This document shows, one piece after another, positions 1-64,000 of a stretch of 64,000 nt of DNA (position 1 is its first letter; each line of letters begins with the position of its first letter). The notes beneath the pieces are model-generated. The model was not told the origin of the DNA, did not search any database, and saw only the letters and a list, made by a program, of their open reading frames with translations. Location: contig NC_083235.1 of NCBI RefSeq assembly GCF_032191835.1, positions 18,166,001-18,230,000 of the forward strand, read 5' to 3'. The DNA is from Heteronotia binoei (lineage: Eukaryota). A program made the translations under genes and the position numbers.

Positions 1-2419
1 GGCAATTAACCCAAAGAGGACAACACTAACCTTGAGAGACTCTCAGGCAGCTTCGCATTGTTATGCTCTTAATTTGTGGATGTGAGACGGATTTAAGAGG
101 TGTCATGTATTTGACGGAGACACTGATTCCCAGATCTTTGGTTATCATCAAATTCCTAGTGTGGTTCTTATTCTTCCATCTAATACATGACAACGTACAG
201 AGAAACTCATATATTCTTTTTTGGTATGAACCTTTTCCCCCAGAAAATTATAGCAAACACTTGGGGATAATAATCGAGTGTTTTGTGTTATATTCAGTCT
301 TGCTGAGAAATGTTAACTAAACGTAATGGATATGAAGGAAACACTTTTCCCTCAGCTAGTTTTTAAAAAGTTGTTATAGAAGTATGAGGGGAGAGTGGCC
401 TTGGAGATACAAACCCATAGCTATACAGTTTTTCCCTTGGGAAGAAGCTTCACTAAATACAGTGGGTCTTATTTGTTTCCAGCAAGTGTGAGAAGGATCA
501 CAACAGAAAATCCCAACTGCACCTCAAAGAAAACCCTGTTGAACTGAGCGGAACTTAAGTAAGATTGAACGGCATCTATAGATTCAATGTAGAACTTCTA
601 GTGTGGTTGGGAAATCATTATGTTAATGTTTGTATTATAGTGATGGAGAGTGGAAAGACTGAATGTTATCACAAAGAAAGCATTCAGCAGGGGAAGCACT
701 ACAGATGTTTTTGAGGTTTATTAAACGAAACAAGATCTGTAATGTGGACTTCCATCGTGAACATCTGAATGGCTTTGTCTCCAAACCAAGCTGCTACTTC
801 AGTTGCATCTAGATCAAGCCCACGGCACTAGATGACTGGAAACCCCCATCGCTTGTACATAGATGATTAACCAAAGGGGAAAGCACAGCCCAACCTTTCA
901 GTTCTGCAGTACGAAACCAAATTTCCACCTATTTCAGTATTCTGTTTCCAGTAGTGGCCAGCAAAAACTAACTTACCTTTTTTCAGGAAGGAAAGAAACA
1001 GATAAAGACTTGGAAGTGATTGAATACACTTCAGAGATAAATTTTTGGAGGTTTCTGCTCCAGGGCTGGTGTCCAGATCTTCAGACCATGGGACTTTGTT
1101 ACCTGTCATAGCTAATATTTATTGATAGATCCGTTTTATATGTTCTACATTGCTGTTAAAAATTATCCTCTTTCTCTGCTTCTGAAATTTCAGGAGTTCC
1201 TGTTAGAGAAGCTGATTTCCTTTTGCCCTAAGAGGGTACCAGCCTTGCTATCATAGAATATTGGCCCTATTGTGGTTCTACAAGACTTAGGGTTTCCTTC
1301 CCCCTCCCCCACCCTTACAGCTATTCACATGAGTGTGTTCCACTACTGTATGAGTTTTTCTTTGACATGGCACTTTGGTGCAAACTGTTGCAGGGATAGC
1401 GCTGTGGTGAAACTCCATCATAAAAGGACTGCAGAATGTTTCTGTCAATCTTCAAAACAAACAAGGTCAGTGGTTTCGTTATAATAATCAAATGTCAACA
1501 GTATTTAGAAAGAGACATCGAAAACATGTGAATATCCAGAGGAATCTTAGGATAGGGGGATGTAGTCAAATTGGACACTTTGGACTTTCTGATCCAAGTG
1601 CTGTGGAAAGAGACTTCATCTCTGCTCTTGGTGGATGCCTGGATCTTCAGATTGACCAGTGTGGGGAACAGCCTTAGAATCATAAAATTGGAAGGGACTT
1701 CCAGGGTCATCTAGTTCAACGTCCAACCCCATGCAAAATTCAGGAAATTCACAAATGCCTTTCCCACACACACCCAGTGACACCTGCTCCATGGCCAGAC
1801 TCATGCCCAGTCTTGATCAATAGCTTAGTAAATGTTTTGATGTGGAGCAAGAGACCAAGAAAGAGCTGCCAAGTTAGCAGCTAAGTTTGCCAGAAGCCAG
1901 GGCAGAAGGGCACAAGATCAGCGAACCCATTGGTTAGGCTATCGGGGTGCTACCTATAACAATTCATTATTAATAACAATTAAAATAATTAATGAAGCCT
2001 TCATTTAATCCAGTTGTGGTGTTTAAGTCTTTCTTTTGTGGTAGGGTATCCATTAGTTTGTGATGCGGTCATGAAAAACAGATAAGTGCAAGTGTGCAAA
2101 ATCACTAAATATCATGTATTGCTTTTTTAAACATATAACAGGAGTCACACAGATTCTCAGTATTTTCTTAGACTGGAGGCGAATGTTTTTAATAAATAAA
2201 ATAAGCGAGTTCCGCATTCATAGTCAATTGTGAATTAATTCATCTCACCACTTGGATGATAAAGCCAAATGTCCATTTTTTCTTAGGCATGGAGGGGGGT
2301 TGTTTTGAGGCAACAGCTTTGCTCGTAGCAGGACTTTTATCCAATTTTGAAAGTATTTGGCAACAAATAAATGACGTGAGAGCCCGTTGCTTGAGACCAA
2401 GCAACTGATTCAGCATTCA

Positions 2420-2900
2420 GGTTCCGTTTTTTACCTCCAAGGCCCTACATGGTCCGGGGCCAATGTACCTCTGGGACTGCCTCTCCCAGTATATCTCCCA
2501 AAGAGCTTTACACTCAGAAGATCAGGATTTATTGGTGGTCCTTGGTCCAAAAGATGTCAAGCTGTACTTGATCAGAACCAGGACCCTGGCTCCTGCCTGG
2601 TGGAACTCTCTGCCTAGTAACATCCATGTCCTGCGGGACATTGCACAGTTAAGCAGGGCATGCAAGACAGATGTTCCACCATGCCTATGTTTGAGGACAG
2701 CAATGCCCCCTCCCAATCGCAACTGGCCCATGTTCTACCTCTTTCAGAGGGAAAGAAACACACCAACACCATCAATGATTATATTATAATGATTTTATTC
2801 TGGAATTGATTAACTGATATTTCAATTAATTTGTTGTACGCCTAATGTACACCACCCTGAGCTTTTCAGGGAAGGGTGGTTTATAAATTAATAAGTATAA
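2420..2900 (+). mobile_element. L2-type LINE 3' fragment (paralog ~31190-31670)
   Basis: Translation KALHGPGPMYLWDCLSQY..RALHS..LLVV..RTRTLAPAWWNSLP resembles the L2/CR1-clade ORF2 C-terminus; ends in an AATAA-rich tail. Confidence 0.7.
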
Positions 2901-2932
2901 ATAAGCGATAAGGCAGCTTTGTGTGTCAGACT

Positions 2933-2987
2933 GACCTGGATAGCCCAGGCTAGCCCAATCTTGTCAGATCTCAGAAGCTAAGCACGG
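2933..2987 (+). mobile_element. 5S rRNA-derived SINE, 5' part (split by the chromovirus; 3' part 9048-9208)
   Basis: CCCAATCTTGTCAGATCTCAGAAGCTAAGCACGG then, after the LTR element, CTAGTATTGGATGAGAGGCC, aligning to 5S rRNA CCCGATCTCGTCTGATCTCGGAAGCTAAGCAGGG..TTAGTACTTGGATGGGAGACC. Non-5S tail follows. Confidence 0.75.
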
Positions 2988-3475
2988 TGTCAGAACTTGT
3001 AACTATTGCTGATGCTTCACTGCAATGTAACCAGTACTTGTATTGTGATCTCAGTATTGCTCATGCAGGGATTGTAACTGAACCAAACTGACTCCATGTT
3101 GTAACCTCCCAATAACCCCAAGTGCCTATGTAGCAATTAACCTTGCCCTACTGGTATCCAAAATATTTAGGGCTGTAGACTGAGTTATGATGTGTCTCTG
3201 CACATTCTCACACTGGTGCCCTTTGAAGCCAAGCCGTGTGGCCTTCAGAGCGAGGAGGCAACCTCCTCGCTGATAGTGGATGGTGGGAAGACAGATGTGC
3301 TTGTAACGGTGTGAATTGTGGCTTTGTGATGTGTTTGCTTTAGTGTATAAAACTGCGCTGGTGCTGGCCCTCGCCATCACTGTTATCTCGTCTCTTTCAG
3401 TGCTTAGTTCTCTCCAATAAAATCCTAGCTCTGTAACCAAGTATGGGATCTGTTTGAAGTTCTTAAGTTCTGACA
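2988..3475 (+). repeat. 5' LTR of chromovirus 1 (TATAAAA 3346-3352, AATAAA 3416-3421)
   Basis: TG..CA inverted termini; direct repeat of 8560-9047. Confidence 0.97.
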
Positions 3476-3477
3476 TT

Positions 3478-3488
3478 ATAACAGTGAT
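3478..3488 (+). promoter_or_regulatory. Self-priming primer-binding site (ATAACAGTGAT)
   Basis: Not a TGG tRNA PBS. Exact reverse complement of ATCACTGTTAT (3376-3386), which starts 30 nt after the TATA box. Confidence 0.85.
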
Positions 3489-3529
3489 CCCATTGTCCCG
3501 TGGCTTATCTGAACTGGAAACCTGGTCCG

Positions 3530-5083
3530 ATGGCGGCAAAAGTTCCAGACAGCGGAGAGCCCACCACCCCTACAGACGATCCGCCGCTCGACCCGAAGGT
3601 GACGGGGGTTAGGCGCAAAATTAAGGTCCCAGCGCCTTTCTCGGTCGACGCGTTCCCCGCCCCACGACCCTGGAGCCCGCGGAAGTCCACGGCAGCGATC
3701 GACGCCGCGGAGCAACGGTACCGAAGCATGTTGGGCGAAGGAGGAACCGGAGACGACGACGAGGACCAAGGAGAAGGTCCGGGGGCGCGAAGTGGGGACG
3801 ACCCGATCCGGACCCTCCGCAACGACTTGTTCGACTGGGTACGGGAAATTCACGACGACGTGCACAGGTCCCGCGTGTCGATGGCGGAGGACATGCAGCA
3901 GAATCTGGGCGCGATCTACGACCAACTTCGAACCCTGCAAACTGCGGTCCTGGGGATCCCGGTTTTAGGAGGAGGGCTGCCGCTGGGGCCGCCGCCCGCA
4001 GCTCCACCGGCCCCGCCGGCCCCAGCACCGCCGGTGGCACCCGCCCCCGCTCCACCAGCACCGCCTGCCCCGGCGCCACCGGCACCACCCGTTCCGGTGC
4101 AACCGGCACCACCCGCCCTGATGCTGCCGACCCCGCCGCCGGCGGTACCCCAGGCCCCGCTCCCAGGGGGACCCCCGGTGATCCCTGGCCCCGCCTCTCC
4201 GGGGGGGGGCGACGGCAGGGGCAGAGAGCTGAAGATTACATTCGACGGGAATGCAGAGGACGTGGAGTACTTCACGATACAATGCGACACGTTCTTCACC
4301 CACTGGGGTGCCGACTACCCGACAGAGGCCAGCCGAGTAAACCACATCGCGTCCCGACTGAGGGGCCCGGCCCGCAAGTGGTACGTGGGGCTCTACACGG
4401 GAAGGAAGCCCGAGCTAGCAACAGTCGCGGGGTTCCTGCACGCGATGCTCCGCCAGTACGGCGACCCTCTTCGAGAAGAGAAAGCCATCGCTGCCCTCCA
4501 GCGCATAGAGCAAGGCAACCGCACTACTCGCGAGTATGCCACTGAGTTCCTAGGATACTGTGCGGCGGCCCGGGGGTGGAACGAAGTCATGAAGTACACC
4601 GCGTTCCGCAATGGCTTGAACCCGAACATCCTCGACCGCTGCTACAGCCAAGGGAGACCCGACACACTGGTCGGATGGATCCAACTGGCCGGGGAGGTGG
4701 AGACCAACCTCCAACATGTGGGGATGCGCCGGCAGCAGTTGGGGAAGAAGGTGGCCAAACACACTCCGACTAAAGCGGAAGGGAGGAAGACCCCAGCGAC
4801 CTCGACCCCCTCCGCCGCGCGCAAATGCTTCAGATGTGGAGACCCGGATCATCTCGCCGCCAACTGCCCCGTTAAAACAGGAGCAACGCCACCCTCGGCG
4901 AAACCTACCGCCTCGGGGCCGAAGAAGAAAAAGGGTAGCCGCTCGAAGGAGCCCAGTCGGGGCTCCGTCGCCACTTCCTTGGCGACTGACGAGGATTTTA
5001 CCACCGACCTGACAGCCGTGGAGGAATCAACCGAAGAGTCGGATGACACCGAGTCGGCGGGAAATGACAGCGACCTGCTTTAA
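3530..5083 (+). CDS. gag: Gag of chromovirus 1 (Pro-rich segment, capsid domain, CCHC knuckle)
   Basis: ATG at 3530 in ORF 3500-5083; ITFDG..YFTIQC capsid-like segment; CFRCGDPDHLAANC zinc knuckle. Confidence 0.92.
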   Translation: MAAKVPDSGEPTTPTDDPPLDPKVTGVRRKIKVPAPFSVDAFPAPRPWSPRKSTAAIDAAEQRYRSMLGEGGTGDDDEDQGEGPGARSGDDPIRTLRNDLFDWVREIHDDVHRSRVSMAEDMQQNLGAIYDQLRTLQTAVLGIPVLGGGLPLGPPPAAPPAPPAPAPPVAPAPAPPAPPAPAPPAPPVPVQPAPPALMLPTPPPAVPQAPLPGGPPVIPGPASPGGGDGRGRELKITFDGNAEDVEYFTIQCDTFFTHWGADYPTEASRVNHIASRLRGPARKWYVGLYTGRKPELATVAGFLHAMLRQYGDPLREEKAIAALQRIEQGNRTTREYATEFLGYCAAARGWNEVMKYTAFRNGLNPNILDRCYSQGRPDTLVGWIQLAGEVETNLQHVGMRRQQLGKKVAKHTPTKAEGRKTPATSTPSAARKCFRCGDPDHLAANCPVKTGATPPSAKPTASGPKKKKGSRSKEPSRGSVATSLATDEDFTTDLTAVEESTEESDDTESAGNDSDLL

Positions 5084-8000
5084 TGGGTGCCGCAAAGCAG
5101 GTCCAAGAACAGCCGGCACTCCTCATGGTGAGAGCCTCTGGGGGTTTATTGTTTATGGCCGTTACCCTCCTTAATCCAAACTTAAAGCGGTTCATGCACG
5201 CCTGAGCGCTAATCGACTCAGGGTGTAACAGAGACCTGATTACCCCCCGCTTGGTAGAGGCACTAGGATTAGCCACCTCGCCTCTACCGCAACCGATACA
5301 ATTTGAACAGATGGACGGGGGACCCATGAGGGGGGAACCATGCACTCTTGAGACCCAGGCGGTCCCGGTAGGAACCGAGGAGCACTGGGGGATTGAAACT
5401 TTCGTAATCGTCCCCTCTTGCTCTTTCGATGTGGTGGTAGGCTCGGCTTGGCTCGCCCGCCACCAACCGGACATAAGGTGGGCGGAACAGATCGTCCGGT
5501 TCCCCGATTGGAGGTGCGAACACCACCACTGGCGCCCCGAATGGGGGCCGCACGCTCCCCCCCAAAACGAATGGGCTTGCCTCACACTTGAGGAAGTCGC
5601 TTCGATTCCCAAGGAGTATCGGGACCTAAGGCTAGCTTTTAGCGAAAAAGAAGCAGATGAGTTACCACCCCACCGCCCCACGGATTGCGCCATTGAATTG
5701 ATCCCGGGGCAACAACTTCCCAAGGCGAAACTATACTCCATGGGTTGGGCGGAGAAAGCGGAACTCCGAAAGTTTTTGGACAAAAACCTTAAGCATGGGT
5801 TCATACGACCGGCCACAGCCCCCCATGCCGCCCCCGTCCTCTTCCGAAAGAAGAAGGACGGGACGCTTAGACTTTGCACAGATTTTCGTGCGATAAACGG
5901 GATTTCAATGTCCAACGCCTACCCGATCCCGTTGATAAAAGACTTATTGAACACTGTAGCGAAAGGGAAGATATTCACCAAACTTGACCTTCGAGACGCG
6001 TACTTCCGCGTCCGCATCAAGGAGGGGGACGAGTGGAAAACGGCTTTCAACACCCCTCTAGGACAATTCGAGTACCTAGTCATGCCGTTCGGACTACAGG
6101 GGGCCCCCGGGGTATTCATGAACTTTATCAATGAGGTGCTACGAGACTTCCTCTATAAGGGGGTGGTGGTGTACCTTGATGACATCATTAGCTATTCGCA
6201 AGATCTCAAATCTCATGTGCCACTGGTCAGAAAAGTGTTAAGCACCCTCTGTAAACACAAATTGTACGCCAAGTTGGCAAAATGTGAATTTCACAAAACT
6301 GAGCTTGACTATCTGGGCTTCCGGGTGTCGGGGGAGGGACTGTCAATGGACCCCGCAAAGGTCCAAGCAGTACTGGATTGGGAACCCCCCCGGACCCGCA
6401 AACAGCTCCAAAGTTTTATCGGGTTCGCAAATTTCTACCGCGAATTCATCAAAGGGTTCGCCACAGTCATGCTTCCCCTAACTGAACTCCTAAAAACCAA
6501 GGGCAAAAGCGAGGAGGCGAAAAAGCCAGGCGCACGCCTAACGTGGACGCCTGACTGCCAAAAAGCTTTCACCGAACTAAAACGCCTCTTCACTTCAGAA
6601 CCCGTGTTAGCACATCCTGACGAGTTGAAACCCTTCGTGGTCCAATGCGACGCCTCCGACGCCGCAATCGGAGCCATATTAATGCAAAAAGGGGAAACCG
6701 GGGTGCTCCATCCATGTGCCTACATTTCGAGAAAATTTTCTAATGAGCAAAGAAATTGGTCAGTCTGGGACAAGGAAGCTTTTGCAGTCATGTTTGCCCT
6801 CAAAACCTGGCGCTCCTGGCTCGAAGGAGCGAGGGTCCCTTTTGAAATTTGGACCGATCACAAAAATCTCGAAGCCCTCACCGGGCGCCGCAAAATGACT
6901 GCAAAACAAATCCGATGGGCAGGCTTCTTTGCAAAATTTGACTTCGTGTTAAAACACATCCCAGGCTCAAAAAATTTTTTGGCAGACGCCCTCTCCCGCA
7001 TGCCTCAGCACGACAGTCTCCGAGAGGAAGTGGTGGACTCACTCATTCCCCCCTCCGCCATATCGGGCGGGGTCACCACCCGCTCAGGAAAACAAACCTG
7101 CCCTCCGGACGCAGACCTTCTGCCCCGGTTCCTCACGGAATCAAACCTTGAAACTGACCTCCCGCCTAACTTAACTAAGGGCGAAAACGGTCTCTGGTTG
7201 CACAATGGCAAAATCTATGTGCCCAGCCCCCTCCGTAAAGAAGTCCTCGAACGCTGCCACTCTAGTCGCCTAGCAGGCCATTTCGGCTATGTCAAAACGC
7301 TCAACTTACTCGCCCGACAATTTTGGTGGCCAAAAATCAAAAAAGACGTCTCCGAATTTGTTCTCGCCTGTCCCACTTGCCTCATGGCAAAACGAAGAGG
7401 GGGTAAGCCCCCCGGCCACCTTGTTCCCCTCCCCACGGCCAACCGGCCTTGGTCGGTGGTCTCCATGGATTTCATTGTCGAACTCCCCCCCTCACATGGC
7501 AAGACAGTCATTCTAGTGGTAGTCGACACTTTTTCAAAACAAGCCCACTTCATCCCTTGTAAACAACTCCCCACAGCAAAAAAGCTCGCTCAACTCTTTT
7601 TTACTCACATCGTACGACTACACTCATTCCCAGACAAGGTCATTAGTGACCGCGGAACGCAGTTCGTTGTTAACTTCTGGCGGGAGTTCTGCAAACTCGC
7701 AGGCATTGAGCAAGGACTCAGCTCTGCCTACCACCCCCAGTCAGACGGACAGACGGAGAGGGTCAATGGCCTTCTTGAGCAATATCTCCGCTGTTTCATT
7801 AATTTCCAACAATCCAACTGGATGGACCTCCTCCCCCTTGCGGAATATGGCTATAACAACAGCCTCCACAGTTCTACTAAAACTTCTCCCTTCCAAATCA
7901 TTAACGGCTACGAGGGCAAGCCGTTCCCCACGCTCGCCCTCCCCGCCAGCCCCTCCGAACCCACGTCTTGCCAACAATGGTGGGAGGGCCTTCGTGAAGG

Positions 8001-8574
8001 CTGGAAGGGTATTCAGGAAAATCTGGAGGAAGCGAAAAAGGCATACAAAAAGCAGTTTGACAAAAAACATTCCCCCGAGTGGGAATTGAGGGTGGGGGAT
8101 ACAGTCTTCTTATCTACAAAGAACCTCCCCCTCCCGCAAACATGCCGCAAGCTTGCACTAAAGTTCCTGGGGCCCTTTAAAATCAAAAGAGTCATAAATA
8201 AGGTAACCGTAGAACTCGACCTGCCCAAGTCTCTAAGTAAGATCCATCCTGTTTTTCATTGCAGCCTCCTTCGGAAAGACCCTGGTGCTACGTCATTCCA
8301 TCCCAGGGCCCCGCCGCCCCCTCCGACGACAGTGAGGGGTCAGATTCACCATGAGGTCCAGGAGATTCTGGATTCCAAAGTAAAAAGGGGCCAGTTGTAT
8401 TACTTGATCAGATGGAAACACTTCCCCCCGAGCTGTGACGAGTGGGTCAAGTCACAGGATGTATCCGCACCGCAACTGCTGAAAAAATTTCACCTACTGT
8501 ACCCGCACAAGCCCAAGTTGGCTCCCCGCGGGGGGGGGGGGCGCTTAGGGGGGGCAGTATGTCAGAACTTGTAA
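5059..8574 (+). pseudogene. pol: Pol of chromovirus 1 (PR-RT-RNaseH-IN-chromodomain) in the -1 frame, with two premature TGA stops at 5065 and 5203
   Basis: LIDSG protease (GAC 5215-5217), YLDD RT, CDAS RNaseH, HH-CC zinc finger plus SMDF/SDRG/TERVN integrase core, C-terminal chromodomain EVQEILDSK..YYLIRWK..DEW. ORF 5251-8574 is otherwise open. Confidence 0.93.
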
Positions 8575-9047
8575 CTATTGCTGATGCTTCACTGCAATGT
8601 AACCAGTACTTGTATTGTGATCTCAGTATTGCTCATGCAGGGATTGTAACTGAACCAAACTGACTCCATGTTGTAACCTCCCAATAACCCCAAGTGCCTA
8701 TGTAGCAATTAACCTTGCCCTACTGGAATCCAAAATATTTAGGGCTGTAGACTGAGTTATGATGTGTCTCTGCACATTCTCACACTGGTGCCCTTTGAAG
8801 CCAAGCCGTGTGGCCTTCAGAGCGAGGAGGCAACCTCCTCGCTGATAGTGGATGGTGGGAAGACAGATGTGCTTGTAACGGTGTGAATTGTGGCTTTGTG
8901 ATGTGTTTGCTTTAGTGTATAAAACTGCGCTGGTGCTGGCCCTCGCCATCACTGTTATCTCGTCTCTTTCAGTGCTTAGTTCTCTCCAATAAAATCCTAG
9001 CTCTGTAACCAAGTATGGGATCTGTTTGAAGTTCTTAAGTTCTGACA
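8560..9047 (+). repeat. 3' LTR of chromovirus 1
   Basis: Direct repeat of 2988-3475, preceded by the polypurine tract. Confidence 0.97.
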
Positions 9048-9288
9048 CACGGCTATCAAAGCTAGTATTGGATGAGAGGCCTCCAAGGAAGACCAGGATC
9101 ATGATGTGGAGGCATATAGTGGGCAACCACCTCTGAACATCTCTTGCCTTGAAAACCCTACGAGGACACCATAAATCACTTGTGACTTGATGGCACTTTC
9201 CACCACCATGTCAGAATGACATCTGTTATGGTACTATTGGATTCACATAATGCATCTCTCAAGAAGCAATGTCCTTCATCCTTAAGTC

Positions 9289-9455
9289 CAGGGGTCTTTT
9301 TCTAGCAGGAGCTCCTCTGCATATTGGGCCATGCCCCCCGATATAGTCAATCCTCCAAGAGTTTAAAGGGCCTACTGTAAGGTCCAGAAAGACTGGCTAC
9401 ATTAGGGGGACATGGCCTAATATGCAGAGGAGCTCCTGCTAGAAAAAGAGCCCTG
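9289..9455. mobile_element. hAT-type MITE (paralog 31989-32155)
   Basis: ~45-bp TIRs CAGGG.TCTTTTTCTAGCAGGAGCTCCTCTGCATATT / reverse complement; 8-bp TSD CTTAAGTC (9281-9288, 9456-9463). Confidence 0.88.
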
Positions 9456-9950
9456 CTTAAGTCTAATTTGCAACTGAAATTTTATTTTTAAAGAGAACCC
9501 AAACTTGACTGACTCCCTACAACCACACAACAGCTGTGAGATATATCACTTTTAAAATAAGGGAGAACCTAATTTGATTCAGAACTGTGATGGAAGACCT
9601 TCCCCCCATGTCACCAATTTCTTAAGGCAAAATATCTCCCTGCATTTTTCAGCTGGAGCTACCAGCAGTGAAGAAACAAGAATGGCTGCACCAGCAGGCA
9701 GAAAGAATGCAGAAGAACAGATGCAAGGTGAATTTTTTATTATTATTAAAAATATTTATTAAGGTGGAAACTGGATAACTTTGGAAATGATCCCCTGACA
9801 AAGTGAATTGTGGAACATGTAGGGATCCAGAAGAACTTAATATTTTTTCACCTTGCACCTGTTCTTCAAGATCCTTTCAGCTGGGACTACCCATGCCTGG
9901 CTATTTTTTAAAAAGTATCATCTAATTTGACTCCCGCTCTACATTCATTA

Positions 9951-10262
9951 GCGGCCCCGTGGCGCAGAGTGGTAAAGCAGCAGTACTGCACTACTGTGAT
10001 CTGAATTCTCTGCTCACGACCTGAGATTGATTCCGGCGGAAGCTGGATTCAGGTAGCCGGCCCAAGGTCGACTCAGCCTTCCATCCTTCCGAGGTCGGTA
10101 AAATGAGTACCCAGCTTGCTGGGGGGGAAGCGTAAAAGACTGGGGAAGGCAATGGCAAACCACCGCGTAAAAAGTCTGCCGGGAAAACGTTGTAAAAGCA
10201 ACATCACCCCAGAGTCGGAAACGACTGGTGCTTGCACAGGGTATCTCTCCTTTTTCCTTTTC
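9951..10262 (+). mobile_element. Sauria-type tRNA-derived SINE (paralog 32687-33000; partial copy ~51620-51790)
   Basis: Head GGCCCCGTGGCGCAGAGTGGTAAAG, core GTCGACTCAGCCTTCCATCCTTCCGAGGTCGGTAAAATGAGTACC, 12-bp TSD CTACATTCATTA (9939-9950, 10263-10274). Confidence 0.85.
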
Positions 10263-10869
10263 CTACATTCATTAAGTCTACTTAAGTCAACATTCAATTA
10301 TTATTTTTTCTTCTGCGCTTGAAACAGAATTAACTTAATCAGACTGCAACACAGAATAACAATTTTATTCACCCTCAATGAAAAATGTTGTATGATTTTC
10401 TTCAATGATGCAATCGCAGAGTCAACAAAGAGCACATATAAACATTGTTCCAATATTGTACAAATTAAACTATTAGATCACTGGCAAACACTCAAAATAA
10501 AAAGTGGCAGATTTGAAACAAATTACTCATTTTCATCTGAAAACAGATCTCTTTCCCACTGCAATTTAATTTCTTCTTTGAAATAAGCTCACTTTCTCCA
10601 GAGTTGCAGATAACTGTGGGTAAAATCAAATTCATTTAGTAAAGTATGGTAAGTTGTGAACTGGACCAATTGGTGTGGTTGAGATTGAAAGGCATATAAT
10701 ATGCATTGTGAGCATATTCAGTCCACTTTGGGTCCAACTCCACTTTGGGTCCAAGATATTTATCTGAATGTCCATTTGGACATTTAATCAAAGGATGCAC
10801 TGACATGTTTACAAGATGGAATTTCATACAGATATTACTATGATTCTCCATTTCCCTTCTACAGGAAAC

Positions 10870-11805
10870 ATGGAAGACTGGGATAATGGAACCACTGTGA
10901 CTGAGTTTGTACTCATAGGCTTTCCCAGACAACTCCACATGCGCATTGCAATGTTTGTCCTCTTCTTAGCCATGTATACAGTCACCATAGTTGGGAACGG
11001 TCTCGTTGTATTATTGATTGTGGTGGATTCTCATCTCCACACACCCATGTATTTCTTCCTTTGCAACCTCTCCTTTATCGATGTCTGCTATGTCTCTACC
11101 TATGTCCCACAGGTTCTGGCAGATAGCTTCAAAGACAAAGCTGTTATACCTTGGGGCAGGTGTTCTGCACAAATGAGTGTCGGCCTTTTTCTGGGAGTGT
11201 CTGAGTATCTCTTACTAGCTGTCATGGCTTATGACCGCTTTGTGGCCATATGCAGCCCATTGCACTATAATGTAATCATGAGCCAGAAGCTGTGCATCAT
11301 ACTGGCAGTTGGCCTGTGGTGCAGCTCTTTCTTCTTGACCATTGTACCCTTTTATAGCATGCCAGCACAGTTGTGTGGCCGCAATACGGTAAATCATTTT
11401 ACATGTGAGCTCCAAGCAGTGTTGAAATTGGCTTGCTCTGACACTAAAGCCAGTGGACTTAACATGCTGATAACGAGCATCTTCACTCTTCTGTTCCCCT
11501 TTGCCTTCATCCTGCTGACTTATGGGCGCATTGGTCTAGCTGTCCTGCGCATCCGCTCAGCTGAAGGCCGGGGCAAAGCTTTATCCACCTGTGGCTCTCA
11601 TCTGGTTGTCGTGAGCATCTTCTATGGCACTGCCATGGCCGCATACCTGAGGCCTCAGGCCAAGACTTTCACAGATAGTGAAAAAATAGTGTCTATCTTT
11701 TATGGGATTGTGACCCCTATGCTCAACCCCTTGATCTACAGTCTGAGAAACAGAGATGTGAAGGGAGCCTTTTGGCGGCTGATTAGGAGGGAAACAGAGA
11801 AGTAA
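10870..11805 (+). CDS. Olfactory receptor OR-1 (class II/gamma-like), 311 aa, intact
   Basis: LHTPMYFFLCNLS, MAYDRFVAICSPLHY, KALSTCGSHL, PMLNPLIYSLRN; N-glycosylation site NGT. A splice acceptor TTTCCCTTCTACAG (ending 10864) precedes the ATG, so the ORF-track start at 10816 is probably intronic. Confidence 0.96.
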   Translation: MEDWDNGTTVTEFVLIGFPRQLHMRIAMFVLFLAMYTVTIVGNGLVVLLIVVDSHLHTPMYFFLCNLSFIDVCYVSTYVPQVLADSFKDKAVIPWGRCSAQMSVGLFLGVSEYLLLAVMAYDRFVAICSPLHYNVIMSQKLCIILAVGLWCSSFFLTIVPFYSMPAQLCGRNTVNHFTCELQAVLKLACSDTKASGLNMLITSIFTLLFPFAFILLTYGRIGLAVLRIRSAEGRGKALSTCGSHLVVVSIFYGTAMAAYLRPQAKTFTDSEKIVSIFYGIVTPMLNPLIYSLRNRDVKGAFWRLIRRETEK

Positions 11806-12063
11806 ACCACTTCCAGACTCAGCATCCCTACTGATATCTTTTCAGCATGAATATGTCTAGCAGATTTCCATGATCCTGTATGCTACTTCTATTGATTTCA
11901 ACATTGTATGTTGTTAATATCGCAATATCATTGTACATAATGTTTTGCATAATAAATAAATATGAATTAAGCAAATAGGAGGCTTCCTTCTTTTTCTTAG
12001 TTAGAAGGCAAAAACCCTTTTGTTACCAGTGTTTGTAATGAGTTGGTTGACATTGCATTGGGG

Positions 12064-12245
12064 AAGGGCTTTTTTTGTAGCAGGAACTCCTTTGCATATT
12101 AGGCTACACTCCTCTGATGTAGCCAGTCCTCCAAGAGTTTACAGGGCTCTTCTTACAGGGCCAACTGTAAGCTCTTGGAGGTTTGACTACATCAGGGGGT
12201 GTGGCCTAATATGCCAAGGATTTCCTGCTACAAAAAAAAAGCCCT
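12064..12245. mobile_element. MITE related to the 9289 family (further relatives ~13190-13336, ~34675-34825, 53892-54093)
   Basis: TIRs AGGGCTTTTTTTGTAGCAGGAACTCC..GCATATTAGG / CCTAATATGC..TTCCTGCTACAAAAAAAAAGCCCTG. Confidence 0.75.
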
Positions 12246-14920
12246 GCATCCGGTCATACTGAGAGACCTAAAGTTACCCCAAGCCAGGAATATTTTTGCA
12301 AGATTTCTCCAACTTTTAAATATCAGTCAAGTGAGTCAAACTTTATTATGCGTTATGAGCCATACAAAATCAGAACCCCCCTTCCCAATATTAATTACTT
12401 ACATCAGATCTCTACATATATCATTCTTCCTAGAATATCTAATAATGTAAGGGTTGACTCAGATTCTGAGTAAATTATACACAAGATATTATCTTGGCCC
12501 ATATTTTCATTGAAGATAGCAGAAATTTAGCTACAGATAAGAGTAATTCTTTGGTCAATACAATAATCCTTCGGTTAGTGCATCTGCTCAAACAACATGC
12601 ATATTGACGTGGAATCGTTGGAGCTAAATTGAATAGACGTAAAGACACTTGGTGGGCTGTAGCTGAAGTTTCTTGAAAATCAATATCCTTCATACAGTCA
12701 TTGATTGCTAAAATAGCTACACTTTGCCCAATTGAATTTTTTAAAAGCAAGGAAAAGACCCAATATGGTGAATTTCTCATCTATTGGGTTAAGTGGATAT
12801 AGTATCAGAATTAGATATTAGGCTACTAGAAAATTGATCCTTTTGTTGATGAACAAAAGTCAGATTCTGATTATAAGCGCTTAGTAGCCAGGCCAAATTT
12901 ACCAGTGGTGTGATATCTATTTTACCTTTGGTTTGTAATGACCTATGGCTAAATACAAATACATGCTTTCACCAGGGCAACCAAGGTCATAACATTTCAG
13001 AGTGTCCCAGGGTCTTATCTTCTATTATGTATAGTTATCAAAAACCAAATAGTCCTCTAACACAAATGTTGAGACAGTTTCTCTTTGCAGTAAAAAAAAA
13101 AAAACCCTTTCAAGCATGTGCACTTTCATCAATGATAAAACTAAAAATGAGAAAATAATAAATCCCGCATCCATTTAGCTTGGCTTGGCTTCGGGGGGCA
13201 TGACCTAATATGCAGATTAGTCCCTGATGGGCTTTTTCTACAAAAAAAAAGCCTGTGTGGAAACAATGGTGATGTGGAGGTGTGGCCTAATATGCAAATG
13301 AGTTCCTGCTGGGCTTTTTCTACAAAAAAAGTCCTGCTCTCAATAGATCATGATCCTACATACCAATGGTTATTCATATTTGTTTATTTATTAAAACATT
13401 TATATCTTGACTTTGTTCTTGGTTCAAGGTGGCTTACAATGGTTCACAAAACATCCACAGGTATCATTGCTTTCATTTAATCACTGAGGACAACTTTGTT
13501 TCGCTCAACTACCTGTGAATATCTGCCAACATACACACTTACTTCTTCTTGGAGCCCATGTACTCCTCCCCCAAAGTGTGCCTTTCCTATATTAAAAAGC
13601 ACAGTCCCAGCTTTCCTCTCCTTAATGGGAGAAGGAAGTGCTTTGGAGGAACCAAATGGCATCCTCCAATCAGGTCTGTGGTATTGTTCTTCCTCCTCAC
13701 CCTCACTCATTCAGTTGCTCCCAGGACTGCAAAGTTTTAAACTCTGTGATCAGTGAACAAAAATAGCATTCTCATAAGAAGAGGGTTTAATCTAGTTGCC
13801 CGGCCTTAAGGAATGAAAATGATATCCTAAAGAGCAAATGGATATGTCACCCCAGCCTCTGCTCATTTCAGTCACCAAAACTCTCTTCTACAAGTTTGTC
13901 CTTTGAGCAGCTGAATAAGCTTTGGGTTGGGTCTACCGTAGAGGTTACTTAACAGCCAGTTTGTTGTTGAATCAGCCCCAGGCTTGCTTGTTTTGCTCTA
14001 ATTAGACCTGCCATGATGAAGCCAAAGATTCATAAACCACTAGAGAATACAGCTAATTTAGAAATCAAACCTGGTTGTAGATGACTGGAAGAGATGCCTG
14101 GATATAGTGAAGCAGAGTCCAGTTCTGAGATTTATCTCTTGAAAGGAGCCATGTAGATATTCCTGTTTAGGATTCAAGTGGGGGGGTTTTTTTGAGGTAC
14201 TGTGTCTTCTGTCACCCATTACATTTCCCTTCTTGGACAGAGTTTGCTGAAAGATAAATTAATTGAATCATCTCAAAGGCTGAGAAGAACAGGGCTCTTT
14301 CTTGACCCCCATCCCAGTACTTATGTTGTATGTCTCACAAAGGATCGGACATACAGATCTTCTACTAGTAGTATTATCTGCTTTGGGCTTTTCAAATACC
14401 CACAGTTGGTTCAAGCCAGTATTTTAACAAGTCTTTCAATACAAACATCCCCAGTCTGTTACCATACAGAATGCTGCCAACTGTTCATGCAAGACAACTG
14501 AAATTGCTGCTATTTTTGTGAACACAGACTTTATACAATCATATGAGATTCTCAACTCAAGAGTATTTATGCCATTAAAGGTTCTGAATCTGAATCAGCG
14601 CAAGAGGAAACGGGTATAGTAAGCAAGGTAAGTAAACCATTGCAAAGTAAACCACTGCAAACCGTTGCAAAGCAAAGTATATTTTCAATGATTTACAATT
14701 ATTGCTATACATTTTGTTCTACAGTTTTTAACAAGATGTTTTTTAGCGGCTGACATACAATAATGTGATGCAGGGGTATGTATGATTCGAGGCCCAGAGA
14801 GAACTCAGTTCAATCCTCAGTCTGACCTCACCCATGCAGTTATTGTGAGAATGAAATGAGGGAGTAGAAACTATGTGTGTTATTCTAAATGCCTTGGAAG
14901 AATCGATGTCTAGAAACATA

Positions 14921-15217
14921 AGAAGATGAAGAAGATATTGGATTTATATCCCGCCCTCCACTCCGAAGAGTCTCAGAGCGGCTCACAATCTCCTTTACCT
15001 TCCTCCCCCACAACAGACACCCTGTGAGGTGGGTGGGGCTGAGAGGGCTCTCACAGCAGCTGCCCTTTCAACGACAACCTCTGCCAGAGCCATGGCTGAC
15101 CCAAGGCCATGCTAGCAGGTGCAAGTGCAGGAGTGGGGAATCAAACCCGGTTCTCCCAGATAAGAGTCCGCACACTTAACCACTACACCAAACTGGCTCA
15201 CCACACCAAACTGGCTC
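14921..15217 (-). mobile_element. tRNA-derived SINE (Squam3-like), present only in duplicate A
   Basis: Minus-strand head GAGCCAGTTTGGTGTAGTGGTTAAGTGTGCGGACTCTTATCTGGGAGAACCGGGTTTGATTCCCC (A and B boxes). Absent at 36411 in copy B. Confidence 0.85.
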
Positions 15218-15443
15218 ATAGTAGGTAGATATACTTCAAGGTCAACTTACTTTTCAAGGACAATTGCTGATGTTCCACAAATGGACTTCCGTTGCCTTTT
15301 CCTAACATTTCACTGGCCTTCTCTGATCTACTGTGCCACTATCTGAACCACAATTCAGAAGCCCAGAGAATATCCAAGATGTGCTGTGTCCCAAGAAGTA
15401 TGTTTCTATTTCTTTTACAGGGAACAAAACAGGAAAGGACCAT

Positions 15444-16376
15444 ATGGGGGATAGCAACACGACCGAGGTGAACGAGTTCATCTTGCTTGGGATTTCCGAT
15501 AACCCCAGGGCTCAGATGGTGATGTTTGTGGTTTTTCTCATCTTCTACCTCCTCACACTATTCGGTAACAGCCTTCTCATTGCCCTAATCATTCTGAGTC
15601 CCCTTCTTCACACACCAATGTATTTCTTTCTTTGCAACCTATCCTTCTTGGACATGTTCTACACCACCTGCAGCATTCCTCAGATGCTGATTAACTGTTT
15701 CTTCCGCCGACCCACCATATCCTATACCCGATGCATAATTGGGATGTATGTCGGTCTCCTTCTCGGCATAGCAGAGTGTTTCTTGCTGGCTGTCATGGCG
15801 TATGACCGCTTTACCGCCGTATGCAACCCTTTGCATTACACTGTCATAATGAGTTGGAAAGTGTGTATCCAGTTGGCCGCCTTGACTTGGGGCAGTGCCA
15901 TTGTGATGACTCTGATCCCTCGGCTGCTTCAACCCACTCAGTTTTGTGGCCACAACATCATCAACCACTTCACTTGTGAGCTACAGGTGTTCCTCAAGCT
16001 GGCTTGCTCAGATACACATGTGGCTGATATTGTCATCATGACCAACAGCTTTATTGTCCTTGTTGTGCCCTTCAGTTTCATCTTGGTGAGCTATGGGCGC
16101 ATTGCCCAGGCTGTGATGCGCATGCACTCAGCCAAGGGACGAGGCAAGGCTTTTTCAACCTGTGGGTCCCATCTGGTGGTGGTCAGCATCTTCTATGGAT
16201 CAGCCCTCTCCATGTACTTGCGGCCTCAAGGCAAAACCATCTCTGACCTTGACAAAATTGTCTACCTGGTTTATGGAGTGGTGACCCCAATGCTCAACCC
16301 TTTGATTTACAGCCTTAGAAATAAAGATGTGAAAGGAGCCTTTTGGAGAGTGCTTGGGAAGAAAATGCCTGAATGA
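15444..16376 (+). CDS. Olfactory receptor OR-2a, 310 aa, intact
   Basis: MGDSNTT start after acceptor TTTCTTTTACAG (15420); LHTPMYFFLCNLS, MAYDRF, KAFSTCGSHL, PMLNPLIYSLRN. Confidence 0.96.
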   Translation: MGDSNTTEVNEFILLGISDNPRAQMVMFVVFLIFYLLTLFGNSLLIALIILSPLLHTPMYFFLCNLSFLDMFYTTCSIPQMLINCFFRRPTISYTRCIIGMYVGLLLGIAECFLLAVMAYDRFTAVCNPLHYTVIMSWKVCIQLAALTWGSAIVMTLIPRLLQPTQFCGHNIINHFTCELQVFLKLACSDTHVADIVIMTNSFIVLVVPFSFILVSYGRIAQAVMRMHSAKGRGKAFSTCGSHLVVVSIFYGSALSMYLRPQGKTISDLDKIVYLVYGVVTPMLNPLIYSLRNKDVKGAFWRVLGKKMPE

Positions 16377-17861
16377 AGAATTTGCCCTCCACCTCTCTGT
16401 CCAGTCATCCCCTCCACGATAAAACACTTTCCTTCATTTCTCCTTCCTTCCTTTTCCTCTTTCCTTTTGTCAATCAGATTTTCTACTTTGTTTCGTCAAA
16501 CCTTTCTTTATTTTCCCACCCATCTTTCTTTCCTTCCAAATCACAGAAATTAGGACCACTCCTGAAAGTTGTACTGGTTTTACAAAACCTAGTTTACTTA
16601 TTATAAAAATATTAGATGATTTTTCATTTTTGAAAATGTGCTCCGAGTGCCCTTCAAGTAGGGAATTTGTGGAGATTTGGGGACAGAAGTAAGGGAGAGA
16701 GTTTAGCGAGAGGGGAAGGAGATCAGAAAGGATATAATATAAGAGCATCCATCCTCTGAAGCTGTCATTTCCTGATTTCTGTTGTGTAGAGACTGGGGAT
16801 AACTGACAGCAACATCTGGAGGGAGGCAATCCTAGATTTTGAGAAGGAAGTTATATGGACATGCCCAGTCCCTGTGACCTGAGGGCACAGAGAGGAGTGT
16901 ACAGAAGAAGGTATTCCAAACACTATGGAACTGAATGGATTGTCATATGTCATTGTGCGTAGTATAGCCAGGAGGTCCTAAGATTGTCTGATAGCCACAG
17001 AAATCTGTCCAGAATCAGAACTACTACAGGGCAAATGTCAGAGCAGAATCTGAGAGTTTTGGCTCTATCTCCCAGTCTTACTTGAAAGGTTAACCTTTGG
17101 CCAGTCACATAGTCTCCACCAAACCTACTTCACAGAGTTGTTGGGGCGGGGGGGGGGGAATGAACAGAGAATGATGTATGCCACTCCGTGCTCTTTAAAA
17201 TGTGACAGATCATTTCTAGTCTGTTTGGCATTTGAATGCAAGAGATAGTGCCAGTACCAGGTTATTCTGACTGTGTAACCCATTTTCTCTACTGATGGTT
17301 TGTATTTTCTGCATATGGTCAAACAAGTTCAGAAGAAAACAGGATGCAAATGAAAATAAATGTGTTCAGTCGGTCTTCATCTTCTGATATTTCTTACTTC
17401 AAAGTGATGTTATTGCGCTCTATATAGCAACAAAACTGGCCTCTCTTTGTAACCTGTCCTTACATCTTCTTTTCCACAAGTTCAAGTATAGGTTGCGGTC
17501 AGATGAGCTGTTTGATCTGATGTTATTGTTGTTACCCTGCAGATTGAAAATGCACAATCAAACAGCATCATCCCTATCTCGCCCCACAGTAATCATTCAC
17601 TCCTCTCCGATTGTGTGTTTTCCAACACCGGGGAGAGTCTAAGGTTTAAAGATGTCAGCTGTTTCACCCTGTATTTCCAGATGTCTGATTTTTCCATCGC
17701 AGTCTCAAGCCATATGGGAAGTTTGAACTTTTCCTTCCGTTTTTGTCAAATATTTTTTGAAGCAATTAGTGGTGTTTGCATCATCAGATCTTCACACAAG
17801 GGTTTTGAATCACTACTTGCATGATTGTTTGCTGCAATATTTTGTTGTGATAGGGAGCACA

Positions 17862-18335
17862 TCATAGAATCATAGAGTTGGAAGGGACCTCCAGAGTCAT
17901 CTAGTCCAACCCCCTGCACAATACAGGAAACTCACAAATACCTCCCCCTAAATTCACAGGATCTTCATTGCTAGCAGATGGCCATCTAGCCTCTGTTTAA
18001 AAACCTCCAAGGAAGGAGAGCCCACCACCTCCCAAGGAAGCCTGTTCCACTGAGGAACCACTCTAATGATCAGGAAGTTCTTCCTAATGTTGAGCCGGAA
18101 ACTCTTTTGATTCAATTTCAACCCATCGGTTCTGGTCTAACCTTCTGGGGCCACATAAAACAATTCCACACTATCCTTTAGATGACAGCCTTTCAAGTAC
18201 TTGAAGACGGTGATCGTATCACCTTTCAGCCATCTCCTCTCCAGGCTAAACATGCCCAGCTCCTTCAACCTTTCTTCATAGGACTTGGTCTCCAGACTGC
18301 TCTCCATTTTTGTCACCCTCCTCTGGACCTGTTCC
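17862..18335 (-). mobile_element. CR1 LINE 3' fragment (paralog ~38655-39045)
   Basis: Minus translation QFWAPHFKKDIDKLEQVQRRVTKM..SYEERLKELGMFSLERR; CATAGAATCATAG tail. Confidence 0.88.
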
Positions 18336-18839
18336 AGCTTATCTATATCCTTCTTAAAATGTGGTGCCCAAAACTGATGGTGGGGTGGCTGTATTAGAGT
18401 GACAAATTCAAGAAAAAGAACCCTTTCTGCTGTTACTTGGGTTAGAAATAGTCCCTCTCGGCAGCCAGGATTCCACCCCCAGAACTTCAAGCCACTTCAT
18501 AATATTGCTCTGGCAGGAAAGCTCTAAGGTGAGAGAAAAATGGGTGGGAAATGGGTGGGAAACGGAGTAAGATCAAGCAGGAAAGGGAGTGATTTCTCAT
18601 TGAGAAATACAGCTGTACAGGAACTTTACTTACAAAATGACCGCTGGAAACGCCTATGCGATCTGGGAAATCTCCAGTTCGTTTCTGGAGATAGTCTAGC
18701 CCAACGCCCTCTTCACTCTGTTTCCTGCCTGGAGGAGAGGGCTGCCCATTGTCTCTTCAAGTAGCTCCATTAGCATCTTTTAAGAGGTAGCCCAGATGCT
18801 GCTGTAATGCCAGGGGCTAAATTCCTCCCTACCCCCTTT

Positions 18840-18976
18840 CAGTATCTGACCTTCCAGGGAACTGTTAGGGTTGATTTCCCTTAGAACTGACTGATTTTAT
18901 CTTCTTGCAGTCCAAGGGACTCTCAAGAGTCTTCTCCAGCACCACAATTGGAAAGCATCTATTCTTCTGCGCTCAG
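18840..18976 (-). mobile_element. RTE-BovB LINE fragment
   Basis: TTGCAGTCCAAGGGACTCTCAAGAGTCTTCTCCAGCACCAC; minus translation AERRRIDAFQLWCWRRLLRVPWTARR, the BovB ORF C-terminal motif as I recall it. Confidence 0.82.
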
Positions 18977-19110
18977 GAAGGGTCAGGGGTTTCCCTTGGC
19001 CTGTCCTGTTAGTTCAGTTTGCCCCATGCCAGTTGATGCAAGTTAATAAAGTGGTCCTGTTTATACCCAGATTGTGTTTGTTGCCTCGTTATTTCGACTG
19101 GGGGGGCAAA
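18977..19110 (+). mobile_element. 3' terminus of a YR-retrotransposon-like family; part of block 18977-19486 duplicated at ~57742-58252
   Basis: AATAAAGTGGTCC..TTGTGTTTG..CGACTGGGGGGGCAAA parallels the ends at 27953-28017 and 57810-57878. Confidence 0.65.
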
Positions 19111-19500
19111 TACTTTGTATTTTTATTTATGTTTTTCTATCTTATTTCCCCTTCCCTTTTTTGCTTCTGTAACTCTGCATTTCCTACCCTTTTTATATTC
19201 AAATTTAATAAAAAAAAATTAAAACAAACTTCCACAAATTGTAAGGCAGTTTGTGGGGGTTCATGAAGAGCAGAAAATGGCACTAAGCCACTTAAACCTC
19301 TGCTTTTTTTCTCAGGGGTTAAAATTGCAGAAAACAGGGGTTAGAATTGCTCCAAACCATGTAACCTCCAGCTGTCTCATCCCCACAGAAATGACCCCTA
19401 AGAAGAACAATTCGAGAACCCCATCCTGGTCTTGCAAAAGAGAATTTACTTGATATACTTCTCACTTTTTCACTTTAAAAAAAATTAAGTGAATGCTCGT

Positions 19501-19854
19501 GCCAATGGGCTTAACATGTTGATAACGAGCGTCTTCACACTTCTGTTCTCCTTTGCCTTCATCCTTCTGACCTATGGGCACATTGGTCTAGCTGTCCTGC
19601 ACATTCGCTCAGCTGAAGGCCGGGGCAAAGCTTGATCCACTTGTGGCTCTCATCTGGATTCCGTGGGCATCTTCTATAGCACCGCCATGGCTGCATACCT
19701 TAGGCCTCAGGACAAGACTTTCAGACAGGGAAAAAGTAGTGTCTATCTTTTATGGGTTGTGACCCCAATGCTCAACCCCTTGATCTGCAGGCTGAGGAAC
19801 AGGGATGTGAAGGGAGCCTTTTGGAGGCTGATTGGGAGGAAAACAGAGAAGTAA
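19501..19854 (+). pseudogene. 5'-truncated OR pseudogene (OR-1 paralog, TM5-TM7 only)
   Basis: Matches OR-1 from GCCA.TGG.CTTAACATG onward; AAAGCTTGATCC stop in the KALSTC motif; frameshift before VVTPMLNPLI. The 3' flank is also OR-1-like. Confidence 0.9.
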
Positions 19855-19880
19855 ACCACTTGTAGACTCATTGTCTATAC

Positions 19881-20175
19881 CAAGGGTGGCCAAACATACT
19901 TCTCATAAGAGCCACACCGAATAAACCTCAGATGTTTGAGAGCCACAAAACATGAACATCAGATGTTTCTGAATCACAAGACAGGAAAGAAGGAGGGAGG
20001 AAGAGAGAGAGAGATGGAAATAAAGGAACTTTAAATGCATTCTCCAAGCCACCAGCTGCCTTGGCTTGGAGGAGTGGTTTAAAGAGAGAAATGTCTTCTC
20101 CAAACTGGTGATGGGGCGGTGGGGGCTTCGAGAGCCACACAATATGTGTGAAAGAGCCACAGTTCAGCTACCCCG
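19881..20175. mobile_element. hAT-type non-autonomous element
   Basis: Starts CAAGGGTGGCCAAAC, ends AGTTCAGCTACCCCG, internal GAGAGCCACA repeats, 8-bp TSD GTCTATAC (19873-19880, 20176-20183). Confidence 0.8.
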
Positions 20176-21129
20176 GTCTATACTGATATCCTCTTAGAAT
20201 GAATATGTCTAGCCATGTTTCTGTGTGTGGCTTCAATGAACATGGTATGTTATTAATATCACGTTATCAGTGTACATTAATTTTTGCATAATAAATATAT
20301 ACATGAATGAAGCAAATAGGTTTCCTTCTTTTTCTTGGTTGAAAGGCAAAACCCAATTTGTTGTCAGTGTTTGCAATAACTTTGCTGACACTGAATTCAG
20401 AGGTATTGCAAGGGCAAAAGGTACCCTTTGGGGAAGAAGCGGGGTGTGTGTGTGTGCAGATGCACTCTGAGTCATGAATTTCTGGCTTGGAGTGCATGCT
20501 CACAAGCCCTCTGCTTCTTCTCAAAAGGACTCAATGGGATCCTTTAAATGCTTTCAAGAAGAAGCGAGGATAGCACCCGCCCCTCTTCCTCCTGCAGGAT
20601 CCAAAGGGCCCTCCAGATGACCAATGGGCCACATGCTCCCTGTCTATCAACTGAAGGACCCCTCACATCCTGTCAGAGGAGAGGGAGAGGAGCAGCTGCA
20701 GGTGGTCAGGGTTGGGGGCAGGACTTCTCCCCACATGACAGCTGCCTGGAGGTGCATTGGAGCCCCCAAAACCAGAGGAATCCCACTGGGACTAGGAGGA
20801 TGGTAATCCTAGGAAGGCCTAGGCCTCTGCCCTGTTGTTGGCTCTCCAGACGAACTGGAAGGCCACTGTGTGAGACAAGATGCTGGACTAGATGGCCCAC
20901 TGGTCTGATCCAGCAGGGCTCTTCTGATGTTCTTATTAAGGCCTTGACCTTCATCGCTTCATCATTCTGATGTTCTTATGGAGGCTTTGCCCTTCATCAC
21001 TTTATCAAAGTGTTGGTCCTGTGTGAATTTCTGCTGATGGGAGTGGGGGTTCATGCCCTTCTCCCACTGAAGCCTTCCAGTTCCTCCCCTGTGTTCCTGG
21101 AGGTTCCCTGTCCATGAGGAAAAGTGTTC

Positions 21130-21453
21130 AAAGGGGCATTTGGAGTCTAATCAGAAGAGTGTCATAGGAGGTGGTGGTGGCTACAAGCATAGACAGCTTC
21201 AAGTGGGGATTGGATAAGCATATGGAGCAGAGGTACATCAGTGGCTATTAGCCACAGCTTATCGTTGGAACTCTCTGTCTGGGGCATTAACGCTTGGTGC
21301 ATGGGGGGGGGCACAGTGGGAGGGTTTCTAGTGTCCTGGCCCCACTGATGGACCTCCTGATGGCACATGGGTTTTTTGGCCAATGTGTGACACAGAGTGT
21401 TGGACTGGATGGGCCATTGGCTTGATCCAACATGGCTTCTCTCATGTTCTTAC
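21130..21453 (+). mobile_element. CR1 3' end (another short CR1 tail at ~20850-20937)
   Basis: ACAGCTTCAAGTGGGGATTGGATAAGCATATGGAGCAGAGG..CAGTGGCTATTAG..TGATCCAACATGGCTTCTCTCATGTTCTTA. Confidence 0.82.
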
Positions 21454-22941
21454 TGAAACAAGAAATCCACAACCCACAGATAGAATCCCAATGGAAATTT
21501 CCCATGGATACAGGCCATGATGATTTTAACTTTTAATTCTGTATGCACAGCAATCTCCAAATTTTGAATTTGTATTGTGCTGAAATGTCATTGGGAATTA
21601 TAATTCTAGGAGGGAAAGAAGATGAAGATAATAGCCTGATAATAACAATCTGGGGGTGGGGGGGAGAGAAGGCATGCTAAAAAAGGCATTTCAAGCCAGG
21701 AACTGGAGTAAATCCCTTTACCAACTTTTGGATTTTTAAGATATCTAGAGAAATGTCCTCATTAACTAGTTCAATCTGAAGTGATGCAACTTCAAGTTTA
21801 CAATTTGAGCTTCTGCTCTCCTTGTCATGGCTAATTGTCTCCATGGGATGTTGTCTTCTGGGCTCCCAAAGACAAGGTCCGGCCCTTATCTAGCCGAGCC
21901 TGCTTGCAGGTATTGAGGCTGGGGGCCATCTTTGCCCCTCCCGGAAGGAGGGAGGAGCAGCATCACCCGATATATGGGTGTTTGCTGGTGCGGGGAATTG
22001 GGGCTTTATAAGCCTCGGTTCCCGCCCTCCTGCCACGCAGTTTGTTTGGCTCTCTGGGTGAGAGAGTCGGGAGCGTTGCGGCGGCGAGGGACCTGAGCGG
22101 GAGCGGTTGGACGGCGCGGCCCCGGCTCCTTCGGCTCTTTCCCTCATTCGGGCGGCGCGTGCGGCCAGCTGATCGGCGCTGCGAGGCTGAGTCTTTTTGC
22201 GCGGCGTTTTCTGGGGCCTGGGTGGACTGGGCCGGGGAGGCTTGCGCAGCTAAGCCCTTCGGGCTGTATGGGGCGCAGGCGACAGGGGAGCAGCGCTTGC
22301 GAGGCCGTGTGGGGGCAGTCCTGGGGGCCAGCTAGTGGCCCAAGCGGAGGCCAGCGTGGCGCTAGGGCTTTACGGTGCTGGGCTACAGGCCGGCCACGTT
22401 GCCTTATAAGGGGGAGGAGCACAGCGTTTCACAGTCGGTTGGTGGTCGCAAGCGCTGGGCCAGCAGTAGGCAGTAGCCTCGTGGTTGGGTTCTACGGAAA
22501 GGGGGTTCCTGGTGCCTATTAGGGCCTTCCACACGTGGAGCTGGGTGGCTGAGGCATTCGGCCTGTTAGTGTAGGCCCTGCTGGCAGGTAAACCCCTTCC
22601 CCCTCCCCCCCCCCCCCGTTTTTTTTTTTCCTTTTTTCTCTGGCCACGTTGGTTTGAGCCTGCTGGGCTAGTGGTTGGGGTGAGTTGGGCGAGGCTTTCC
22701 TGAAACGCCCCCCCCCTGACCTCCTTTCCTTGTGCACAGGGTGCAGTAGTTTGGGGCACTGCTGCCTGGGGGCTCAATTGGGGTCTCTTTTTTGGTTGGT
22801 GGGCAAGAGTGCGCGGGGACGTCTCCTTTAATTCTAACCCTCCTTCCACCACATTAATTGGCAAGGGAGTGCTGGGAGGGAACCCTTTGAGTGGGGTTGC
22901 AGTCACTCCTGCTTTTGGCCAGTGCCATAGAGGCGTTTGGG

Positions 22942-24475
22942 ATGGCACCCAAAAAAGGGCAGGGCAAATCAAAGGGCAAACAGCCCGCCCGCCCACCCCG
23001 TGGGCGGGGCCAGCAACAGCTCCCAGTGGAAGAACAGGTTGAAAGTGAGCAGGTGCGGCTGGCCATTATGGGCCAGCTGGATGCCCTAGAGCAGGAGAGA
23101 GTCGCTAGGGGTGCTCCCATTTGGGAGGGACGCCGCCGGGCCTCAGGCCGGTCAGCAAGGCTGACCTTTGAAACAGAAGTGCTCGCACGTCTTTCTGCTT
23201 TACAGGGTGGGCCAGCTGAGACCGAAACACCACTGGAACCAGACCAGGAGGAGGATCCGGAGGAGGGCCCATCGGGTGTGGCACCGGGCGGCGGTGCACC
23301 TGGCGGCAGTGAGCTTCGCACCCCAGGTGGCGCCGGGGTCTTCACGGATGACAGTGGTAAGCCCCCTTTTCAGCCAAGTCATGGGTGGCCGTGGGGCCCC
23401 ATTCAACCTCCTCCCCCCCAGCCGGTGCAGGGTGGGACATTTTGGGGTGTGGGGCAGCTAGGAGTCAGTGAGCAGTTGGGTCCTGTCCAGCCGTGGGCTT
23501 GGGGTTTTCACACACCTAGCCCGCTGCCCAACTCGGTCATTCCTCCAGTTGGCCAGCAGGCAAGCGCCATCGTGCCACCTGCTGTTTCTACCCCCCCGTC
23601 CACACCTGGCATTTTGCCGTGGGGTGGTCAGCAGTTTGCTCAGCTTCAGGGGGCTTGGCCAGTGGCTCAGGGTAGTGGGTGGTTTTACCCCCCTAACCCT
23701 AATGCCAGCATTCCCTTTCATGTCCTCCCATATGGGGATACCTCCTTACCCCTGGGTGACCATTTGACAGTCGCTACGCGGGAGAAAATTCTTTTGCGGC
23801 GAATACGTGGACGTCTTCAGTCTCCTATTCAGAGAGCTCGAAAAGAAGAATAAGGACGAGCTCGATGATAAGGAGAAGGAGAAACTGAAGAGGAGAAAAG
23901 TGGATAGATCTTGGGCGAATTGGTTGCCGGGATTTTTGATCTATGCCGGAGTCATTGCAAGAGCGCAGCCGGCTAGGGCGACCGCCCTCTTTCAATATAT
24001 AGACATTGTATATCGGGCGTACACGGACTTCGCCGGTGCAGCATGGCTGCAATATAACGAAGCTTTCCGGATGAGGGCCGCAGTTAATCCTGGAATGCCG
24101 TGGGACCAAATAAACCAGCAGCTGTGGTTGCAGCTGATGTCCCCAGCAAAACTAAATGCTGGGGACAGGTCCGATAGCGGCCATTTAGTGCTGAGGGTGC
24201 AACAACAACAACAGTCTTCTACAGGGGCCCCCATCACCGCGGGCCAGTCGGTTCAAACCCGGTTGCTTTGCTAGGAGTTCGCATCCAAGGGTGCGTGTCC
24301 CAGGAAGCCCTGTAAGTTCCGGCATGAGTGCCCTCTCTGCGGCGGACCCCACGCACTGTCGGCCTGTAGCAGATCTAAGTTTAGGCCGGGCAGCAAGCGC
24401 CCTGGGGGCGGTGGGGGCGGTCAGAACCCCCCTGGTAAAGGGGCCCAGCCCCATCCGCCTGACGGCTCTCAATAA
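22942..24475 (+). pseudogene. gag: Gag-like ORF1 of the YR element (+1 frameshift at T4 23792-23795; TAG 24272-24274 for a probable Trp)
   Basis: MAPKKGQG start; repaired reading PLGDHL..REKIL-CGEYVDVFSLL; C-terminal C(W)EFASKGACPRKPCKFRHECPLCGGPHALSAC is a CCCH plus CCHC double zinc finger typical of DIRS/Ngaro gag. Confidence 0.85.
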
Positions 24476-26056
24476 GTGGTTACGCTTATACCCGTGCACG
24501 GCTGATGCTCGGTATATGCGTGACGGGTTTAGCTTAGGTTTTCGGATTCCCTATCAGGGGCCTAGGGCCCCCTTTTTGGCTCCTAATTTGCGTTCTGTTG
24601 TTGGGCTCAAGCACGTGGTCCGGGAAAAAATAGCCAAAGAATGTCTGGAAGGAAGGGTCCTGGGACCTTTTGATGCACCCCCGTTTCCCACATTGAGGGT
24701 ATCGCCCTTGGGGTGGTTCCCAAGAAGGTTGCGGGTGAATATCGCATTATTCACCACCTGTCGTACCCTAGGGGAGCATTGGTAAATGACGCTATTCCCG
24801 AGGAATTATGCTCGGTGCGTTATACCTCCTTTGACCAGGCGGTCAAAGTGGTGCGGTCCTGCGGGATTGGGGCGGAGATGGCGAAGTGCGACATTAAGTC
24901 CGCTTTTCGCCTCTTGCCTGTTCACCCCGGGGACTTTGAGCTACTTGGTTTTTGCTTTGAGGAAAAATTTTATATGGACCGGGCTTTGCCGATGGGTTGC
25001 TCAATTTCTTGCGCGGCGTTTGAGCGCTTCAGTTCCTTTTTGGAATGGGCGCTCAGGCACAAGACCGGGGTCAATGCTACGGCGCACTACCTGGACGACT
25101 ACATTTTTGTCGGTCCAGCAGGGTCTGAGCAATGCGCCAAGTTGCTGAACGCATTTCAGGAATTAGCCCTCGAACTCGGGGTTCCCTTGGCACACGAGAA
25201 GACTGAGGGGCCAAGCACGGTCCTCACTTTTTTAGGCATTGAGCTTGACACTTTGCAACAAACGTCACGTTTGCCGGAGGCCAAGGTCGCCGACCTGAAG
25301 GCCCGGCTGGCCACTTTGAAGGGGCAGCGGAAGGTTTCGCTGCTGGAACTACAGCAGGTTGTGGGCCACCTTAACTTTGCCTGCAAAGTGGTGGCCCCAG
25401 GTAGGGCTTTTTGTAGGCGCCTTTGTGACGCTATGGGCCGGCTACGCCTCCCCCATCACAGGGCCCGCGTTACTTCTGGAATGCGAGCAGACTTGGAGGT
25501 CTGGGAGGATTTTTTGGAATCTTTCAATGGCATTTCTTTCTGGAGGGAGGATCTGAAGGTAGAAGCAGAGCTTCAGATTTCTTCTGACGCCTCCGGTGCC
25601 AACGGTTTGGGTGTATTTTTTAGAGGACATTGGTGCGCGGAGCAATGGCCCGCGGAATGGTTGGATAGCGGGCTCTGTAGGGACCTGACGTTTTTGGAAT
25701 TTTTTCCCATCCTGGTGGCCGTTTGGCTCTGGGGGGAGCAGCTAGCCAACCATTTGGTCCTCTTTTGGTGCGATAACTTGGCGGTCGTCCATGTTATCAA
25801 TTCGTTGTCTTCTAAATCGGTGTTGGTTATGAATTTGGTTAGGTCTTTCACCCTGCGTTGCCTCCGGTTGAATATTTTATTCCTGGTTAGGCACGTACCT
25901 GGGGTATGTAACGGGGTGGCGGATGCTCTGTCTCGCCAACAGATGGAGCGTTTTCGAGAACTGGCCCCAGAAGCAGATCCTTGGCCAGTGAAAATGCCAG
26001 AGGAACTGTGGCGTCTTGGGAAAAGGAAGCCGGTAGGGCCATTCAGTTGGCACTAG
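24430..26056 (+). pseudogene. pol: RT/RNaseH ORF of the YR element (1-nt deletion in G-run 24710-24713)
   Basis: PSPI..LRLYP..DGFSLGFRIPY..SPLG|VVPKK..YRIIHHLS, KCDIKSAFR, PMG, HYLDD, SDASG, LEFFP, WCDN, ADALSR. Confidence 0.93.
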
Positions 26057-26922
26057 CTCCTAGCACCAGGAAGGCGTACGACAGAGCGTCCATTCAGTTT
26101 CGGGAGTTCAGAAGTGTGGCGGCACTGCCTGACCTTTGGCCGTTCCCTGTGGAGCACATTATGCATTTCTGTGTGCACCAGAAGGAAAGAGGCCTGGGGC
26201 TGAAATCCATTCGGGGCCAACTTGCAGCATTGGCTTTTGCTAGCAAGGCCCGTGGTTTCCCTGAATATACTAGCGATTTTAGGGTTAAAAAAATGCTCGA
26301 GGGTTGGGCCCGGGAGCGGGCCCAGCGGGTTGATGATAGGCAACCTATATCCCCGTCTGTCCTTCGTGGGTTGTTTGGGGGTTGGCCCTGTGTTTGTTCC
26401 TCCCCCTTTGAAGCAGCATTGTTTCATGCTGCCTCACTGTTGGCCTTTTTTGGGGCCTTGCGTGTAAGCGAGCTGGTAGTTCAGTCCAAGGCTGATACTT
26501 CTGGGAGGGCGCTCCAATCCAAGGATATCAAAATTGCTAACAGTCAGCTTGTTCTGACAATTCGCCGGTCCAAGACTGACCAAAGGCAGAGGGGATCCGT
26601 CATCACGATCGGTATGTGCTCCATTCAGGACTTATGTCCGGTCAGGGCTGTCCGGCGTTACATTCGCGTTAGAGGGAATGTTGAAGGCCCCTTTTTAAGA
26701 CATGCCGACGGCTCCCCTCTCACCAAATATCAATTTTGGAAGGTCATAAGTAGGGCTCTGGCCAGGTTGGGTTTACAAGGCTTCAAATTTGGAACGCATT
26801 CCTTTAGGATTGGGGCGGCCTCCACAGCCGCTTCTATGGGTTACACGCCCTCTGCCATTCAGCATATAGGCCGATGGCGGTCGTCGGCTTACAAAATGTA
26901 TGTTCGCCCTTTGGTCACCTAG
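25942..26922 (+). CDS. Tyrosine recombinase, open frame; start undefined (first ATG only at 26161)
   Basis: LAPSTRKAY N-terminal domain; catalytic set GALRVSEL (R), SKTD (K), HSFR (H-x-x-R), GRW (W), AYKMY (Y). Confidence 0.94.
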   Translation, partial: DGAFSRTGPRSRSLASENARGTVASWEKEAGRAIQLALAPSTRKAYDRASIQFREFRSVAALPDLWPFPVEHIMHFCVHQKERGLGLKSIRGQLAALAFASKARGFPEYTSDFRVKKMLEGWARERAQRVDDRQPISPSVLRGLFGGWPCVCSSPFEAALFHAASLLAFFGALRVSELVVQSKADTSGRALQSKDIKIANSQLVLTIRRSKTDQRQRGSVITIGMCSIQDLCPVRAVRRYIRVRGNVEGPFLRHADGSPLTKYQFWKVISRALARLGLQGFKFGTHSFRIGAASTAASMGYTPSAIQHIGRWRSSAYKMYVRPLVT

Positions 26923-26990
26923 ATGTAGGTGGGGGGCCTGGTGGGGTTGTATTGATGTTACCGTATGCTGACAGTTGTTTGTCTTTTCAG

Positions 26991-27585
26991 GTGCTGGTGC
27001 TCGTGGTGAGAGACGTCGCGTTCTCATCTGCGGGCACAGCATGGTTTTCTGGGCTGCCCATTTCGCCAGACGGTCTTCAGTGGGCACCCAGCTTGGCCTC
27101 AGTGCGTGGGCCACTGTGGATTGGCTGGGTCGTCGGGGGCTGCGCTGGCCCGGGATCATGCCCCTGCTTTTCAGGGAATGGAAGGCAGCACCTCCACACA
27201 TTCTTGTCGTCCATTTGGGTGGGAACGACTTGGGGCTGCTGCGTGGGAAAGCTCTCTCCCAGCAGGCCTTGGCCAACCTCCGGGAAATTCGGCGGAGGTG
27301 GCCTGGGGTTATCTTGGTTTGGTCGGCAATTTTGCCACGTAGAGTGTGGAGGTATGCCATTTCACCGGGCAGTGTGGAACGAGCCAGGCGTAAGGCCAAT
27401 CGGGCTATGCAGAAGCTATGGAAGGGGGACTAGGAATCTTTCTCCCGCATCCGGCCATACGGGTCGAGCAAGTTGACCTGTATCGGCCGGATGGTGTTCA
27501 CCTTTCTGATTTGGGTAACCGGGCCTTTTTAGACGAAATTCGGCAGGGGGTGCGGTTGGCTCTGGGCCAACCATTGGGGCGCTAA
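26991..27585 (+). pseudogene. SGNH/GDSL hydrolase exon of the YR element (1-nt deletion ~27415)
   Basis: VLICGHS (block I Ser, 27038), GRRG (II), VHLGGND (III). After the frameshift: EGGLGIFLPHP..LYRPDGVHLS (block V DxxH, 27490-27501), stop TAA 27583-27585. Confidence 0.88.
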
Positions 27586-28585
27586 TGCCAAAGCAGAGGC
27601 TTGGCATTGGCGGTGGCTAGAGGAGGTTGGCCACAGGGTTTTCCAGGGGAGCACCTATGGCCTAGCACCGTTGGTGCGGTGGTCTGTATGAACCGTAGAT
27701 GGGCTACATGGCTCAGTGCGGGGATTGCAGATCACAGGGAGCCTCACCTGGGCGGATCTTTCCACAGGGATTGATGCCGGCTCGGATGGTGGTGGCTCGA
27801 GGCCTGGCCGCTCAGCTACAACCCAAATTTGGCGGGCTTGTGCTGGGGGCAGGGTGGCTCGCCCTTTGGACAAGGTGGGGTCCAGGGTTGACCCCAGGGC
27901 TTGTCTGGTCAGGTTTTCACCCCTCCTGCCAGTTACAGTTATTTAATGTTTTAATAAAGCGGCCCGGTTTTAAACCCAACACTTGTGTCTGCTTCTTCAT
28001 TCCGACTGGGGGGGCAATTATGATCTTCAGGATGGAATCTTTTAAAATGTTCATGGATAGACTATAACTGCTTTGGTGAAACCATTCTAGATTTTGCAGG
28101 CTGCAATGAAAGAGAGAATAAAGTGAGTCATGAGGTATCTTCATTTTTTAAAATTCCAGAATATAAAACCCATTCACATTTTTTTTTCAGAATGTATTCT
28201 AGAGCGTTTGAGTTCATTCACAGTTGCATTGGATGGATTTGCAAAAAAACTATTAACATTCCATGTTAGGAGTGGTCCTTGAAAGGGGATTAAATATTGA
28301 ACCATAAGCAAAGGAGGTGTAGTTCCACTGAGCTATACTTTTTATTTTTTTATGAGAAAGACATTAAGCTATGGCCCAGTTTCTAGTGGAACATGAGAAA
28401 AGTGCAGCTGCATCCCTAACACCACCAGTTAAAATGATCTGGTGGTAGATGATCGGAAAGACTTTTGGCAATTAACCAAAAGAGGACAACACTAACCTTG
28501 ACAGACTCTCAGGCAGCTTTGCATTGTTATGCTCTTAATTTGTGGATGTGAGACGGATTTCAGAAGTGTCAGAAGATTTCAGAAG

Positions 28586-28870
28586 GAGAGCCAGTTTGGT
28601 GTAGTGGTTAAGTGTGCGGACTCTTATCTGGGAGAACCGAGTTTGATACCCCACTCCTCCACTTACACCTGCTAGCATGGCCTTGGGTCAGCCATAGCTC
28701 TCTTGGGAGTTGTCCTTGAAAGAGCAGCTGCTGTGAGGGCCCTCTCCAGCCCCACCCACCTTACAGGGTGTCTGTTGTGGGGGAGGAAGGTAAAGGATAT
28801 TGTGAGCCGCTTTGAGACTCTTCGGAGTGGAGGGCGGGATATAAATCCAATATCATCTTCATCTTCTTCA
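28586..28870 (+). mobile_element. tRNA-derived SINE (Squam3-like), present only in duplicate B
   Basis: Same head as 14921-15217; absent at position ~100 of copy A. Confidence 0.85.
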
Positions 28871-31695
28871 TGTATTTGATGGAGACACCGATTCCCAGAT
28901 CTTTGCTTATCATCGAATTCCTAGTGTGGTTCTTAAACTTCCATCTAATATATGACAACGTACAGAAAAACTAGTATATTCTCTTTTGGTATGAACCTTT
29001 CCCCCAAAAAAATTATAGCAAACACTTGGGGATAATAATCGAGTGTTTTGTGTCATATTCACTCTTGCTGAAAAATGTTAACTAAACTTAATGGATATGA
29101 AGGAAACACTTCCTCCTCAGTTAGATTTAAAAAGTTGTTATAGAAGTATGAGGGGAGAGTGGACTTGGAGATACAAACCAATAGCTATACAGTTTTTACC
29201 TTGGGAAGAAGCCTCACTAAATACAATGGGTCTTCTTTGTTTCCAGCAAGTGTGAGAAGGATCACATCCAAAATCCCATCTGCACCTCAAAGAAAACCCT
29301 GTTGAACTGAGCGGGACTTAAGTAAGATTGAACGGCATCTATAGATTCAATGTAGAACTTCTAGTGCGGTTGGGAAATCATTATATTAATGTTTGTATTA
29401 TAGTGATGGAGAGTGGGAAGATTGGTTATCACAAAGAAAGCATTTGGCAGGGGAAACAGTACAGATGTTTTTGAGGTTTATTAAATGAAACAAGATCTGT
29501 AATGTGGACTTCCATCGTGAACATCTGAATTGCTTTGTCTCCAAACCAAGCTGCTACTTCAGTTGCATCTAGATCAATCCCATGGCACTAGATGACTGGA
29601 AACACCCATCGCTTGAACATAGATGATTAACCAAAGGGGAAACCACAGCCCAACCTATGTGTTCTGCAGTACCAGACCAAATTTCCACCTATTTCAGTAT
29701 TCTGTTTCCAGTAGTGGCCAGCAAAAACTAATTTACCTTTTCAGGAAGGACAGAACCAGATAAAGACTTGGAAGTGATTGGATACACTTCAGGGATAAAT
29801 TCAAAAGTTTTGGCGGTTTCTGCTCCAGGGCTGGTGTCCAGATCTACAGACCATGGGACTTCGTTACCTGTCATAGCTAATATTTATGGATAGATCCATT
29901 CTATATGTTCTACACCCCTGTTAAAAATTATCCTCTTTCTCTGCTTCTGAAATTTCAGGAGTTCCTGTCAGTGAAGCTGATTTCCATTTGCCCTAAGAGG
30001 ATACCAGCCTTGCTATCATATAATATTGGACCTATTTTGGTTCTACAAGACTTGGGGTTTCCTTCCCCCTCTCCCACCCTTACAGCTATTCACATGAGTG
30101 TGTTCCACAACTTTATGAGTTTTTTCTTTGACATGGCACTTTGGTGCAAACAGTTGCAGGGATAGCGCTGTGGTGAAACGCCATCATAAAAGGACTGCAG
30201 AATGATTCTGTCAGTCTTCACAACCGACAAGGTCAGTGGTTTCTTTATAATAATCAAATGTCAACAGTATTTAGAAAGAGACATCAAAAACATGAGAATA
30301 TCCAGAGGAAACTTAGGATAGGGGGATGTAGTCAAATTGGACATTTAGACTGTCTGATCCAAGTGCTGTGGAAAGAGACTTCATCTCTGCTCTTGGTGGA
30401 TGCCTGGATCTTCAGGTTGACCAGTGTGGGGAACAGCCTTAGAATCATAGAATTGGAAGGGACTTCCAGGGTCATCTAGTTCAACATCCAACCCCATGCA
30501 AAATTCAGGAAATTCACAAATGCCTTTCCCACACACCCCCAGTGACACCTGCTCCGTGGCCAGACTCATGCCCAGTCTTGATCAAAAGCTTAGTAAATCT
30601 TTTGATGTGGAGCAAGAGACCAAGAAAGAGCTGCCAAGTTAGCAGCTAAGTTTCCCTGAAGCCAGGGCAGAAGGGCACAAGATCAGTGAACCCATTGGTT
30701 AGGCTATCGGGGTGCTAGCTCTCATCTACCTATAACAATTCATTAATAAAATAATGAATGAAGCCTTCATTTAATCCAGTTGTGGTGTTTAAGTCTTTCT
30801 TTTGTGGTAGGGGATCCATTAGTTTGCAATGCGGTCATGAAAAACAGATAAGTGCAAGTGTACAAAATCACTAAATATCATGTATTGCTTTTTTAAACAT
30901 ATAATAGGGGTCACACAGATTCTCAGTATTTTCTTAGACAGGAGGTGAATATTTTTATAAATAAAATAAGCAAGTTCAGCATTCATAGTCAATTGCGAAT
31001 TAATTCATCTCACCACATGGATGATAAAGCCAAATGTCCATTTTTTCTTAGGCATGGAGGGGGGTTGTTTTGAAGCAACAGCTTTGCTCGTAGCAGGACT
31101 TTTAACCAATTTTGAAAGTATTTGGCAACAAATAAATGATGTGAGAGCCTGCTGCTTGAGACCAAGCAACTGATTCAGTATTCAGGTTCCGGTTTTTACC
31201 TCCAAGGCCCTACGTGGTCCGGGACCAATGTACCTCTGGGACCGCCTCTCCCAGTATGTCTCCCAAAAAGCTTTACACTCAGACGATCAGAATTTATTAG
31301 TGGTCCTTGGTCCAAAAGATATCAAGCTGTCCTTGATCAGAACCAGGACCCTGGCTCCTGCCTGGTGGAACTCTCTGCCTTGTAACATCCATGTCCTGTG
31401 GGACGTTGCACAGTTAAGCAGGGCATGCAAGACAGATGTTCCACCATGCCTATGATTGAGGACAGCAATGCCCCCTCCCAATCTCAACTGGCCCATGTTC
31501 TACCTCTTTCAGAGGGAAAGAAACACACCAACCATCAATGATTATATTATAATGATTTTATTCTGGAATCGATTAACTGATATTTTGATTAATTTGTTGT
31601 ACGCCTAATGTACACCACCCTGAGCTTTTCGGGGGAAGGTGGTTTATAAATTAATAAGTATAAATAAGGGATAAGGCAGCTCTGTGTGTCAGATT

Positions 31696-31905
31696 GACCT
31701 GGATAACCCAGGCTAGCCCAATCTTGTCAGATCTCAGAAGCTAAGCACAGCTATCAAAGCTAGTATTGGATGGGAGAACTCCAAGGAAGACCAGGATCAT
31801 GATGTGGAGGCATATAGTGGCCAACCACCTCTGAACATCTCTTGCCTTGAAAACCCTATGAGGTCACCATAAATCACTTGTGACTTGATGGCACTTTCCA
31901 CCACC
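31696..31905 (+). mobile_element. 5S rRNA-derived SINE, uninterrupted paralog (empty chromovirus site)
   Basis: GCTAAG-CACAG-CTATCAAAGC is contiguous here, with a single copy of the 5-bp target. Confidence 0.8.
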
Positions 31906-33609
31906 ATGTGTCAGAATGACATCTGTTATGGTATTATTGGATTCACATAATGCATCTCTCAAGAAGCAATGTCCTTCATCCTTAAGTCCAGGGCTCTTTT
32001 TCTAGCAGGAGCTCCTCTGCATATTGGGCCATGCCCCCCGATGTAGTAAATCCTCCAAGAGTTTAAAGGGCCTACGATAAGGTCCAGAAAGACTGGCTAA
32101 ATTAGGAGGACATGGCCTAATATGCAGAGGAGCTCCTGCTAGAAAAAGAGCCCTGCTTAAATCTAAATTGCAACTGAAATTTTATTTTTAAAGAGAACCC
32201 AAACTTGATTGACTCCCTAGAACCACACAACTGCTGTGAGATATATCACTTTTAAAATAAGGGAGAACCTAATTTGACTCAGAACTGTGATGGAAGACCT
32301 TCCTTCCATGCCACCAATTTCTTAAGGCAAAATATCTCCCTGCATTTTTCAGCTGGGGTTACCAGCAGTGAAGAAACAAGAATGGCTGCACCAGAAGGCA
32401 GAAAGAATGCAGAACAGATGCAAGGTGAATTTTTTTTATTATTAAAAATATTTATTAAGGTGGAAACTGGATAACTTTGGAAACGATCCCCTGACAAAGT
32501 GAATTGTGAAACATGTAGAACTAGTAGAACTTAATATTTTTTCCAGTAGTGCTTAATCCAGTAGAACTTAATCAATATTTTTTCACCTTGCACCTGTTCT
32601 TCAAGATCCTTTCAGCTGGGGCTACCCATGCCTGGCTATTTTTTAAAAAAGTATCATCTAATTTGACTCCCGCTCTACATGCATTAGCGGCCCCGTGGCG
32701 CAGAGTGGTAAAGCAGCAGTACTGCTGTACTGTGGTCTTAACTCTCTGCTCACGACCTGAGATCAATTCCAGCGGAAGCTGGATTCAGGCAGCCGGTCCA
32801 AGGTCGACTCAGCCTTCCATCCTTCCGAGGTTGGTAAAATGAGTACCCAGCTTGCTGGGGGGGGAAGCGTAAAAGACTGGGGAAGGTAATGGCAAACCAC
32901 CGTGTAAAAAGTCTGCTGTGAAAACGTTGTGAAAGCAACATCACCCCAGAGTCGGGAACGACTGGTGCTTGCACAGGGGACATCTCCTTTTCCCCTTTTC
33001 CTACATTCATTAAGTCTACTTAAGTCAACATTCAATTATTATTTTTTCTTCTGCGCTTGAAACAGAATTAACTTAATCAGACTGCAACACAGAATAACAA
33101 TTTTATTCACCCTCAATGAAAAATGTTGTATGATTTTCTTCAATGATGAGATCGCAGAGGCAACAAAGAGCACATATAAACATTGTCCTAATATTGTACA
33201 AATTAAACTATTTGATCACTGACAAACACTCAAAATAAAAAGTGACAAGTATTTGAAACAAATTACTCAGTTTCATCTGAAAACAGATCTCTTTCCCACT
33301 GCAATTTAATTTCTTCTTTGAAATAAGCTCACTTTCTCCAGAGTTGCAGATAACTGTGGGTAAAATCAAATTCATTTAGTAAAGTATGGTAAGTTGTGAA
33401 CTGGACCAATTGGTGTGGTTGAGATTGAAAGGCATACAATATGCATTGTGTGCATATTCAGTCCACTCTGGGTCCAATTCCACTCTGGGTCCAAGATATT
33501 TATCTGAATGTCCATTTGGACATTTAATCAAAGGATGCACTGACATGTTTACAAGATGGAATTTCATACAGATATTACTATGATTCTCCATTTCCCTTCT
33601 ACAGGAAAC

Positions 33610-33671
33610 ATGGAAGACTGGGATAATGGAACCACTGTGACTGAGTTTGTACTCATGGGCTTTCCCAGACA
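33610..33671 (+). pseudogene. OR-1 paralog remnant (first ~20 codons only)
   Basis: ATGGAAGACTGGGATAATGG..TTTCCCAGACA is joined directly to GGTTTGACTAC (copy A 12180); copy A bases 10932-12179 are missing. Confidence 0.92.
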
Positions 33672-36636
33672 GGTTTGACTACATCAGGGTGTGTGTCCTA
33701 ATATGCAAAGGAGTTCCTGCTACAAAAAAAGTCCTGCATTCGGTCATACTGAGAGACCTAAAGTTACCCCAAGCCAGGAATATTTTTGCAAGATTTCTCC
33801 AACTTTTAAATATCATTCAAGTGAGTCAAAGTTTATTATGGGTTATGAGCTGTACAAAATCAGAACCCCCCCCCCCCAATATTAATTAGTTACATCAAAT
33901 CTCTACATATATAATTCTTCCTAGAATATCTAATAATATAAGGGTTTACTCAGATTCTGAGTAAATTATACACAAGATATTATCTTGGCCCATATTTTCA
34001 TTGAAGATAGCAGAAATTTAGCTACAGATAGAGTAATTCTTTGGTCAATACAATAATCCTTTGGTTAGAGCATCTGCTCAAAGAATATGAATATTGACGT
34101 GGAATCGCTGGAGCTAAATTGAATAGGCATAAAGACATTTGGTGGGCTGTAGCTGAAGTTTATTGAAAATCAGTATCCTTCATACAGTCATTGATTGCTA
34201 AAATAGCTACACTTTGCACAACTGAATTTTTTTAAAGCAAGGGAAAGACCCAATATGGTGAATTTCTCCTCTATTGGGTTAAGTTGATATAGTATCAGAA
34301 TTAGATATTAGGCTACTAGAAAATTGATTCTTTTGTTGATGAACAAAAGTCAGATTCTGATTATAAATGCTTAGTAGCCAGGCCAAATTTACCAGTGGTG
34401 TGATATCTATTTTACCTTTGGTTTGTAATGACTTATGGCTAAATACAAATAAATGCTTTCACCAGGGCAACCAAGGTCATAAAATTGCAGAGTGTCCCAG
34501 GGTCTTATCTTCTATTATGTATAGTTATCAAAAACCAAATAGTCCTCTAACACAAATATTGAGACAGTTTCTCTTTGCAGTAAAAAAAAAAAAACCCTTT
34601 CAAGCATGTGCACTTTCATCAATAATAAAACTAAAAATGAGAAAATAATAAATTCCTCATCCATTTAGCTTGGCTTGGCTTCAGGGGGTATGATCTAATA
34701 TGCAAATTAGACCCTGATGGGCTTTTTCTACCAAAAAAAAGCCTGTGTGGAAACAATGGTGATGTGGAGGTGTGGCCTAATATGCCAATGAGTTCCTGCT
34801 GGGCCTTTTCTACAAAAAAGTCCTGCTCTCAATAGATCATGATTCTACATACCAATGGTTATCCATATTTGTTTATTTATTAAAACATTTATATCTTGAC
34901 TTTGTTCTTGGTTCAAGGTGGCTTACAATGGTTCACGAAACATCCACAGGTATCATTGCTTTCATTGCATCACTGAAGACAACTTTGTTTCGGCTCAACT
35001 ACCTGTGAATATCTGCCAACATACGCACTTACTTCTTCTTGGAGCCCATGTACTCCTCTCCCAAAGTGTGCCTTTCCTGTATTAAAAAGCACAGTCCCAG
35101 CTATCCTCTCCTTAATGGGAGAAGGAAGTGTTTTGGAGGAACCCAAAAGCGTCCTCCAATCAGGTCTGTGGTATTGTTCTTCCTCCTCACCCTCACTCAT
35201 TCAGTTGCTCCCAGGACTGCAAAGTTTTATACTCTGTGATCAGTGAACAAAAATAGCATTCTCATAAGAAGAGGGTTTAATCTAGTTGCCTGGCCTTAAG
35301 GAATGAAAATGATATCCTAAAGACCAAATGGATATGTCACCCCAGCCTCTGCTCATTTCAGTCACCAAAACTCTCTTCTACAAGTTTATCCTTTGAGCAA
35401 CTGAATAACCTTTGAGTTTGGTCTACCGTAGAGGTTACCTAACAGCCAGTTTGTTGTTGCATCAGCCCCAGGCTTGTTTGTTTTGCTCTAAGGAGACCTG
35501 CCATGATGAAGCCAAAGATTCATAAGCCACTAGAGAATACAGCGAATTTAGAAATCAAACCTGGTTGTAGATGACTGGAAGAGATGCCTGGATATAGTGA
35601 AGCAGAGTCCAGTTCTGAGATTTATCTCTTGAAAGGAGCCATGTAGATATTCCTGTTTAGGATTCTAGTGGGTTTTTTTTTAAGGTACTGTGTCTTCTAT
35701 CACCCATTACATTTCCTTTCTTGGACAGATTTTGCTGAAAGATAAATTAATTGAATCATCTTCAAGGCTGAGAAGAACAGGGCTCTTTCTTGACCCCCAT
35801 CCCAGTACTTATGTTGTATGTCTCACAAAGGATCGGACATACAGATCTTCTATTAGTAGTATTATCTGCTTTGGGCTTTTCAAATACCCAAAGCTGGTTC
35901 AAGCCAGTATTTTAACAAGTCTTTCAATACAAACATCCCCAGTCTGTTACCATACAGAGTGCTGCCAACTGTTCATGCAAGACGACTGAAATTGCTGCTC
36001 TTTTTGTGAACACAGACTTTATACAATCATATGAGATTCTCAACTCAAGAGTATTTATGCCATTAAAGGTTCTGAATCTGAATCAGAGCAGGAGGAAACG
36101 GGTATAGTAAGCAAGGTAAGTTTAATTTTTTAGTCTTATCTGCAGAAAGTAAACCATTGCAAAGCAAAGTTTATTTTCAATGATTTACAATTATTGCTAT
36201 ACATTTTGTTCTACAGTTTTCAACAAGATGTTATTTAGCGGCTGACATACAATAATGTGATGCAGGGGTATGTATGAATCAAGGCCCAGAGAGAACTCAG
36301 TTCAATCCTCAGTCTGACCTCACCCATGCAGTTATTGTGAGAATGAAATGAGGGAGTAGAAAACTATGTGTGTTATTCTAAATGCCTTGGAAGAATCGAT
36401 GTCTAGAAACATAGTAGGTAGATATACTTCAAGGTCAACTTACTTTTCAAGGACAATTGCTGATGTTCCACAAATGGACTTCTGTTGCCTTTTCCTAACA
36501 TTTCACTGGCCTTCTCTGATCTATTGTGCCACTATCTGAACCACAATTCAGAAATCCAGAGAATATCCAAGATGTGCTGTGTCCCAAGAAGTATGTTTCT
36601 ATTTCTTTTACAGGGAACAAAACAGGAAAGGACCAT

Positions 36637-37569
36637 ATGGGGGATAGCAACACGACCGACGTGAACGAGTTCATCTTGCTTGGGATTTCCGATCACCCCA
36701 GGGCTCAGATGGTGATGTTTGTGGTTTTTCTCATCTTCTACCTCCTCACACTATTCGGTAACAGCCTTCTCATTGCCCTAATCATTCTGAGTCCCCTTCT
36801 TCACACACCGATGTATTTCTTTCTTTGCAACCTCTCCTTCTTGGACATGTTCTACACCACCTGCAGCATTCCTCAGATGCTGATTAACTGTTTCTTCCGC
36901 CGACCCACCATATCCTATACCCGATGCATAATTGGGATGTATGTCAGTCTCCTTCTCGGCATAGCAGAGTGTTTCTTGCTGGCTGTCATGGCGTATGACC
37001 GCTTTACCGCCATATGCAACCCTTTGCATTACACCGTCATAATGAGTTGGAAGGTGTGTATCCAGTTGGCCGCCTTGTCTTGGGGCAGTGCCACTGTGAT
37101 TGCTCTGATGCCTCGGCTGCTTCAACCCACTCAGTTTTGTGGCCACAACATCATCAACCACTTCACTTGTGAGCTTCAGGCGTTCTTCAAGCTGGCTTGC
37201 TCAGATACACATGTGGTTGAGATTGTCATCATGACCAACAGCTTTATTGTCCTTGTTGTGCCCTTCAGTTTCATCTTGGTGACCTATGGGCGCATTGCCC
37301 AGGCTGTGATGCGCATGCACTCAGCCAAGGGACGAGGCAAGGCTTTTTCAACCTGTGGGTCCCATATGGTGGTGGTCAGCATCTTCTATGGATCAGCCCT
37401 CTCCATGTACTTGCGGCCTCAAAGCAAAACCATCTCTGACCTTGACAAAATTGTCTCCCTGTTTTATGGAGTGGTGACCCCAATGCTCAACCCTTTGATT
37501 TACAGCCTTAGAAATAAAGATGTGAAAGGAGCCTTTTGGAGAGTGCTTGGGAAGAAAATGCCTGAATGA
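36637..37569 (+). CDS. Olfactory receptor OR-2b, 310 aa, intact duplicate of OR-2a
   Basis: Same motifs; about 18 aa differences from OR-2a by hand count. Confidence 0.96.
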   Translation: MGDSNTTDVNEFILLGISDHPRAQMVMFVVFLIFYLLTLFGNSLLIALIILSPLLHTPMYFFLCNLSFLDMFYTTCSIPQMLINCFFRRPTISYTRCIIGMYVSLLLGIAECFLLAVMAYDRFTAICNPLHYTVIMSWKVCIQLAALSWGSATVIALMPRLLQPTQFCGHNIINHFTCELQAFFKLACSDTHVVEIVIMTNSFIVLVVPFSFILVTYGRIAQAVMRMHSAKGRGKAFSTCGSHMVVVSIFYGSALSMYLRPQSKTISDLDKIVSLFYGVVTPMLNPLIYSLRNKDVKGAFWRVLGKKMPE

Positions 37570-38331
37570 AGGATTTGCCCACCTCTCTGTCCAGTCATCC
37601 CCTCCACAATAAAACACTTTCCTTCATTTCCCCTTTTTCCTTTTCCTCTTTTCTTTTGTCAATCAAATTTTCTACTTTGTTTCGTCAAACCTTTCTTTAT
37701 TTTCCCACCCATCTTTCTTTTCTTCCAAATCACAGAAATTAGGACCACTCCTGAAAGCTGTACTGGTTTTACAAAATCTAGTTTACTTATTAGAAAAATA
37801 TTAGATGATTTTTCACTTTTGAAAATGTGCTCGGACTGCCCTACAAGTAGGGAATTTGTGGAGATTTGGGGACACAGGTTAGGGAGAGAGTTTAGCGAAA
37901 GGGGAAGGAGATCAGAAAGGATATAGTGTAAGAGCATCCATCCTCTGAAGCTGTCATTTCCTGATTTCTGTTGTGTAGAGACTGGGGATAACTGACAGCA
38001 ACATCTGGAGGGAGGCAATCCAAGATTTTAAGATGGAAGTTATATGGACATGGCCAGTCCGTTTGACCTGAGGGTACAGAGAGGAGTGCACAGAAGAAGG
38101 TATTCCATACACTATGGATGAATTGTCATATGTCATTGTGCGTAGTATAGCCAGGAGGTCCTAAGATTGTCTGGTAGCCACAGAAATCTGTTCAGAATCA
38201 GAACTACAACAGGGCAAATGTCAGAGCAGAGAGTTTTGGTTCTATCTCCCAGTCTTAGTTGAAAGGTTAACCTTTGGCCAGTCACATAGTCTCCACCAAA
38301 CCTACTTCACAGAATTGTGGGGGCAGGATCT

Positions 38332-38582
38332 GGAGAGCCAGTTTTGTGTAATGGTTAAGTGTGCGGACTCTTATCTGGGAGAACCGGGTTTGATTCCCCA
38401 CTCCTCCACTTGCACCTGCTAGCATGGCCTTGGGTCCGCCATAGCTCTGGCAGAGGTTGTCCTGGAAAGGGCAGCTGCTGTGAGAGCCCTCTCCAGCCCC
38501 ACCCACCTCACAGTGTGTCTGTTGTGGGGGAGGAACGTAAAGGAGATTGTGAGCCGCTCTGAGACTCTTCGGAGTAGAGGGC
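38332..38582 (+). mobile_element. tRNA-derived SINE (Squam3-like), copy-B specific
   Basis: GAGAGCCAGTTTTGTGTAATGGTTAAGTGTGCGGACTC..GGGTTTGATTCCCC head. Confidence 0.8.
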
Positions 38583-39967
38583 ATAAGCTTGCCAATCCCC
38601 AGGTTCCAGCAGGGGTTCTTCTGCTTTCCCAGACTCCTTCCCCCCCCCCCAGTCCTCCAGAGGCCATCTAGCCTCTGTTTAAAAACCTCCAAGGAAGGAG
38701 AGCCCACCACCTCCTGAGGAAGCCTGTTCCACTGAGGAACCACTCTAACGGTCAGGAAGTTCTTCCTAATGTTGAGCCGGAAACTCTTTTGATTCAATTT
38801 CAGCCCATTGGTTCTGGTCCAACTTTCTGGGGCCACAGAAAACAATTCCACACTATCCTTTAGATGACAGCCTTTCAAGTACTTGGTGATCGTATCACCT
38901 CTCAGCCATCTCCTCTCCAGGCTAAACATGCCCAGCTCCTTCAACCTTTCTTCATAGGACTTGGTTTCCAGACTGCTCTCCATTTTCGTCACCCTCCTCT
39001 GGACCTGTTCCAGCTTATCTATATCCTTCTTAAAATGTGGTGCCCAAAACTGTTGGTGGGGTGGCTGTATTTCTGCTGTTACTTGAGTTAGAAATAGTCC
39101 CTCTCAGCAGCCAGGATTCCACCCCCAGAACTTCAAGCCACTTCATAATATTGCTCTGGCAGGAAAGCTCTACGGGGAAAGAAAAAGGGGAAACTACCCT
39201 ATGAAATGGGTGGGAAAGGGAGTAAGATCAAGCAGGAAAGGGAGTGATTTCTCGTTGAGAAATACAGTTGTACAGGAACTGATGATCACAGTACTTGACA
39301 GAGGGCATGTGCATGTACAACTCCAGAGATTTGGAACATTAAGCACACACATGTGTATTCCTGGACAAAATTATATTATTAGAAGCGTGTCATGTTTATA
39401 TCAGGGTCTCACATATGGGTAGCACTTCATGATTCATCCTTTTAAAAAGAGAGTCAACAGAAAGCACATCTTTACAGTAGAAACCTTGAAAAAACATTCT
39501 ATAATAGCTGATACATATACACACAGTTATTCATGTTATAAAAGAAAAATGTGAAATGACGCTACTAAGGAATCAGTGTGTGCATGCATGCACAACCGAT
39601 AGTAAATTTACAATTAATTATGATCTGAAAATCACAACCCCAAAATTGTATGCACTTCATTGCCATTAGAGTCTAATAACTGATTCAATCCATCTTGGTC
39701 AGCGCTGAGTTGAGTTCAGTGCCTGGGTATAAAGGGTCCATTTTTGGAAATGTGAGGCGATGCGTATAAAGGTATCCCCAAACTAAGTGAACCCACAATA
39801 AGATCCCTCATGCCCAAGTGACTTTTGTGAGCCAGAAGTCCACAATTAGAGCTCTGGCAGATTTACTGCCAGCAGCCACAAGATGTTTTAAATGTCTGAT
39901 AGGCGGGGAAGTGGTTTGCTGTCTTCTGAGTCCATATTCATAGAATACTGCTGATGGGGAATATTTC

Positions 39968-40390
39968 TCATCATCATCAGCCTTTATTGGCATAAAAGAA
40001 ATCAGTTACACAGAGTAAGAAGATTACCAAGATATACAGAATAAAAATTACCCATGAAATACAAAAATTACGGTTAAATTTTAGAGACATCGTTACCAAT
40101 TAAAACTATGGTTACAAAATCCTTGGCATATCACGGTGGCCAAAAAAATGAACTTGGCTACTATTTCAGTGTCTTTTGGGGAGAAACCGCTCAGGAGCCT
40201 ACAGACTTTCAAGGCATCTGAGCAGTCTCCCAATTTCTCTAGAATGGGATGCAGAAGTGAGTTACGAAGCTGTGAATATAGCAAATAGTGGAGCAAGACA
40301 TGAGGGATTGTTTCAACGGATGTGTGGTCACAAGGACAGTATCTAAGAGAGTAGGTCATCATGTTATATCTGCTAAGAAGTATGGCAGAG
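39968..40390 (-). mobile_element. LINE 3' fragment, clade uncertain
   Basis: Minus translation RYCPCD..SVETIPHVLLH..LY resembles a LINE ORF2 C-terminal Cys/His motif; tail AATAAAGGC(TGA)n. Confidence 0.6.
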
Positions 40391-40399
40391 GGCAGAGCA

Positions 40400-40896
40400 T
40401 TACATCTAGCAAGAGAGAAAGCTCTTCAGTGCTTGGGTGTCAATAGAAGTCTCACAGAGGTCTAAGAGAGAGCAGAACAGAGCAGAGCAGCTCTGATAAG
40501 CTGAGACAGCTGGAGAAGTTGCTGAGAATTTCTGAGTTTTGAAAGATTTCATTATGAGGTTTGTGGGACTGCTTAAAATTCTTAGTTGTGATAGCTGGGG
40601 AACTGCTGTTTGTTTGGTTGAGTGGGCTAAAGGTGAAAGTGATTGAGAGTGGTTGTTGCTGATTGCTTAGGAGTGGTCTGCTCCACCCTCTTTCCATTTT
40701 AAGCTGCGCCTTGTGAAAAGCGCGAGCCTAAGGGCAAGAGCTAAAGGGCTCTTGGCCTGTGGCTCTTCGCCTAGGGGCTTTCTAAGGACCAGGTACTCAG
40801 ATCCCTAATTTCATTGTTCTCCCAATAAGGTAAGTTGACCCTCCAGAAGGGGAGCCACTTAAACAAACAGCATTTAAAGAGGACTGTATATTTAAA

Positions 40897-40937
<41 letters not shown>

Positions 40938-41866
40938 GCCAGCAGGGGGGTGGGGACAGAAGTCTTGGGTGTGTGCTCAATGCAAGGAGCTCCTGGCCCT
41001 CAGGGAATGAGTTCGTACCTTTGACGCTGAGGTGACTGCCCTGGAGAAGCAGAGACGGTCAATTAGGCAATTGGGGAAGACTCTCGGGGGCGTATTAGAT
41101 GAGCCCCACTCTGAACGTGGCAGCCCCGTTGCTGCCAGAGAGTGTGAGGGTCAAGAGGGAACAGGGCACCTTGCTGAGGATAAGGGGAATGGGCACTCAG
41201 AAGGGACCTCTTCTTCGGTTGGTGAGCGGGAATCCTTTCACGCCAAGGAACCATCCCTGGGCAGGGGGAGAGGGGGGGGTTGGAAGTTGGTGATTCAATC
41301 CTTAGACAAGTAGACAGCTGGGTGGCGAAGCCACATACTGACCGTATGGTGACTTGCCTGCCTGGTGTGAAGGTAGCGGGCATTACGCGTGTAGTAGATA
41401 GGCTGATAGACAGTGCTGGAGAGGAGCCGGTTGTTGTGGTGCATGTTGGCACCAACAATGTGGGGAAATGTAGTTGTGAGGTCCTGGAGGAAAAATTTAG
41501 GCTGCTAGGCGGGAGACTTAAGGCCAGGACCTCCAAGGTAGCCTTCTCGGAAGTCCTACCTGTTCCATGTGCAGGGCAGGAGAGACAGGCACAAATTAGA
41601 AGTCTCAATGTGTGGATGAGACGATGGTGTAAGGAGGAAGGGTTTAAGTTTGTTAGGCACTGGGATGCTTTTTGGAACAAGCGGGAGCTGTACAAAAGAG
41701 ACAGTCTCCACTTTTCCCCAGATGGAACCAGGCTGCTGGCGCTTAAAATCAAAAAGGTGGCAGAGCAGGTTTTTAAACTAAATCTTGGGAGAAAGCTGAC
41801 AGGAGATGAAATGTCTCTGGTTCGGGAGGACTCATCTCAAAGAGATGAAGGGTTAGCTGCTATTTT
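40400..41866 (+). mobile_element. CR1 5' portion (5'UTR, internally deleted ORF1 with SGNH esterase, first codons of ORF2)
   Basis: DSILRQVDSW..TCLPG..VVHVGTN..LH esterase motifs; inverted homolog of ~45470-46440; (AT)n at ~40895-40935. Confidence 0.85.
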
Positions 41867-42550
41867 TGTGTTTTAACCAATTTATTGATAGCATATGGTT
41901 ACAGAACTTAATTTCCCTTCATTGCTTCAATACTAACCCATATGACTTTTCAATCCCCCCTCCCTCCAATATAGACTTCCCCGAGGTTATAGATTCTAAT
42001 TCAATACTAAAGATACATCTGACTAATCAAAATTCGATTATATAAATATTTCCCCCCCCTTCTTGCTTCTTCGTTTCCCCCCCCCCCCCCCATTATTACT
42101 AAAAAATTGTCCAATGTCTTCTTACATTCGACTCTTTCTCTATGTATTCCTTAAACTTCCTCCACTCTTTTTTAAATATCTCCAGATCATAGTCTCTTAA
42201 TGTTCTAGTTAATTTATCCATTTCACTCCACGATAGAACTTTCATAGTCCAATCCCATTTATCCGGTATTTTTTCTTGCTTCCAAAGCTGCGCATACAAT
42301 GTCCTAGCAGCTGATAGCAGGTACCAAATTAGAGTCCTATCTTCCTTTGGATATTTTTCTAATTGTAATCCAAGCAAAAATGTCTCTGCAATTTTCTTAA
42401 AGTCGTAACCCAATATTTTGGAGATTTCTTGTTGTATCATCTTCCAATACTCTTTCGCTTTTTCACATGTCCACCACATATGGAAGAAAGAACCTTCATG
42501 TTTTTTACACTTCCAACATCTATCCGACATTTTCTTGCTCATCTTAGCCA
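41866..42550 (-). mobile_element. L1/Tx1-clade LINE 3' fragment
   Basis: RCWKCKKHEGSFFHMWWTC C-terminal motif; 3' tail CAATAAATTGGTTAAAACACA; same family as 46784-49057. Confidence 0.85.
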
Positions 42551-45500
42551 CACACACACACTGTGGCTAATAGCCACTGATGGACCTCTGCTCCATATTT
42601 TTATCTAAACCCCTCTTGAAGGTGGCTATACTTGTGGCCGCCACCACCTCCTGTGGCAGTGAATTCCACATGTTAATCACCCTTTGGGTGAAGTACTTCC
42701 TTTTATCCGTTTTAACCTTTCTGCTCAGCAATTTCATCGAATGCCCACGAGTTCTTGTATTGTGAGAAAGGGAGAAAAGTACTTCTTTCTCTACTTTCTC
42801 CATCCCATGCATTATCTTGTAAACCTCTATCATGTCACCCCGCACTCGACGTTTCTCCAAGCTAAAGAGTCCCAAGCGTTTCAACCTTTCTTCATAGGGA
42901 AAGTGCTCCAGCCCTTTAATCATTCTAGTTGCCCTTCTCTGGACTTTCTCCAATGCTATAATATCCTTTTTGAGGTGCGGCGACCAGAACTGCACACAGT
43001 ACTCCAAATGAGACCGCACCATCGATTTATGCAGGGGCATTATGATACTGGCTGATTTGTTTTCAATTCTCTTCCTAATAATTCCCAGCATGGCGTTGGC
43101 CTTTTTTAATGCAGACGCACACTGTCTTGACATTTTCAGTGAGTTATCTACCACGACCCCAAGATCTCTCTCTTGGTCAGTCTCTGCCAGTTCACACCCC
43201 ATCAACTTGTATTTGTAGCTGGGATTCTTGGCCCCAATGTGCATTACTTTGCACTTGGCCACATTGAACCGCATCTGCCACGTTGACGCCCACTCACCCA
43301 GCCTCAACAGATCCCTTTGGAGTTCCTCACAATCCTCTCTGGTTCTCCCCACCCTGAACAATTTAGTGTCATCCGCAAACTTGGCTACTTCACTGCTCAC
43401 TCCCAACTCTAAATCATTTATGAACAAGTTAAAGAGCATGGGACCCAGTACCGAGCCCTGAGGCACCCCACTGCTTACCGTCCTCCACTGCGAAGACTGC
43501 CCATTTATACTGACTCTCTGCTTCCTATTACTAAGCCAGTTTTTGATCCACAAGAGGACCTGTCCTTTTACTCCATGACTCTCAAGTTTTCTAAGGAGCC
43601 TTTGATGAGGAACTTTATCAAAAGCTTTCTGGAAGTTAAGGTAAACAACATCTATCGGGTCGCCTTTGTCCACATGTTTGTTCACCCCCTCAAAGAAATG
43701 TAACAGGTTAGTGAGGCAAGATCTTCCCTTGCAGAACCCATGCTGAGTCTTCCTCAATAACCCGTGTTCATCAATGTGCCTACTCATTCTGTCCTTGATA
43801 ATGCTTTCTACCAACTTTCCCGGTATTGAAGTCAGACTGACTGGCATGTAATTTCCCGGATCTCCTCTGGAACCCTTTTTAAAGATGGGGGTGACATTTG
43901 CTACCTTCCAGTCCTCAGGAACGGAGGCAGATTTCAATGAAAGATTACAGATTTTTGTTAGAAGATCCACAAGTTCAACTTTGAGTTCTTTCAGAACTCT
44001 CGGATGTATGCCATCCGGACCCGGTGACTTATTAGTTTTTAATTTGTCTATCAGTTGTAGGACCTCCTCTTTTGTCACCTCAATCTGACTCAGGTCTTTC
44101 AACACCCCTTCCAAAATTAGTGGTTCTGGGGCGGGCAAAAAGTTCTCGTCTTCCACAGTGAAGACGGAGGCAAAAAATTCATTTAGCTTCTCAGCCATTT
44201 CCCTATCCTCCTTCAGTAATCCTTTTACCCCATGGTCATCCAAGGGCCCCACTGCCTCCCTGGCTGGTTTCCTACTTCTAATATATTTGAAGAAATTTTT
44301 ATTGTTGGTTTTTATGTTTTTTGCAATATGCTCCTCATAGTCCCTTTTTGCCTGCCTGATCACAGTCTTGCATTTGATTTGCCACAGCCTGTGTTCCCTT
44401 TTACTAATCTCACTTGGACTGGTTTTCCACCGCTTAAAGGAGTCCTTCCTACCTTTTACAGCTTCCATTACTTTGTTTTTTAACCACGCAGGCCTTTTCT
44501 TATGCCTGTTTGTGCCTTTCCTAACTTGTGGTATGTATTTTATCTGAGCTTCTAGGATTATAGTTTTAAATAGCGTCCAAGCTTCCCCAAGGGTTTTGAC
44601 CGTATGTACCTTTCCTTTCAGTTTCCTCCTCACATGCCTCCTCATCTCAGTGTATTTACCCCTTTTAAAGTTAAACGTGGTTGTGGCGGTCTTTTTGGAC
44701 AACTCCCTATTTATACAAACGGTGAAATCAATAACATTATGGTCACTGCTCCCAAGCAGCGCAATCACTTTTACATCTCTCACCAAGTCTTGGGCATTAC
44801 TTAGGACCAAATCCAGGATCACCCCACCCCTGGTAGGTTCTGAGACCATCTGCTCCATAGCACAGTCATTGAGAGCATCAAGAAACTCAATCTCTTTCTC
44901 TCGACCAGAACACATATTGACCCAATCAATCTGCGGGTAGTTAAAATCACCTATTACGACACAGTTTTTACGTTTAGCCGCTATCTTTAAACCTTCCATC
45001 ATATTATAATCGTCCTCTCTCTTTTGATTTGGTGGGCGATAACAAACTCCCATAGTTAAATTTCCTTTTGGGCCCTCTATTTCAACCCAAAGCATTTCTA
45101 AAAGTGAATCTAATTCTCTGACCTCAGTCTTACTGGACCGTATATCCTCTCTGACATACAGAGCCACCCCACCTCCAACCCTTCCCTCCCTATCCTTCCG
45201 ATATAGCTTATATCTAGGAATCACCGTGTCCCACTGATTCTCCTCATTCCACCAAGTTTCTGAAATTCCCACAATGTCTATGTTTTCTCCCAACACTAAA
45301 CATTCCAATTCACCAATTTTACTTCGAACACTTCTAGCATTTGCATACAAACATCTATAATTTCCCAGGCGAGCTAGCCCCGCCACTTTCCTCCTGCCAC
45401 CTCGAGACTCTGGCAGACAGTCCATATTGTTTGTCGCCTTCACAGTGGACAACTCTCGTCTGTTACCCGGTAGAAAAATGGCAGCTAACCCTTCATCTCT

Positions 45501-46450
45501 TTGAGACGAGTCCTCCCGAACCAGAGACATTTCATCTCCTGTCGGCTTTCCCCCAAGATTTAGTTTAAAAACTGCTCTGCCACCTTTTTGATTTTAAGCG
45601 CCAGCAGCCTGGTTCCATCCGGGGACAAGTGGAGACCGTCTCTTTTGTACAGCTCCCGCTTGTTCCAGAAAGCATCCAAGTGCCTAACAAACTTAAACCC
45701 TTCCTCCTTACACCATCGTCTCATCCACACATTGAGACTTCTAATTTGTGCCTGTCTCTCCTGCCCTGCACGTGGAACAGGTAGCACTTCCAAGAAGGCT
45801 ACCTTGGAGGTCCTGGCCTTAAGTCTCCCGCCTAGAAGCCTAAATTTTTCCTCCAGGACCTCACAACTGCATTTCCCCACATCGTTGGTGCCAACATGCA
45901 CCACGACCACAGGCTCCTCCCCAGCACTGTCTATCAGTCTATCTACTACACGCATAATGTCCGCTACCTTCGCACCAGGCAGGCAAGTCACCATACGGTC
46001 AGTACGCGGTTTCGCCACCCAGCTGTCTACTTACCTAAGGATCGAATCACCAACTACCAACCCCCCCCTCTCCCCCTGCTCAGGGATTCCCGCTCACCAA
46101 CCGAAGAAGAGGTCCCTTCTGAGGGCGCATTCCACTTGTCCTCAGCACGGTGCCCTGTTCCCGCTCGACCCTCTCACTCTCTGGCAGCAACGGGGCTGCT
46201 ACGTTCAGAGCGGGGCTCATCTAATACGCCCCCGAGAGTCTTCCCCAAGTGCCTAACTGACCGTCTCTGCTTCTCCAGGGCAGTCACCTCGGCCTCAAGG
46301 GTACGAACTCGTTCCCTGAGGACCAGGAGCTCCTTGCATCGAGCACACACCCAAGACTTCTGTCCTTTGGGCAGATAGTCATACATGTGACACTCAGTGC
46401 AAAACACTGGAAAGCCCCCAACCCCCTGCTGGCATTCTGTCTTCATGATA
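42551..46450 (-). mobile_element. Near full-length CR1 LINE (5'UTR lost; 3'UTR cut at its (CA)n)
   Basis: ORF1 (Cys-rich N-terminus plus esterase GTND/DGLH, TAA at 46031-46033) and long ORF2. Confidence 0.93.
42567..45530 (-). CDS. CR1 ORF2 (APE endonuclease plus RT), open 987 aa but RT motif A reads YLNF instead of YLDF
   Basis: YANARS, GISETW, GDFN, SDH endonuclease; GVPQGSVLGP and FADD RT motifs. Confidence 0.88.
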   Translation of the reverse strand: MSLVREDSSQRDEGLAAIFLPGNRRELSTVKATNNMDCLPESRGGRRKVAGLARLGNYRCLYANARSVRSKIGELECLVLGENIDIVGISETWWNEENQWDTVIPRYKLYRKDREGRVGGGVALYVREDIRSSKTEVRELDSLLEMLWVEIEGPKGNLTMGVCYRPPNQKREDDYNMMEGLKIAAKRKNCVVIGDFNYPQIDWVNMCSGREKEIEFLDALNDCAMEQMVSEPTRGGVILDLVLSNAQDLVRDVKVIALLGSSDHNVIDFTVCINRELSKKTATTTFNFKRGKYTEMRRHVRRKLKGKVHTVKTLGEAWTLFKTIILEAQIKYIPQVRKGTNRHKKRPAWLKNKVMEAVKGRKDSFKRWKTSPSEISKREHRLWQIKCKTVIRQAKRDYEEHIAKNIKTNNKNFFKYIRSRKPAREAVGPLDDHGVKGLLKEDREMAEKLNEFFASVFTVEDENFLPAPEPLILEGVLKDLSQIEVTKEEVLQLIDKLKTNKSPGPDGIHPRVLKELKVELVDLLTKICNLSLKSASVPEDWKVANVTPIFKKGSRGDPGNYMPVSLTSIPGKLVESIIKDRMSRHIDEHGLLRKTQHGFCKGRSCLTNLLHFFEGVNKHVDKGDPIDVVYLNFQKAFDKVPHQRLLRKLESHGVKGQVLLWIKNWLSNRKQRVSINGQSSQWRTVSSGVPQGSVLGPMLFNLFINDLELGVSSEVAKFADDTKLFRVGRTREDCEELQRDLLRLGEWASTWQMRFNVAKCKVMHIGAKNPSYKYKLMGCELAETDQERDLGVVVDNSLKMSRQCASALKKANAMLGIIRKRIENKSASIIMPLHKSMVRSHLEYCVQFWSPHLKKDIIALEKVQRRATRMIKGLEHFPYEERLKRLGLFSLEKRRVRGDMIEVYKIMHGMEKVEKEVLFSLSHNTRTRGHSMKLLSRKVKTDKRKYFTQRVINMWNSLPQEVVAATSIATFKRGLDKNMEQRSISGY

Positions 46451-46783
46451 TCTTCATCAAAATGATGAAGCACCGCATTGGAAACCAGGACGTCCTTCAC
46501 CGCCTGAAAAGCGGCGGCCTGCCGCTTGCCCCACACCCAAGGAGCTTTTTTGTCCAGCAGCCGGTGTAGGGGTTCAGCGATGGCCGCTTTATGGGGTATG
46601 AACATGTGATAGAAATTGAGCATCCCCAAGAAGCTCTGTAGCTCCGCTTTGCAGGTGGGAGCTGGGGCGTGCACGATAGCCCGGGTTTTTTCCTCGGTCG
46701 GGTGGATTCCCTCAGTGTCCACTGCGAATCCCAGGAACTCCACCTGCGGTACTCCCAGCAAGCATTTCTCCCGCTTCACCTTG

Positions 46784-49057
46784 TGTTTTAAACAATTTAT
46801 TGGTAGCATATGGTTACAAAGCTTATCTATTTCTTAATTTTTTCTTTTTTTTTCACATTAACCCATATGACATTTCCATCCCCCCTCCCTCCAATGTTGA
46901 CTTCCCCGAGGTTATAAGTTCAAATCCATACTAAAGGCACTTCTGATTGCTCAAAGTTCCGTATATATATTCTTACAACTAAAAAAATGTCCAATATTTC
47001 TTTACTTTCCAAGTTTTCTCCATATATCCTTTAAATTTTCTCCACTCCCTTTTGAATATCTCTAAATCATAGTCTCTTAGTGTTCTGGTTAATTTGTCCA
47101 TTTCACACCACGATAAAACTTTCATGGTCCATTCCCATTTCTCTGGTATTTTTTCTTGCTTCCAAAGCTGCGCGTACAAAGTCCTAGCAGCTGATAACAG
47201 GTACCAAATTAAAGTCCTGTCTTCTTTTGGGTATTTTTCTAATTGTAATCCAAGTAAAAACGTCTCTGCAATTTTCTTAAAATCATAGCCAAAAATTTTG
47301 GTGATTTCTTGTTGTATCATCTTCCAGAATTCTTTCGCTCTTTCACATGTCCACCACATATGGAAGAAAGAACCTTCATGTTTTTTACATTTCCAACATC
47401 TATCCGACATTTTCTTACTTATCTTAGCCAATTTTTTCGGAGTCATATACCACCTATACATCATTTTAAAACAGTTCTCCTTAATGCTTTGACAAGTTGA
47501 TATCTTCATTGAGTTCTTCCAGAGGTGCTCCCATGTTTCCATTTGTATTTCTCTATTCACATTAATTGCCCATTTGACCATTTGAGACTTTACTACTTCT
47601 TCTTCTGTAGACCATTTCAATAATAACTTATATACGGTACTTTTGATATCAATTTTTCATTGTCACCTAACAGGACTCTTTCCAGTTCTGTTTGTTCTCG
47701 TCTAATCCCCTCTGATTTTATGTCATTTTCCATCAAACTTTTAATTTGTTGCATTTGAAACCAATCATAATTGTTATTTAGCTCTTCTGAGGTTTTTAAT
47801 TCAATTTTGTCTCCTTGAATCTTAAGCAGTTGGTTATATGACATTTCTCTTTTTTCTTCAGAATCAGCTGTTATTTTTATTACTTCTGCTGGCACTATCC
47901 ATAATGGTTTTCTCTCGTCCCCGTATTTCTTGTATTTTATCCAAGTATTTAGTAATGTATTTCTGACATAGTGGTGAGAGAAAAAACCATCCATTTTATT
48001 CTTCCCATAGTACATGTATGCATGCCAGCCGAATCTATTTCCGTGAGCTTCTAACCACAAAGGTTTTTTATCTAACAGCATTATCCAATCTTTTATCCAT
48101 GTCAAACAAACTGCATCGTGGTATAGTCTTAGATCGGGAAGTTGAAAACCTCCTCTCTCTTTGGCATCCGTTAAGATCTTCATCTTTATCCTTGGTTTCT
48201 TTCCGGCCCAAATGAAATCAGAGATTTTCCTTTGCCATTTGTTGAATTGTTTTGCTTCTTTTACAATCGGGATGGTTTGAAACAAATACATTATCCTTGG
48301 CAAAATATTCATTTTGATTGCAGCTATCCTGCCCAGTAAGGACAAGTTGAGTTTATTCCATTTCATCAAATCTTTGTCCATCTTACACCACAGTTTTTCA
48401 TAATTGTTTTTGTATAAATCAATGTTCTTCATTGTTATCTCTATTCCAAGGTACCTAACTTTGGTTGTGACTTCACAACCTGTCACCTTTTGTAGTTCGT
48501 TTGTTTTATTTGGTTGCATGTTTTTACAGAGGAATTTCGATTTCTCCTTATTTATGTATAATCCTGCTAGTTCTCCGTATTCTTTTATCTTAGCTAACAG
48601 CAGTGGTGACACTTGAACCGGATTCTCCATTATGAACACTATATCATCTGCAAAAGCTTTATATTTATAAGAGAATCTTCTAATTTTTAGACCTTCTATT
48701 TTTTCATCTTTTTGAATTTGTTGTAACAAAATTTCAAGAGTCATTATAAACAACAATGGTGATAGCGGGCATCCTTGCCTTGTTCCTTTACTCACTTTCA
48801 ATTCTTTGGTAAGGTCTGCATTTATACACAATTTTGCATGCTGATCTGTATATATTGCTCTTGTCATTTTTATAAATTGTTCCCCTAAATTAATTTTTTC
48901 CATTACCGCAAACATAAAGTCCCAATTTAAGTTGTCGAAGGCTTTCTCTGCGTCAACAAAAAATAAGGCCACTTCTTTTTCCGGGTGCTTTTCATAGTAT
49001 TCCACAACATTAATAACAGCTCTTACATTGTCCCTTATTTGTCTTTTAGGAAGAAAT
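46784..49057 (-). mobile_element. 5'-truncated L1/Tx1-clade LINE inserted in the Mag RT
   Basis: 14-bp TSD CCCGCTTCACCTTG (46770-46783, 49058-49071); VDAEKAFD, GTRQGCPLSP, FADD motifs. Confidence 0.93.
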
Positions 49058-50989
49058 CCCGCTTCACCTTGAGTCCTGCTGCTTGAAAACGACGGAGCAC
49101 TTCTCTGAGGCGGTTGCTGAACTCCTCAGGGTCCGGGGTGGCGATTAGAACGTCATCGAAAAAAGGTTGGACTCCGGGGATCCCTTTGAGGAGAGCATCC
49201 ATTATACTTTGGAAAATCCCCGGAGCCACGCTGACCCCAAATTGTAGCCTACGCACCCTGAAAGCCCCCCTGTGGGTCACAATAGTCTGGGCCTCGGCTG
49301 TTTTGGCATCCACCGGGAGGTGTTGGTAGGCTTGTGCCAGGTCCAGCTTCCCAAAAATCTTTGATACCGCCAGGGCCGCCAATACGTGGCTGACCACCGG
49401 CACTGGGTAGGGGTTATCCTGGAGCACCTTATTTATTGTGCACTTGTAGTCTGCATATATCCGCACCTCCCCATTTAGTTTGAACGGGGTTACTATGGGG
49501 GTTTCCCACATGGCATAATCGACCGGCTCCAGGACTCCTTGTGCCGTAAGGCGGTCCAGTTCTGACTCTATTTTGGGCTTTAAAGCGAAGGGGACCCTCC
49601 TCGCCTTGAGCCGGATCGGCCTGACTGCCGGGTCGAGCGGTAGGGAGATGGCCGGCCCTTTATAGCTACCCAGAGACCCGTCAAATACGTTGGGAAACTC
49701 TCGGCACACCTCACCGAACCCTCCGGCTGAGACGGTTTGCGCCACCCCCTCTATACGGATTCCCAAGGGGCCGAACCACGCAAGTCCCAACAGGGTGGTA
49801 AGCGGCCGCTTGACCACCAGGATGTCCAGCGGGCCTGAAAGATCCCCGCTCTACTTGTACCCTGGCCCACCCCGCAATTTGTACCGGGTTCTTCTGAAAG
49901 TCCCGTAATATGAAATCTGCCGATCGCAGCTGCACCCGCCAGCGGGGGCACAGCTTCCTCAGGGTCTCCTCCGCGATTATGGAAATGGAGGAGCCTGAGT
50001 CCACCTCCATGAGGCATGGGGCTCCCTCGATGAGGACCGCCATTTTGATCTTGTTGGGGGTGGTCAGGGGCAAGTTCAGTACCTGTAGTGTGGTGGAGGC
50101 TGTGGAGTGGGACTCGGCGGCCTCGTAGTGCGTGGTCGATCTCCGGCGGTTGGTCTTGGCTCGGCAAGCCCACGCTATGTGGCCGGTCTTCCCACAGCTT
50201 CTGCAGTCCCAGGTCCTGTACTGGCAGTCCCTTCTGTCGTGGGGGTCGCCGCAGCTGGCGGGCGGCCTCTCTGTCGTTCGGGGACGCTGTGGAGCTCGGT
50301 TGGTTGGCCTTGCTGGGCGGCGCAGCTGGAACGCTTCTCCCTCCTCCAGGCGGTCGGGGTCCAGCTCCTCGTGGATGGCCTCGGTCTTTGCCTTGGGGAA
50401 GGTCCGGGTGGTCCTCTCGAACGTCACAGCTTCGCTGAAAGCGCTCTGGAGGGTGAGCTCTTCCCTCGCGAAGAGCTTCTGCTGGAGCCTCTCGTCGCTT
50501 AGGCCCCAGGCGAACCGGTCCGCCAGGGTCTCTTCCAGGTTCGGGAAGTTGCAGTTGCCTGTGATCTGTCGCAGGGCCGCCAGGTAGTCGGCGGCTGATT
50601 CTCCCTGGGCCTGGTCCCTCTTGTGGAAGAGGAACCGGCGGGCCACCCGCGACGGCTGTGGCAGGAAGTGGCCCATGAGGAGCCTGACGACCTCCTCGTA
50701 GGACTTCTCGGTGAGTCTGGCGGGGGCCGAGAGACCCTTAGCGATCTCGGCGCTAAGGATGCAGACGCTCAGGAGAACGTCCCTCTTCATGCTGTCCTCG
50801 GTTATGCAATTCGCCCTCAGGTAGCAATCAACCCGTTCCGAGTAGGACTCCCATCCTTCAGGATTCAAAGGGTTGAACGCTTCAATGTGACCGGTGGTCC
50901 CGCTCTGGCTGGCCATGGTGGCAGTAGCGGCGGTCGTAGCTATCAGTTGCCCGTGAGTCTCCTGTGTAGCCCTGTTGTTTTCTGGGCTA

Positions 50990-51009
50990 GAATCCCACCT
51001 TCGTCGCCA
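50990..51009 (-). promoter_or_regulatory. tRNA-Ser(GCU) primer-binding site of the Mag element
   Basis: Plus strand GAATCCCACCTTCGTCGCCA matches the 3' end plus CCA of vertebrate tRNA-Ser(GCU) as recalled; lies directly inside the LTR. Confidence 0.75.
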
Positions 51010-53216
51010 CTATAATGTACCAGAACCGGAGACGAGCGTAGGGCAACATACTTTATTGCAGGTACATTATATGGTAGAGAACTGAGAACATGCGGGCCGG
51101 GTCCCGCTTATATACAACACCCGGAACAACCTCTCGGTCTGGCCAGCCCAATCCAGGCTGTTTGAGCTTCCCGCCCTAGTGGGTGATTGGTTGGCGTTTG
51201 CGCGCTCTGCAGTGCCACTTAGGGACAGCCCCTGTCCCACCCGCACCTGGCCGCGCGCGGCGGAGTTCCGCCATTGCGTTATTGCGTTATGTCGGCCTCG
51301 CAATACACTACACAAGGTATTTCTCCACAAAGACTACTGATAAACCACTAGAAAGCAGAGTTAATTAAGAAGCAATTCTGGTTGTAGATGGCTGAAATAA
51401 ATGCCTGGATATACTGGAGTATTCCACAGAGTGTCCAGCTATAAGGAGGTTCATTTCTTGAAAGAAGTCATTCAGATATTCCTATTCAGAATATTTTGAA
51501 AAGTCAGAATTTTCAAAAAAGGAAACACATTTTCTATCAGCCATTATATTGGCCTCTGTGGATAGATATTACAGAGGGATTAATTAATTTAATGATTGCC
51601 AAGGCTGAGAAAAAGAATAGATAGCCAGCTCAAGGATGACTCAGCCTTCCATCCTTCCGAGGTTGATAAAATGAGTACCCAGTTTGCTGGGGTTCAAGTG
51701 TAGATGACTGGGGAAGGCAATGGCAAACCACCCCATAACAGAAAGTCTGCCAAGAAAACGTCATGATGTGATATCATCCTATGGGTCAGTGACAGCTTGG
51801 TGCTTGCACCTTTACCTTTTTTTGTAATGCCTCACAAAGGATTGAACATCCAGATCTTCTGTTAGAAGTATTATCTGCCTTTGGCTTTTGAAGCCTCTAC
51901 AGTTAGTTCAGGCAAGTATAGGAACAGGTCTGTCAACCCAAACATCCCCGGCCAGCTGCCGTGAAGAATGCTGCCCACTGTGGAAGGAAGACAACTGAAA
52001 CTGCTGTTCATTTTAACTGGTGAAGACAGAATTTAATACCATTGGATGAAGTATTCCACTCAAGATGGAAAATGTACTGTAAGGAAGGTAAGTTTTATTT
52101 TGTTTATTGACTTGAACTCAAGGAGGATTGCACAAAGTGAGTAAATACAGTTGACAGGATGGGACATTCCATAAACAATGCAATAGGAATTAGGGCTTTA
52201 GAACCAAACAGAAGTCTAAGAACAGAACTGAAGCAAAGCCTAAGTATTAACTTGACAGAGTAAATGATGGAAACATTATGTAGTAGGATCCTAGGTTCGG
52301 CAAGCTATATTCAGTACCACATAGACAACAGTCCCTAGTAATTGATCCTAGTAACTTTGGTTTCTTCAAACAAGCAGGGTTTCCAGAGCCCTAATCAAAT
52401 CTGTTGCCCACCAATGAACATGAAATGTATTCCTCTTTGACTTGTGAGTATAAAGAAAGAAACAGGAATATAGTGCATGTGTAGATCCAGGTGGGCAGCT
52501 GTGTTGGTCTGAAGCAGTAGAACAAATTTTGAGTCCAGTGGCACAAATGAAGACAAATGGTCTTAAAGGTGCCACTGGCCTCAAAATTTGTTGTAGTCAG
52601 GGCTTTTTTTCTGTTGGAGCCCACAGGAGTGGAGCTCCACTTGGGCTGGCCAAGGCTCCAGCTGGCCCAACCCACCATGTGGCAGCCACATGCCCTCAGA
52701 CTAGGCAGTGTGGCCTAATCTAAAAGAAAACAAGCACTGGTTATAGTCCATGTGTATGCTTGTTTATTTTATTATTCAATCACACAAAAATGCACATAAC
52801 TATGCATGAACAAAACATAACAAGGGAAAGAAAAGGCAAATACGAAAGAAACTTTAAAAATTTTTGAAGGGAAAAAGAAAGAAAAGAATGTCCACACACA
52901 AATATTTACAAATGTTCATAAATATGGTATATATTTTGTTCTGCAGTTTTTACACGATACTTTACCTGCTTTATTTATTAAAACATGTCTTCTGTAAATT
53001 CCTAGCATTAAATTTGGGGGGGGGGGGGGGTGGATAAAGAGTTGCTCAGTTTTAGCAGGCAAAAGATATATACACAGAATGTATACCATTTTGGGTCCAA
53101 ACATTAAATGAAAACAAAAAAAAGCTTCAAGCCAACTTTAAAAAAATTTGTCTTGCCCCTGTATCTTTAGAGGAGCTCTTAGGAAGTACAACTCTTCCTG
53201 CCACTTGTTCTGGATG

Positions 53217-53549
53217 CAGAGCCGGATTAACAATTAGGCCAAGTAGGCACTGGCTGATCCAACATGGCTTCTCTTATGTTCTTATGCTTGCAGCCCTCCC
53301 AGCCTGCATGCGCAGCGAGCAACTGAGCCGTTCTTTGCCCGACTTGCCTGGTGCGGTTGCTGCTAGTGTTGTCACCAAATTTGCCTCTCTCTGCCTCTCC
53401 CCTGCAACTTAGTACAAGGGGCTTTTAAGAAGGTGCCTGCAGGCTGCAGTGGGGGCCATGGGCGGGTGCTCAGACTCTGAGATAATTTACAAGGGGACCC
53501 CCAAGATTTCAACTGCCTAGGGGCCTTCACAGGGTTTAATCTGGCACTG
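53217..53549. mobile_element. hAT-type non-autonomous element
   Basis: TIRs CAGAGCCGGATTAA / TTAATCTGGCACTG; 8-bp TSD TCTGGATG (53209-53216, 53550-53557). Confidence 0.82.
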
Positions 53550-54352
53550 TCTGGATGACTCAGGTTAAGCTTGTTTCAGATACAGGAATGCTCTTAAGAA
53601 GCCCTAGGCATGTAGTTGCCTTTCATGTATCAGATCATGTAACTTCTGGCCAGAGGTACATGTCAGTAAATGTCAGAAGTTACATGACAATACATGCCAG
53701 AGGTATATGTCTAGCAAATATTCCTCTATATTTCTGTAAATATCTGTGGCCCATTCAGATTACAATAATGTAATACAGTAGTTAATGGGATGCAAAGCAC
53801 AGATATGACCTACATTCAAACCTGAAATTTTACTTCCTCATTGGGTTGTTGTGAGAATAAACTGAAGGAAGAGAAAACTATGTGCACTACCTAGGGCTTT
53901 TTTTTTTTTTTTTTGCAGAAAGAGTCCAGCAGGAACTCATTTGCTTATTAGGTCACACTCCCTGACATCACCATTGTTTCACACAGGGCTTTTTTGTAGA
54001 AAACCCCCAGTAGGGGACTCATTTGCATATTAGGCCACACCCCCAACACCAAGCAACTGCTTTCCTGTGCGTTCCTGCTCAAAAAAAGCCCTGGTGCTAC
54101 CCTAAACTTCTTGGAGGAAGCGAGGTCTACAAATATATTTGATAGACAGGTCTCAATGGCAACTTATTTTCTAAGAGAAGTCACTGATGTTCCAGAAACT
54201 GACTTCATTTTCCTTTGGATTAAATCACTGATCTTGTAAGATACTTTGGGGCAGTATCCCAACCATGTTACAGTGATAGAGAGAATAACTAAAATATATC
54301 CAAGATCTGCTAGCCCCTAAGTTGTGTGTTTCTCTTTCTTCCACAAAAGAAA

Positions 54353-55309
54353 ATGGCAAAGCTCGATGTGTGGGATAGCAATGCCACCATGGTGACTGAG
54401 TTCACCTTGCTTGGGATTTCTGATGACCGCAGGACCCAGATGGTGTTGCTTGTGGTATTCTCTCTATTCTACCTTGCTACACTGTTTGGTAATAGCTTTC
54501 TCATTGTACTGATCATATTGAGCCCTCTTCTTCACACACCAATGTACTTCTTCCTCTGCAACCTCTCCTTCTTGGACATGTTCTACACTACCAGCAGCAT
54601 CCCACAGTTACTGGTCAACTGCTTCTTCCACCGACTCACCATATCCTATATCCAATGCATAACTGAGATGTACGTCAGTCTCTTTCTTGGCATGGCAGAA
54701 TGTTTCTTGCTGGCTGTCATGGCGTATGACCGCTTTGCCGCTGTGTGTAGCCCTTTGCGTTACACCATCATCATGAGTTGGAAGGCATGTATCCATTTGG
54801 CGGCCTCGTCTTGGGCTGGTGCCTTTTTCATGACGCTAATCCCCAGGCTATTTCAACCCACTCAGTTTTGTGGACACAACATCATCAACCACTTCATTTG
54901 TGAGCTGCAGGCGTTCCTCAAGCTGGCTTGCTCAGACACACGTGTGATTGAGGCTGTGGTCATGATCAACAGCCTTATTGTCCTTGTTGTGCCCTTCAGT
55001 TTCATCTTGGTGACCTATGGGCGCATTGCCCAGGCTGTGATGCGCATGCACTCAGCCAAGGGACGAGGCAAGGCTTTTTCAACCTGTGGGTCCCATCTGG
55101 TGGTGGTCAGCATCTTCTATGGATCAGCCCTCTCCATGTACTTGCGGCCTCAAGGCAAAACCATCTCTGACCTTGACAAAATTGTCTCCCTGTTTTATGG
55201 AGCGGTGACCCCAATGCTCAACCCTTTGATTTACAGCTTTAGAAATAAAGATGTGAAAGGAGCCTTTTGGCGACTACTTGGGAAGAAAATGAAGACTTTG
55301 CCCTCCTAA
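54353..55309 (+). CDS. Olfactory receptor OR-3, 318 aa, intact (OR-2 subfamily)
   Basis: LHTPMYFFLCNLS, MAYDRFAAVCSPLRY, KAFSTCGSHL, PMLNPLIYSFRN. A pyrimidine tract and AG precede ATG 54353; start may alternatively be a later Met. Confidence 0.94.
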   Translation: MAKLDVWDSNATMVTEFTLLGISDDRRTQMVLLVVFSLFYLATLFGNSFLIVLIILSPLLHTPMYFFLCNLSFLDMFYTTSSIPQLLVNCFFHRLTISYIQCITEMYVSLFLGMAECFLLAVMAYDRFAAVCSPLRYTIIMSWKACIHLAASSWAGAFFMTLIPRLFQPTQFCGHNIINHFICELQAFLKLACSDTRVIEAVVMINSLIVLVVPFSFILVTYGRIAQAVMRMHSAKGRGKAFSTCGSHLVVVSIFYGSALSMYLRPQGKTISDLDKIVSLFYGAVTPMLNPLIYSFRNKDVKGAFWRLLGKKMKTLPS

Positions 55310-56518
55310 CTGTACCTCCACATATAAGATGAAACAGAAGACAAGCAATGGCCACAGAGGCTCAACATCTAAACAACTGCCAAATGTATCTGAGCGAGAG
55401 AATTCTCCTAACCCTTTCCCGGCCAGATCCTCTGGCATGCAGAGTTACAATATCCAACAAATATGCTCTAGATACAACCCTGGGAAAAATCTGTCCAGAA
55501 ATCACCTAATGTAAAGCCTTATTTACCTATGAGTTTGTGTACTATTTTATGACTCACAATTCAGAAAACCCTTTGTAGAGGAGGGGGACTAATAGCTATT
55601 GGTGGGGCCAGGGGATATCAACAAATCTTTGGGTTGACTTTTTATTGTAAGTATGGTGTTGTTCAATGCAGGGTAAATTGTGAAATATTCATAGTAGCTA
55701 AAGGATCAGAGAGAGGGTTGCAGAAGCAGAGAACCCACACACATGAACACAGTTACTGCAAAGCGGTTTACTCTACTGGTATCAAATTTTTAAAAATTGA
55801 GAGTAATTGGGCAGTGGATCAGATGGTTGTCTGTCAGGAACTCAACTTTTCATCCTAAAAACAAAATTTAAACAAAACCAACAACATTATTGTCTATATG
55901 GCTGTCATGATCAGGGGGCCCCAGGTCAGTGGAGGAAGGGGTCAGGGGGCTCCAGGACATGGTTTCTCTTGGTGCAAACAGCATCACCTCAGACTTCAAG
56001 TGAAGGGAGATTTAACCGCCTGCTTCCCTGTTGTTCACACCCTTGCTCCTTTCTCTCTCTGAGTATGCCTTTCAAGTGGAGTTTCAGGCTTTTCCTCCCC
56101 AGCAGGTGCATTTCAGTTGAGTTAAATCCCCAACCCACACCCACCTCCCCCTTCCTCAACCAATCCCCAGACAACATCTGACCAAGGGGAGGGACAGACA
56201 GGAGCCATCTCAACTGTATGAGGGTTGTGTAGACTCCACTCCACTCCGATATTCTCTCAGCATTTGGTAGGTGTTCATCCTTGAGGCAGTTGGGTCTCAA
56301 ACCCGGCAGTGGCTTCTCTCCCAGGTCACAACGTTAGGTAGCCCAAAAGGCAGAATGCAAGGAGGATGGTTCCCTGGAGGAGTTGTAAGTGCTGGCGGGT
56401 TGTTGCATATTTGCAACAGGGGGAGGGGTTGAGGCCGGGGGCTGGTCCAGGGATGTGGCCCCCAGACAATGGCATGACACACCTCACACATTTGGTACAT
56501 GCAATAAATATAAAACTA

Positions 56519-56670
56519 TGCCCAGGCAAGCCCGATCTCATCAGATCTCAGAAGCTAAACAGGGTTGACTCTGCCAAGTACTTGGAAGGGAGACCTCCGA
56601 GGAATAGCAGAGCCCAGACACAGAAGTAGGCAATAGCAAGCCTCCTCTCTGAAACGTCCAAGTCTCATTA
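56519..56670 (+). mobile_element. 5S-derived SINE head
   Basis: GCCCGATCTCATCAGATCTCAGAAGCTAAACAGGG..AGTACTTGGAAGGGAGACC resembles 5S rRNA. Confidence 0.7.
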
Positions 56671-56671
56671 G

Positions 56672-56753
56672 ACATAAGAATATAAGAGAAGCCATGTTGG
56701 ATCAGGCCAATGGCCCATCCAGTCCAACACTCTGGGTCACACAGTGGCCAAAA

Positions 56754-56802
<49 letters not shown>

Positions 56803-57200
56803 TTGGGCACTGTGTACACACACACACACACACATATACATATGTACACACACTAGCTAATAGTCACTGATGGACCTCTGCTCCATATTTTTATCTAACC
56901 CCCTCTTGAAGCTGGCTATGCTTGTAGCCGCCGCCACCTCCTGTGGCAGTGAATTCCACATATTAATCACCCTTTGGGTGAAGAAGTACTTCCTTTTATC
57001 CGTTCTAACCCGACTGCACAGCAATTTCATCGAATGCCCACGAGTTCTTGTATTGTGAGAAAGGGAGAAAAGTACTTCTATCTCTGCTTTCTCCATCCCA
57101 TGCATAATCTTGTAAACCTCTATCATGTCACCTCGCAGTCAACGTTTCTCCAAAGTAAAGAGCGCCAAGCATTTTAACCTTCTTCATAGGGAAAGTGTTC
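56672..57200 (-). mobile_element. CR1 3' fragment with internal (TA)n(CA)n
   Basis: MIEVYKIMHGMEK..FFTQRVINMWNSLP; ACATAAGA tail. Confidence 0.9.
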
Positions 57201-57202
57201 CA

Positions 57203-57878
57203 AATGTATATGGGTGAAAAACAGGGCAACTTTATTGAACGAACAAGACATGGGGCAACCTAAACTGCCGGACAAGCCAAGGGAAACCCCTTACCCCTCC
57301 AAGTCCGGCTGGCGAGCCACCCAGCCCCCGGCAGTAGCCGCTCAGAACGGCTAATGCCAGGCCGGCAAAGGCCAGGTATACCCTTGACCAGCCAGGCGCC
57401 GACTCCAGCTAACCTGCCAGAGGAGGGAACCCTATAGCGGACATACCAACATCTGGGTTTTAAATTATTGGTCACTTGGCTGGAGTTGGCTAGGGCTTTT
57501 AAAAGCTTCGGTGGGCACCCCTGGCTTACCCCATTTTGGTGGGTAAGTGGCGGGCTGAAACAGCAGCTGGGCTGTACGGCTCTTTGCGGTGAGAGCCTTC
57601 CACACGGTTCCCTCCTCTGTGTGCACTAGTTTGGTTACGGCTGGGCATGGACAGGGAGGGCACCCATGCCAGGCAGGCCCAACGTTAGCCATAGTGAATG
57701 GCTCAGGTTGGGGGCAGGGTGCCTCGCCATTACTGGACAGGGAAGGGTCAGGGATTTCCCTTGGCCTGTCCTGTTAGTTCAGTTTGCCCCATGCCGGTTG
57801 ATGCAAGTTAATAAAGTGGCCCTGTTTATACCCAGATTGTGTTTGTTGTCTCGTTATTCCGGCTGGGGGGGGGGCAAA
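57203..57878. mobile_element. Head-to-head pair of YR-retrotransposon-like 3' termini
   Basis: Both arms carry GGGGGC(A/T)GGGTG(G/C)CTCGCC, TTTCCCTTGGC.TGTCC, TTGCCCCATG and AATAAAG..GCCCTGTTT. Confidence 0.65.
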
Positions 57879-59106
57879 TACTGCTTCTCTTTGTATTTTT
57901 GTTTATGTTTTTCTATCTTGTTTCCCCTTCTTTTTTTTGCTTCTGTAACCCTGCATTTCTTACCCTTTTTATAATCAAACTTAATAAAAAAAAATTTAAA
58001 CAAACTTCCACAAATTTAAGGCAGTTTGTGGGGGTTCATGATGAGCAGAAAATGGCACTAAGCCATTTAAACCTCTGCTTTTTTGCTCTTTACAAAAACA
58101 GGGGTTAAAATTGCAGAAAACCAAGCCATTTACCCTCCAGCTTTCTCCTCCCCACAGAAATGACCCCTAAACAGGACAATTCCAGAACCCCATCCTTGTC
58201 ATGCAAAAGAGAATTTACTTGATATACTTTGCACTTTTTCACTTAAAAAAAAAATCTCATCTTGCAATTTCTTCAGTGAGACCAGTTGCTAATTGAAAAG
58301 ATGTTATCTCCAAGGGTTGGGTGAATCCCAACAAAGAGTAGTGATCATTCAAAAAATGATGCTACTTCTGTCATTGAATCTTAACGTATGGGGATCATTA
58401 AAAAGTTCAGAACATAAATTAATCATGACCTACTGAAGATGGTATTGGACTGGAGAAGTTGAATCAAATGGGGAACTTATACCTCGGATCCTCATGTGAT
58501 GAGTCTTCCTTTGACTGATTTTCATTTGTTGAAGTGATTATTCTTCCTTGAATGACTTCATTTATTGATGCTCACTTATATCAATGATGGTCCATGATGG
58601 TTTTTATATAAATTTTAGATAATTTTTTTCTATGGAATAGATATTGTGTCCTTTGAGGCTATTGTATGGATATCTGACGAATTTATATTGTATTCTAGTA
58701 CTTATTATTTTTGTATTCTGTAATTTTGGAACCTGTATAGACTATTCATGAATACATATTAACAATACTCTAGAAGTAGACTAGAAATATTTAGTGTCTT
58801 ATTACAGTGATATTGTTTTGTTATAACAATAATAATAATTATTATTATTATATTGTTTTGTTAGTTGCTCCTGGGAACTACTTCATGAGCTACTGGAATT
58901 AAAGTGGTGAGTTACTGCATAAATTAGTTTCTTCTGAAGCCATCCTTCCCGAGCAAAGACAAAAATGTGTGAACCGGAAGCTAAAAAACTGTAAGCCAGT
59001 TCATACTAACTCAGCTTAGAGGGAAGACTAAATGAAACCTACATTATTAGGGTTTGTAGAATCTTTCGGGATCAAGTGCCGTGTTCTACTGGAGAAAGTT
59101 TTCCTT

Positions 59107-59147
59107 CCAGATGTTTCGTTCTCAGCTGCGGAGAACATCCTCAGTGG
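59107..59147 (-). ncRNA. Minimal type I hammerhead ribozyme motif (inverted copy)
   Basis: Minus strand CCA-CTGAGGA-T-GTTCTC(CGCAGCT)GAGAAC-GAAA-C-ATC-TGG. Confidence 0.78.
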
Positions 59148-59264
59148 TGTTGCAGCCAGAGCAGGCGCTCAGACCTTCTTGACTGCTGTGCATTGAGCAG
59201 CCAAGAAGGTCTATCTCAATGCACAGCAGCCAAGAAGGTCTGAGCGCCTGCTCCGGCTGCAACG

Positions 59265-59305
59265 CCACTGAGGATGTTCTCCACAGCTGAGAACGAAATG
59301 TCTGG
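59265..59305 (+). ncRNA. Minimal type I hammerhead ribozyme motif
   Basis: CCA-CTGAGGA-T-GTTCTC(CACAGCT)GAGAAC-GAAA-T-GTC-TGG. Confidence 0.8.
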
Positions 59306-59517
59306 AAGGAAAACTTTCTCCAGTAGAACACGGCACTTGATCCCAAAAGATTCTACAAACCCTAATGATGTTACCAGCCGTGAAAACCTGAAATCTTTGA
59401 AACCTACATTGGTCACTCTAAATGAGGAATTTAGCCAGGAACATAAGAACATAAGAGAAGCCATGTTGGATCAGGCCAACTACAAATCCAGTCCAACACT
59501 CTGTATCACACAGTGGC

Positions 59518-62500
59518 TGTCAAGTCTGCTTTAATTCTGGTCAAGTCTGTACCCAAACTTTGGTTCAGAAGAGATGTATCCTGGGTAAAGTCATATTATA
59601 TTCCAATGCTGCTAGCTTGATCCTTCCTCACCCCCCTCCATTCCTTTGTTATGTAGTGTTGCTTTGAAATGGGAATATGGGAAAGAGATTACAGAGCCTT
59701 CTCAGGCAAGAGTGCCGGGGGAGTCGGAAGGCGGGTAGGCACTCAAGGCCACACCAGCCCTGAGAACGAAATGGTAACATCAATGTGTGAATGTGCCCTG
59801 CATAGAGAATCCCTCCCTCAAGAATCCCTTTGAAGTGTACCTTAAATGCAGACCTTACTGGATGCTATTCAGTCTTTCAATCTCTGCTGTAGTCGATAGT
59901 CATGATAACAATAAACTAGTAACTTTGTACCCACAAAGCCTCGTTATTGAATCAAGCCGACTTGACATTTTGAAAGACTCCCTTTTTGGAGTTCAACCTT
60001 TCCGGCAACTTGAAAAGCCCATGGCCGACCAGATTCCGGACAACGGAGAGCTCCCGACCGATGTGGAAGGGACAGAGACGCCGTGGCACGTCCTCGATGC
60101 CAGGCTGACCTCGGCGTCCCCTCCACAGTTCCAGTTGGTGGTAACCACCCAGCAGTACCAACCGCGGACCCCCACCACGTTAATGGAGCAGGCCCCGATC
60201 CGCCGGGAGGCGATCATGACCCGCCACACCAGGAGGGTTCATTTGGCCAAGGCTGAGGCTTCCAACCCAGGCACCAGTGAGCCGGGGTAAGGAGCCAGCA
60301 TCCTCGTCACCCAGAATTCGGAGGGCGACAATGGGAGTGCGGAGTGTGTGGCCGAGGGGGGAGAACTGAAGCTGAAAGACCCGCACGACGAGGATTACAA
60401 GATGTTCCGTTCGATGGTGCGCCAGGTGGTCGACGGAGCGATAAAGGGCCTGCGGGATGAGATGAAGACCCTGACAGCCCAGCTGGGGAGGGCGCTGGGG
60501 GTGACCGGGACCCGTCGACCACAACCGATGGCGACGGGGCCTCGAGGCCGCCCAAGCCAACCGGCCCAGGCGGCAGCCCCTGCCCGAGGCGCGACCCCCC
60601 AAGCCCCGGCAGCACCCCCTCCAGCTCCATTGGTGCCGCGCGATCCGGGAAGAGGGAGAGAGCTAGACACCACATTCGACGGGGACCAGGAAGAGGTGAA
60701 CTACTTCACGATCCAGGCAAACAGCTTCATGCATTACTGGGGGGACTCCTTCCCGGACAAATTCCGCAGGGTGGACTATCTGGGCTCGAAGCTGAGGGGG
60801 GCAGCCAAACGATGGTACGTGAGCCTGTGCGAAACCAACAGCCCCGACCTCAACTATGTGTACACGTTCGTGCAAGCCCTACTGACCCAGTACGAGGACC
60901 CCCTACAGGAAACCCGCGCGTTGGCGGCCCTGCACAACATGCAACAGGGGGCCCAATCCATCCGCGAGTACGCGGCAGACTTTCAGGCTAACGCGGCCCG
61001 GGTCCGCGGGTGGATCGAGGTGATGAAGATCGAGCACTTCACCAACGGGCTGAACGCCAGTATCCTGGATCGGGCCCTCACCCAGGCCAGCTCCGACACC
61101 TTGGTGGGGTGGATCCAACTGGCGGGCGAGGTGGAAACAAACCTGAAGAGGGTGGCTATGCTGCGCCAGAACCAGTCGGGCAAAGGGCAGCCAAAAACCA
61201 ACCCCGGGAAAACCAAGCCCCCCAAAGCCAAGAAGCCGGCAGCGGCCGTCCCGGTAGGACCTCGCCACTGCTTCAGGTTCGGGGACCCGAATCACCTCGC
61301 CACCAACTGCCCCCAGCCGCCGGCGGCAAGAGCCCCGCCGGCACCGACCAAACAAAGCACTCCCGGACCCAAGAAGACCCCTGGCCACCCTAAGGACGCG
61401 GCAAAGAGCAGCGCACTGATGGTCCAGGAGGAGCTGATGGAGGAGGAAGTACTGCTCTCGGCGGAGCTGGCCGACCTCGCCTGGGCGGACAAGCCGGCGG
61501 GAAACGAGCCCGGCCTGCTCTAAATGGTGCCAGCCAGCAGGTCAACCGGAAAGAGGCACCACTGATGGTGAGAGCGACGGGATGGTTGTACTTTGTAACG
61601 GTGAAACTCCTGAACCCTAAGCTGAGGAGGTTCCTACAAATACGGGCCCTTGTAGACTCGGGGTGTAATCGGGAACTGATCTCCCCCAAGGTGGTGGAGG
61701 CCCTAGGGCTGGAGCGCTCACAGTTACCCCACCCCATGCTATTTGAGCAGATGGACGAGTCGGTGATGGGGGGGGCCGTGCACACATGAAACGCAACCCT
61801 GCCCCATGGGGATCGAGGAGCACTGGGACCCAGAGATCTTCATCATTGCCCCTGCGTGCTCCTACCTGGTAGTGTTGGGGGTGGGGTGGTTGGAGAAGCA
61901 TGAACCCCTCATCCGCTGGTGAGCCCAGACCATTAGATTCCCCGACCCCCAGTGTGTGGGCCACTTGTGGAACTCGGCGTGGGGGCCGCGGGCACCCATC
62001 ACCAAGGAAAGGGCGTGCGTGGTTGTGGAGGAAGTGCACTCTGTCCCAAGCGCCTATCGTGACCTGATGGAGGTGTTTAGCGAGCGAGAGGCTAACCAAC
62101 TACCCCCCCCCCACCGAAGCACTGACTGCACCATAGAACTGATCCCGGGGGAGAGCTTGCCCCGAGCCAAACTCTACCAGATGGGGTGGGTGGAGAAGAA
62201 GGAGCTACGCAAATTCTTAGACCAGAACCTGGAGCGGGGCTTCATAAGGCCCGCTACGGCCCCCCACGCGGCCCCCGTGTTGTTCCGCAAGAAAAAGGAC
62301 GGCTCGCTTAGACTTTGCACTGATTTTCGCGGGATAAATGCGATTTCCATGTCCAACGCCTACCCCATCTCCCTCATCCGAGACTTATTAAACACGGTGT
62401 CGGGGGGGGGGGGAATCTTTACAAAGCTGGACTTAAGAGACGCGTACTTCCGAGTGCGCATCAAGGAGGGGGATGAGTGGAAAACGGCGTTCAACACCCC

Positions 62501-63422
62501 GATGGGCCAGTTTGAGTACCTGGTCATGCCGTTCGGACTACAGGGAGTGCCGGGGGTGTTTATGAATTTCATAAATGATGTGCTTAGAAAATTTTTGTAT
62601 AAGGGGGTGGTGGTGTACCTGGATGACATCATTATTTACTCCCCGGACGAGCAGTCCCATGTGAAATTGGTGAGTATCCTGTTGGAACACCAACTCTACG
62701 CCAAGCTATCCAAATGCGAGTTCCACCGCACGAACTAGACTACCTGGGGTTTCGAGTGTCCAGGGAAGGTTTAGCCATGGACCCTGCAAAGGTGCAAGCG
62801 GTATTGGAGTGGGCCCCCCCGAGAACACGTAGGCAGCTCCAATCTTTTCTCGGGTTCGCCAATTTCTACCGGAGGTTCATAGAGGGGTTCGCCCAAATCG
62901 CCCTGCCCCTGACAGAGTTGTTAAAAACCAAGGGGAAGGGGCTGGATGCCAAGCGGCCGGGAGCCCGGTTAAATTGGACCCCCCACTGCCAGGCCGCTTT
63001 CGACCAGCTCAAGCGCCTTTTCACTAGCGAGCCGGTCCTAAGCCACCCCGACGAGCAGAAAGCCTTTGTGGTGCAATGTGACGCCTCCAATGTAGCCGTA
63101 GGAGCCATTCTCATGCAGAAAGATGGGGAGGGGAAACTACAACCCTGTGCCTATATCTCCCGCAAGTTCTCGGACGAACAGCGCAATTGGTCCGTGTGGG
63201 ACAAGGAGGCGTTCACAGTCATGTTCGCTCTAAAGACTTGGCGGTCCTGGCTTGAGGGGGCGAAAGTGCCGTTCGAGGTGTAGACGGACCATAAGAACCT
63301 CGAGGCCCTCACGGGGAAAAGAAAATTGAGTGAGAAACAGATTCGGTGGGCGGGCTTAAGAAAAGCCATGTTAGATCAGGCCAATGGCCCATCCAGTCCA
63401 ACATTCTGTGTCACACAGCGGC

Positions 63423-63489
<67 letters not shown>

Positions 63490-64000
63490 TGTGGCTAATA
63501 GCCACTGATGGACCTCTGCTCCATATTTTTATCTAACCCCTTCTTGAAGGTGGCTATGCTTGTGGACACCACCACCTCCTGTGGCAGTGAATTCCACATG
63601 TTAATCACCCTTTGGGTGAAGAAGTACTTCCTTTTATCCGTTTTAACCTGTCTGCTCGGCGATTTCATCAAATGCCCACGAGTTCTCGTATTGTGAGAAA
63701 GGGAGAAAAGTACTTCTTTCTCTACTTTCTCCATCCCATGCATTATCTTGTAAACTTCTATCATGTCACCCCGCAGTCGACGTTTCTCCAAGCTAAAGAG
63801 CCCTAAGCGTTTCAACCTTTCTTCATAGGGAAGGTGTTCCAGCCCTTTAATCATTTTAGTTGCCCTTTTCTGAACTTTTCTGAACTTTCTCCAAGTTCTT
63901 CTCTAAGTTCGATTTCACCCTGAAACACATCCCGGGGACCCGAAACTTTCTGGCTGACGCTCTATCCCGGCTCCCGCAACACGAGAGCCAAAGGGAGAAG
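59518..64000 (+). mobile_element. Second chromovirus-family Gypsy element (decayed; runs off the window)
   Basis: LTR 59518-59967 with TGTCAAGTC/GACTTGACA termini; gag 60021-61523 (in-frame TAA at 60288); GGGAAAC slippery site 61499-61505; LVDSG and YLDD; RT protein highly similar to element 1; several stops and frameshifts. Confidence 0.93.
63358..63895 (-). mobile_element. CR1 3' fragment with internal (TA)n(CA)n inserted in the RNaseH region of chromovirus 2
   Basis: Splits the WAG|FFSKFDF codons; MIKGLEHLPYEERLKRLGLFSLEKRR ORF2 tail. Confidence 0.92.

Follow-up and report, generated by a model that had tools for sequence, protein, structure and literature searches.

Splicing of a shared Gag leader as the probable route to the recombinase and SGNH hydrolase of a gecko Ngaro retrotransposon

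The window, meaning the whole stretch of 64,000 nt that was analyzed (Heteronotia binoei GCF_032191835.1, NC_083235.1 18,166,001-18,230,000, forward strand), contains a copy, no longer intact, of a gecko Ngaro element, a tyrosine-recombinase (YR) retrotransposon of the order DIRS. The features of this copy, with coordinates given as positions in the window, are as follows.

21874..22056, + strand: repeat A1, the 5′ end of the element; full copies carry it again, as A2, close to their 3′ end (repeat comparison)
22942..23356, + strand: coding part of the leader exon that the products would share, with the first 138 Gag codons and 1 further nt; it encodes a basic N-terminus, two predicted helices, and a flexible linker
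23357..23362, + strand: candidate splice donor GTAAGC, phase 1, found in 34/34 aligned family copies
23357..24475, + strand: remainder of gag with a C-terminal zinc knuckle, broken here (indel near 23795, stop at 24272-24274)
24195..26056, + strand: pol (reverse transcriptase [RT] plus RNase H), in the +1 frame relative to gag; first ATG of the frame at 24324, conservation from KGPSP at 24438 onward, broken near 24713
24368..24384, + strand: weak AGs put forward as acceptors for pol; conservation between families is lacking
25925..25942, + strand: candidate YR acceptor within the RNase H motif ADALSRxQ, its CAG being the Gln codon; phase 1
25943..26922, + strand: tyrosine recombinase exon (Pfam PF00589), predicted spliced product of 464 aa; fusion proteins in other lizards are 449-531 aa
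26967..26990, + strand: candidate SGNH acceptor in the noncoding spacer, with a branch-like motif, pyrimidine tract, and CAG; phase 1
26991..27585, + strand: SGNH hydrolase exon (Pfam PF13472), broken near 27412 here; predicted spliced product of 336 aa in intact copies
27615..28017, + strand: repeat B1 with AATAAA at 27953-27958; the copy stops here without A2-B2

The assignment rests on several features. First, there is a tyrosine recombinase open reading frame (ORF) (PF00589, E value of 8.5e-7) and no DDE integrase. Second, an RT domain (PF00078) lies in the ORF following a gag-like ORF, with RNase H recognized by its motif only; gag is 523-529 aa and pol about 620 aa in intact copies. A methyltransferase domain after RNase H is absent, Pfam reporting RVT_1 only and pol ending 38 codons past ADALSRxQ. 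Third, an SGNH hydrolase ORF (PF13472) follows YR, as in the amphibian type, and in intact copies this frame has 204 codons with the GHS, GGND, and DGVH motifs. Finally, split direct repeats (A1 .. B1-A2-B2) are present, both repeats being found in 26 of the 39 family copies fetched; self-comparison of these 39 copies gave direct repeats only and no DIRS1-like inverted terminal repeats with an internal complementary region. Of these repeats the window copy carries just A1 and B1, without the A2-B2 with which full copies end, and it is damaged by indels near 23795, 24713, and 27412 (relative to copy L038) and by the stop at 24272-24274. Neither the broken state nor the missing A2-B2 had been noticed in the original prediction.

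That prediction, made from the letters alone, held that one gag donor is spliced to phase-matched acceptors for YR, SGNH, and possibly RT. The donor is as described: from the gag ATG at 22942 to the exon end at 23356 (GTG|GTAAGC) there are 415 nt, that is, 138 codons plus 1 nt, or phase 1. It ranked 5 among 372 GT sites with a simple weight matrix, and the best-scoring gag donor was in phase 1 in 110 of the 111 copies with an anchor, out of 121 unspliced copies. A structure model of the leader of copy L040 placed helices at residues 29-55 and 70-88 (pTM 0.31), and modeling two leader chains together as a complex gave an uninformative score of 0.02. Another candidate, a 5′ untranslated region intron (donor 22587, acceptor 22739) giving rise to a foamy-virus-like pol RNA, was rejected, its donor not being kept across copies.

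The SGNH acceptor at 26990 is likewise in phase 1 and ranked 3 of 396 AG sites by weight matrix. Its phase was 1 in 111/112 copies (of the same 121) and in 15 of 19 loci of distant elements. The branch-like GCTGAC that had been pointed out is present in the window copy, but it is not general, most family copies having GTTGAC. The first SGNH ATG is indeed at 27041, directly past the G-H-S serine.

The YR acceptor at 25942, also confirmed in phase 1, scores only modestly (rank 21 of 396 AG sites). The site is CAG in 107/107 gecko copies, where the preceding codon takes eight forms and the background is 533 CAG among 731 Gln codons. At the YR site of the distant metagenome elements, the top-scoring AG was in phase 1 in 41/46 clusters compared to 81/275 control windows (p = 5e-15), and the site was CAG in 27/27 compared to 285/550 (p = 5e-8). 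The acceptor and its phase are retained in elements just 28-42% identical in YR. Comparison across copies, the check attached to the original prediction, thus found the donor, the YR and SGNH sites, and their phase kept above chance, the counts being drawn from related copies and families and so not representing independent events. The residue D at the YR junction, taken alone, is no evidence for splicing, since the unspliced frame yields D as well.

It had also been claimed that none of the three downstream ORFs has a usable ATG. This holds for YR and SGNH of the window copy, where the first YR-frame ATG is at 26161, but not for pol, whose first ATG, at 24324, lies upstream of PSPI and not at 24516 as stated, nor for YR in some subfamilies. 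For instance, YR codon 24 is an ATG in one subfamily, and in sister families an ATG occurs 20-40 codons past ADALSR, at a location differing by family; many copies have no YR-frame ATG before residue 80.

Fusions of the predicted kind occur among database gene models, where proteins from eight lizard genera have the leader joined to YR or to SGNH. A profile of the leader, made from gecko copies and run with a loose cutoff, matched 26 of 282 fetched proteins (12 at E < 0.001), comprising 12 leader-SGNH proteins, 13 leader-YR proteins, and 1 full gag-pol model. Proteins with a common leader diverge at the donor: P0164 (gag) reads ..EDT|GK, P0046 (YR) ..EDT|DGA, and P0009 (SGNH) ..EDT|GVV. The sets P0014/P0045 and P0026/P0076 behave in the same way, as do the Anolis proteins P0346 (gag, ..PSTST|GN) and P0070 (YR, ..PSTST|DGA). 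A single locus has two isoforms, P0351 and P0352, distinguished by one Ala where the leader meets YR, as tandem acceptors would produce. Exon structure was checked for one of these proteins, the RefSeq protein P0323, which matches copy L190 at 100%: 126 codons plus G are followed by |GTAGGT ... TTTAG| and SGNH, and the 3.5-kb intron contains gag, pol, and YR. Two axolotl YR models (of 23 listed) have a Gag-like start, with the junction not at the lizard position.

Intron-less forms were also found as genomic copies. Three copies of a sister family lack the exact GT..AG intron; L191 and L209 are leader-SGNH, and L224 is leader-YR. In all three, the join coincides to the base with the G|GTAAGT and AG| sites of the parents, one G being shared, and the three leaders are only 77-79% alike. 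L191 retains A1 together with the whole of B1-A2-B2, including the final base of B2, and has no poly(A) tail. Exact junction probes for the window's own family detected no spliced genomic copy. Long open YR frames at ten other loci, considered as spliced copies, proved to be ordinary or frameshifted elements.

The RNA data consisted of three runs from one study, available as assembled contigs. Coverage of the element in these contigs was even, as DNA would give, and no predicted joint was seen among the 15 joints listed of 17 in this single set of assembled contigs. Joints 24466/24470-26964 were rejected as splices, the intron sequence being kept.

Taken together, the sequence comparisons strongly support leader-YR and leader-SGNH splicing, and we put the probability at roughly 0.9 that both proteins are made by splicing a shared Gag leader, with unspliced RNA giving full Gag and pol being made otherwise. 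A single RNA would then encode three proteins with a common start. The phase-1 donor after Gag codon 138 would join either the acceptor in the RNase H coding sequence, giving a leader-recombinase, or the spacer acceptor before the hydrolase, giving a leader-SGNH protein, while the unspliced form would yield full Gag. A predicted role of the basic two-helix leader is delivery of the recombinase and the esterase to the Gag particle or to the nucleus. L191, L209, and L224 would have been reverse transcribed from spliced germ line RNA by the element's own enzymes, and the window's family presumably splices as its sister family does. The original proposal of one leader for YR, SGNH, and maybe RT is supported for YR and SGNH by the conserved sites, the fusion proteins, and the three intron-less copies, but not for RT.

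The full form of that proposal, in which leader-RT would arise from the same donor through a phase-1 acceptor at 24369, 24372, or 24384, appears unlikely. These AGs are in phase 1 as stated; however, they are weak as acceptors (rank 77, 63, and 159), are not kept, and no leader-RT fusion was found. Of 93 scorable copies, 82 have one of the two AGs that follow the last Cys of the zinc knuckle, but the AGs are Gag Ser/Arg codons and are missing in the other 11, including most of two sister families. A good pyrimidine tract precedes them in a few families (score of 5-6; L218, L219, and L223). Among distant elements without gag-pol overlap (grouped by eye), the best AG before RT was in phase 1 in 10/12, whereas among those built like the window's element it was so in 6/19, the chance level. 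No such fusion occurred among the 120 matches listed of 505 RT matches or among 68 leader-bearing representatives, although pol RNA may be too scarce for annotation, and gapped probes found no leader-pol genomic copy, one match retaining the donor. A leader-pol splice is thus not supported, and the pol AGs are no more than chance, a possibility already flagged in the original prediction. Pol is likely made another way, perhaps by a +1 shift out of gag or from an internal start in the zinc-knuckle region. In 19 distant elements, the pol frame is open for a median of 303 nt before RT, but synonymous shuffling of gag reproduces this openness (combined p = 0.52), and the open frame is therefore uninformative on the pol entry point.

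For YR, a programmed -1 ribosomal frameshift was proposed for Ngaro elements by Poulter and Butler (2015), as quoted in PMC13003380. Such a shift in the pol/YR overlap would give an RT-RH-YR polyprotein and leave the splice sites incidental, which we consider very improbable. YR does share a median of 142 nt with the end of pol, in the -1 frame, and canonical slippery heptamers exist in 12/107 gecko copies and 5/46 distant clusters. However, no canonical heptamer (X XXY YYZ) is found in 95/107 copies, the window's family included, or in 41/46 clusters, and those present sit at differing places. Frameshifting also does not account for the invariant CAG, for copy L224 or the fusion proteins, or for the SGNH hydrolase, which here has no overlap with YR. 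A minor frameshift route may operate alongside splicing. Less likely again is that YR and SGNH have separate transcripts and each use an ATG of their own, in which case functionless cryptic splicing would lie behind the gene models and intron-less copies. The early in-frame YR ATG of several subfamilies fits this idea, but its variable location, its lack before residue 80 in many copies, the catalytic serine preceding the first SGNH ATG, and an acceptor and phase preserved at such low YR identity argue against it. Least credible is that L191, L209, and L224 arose by chance deletion of DNA or by misassembly. Their sister family does have many internal deletions (L203, L210, and L234), but L210 and L234 keep the donor GTAAGT and break elsewhere, whereas in the three intron-less copies an identical donor base meets one or other of the two acceptors precisely, with one base in common, on leaders more than 20% different.

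The balance tips slightly toward leader splicing being the ancestral, superfamily-wide Ngaro plan, from marine invertebrates to lizards. The leader would then be a packaging tag on the recombinase and esterase (and on RT where gag does not overlap pol), the RNase H-motif acceptor would be hundreds of millions of years old, and spliced RNAs would be mobilized as nonautonomous elements. Expression of the Ngaro recombinase was previously a guess (frameshifting, in a review article), and the evidence here favors splicing. ORF-based annotation would omit about 140 Gag residues from both the recombinase and the hydrolase, and the leader-bearing forms would be needed for enzyme expression or a Ngaro assay. 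With the splicing model, the hydrolase's role becomes open to test, and many lizard gene models labeled "uncharacterized" can be understood as transposon products; a class of intron-less nonautonomous copies is also revealed. No description of leader splicing in Ngaro was found in the searched literature on these elements, and a remark in key papers of the field or in Repbase is possible.

Retroviral and gypsy env or accessory mRNAs use one major donor and alternative acceptors, with an acceptor hidden in the pol coding sequence and the unspliced RNA serving as genome. The proposed Ngaro scheme is similar in its one donor, alternative acceptors, and acceptor within pol, and its unspliced RNA would likewise be the genome. 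In contrast, its spliced products would be an integration enzyme and an esterase, there are no long terminal repeats, and the donor lies 138 codons into gag, so that a whole domain would be common to the products. As in the Ty1/Copia element EVD of Arabidopsis, conserved alternative splicing would govern retrotransposon protein output, but EVD splicing gives a short Gag-only RNA (PMC5580714), whereas Ngaro splicing would give fusion enzymes and skip pol. The frameshift model of Poulter and Butler, as represented in PMC13003380, involves the same -1 overlap between YR and the RT/RH end; the gecko overlap differs in containing a putative splice acceptor and no conserved slippery site. ZfL2-1 ORF1p and other esterase-bearing LINE ORF1 proteins (PMC3905857) resemble the predicted leader-SGNH protein in their basic N-terminus, helical part, poorly conserved linker, and SGNH domain. 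ZfL2-1 ORF1p is encoded by a single ORF, whereas leader-SGNH would be assembled by splicing and share its leader with Gag and YR. A close counterpart in build is Xenopus DIRS-53_XT, a Ngaro element with a hydrolase ORF, for which four overlapping ORFs are described in PMC9210276, a paper in which neither "splic" nor "intron" occurs. It shares the order gag, RT/RH, YR, SGNH and the split direct repeats A1..B1-A2-B2, which measure 236 and 152 bp there compared to 184 and 403 bp in the gecko element. The difference is that the gecko YR and SGNH would be second exons of Gag-leader fusions.

The YR and SGNH proteins of this element are, with a probability of about 90%, made by splicing from one leader at the start of gag. 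The element is as follows.

21874 to 28017: Ngaro retrotransposon copy with gag, RT/RNase H, tyrosine recombinase (YR), and SGNH hydrolase

Its family is abundant in the gecko genome (2,553 first-look candidates with a 601-base probe, 40 of them scored), and 26 of 39 fetched family copies had both split direct repeats, in the order A1 .. B1-A2-B2 (A, 184 bp; B, 403 bp). These repeats, together with a hydrolase and no methyltransferase, fit Ngaro as characterized in PMC9210276. Intact copies have a gag of 523 to 529 aa, a pol of about 620 aa in the +1 frame, a YR of 336 codons in the -1 frame relative to pol, and, after a short spacer, an SGNH of 204 codons. The window copy stops after B1, and its gag, pol, and SGNH are all broken. 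A2-B2 is likewise missing from many other copies, whose last repeat is B1 (window 27615 to 28017, L032, L036 to L038, L049, L051, and L065), which is what B1 x B2 recombination would produce. One subfamily has spread with a tRNA-like 5′ UTR insertion that is about 150 to 220 nt long, A-rich in its middle, and located about 40 nt ahead of the gag ATG (L037, L042, L044 to L047, L049 to L051, and L062), and several carriers have identical terminal repeats. The 5′ UTR itself (21874 to 22941, about 1 kb) diverges rapidly between subfamilies, yet is ATG-free in many young copies. A short B-repeat-end relic of a sister Ngaro family lies at 18976 to 19112. The MAYDR.. and PMLNP.. motifs around the element (11224 to 11750, 16287, 19765, 36988 to 37510, and 54719 to 55240) are presumably olfactory-receptor-like, and the element thus lies within a receptor gene cluster.

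The original prediction joined a gag leader (138 codons plus 1 nt, donor at 23356) to acceptors for YR (25942) and SGNH (26990), and perhaps to RT. The coordinates and phases of these three sites proved correct on recheck. Ranked with simple weight matrices, the donor was 5th of 372, the SGNH acceptor 3rd of 396, and the YR acceptor 21st of 396. All three sites are kept in paralogous copies. The donor was GTG/GTAAGC in 34 of 34 aligned family copies, in phase 1 in 33. When sister families were added, some with leaders only about 40% identical (121 unspliced copies in total), the best donor 90 to 240 nt past the second leader helix was in phase 1 in 110 of 111 copies (10 lacked the anchor; 107 of the 110 had the form G/GTA), and the best AG before SGNH was in phase 1 in 111 of 112 (9 lacked the anchor). 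The SGNH phase is kept even though the spacer before it differs wholly from family to family. The YR acceptor lies in the RNase H motif ADALSRxQ, whose Gln codon was CAG in 107 of 107 copies (14 without anchor), with a variable preceding codon, against a background of 533 CAG among 731 Gln codons (74 copies). Because the gecko copies are related, these counts are not independent trials.

The same phases recur in distant elements. Eighty metagenome loci with YR 28 to 42% identical formed 62 clusters, 46 of which had RT, YR, and the ADALSRxQ motif. The best AG within -30 to +90 nt was in phase 1 in 41 of the 46 (P = 5e-15 versus one third), compared to 81 of 275 control windows of equal size within RT. 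Where Gln is present at the YR site, it was coded CAG in 27 of 27 cases, compared to 285 of 550 for the rest of RT (P = 5e-8); in its absence, the best acceptor was shifted 6 to 30 nt, with phase 1 mostly retained. Before SGNH, the best AG was in phase 1 in 15 of 19 unclustered loci, a count that omits one second fragment and two loci with SGNH upstream. Metagenome loci L110 and L124 have an SGNH frame ahead of RT, some 5 kb upstream from YR, which represents either a different gene order or a tandem neighbor.

Proteins of the predicted fusion length were found with SGNH (42 matches) and YR (best 120 of 488) queries. A profile built from 14 gecko leaders matched 26 of 282 proteins, 12 at E < 0.001 and the others at a loose cutoff: 12 leader-SGNH proteins, 13 leader-YR proteins, and 1 full gag-pol model, from Eublepharis, Gekko, Rhineura, Elgaria, Anolis, Pogona, Hemicordylus, and Tiliqua. 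Proteins sharing a leader diverge at one point, where gag continues with GK or GN, the reading expected from G/GTAA, YR with D or G, and SGNH with G or D. In 21 of 23 listed YR proteins, one sea star model included, the residue 37 positions ahead of the LAP anchor, where the acceptor falls in the window, is D or G, and upstream residues depart from the unspliced frame; the exceptions are two axolotl models. At one Eublepharis locus, two isoforms differ by a single Ala at the YR junction; RefSeq isoform pairs of this kind normally rest on aligned transcripts. Another protein, P0323, maps 100% to gecko locus L190, where a 3.5-kb GT..AG intron in phase 1 takes in the remainder of gag along with pol and YR. 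Two further proteins, P0288 and P0336, carry the leader fused to another element's integrase-like part and to a host-like C terminus; the donor may also splice into neighbors, or these may be annotation chimeras.

The gecko genome was also searched with natural fusion proteins for matches running through the junction. There was one such match among 123 listed for P0323 and one among 91 for P0045, and a DNA search with the first locus gave a second of the same kind among 41 matches, its relatives ending at the junction base. The three intron-less copies are as follows.

L191 (C21): leader joined to SGNH; A1 present, B1-A2-B2 complete through its final base, past AATAAA, no poly(A) tail
L209 (C9): leader joined to SGNH; B2 cut
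L224 (C2): leader joined to YR, SGNH intron part retained; A1 present, end after B1

Compared to unspliced relatives (L200 to L213), each join removes exactly G/GTAAGT .. AG/, with one shared G. Their leaders are 77 to 79% alike, and all three belong to a sister family; exact junction probes of the genome gave no intron-less copy of the window's own family. We infer that these copies arose by reverse transcription of spliced germ line RNA by the element's own machinery. Among the joints listed for assembled contigs of one RNA study, none was a predicted one. In run X1, contigs connect the end of gag (24466/24470) with the SGNH spacer (26964) close to CTGAC words common to both sides, which may reflect a gag-SGNH derivative with a deletion or an artifact of assembly.

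That pol is also spliced from the leader donor is unlikely, and the proposed splice to weak AGs found no support. These AGs rank 63, 77, and 159 of 396 and are supplied by Ser/Arg codons that follow the final zinc-knuckle Cys. Of 121 copies, 93 could be scored (28 could not); 82 of these retain one or more of the AGs, and 11 lack both. No leader-RT protein occurred among 120 RT matches listed or 68 leader-bearing representatives, nor did genome searches give a leader-pol copy. When distant elements were grouped by eye, the best AG before RT was in phase 1 in 6 of 19 with the same gag/pol overlap compared to 10 of 12 without it, so a three-way splice may hold in the latter. The loci that lack the overlap and have a phase-1 acceptor there are L123, L129, L131, L136, L140, L141, L145, L146, L154, and L166. 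The first pol-frame ATG had been placed at 24516, overlooking one at 24324; such ATGs originate from His-CAT codons of Gag. In 61 of 68 copies, one is found no more than 130 nt from KGPSP, where conserved pol begins, but others lack it. At this start, an AAAGGG run (within 24434 to 24452) is read K-G by both gag and pol in nearly all copies, possibly a +1 slip site or merely pol constraint. Our guess is that pol is entered by +1 shifting or by internal initiation.

Programmed frameshifting in the pol/YR overlap, the probable route to YR according to Poulter and Butler (2015) as quoted in PMC13003380, is very improbable, since canonical -1 heptamers, found in 12 of 107 gecko copies and 5 of 46 distant clusters, differ in place between copies and do not occur in the window's family.

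The element itself is of a known kind; this analysis adds the copies without introns, the fusion proteins from lizards, and the splice to SGNH. No account of the expression plan was found in the papers on these elements that were searched. The leader has a basic N terminus and two predicted helices (structure model, pTM 0.31) and could serve as a packaging or nuclear tag. The predicted leader-SGNH product would resemble in architecture the ORF1 protein encoded by ZfL2-1, a LINE; according to PMC3905857, this protein combines a helical dimerizing part with a lipid-binding SGNH esterase.
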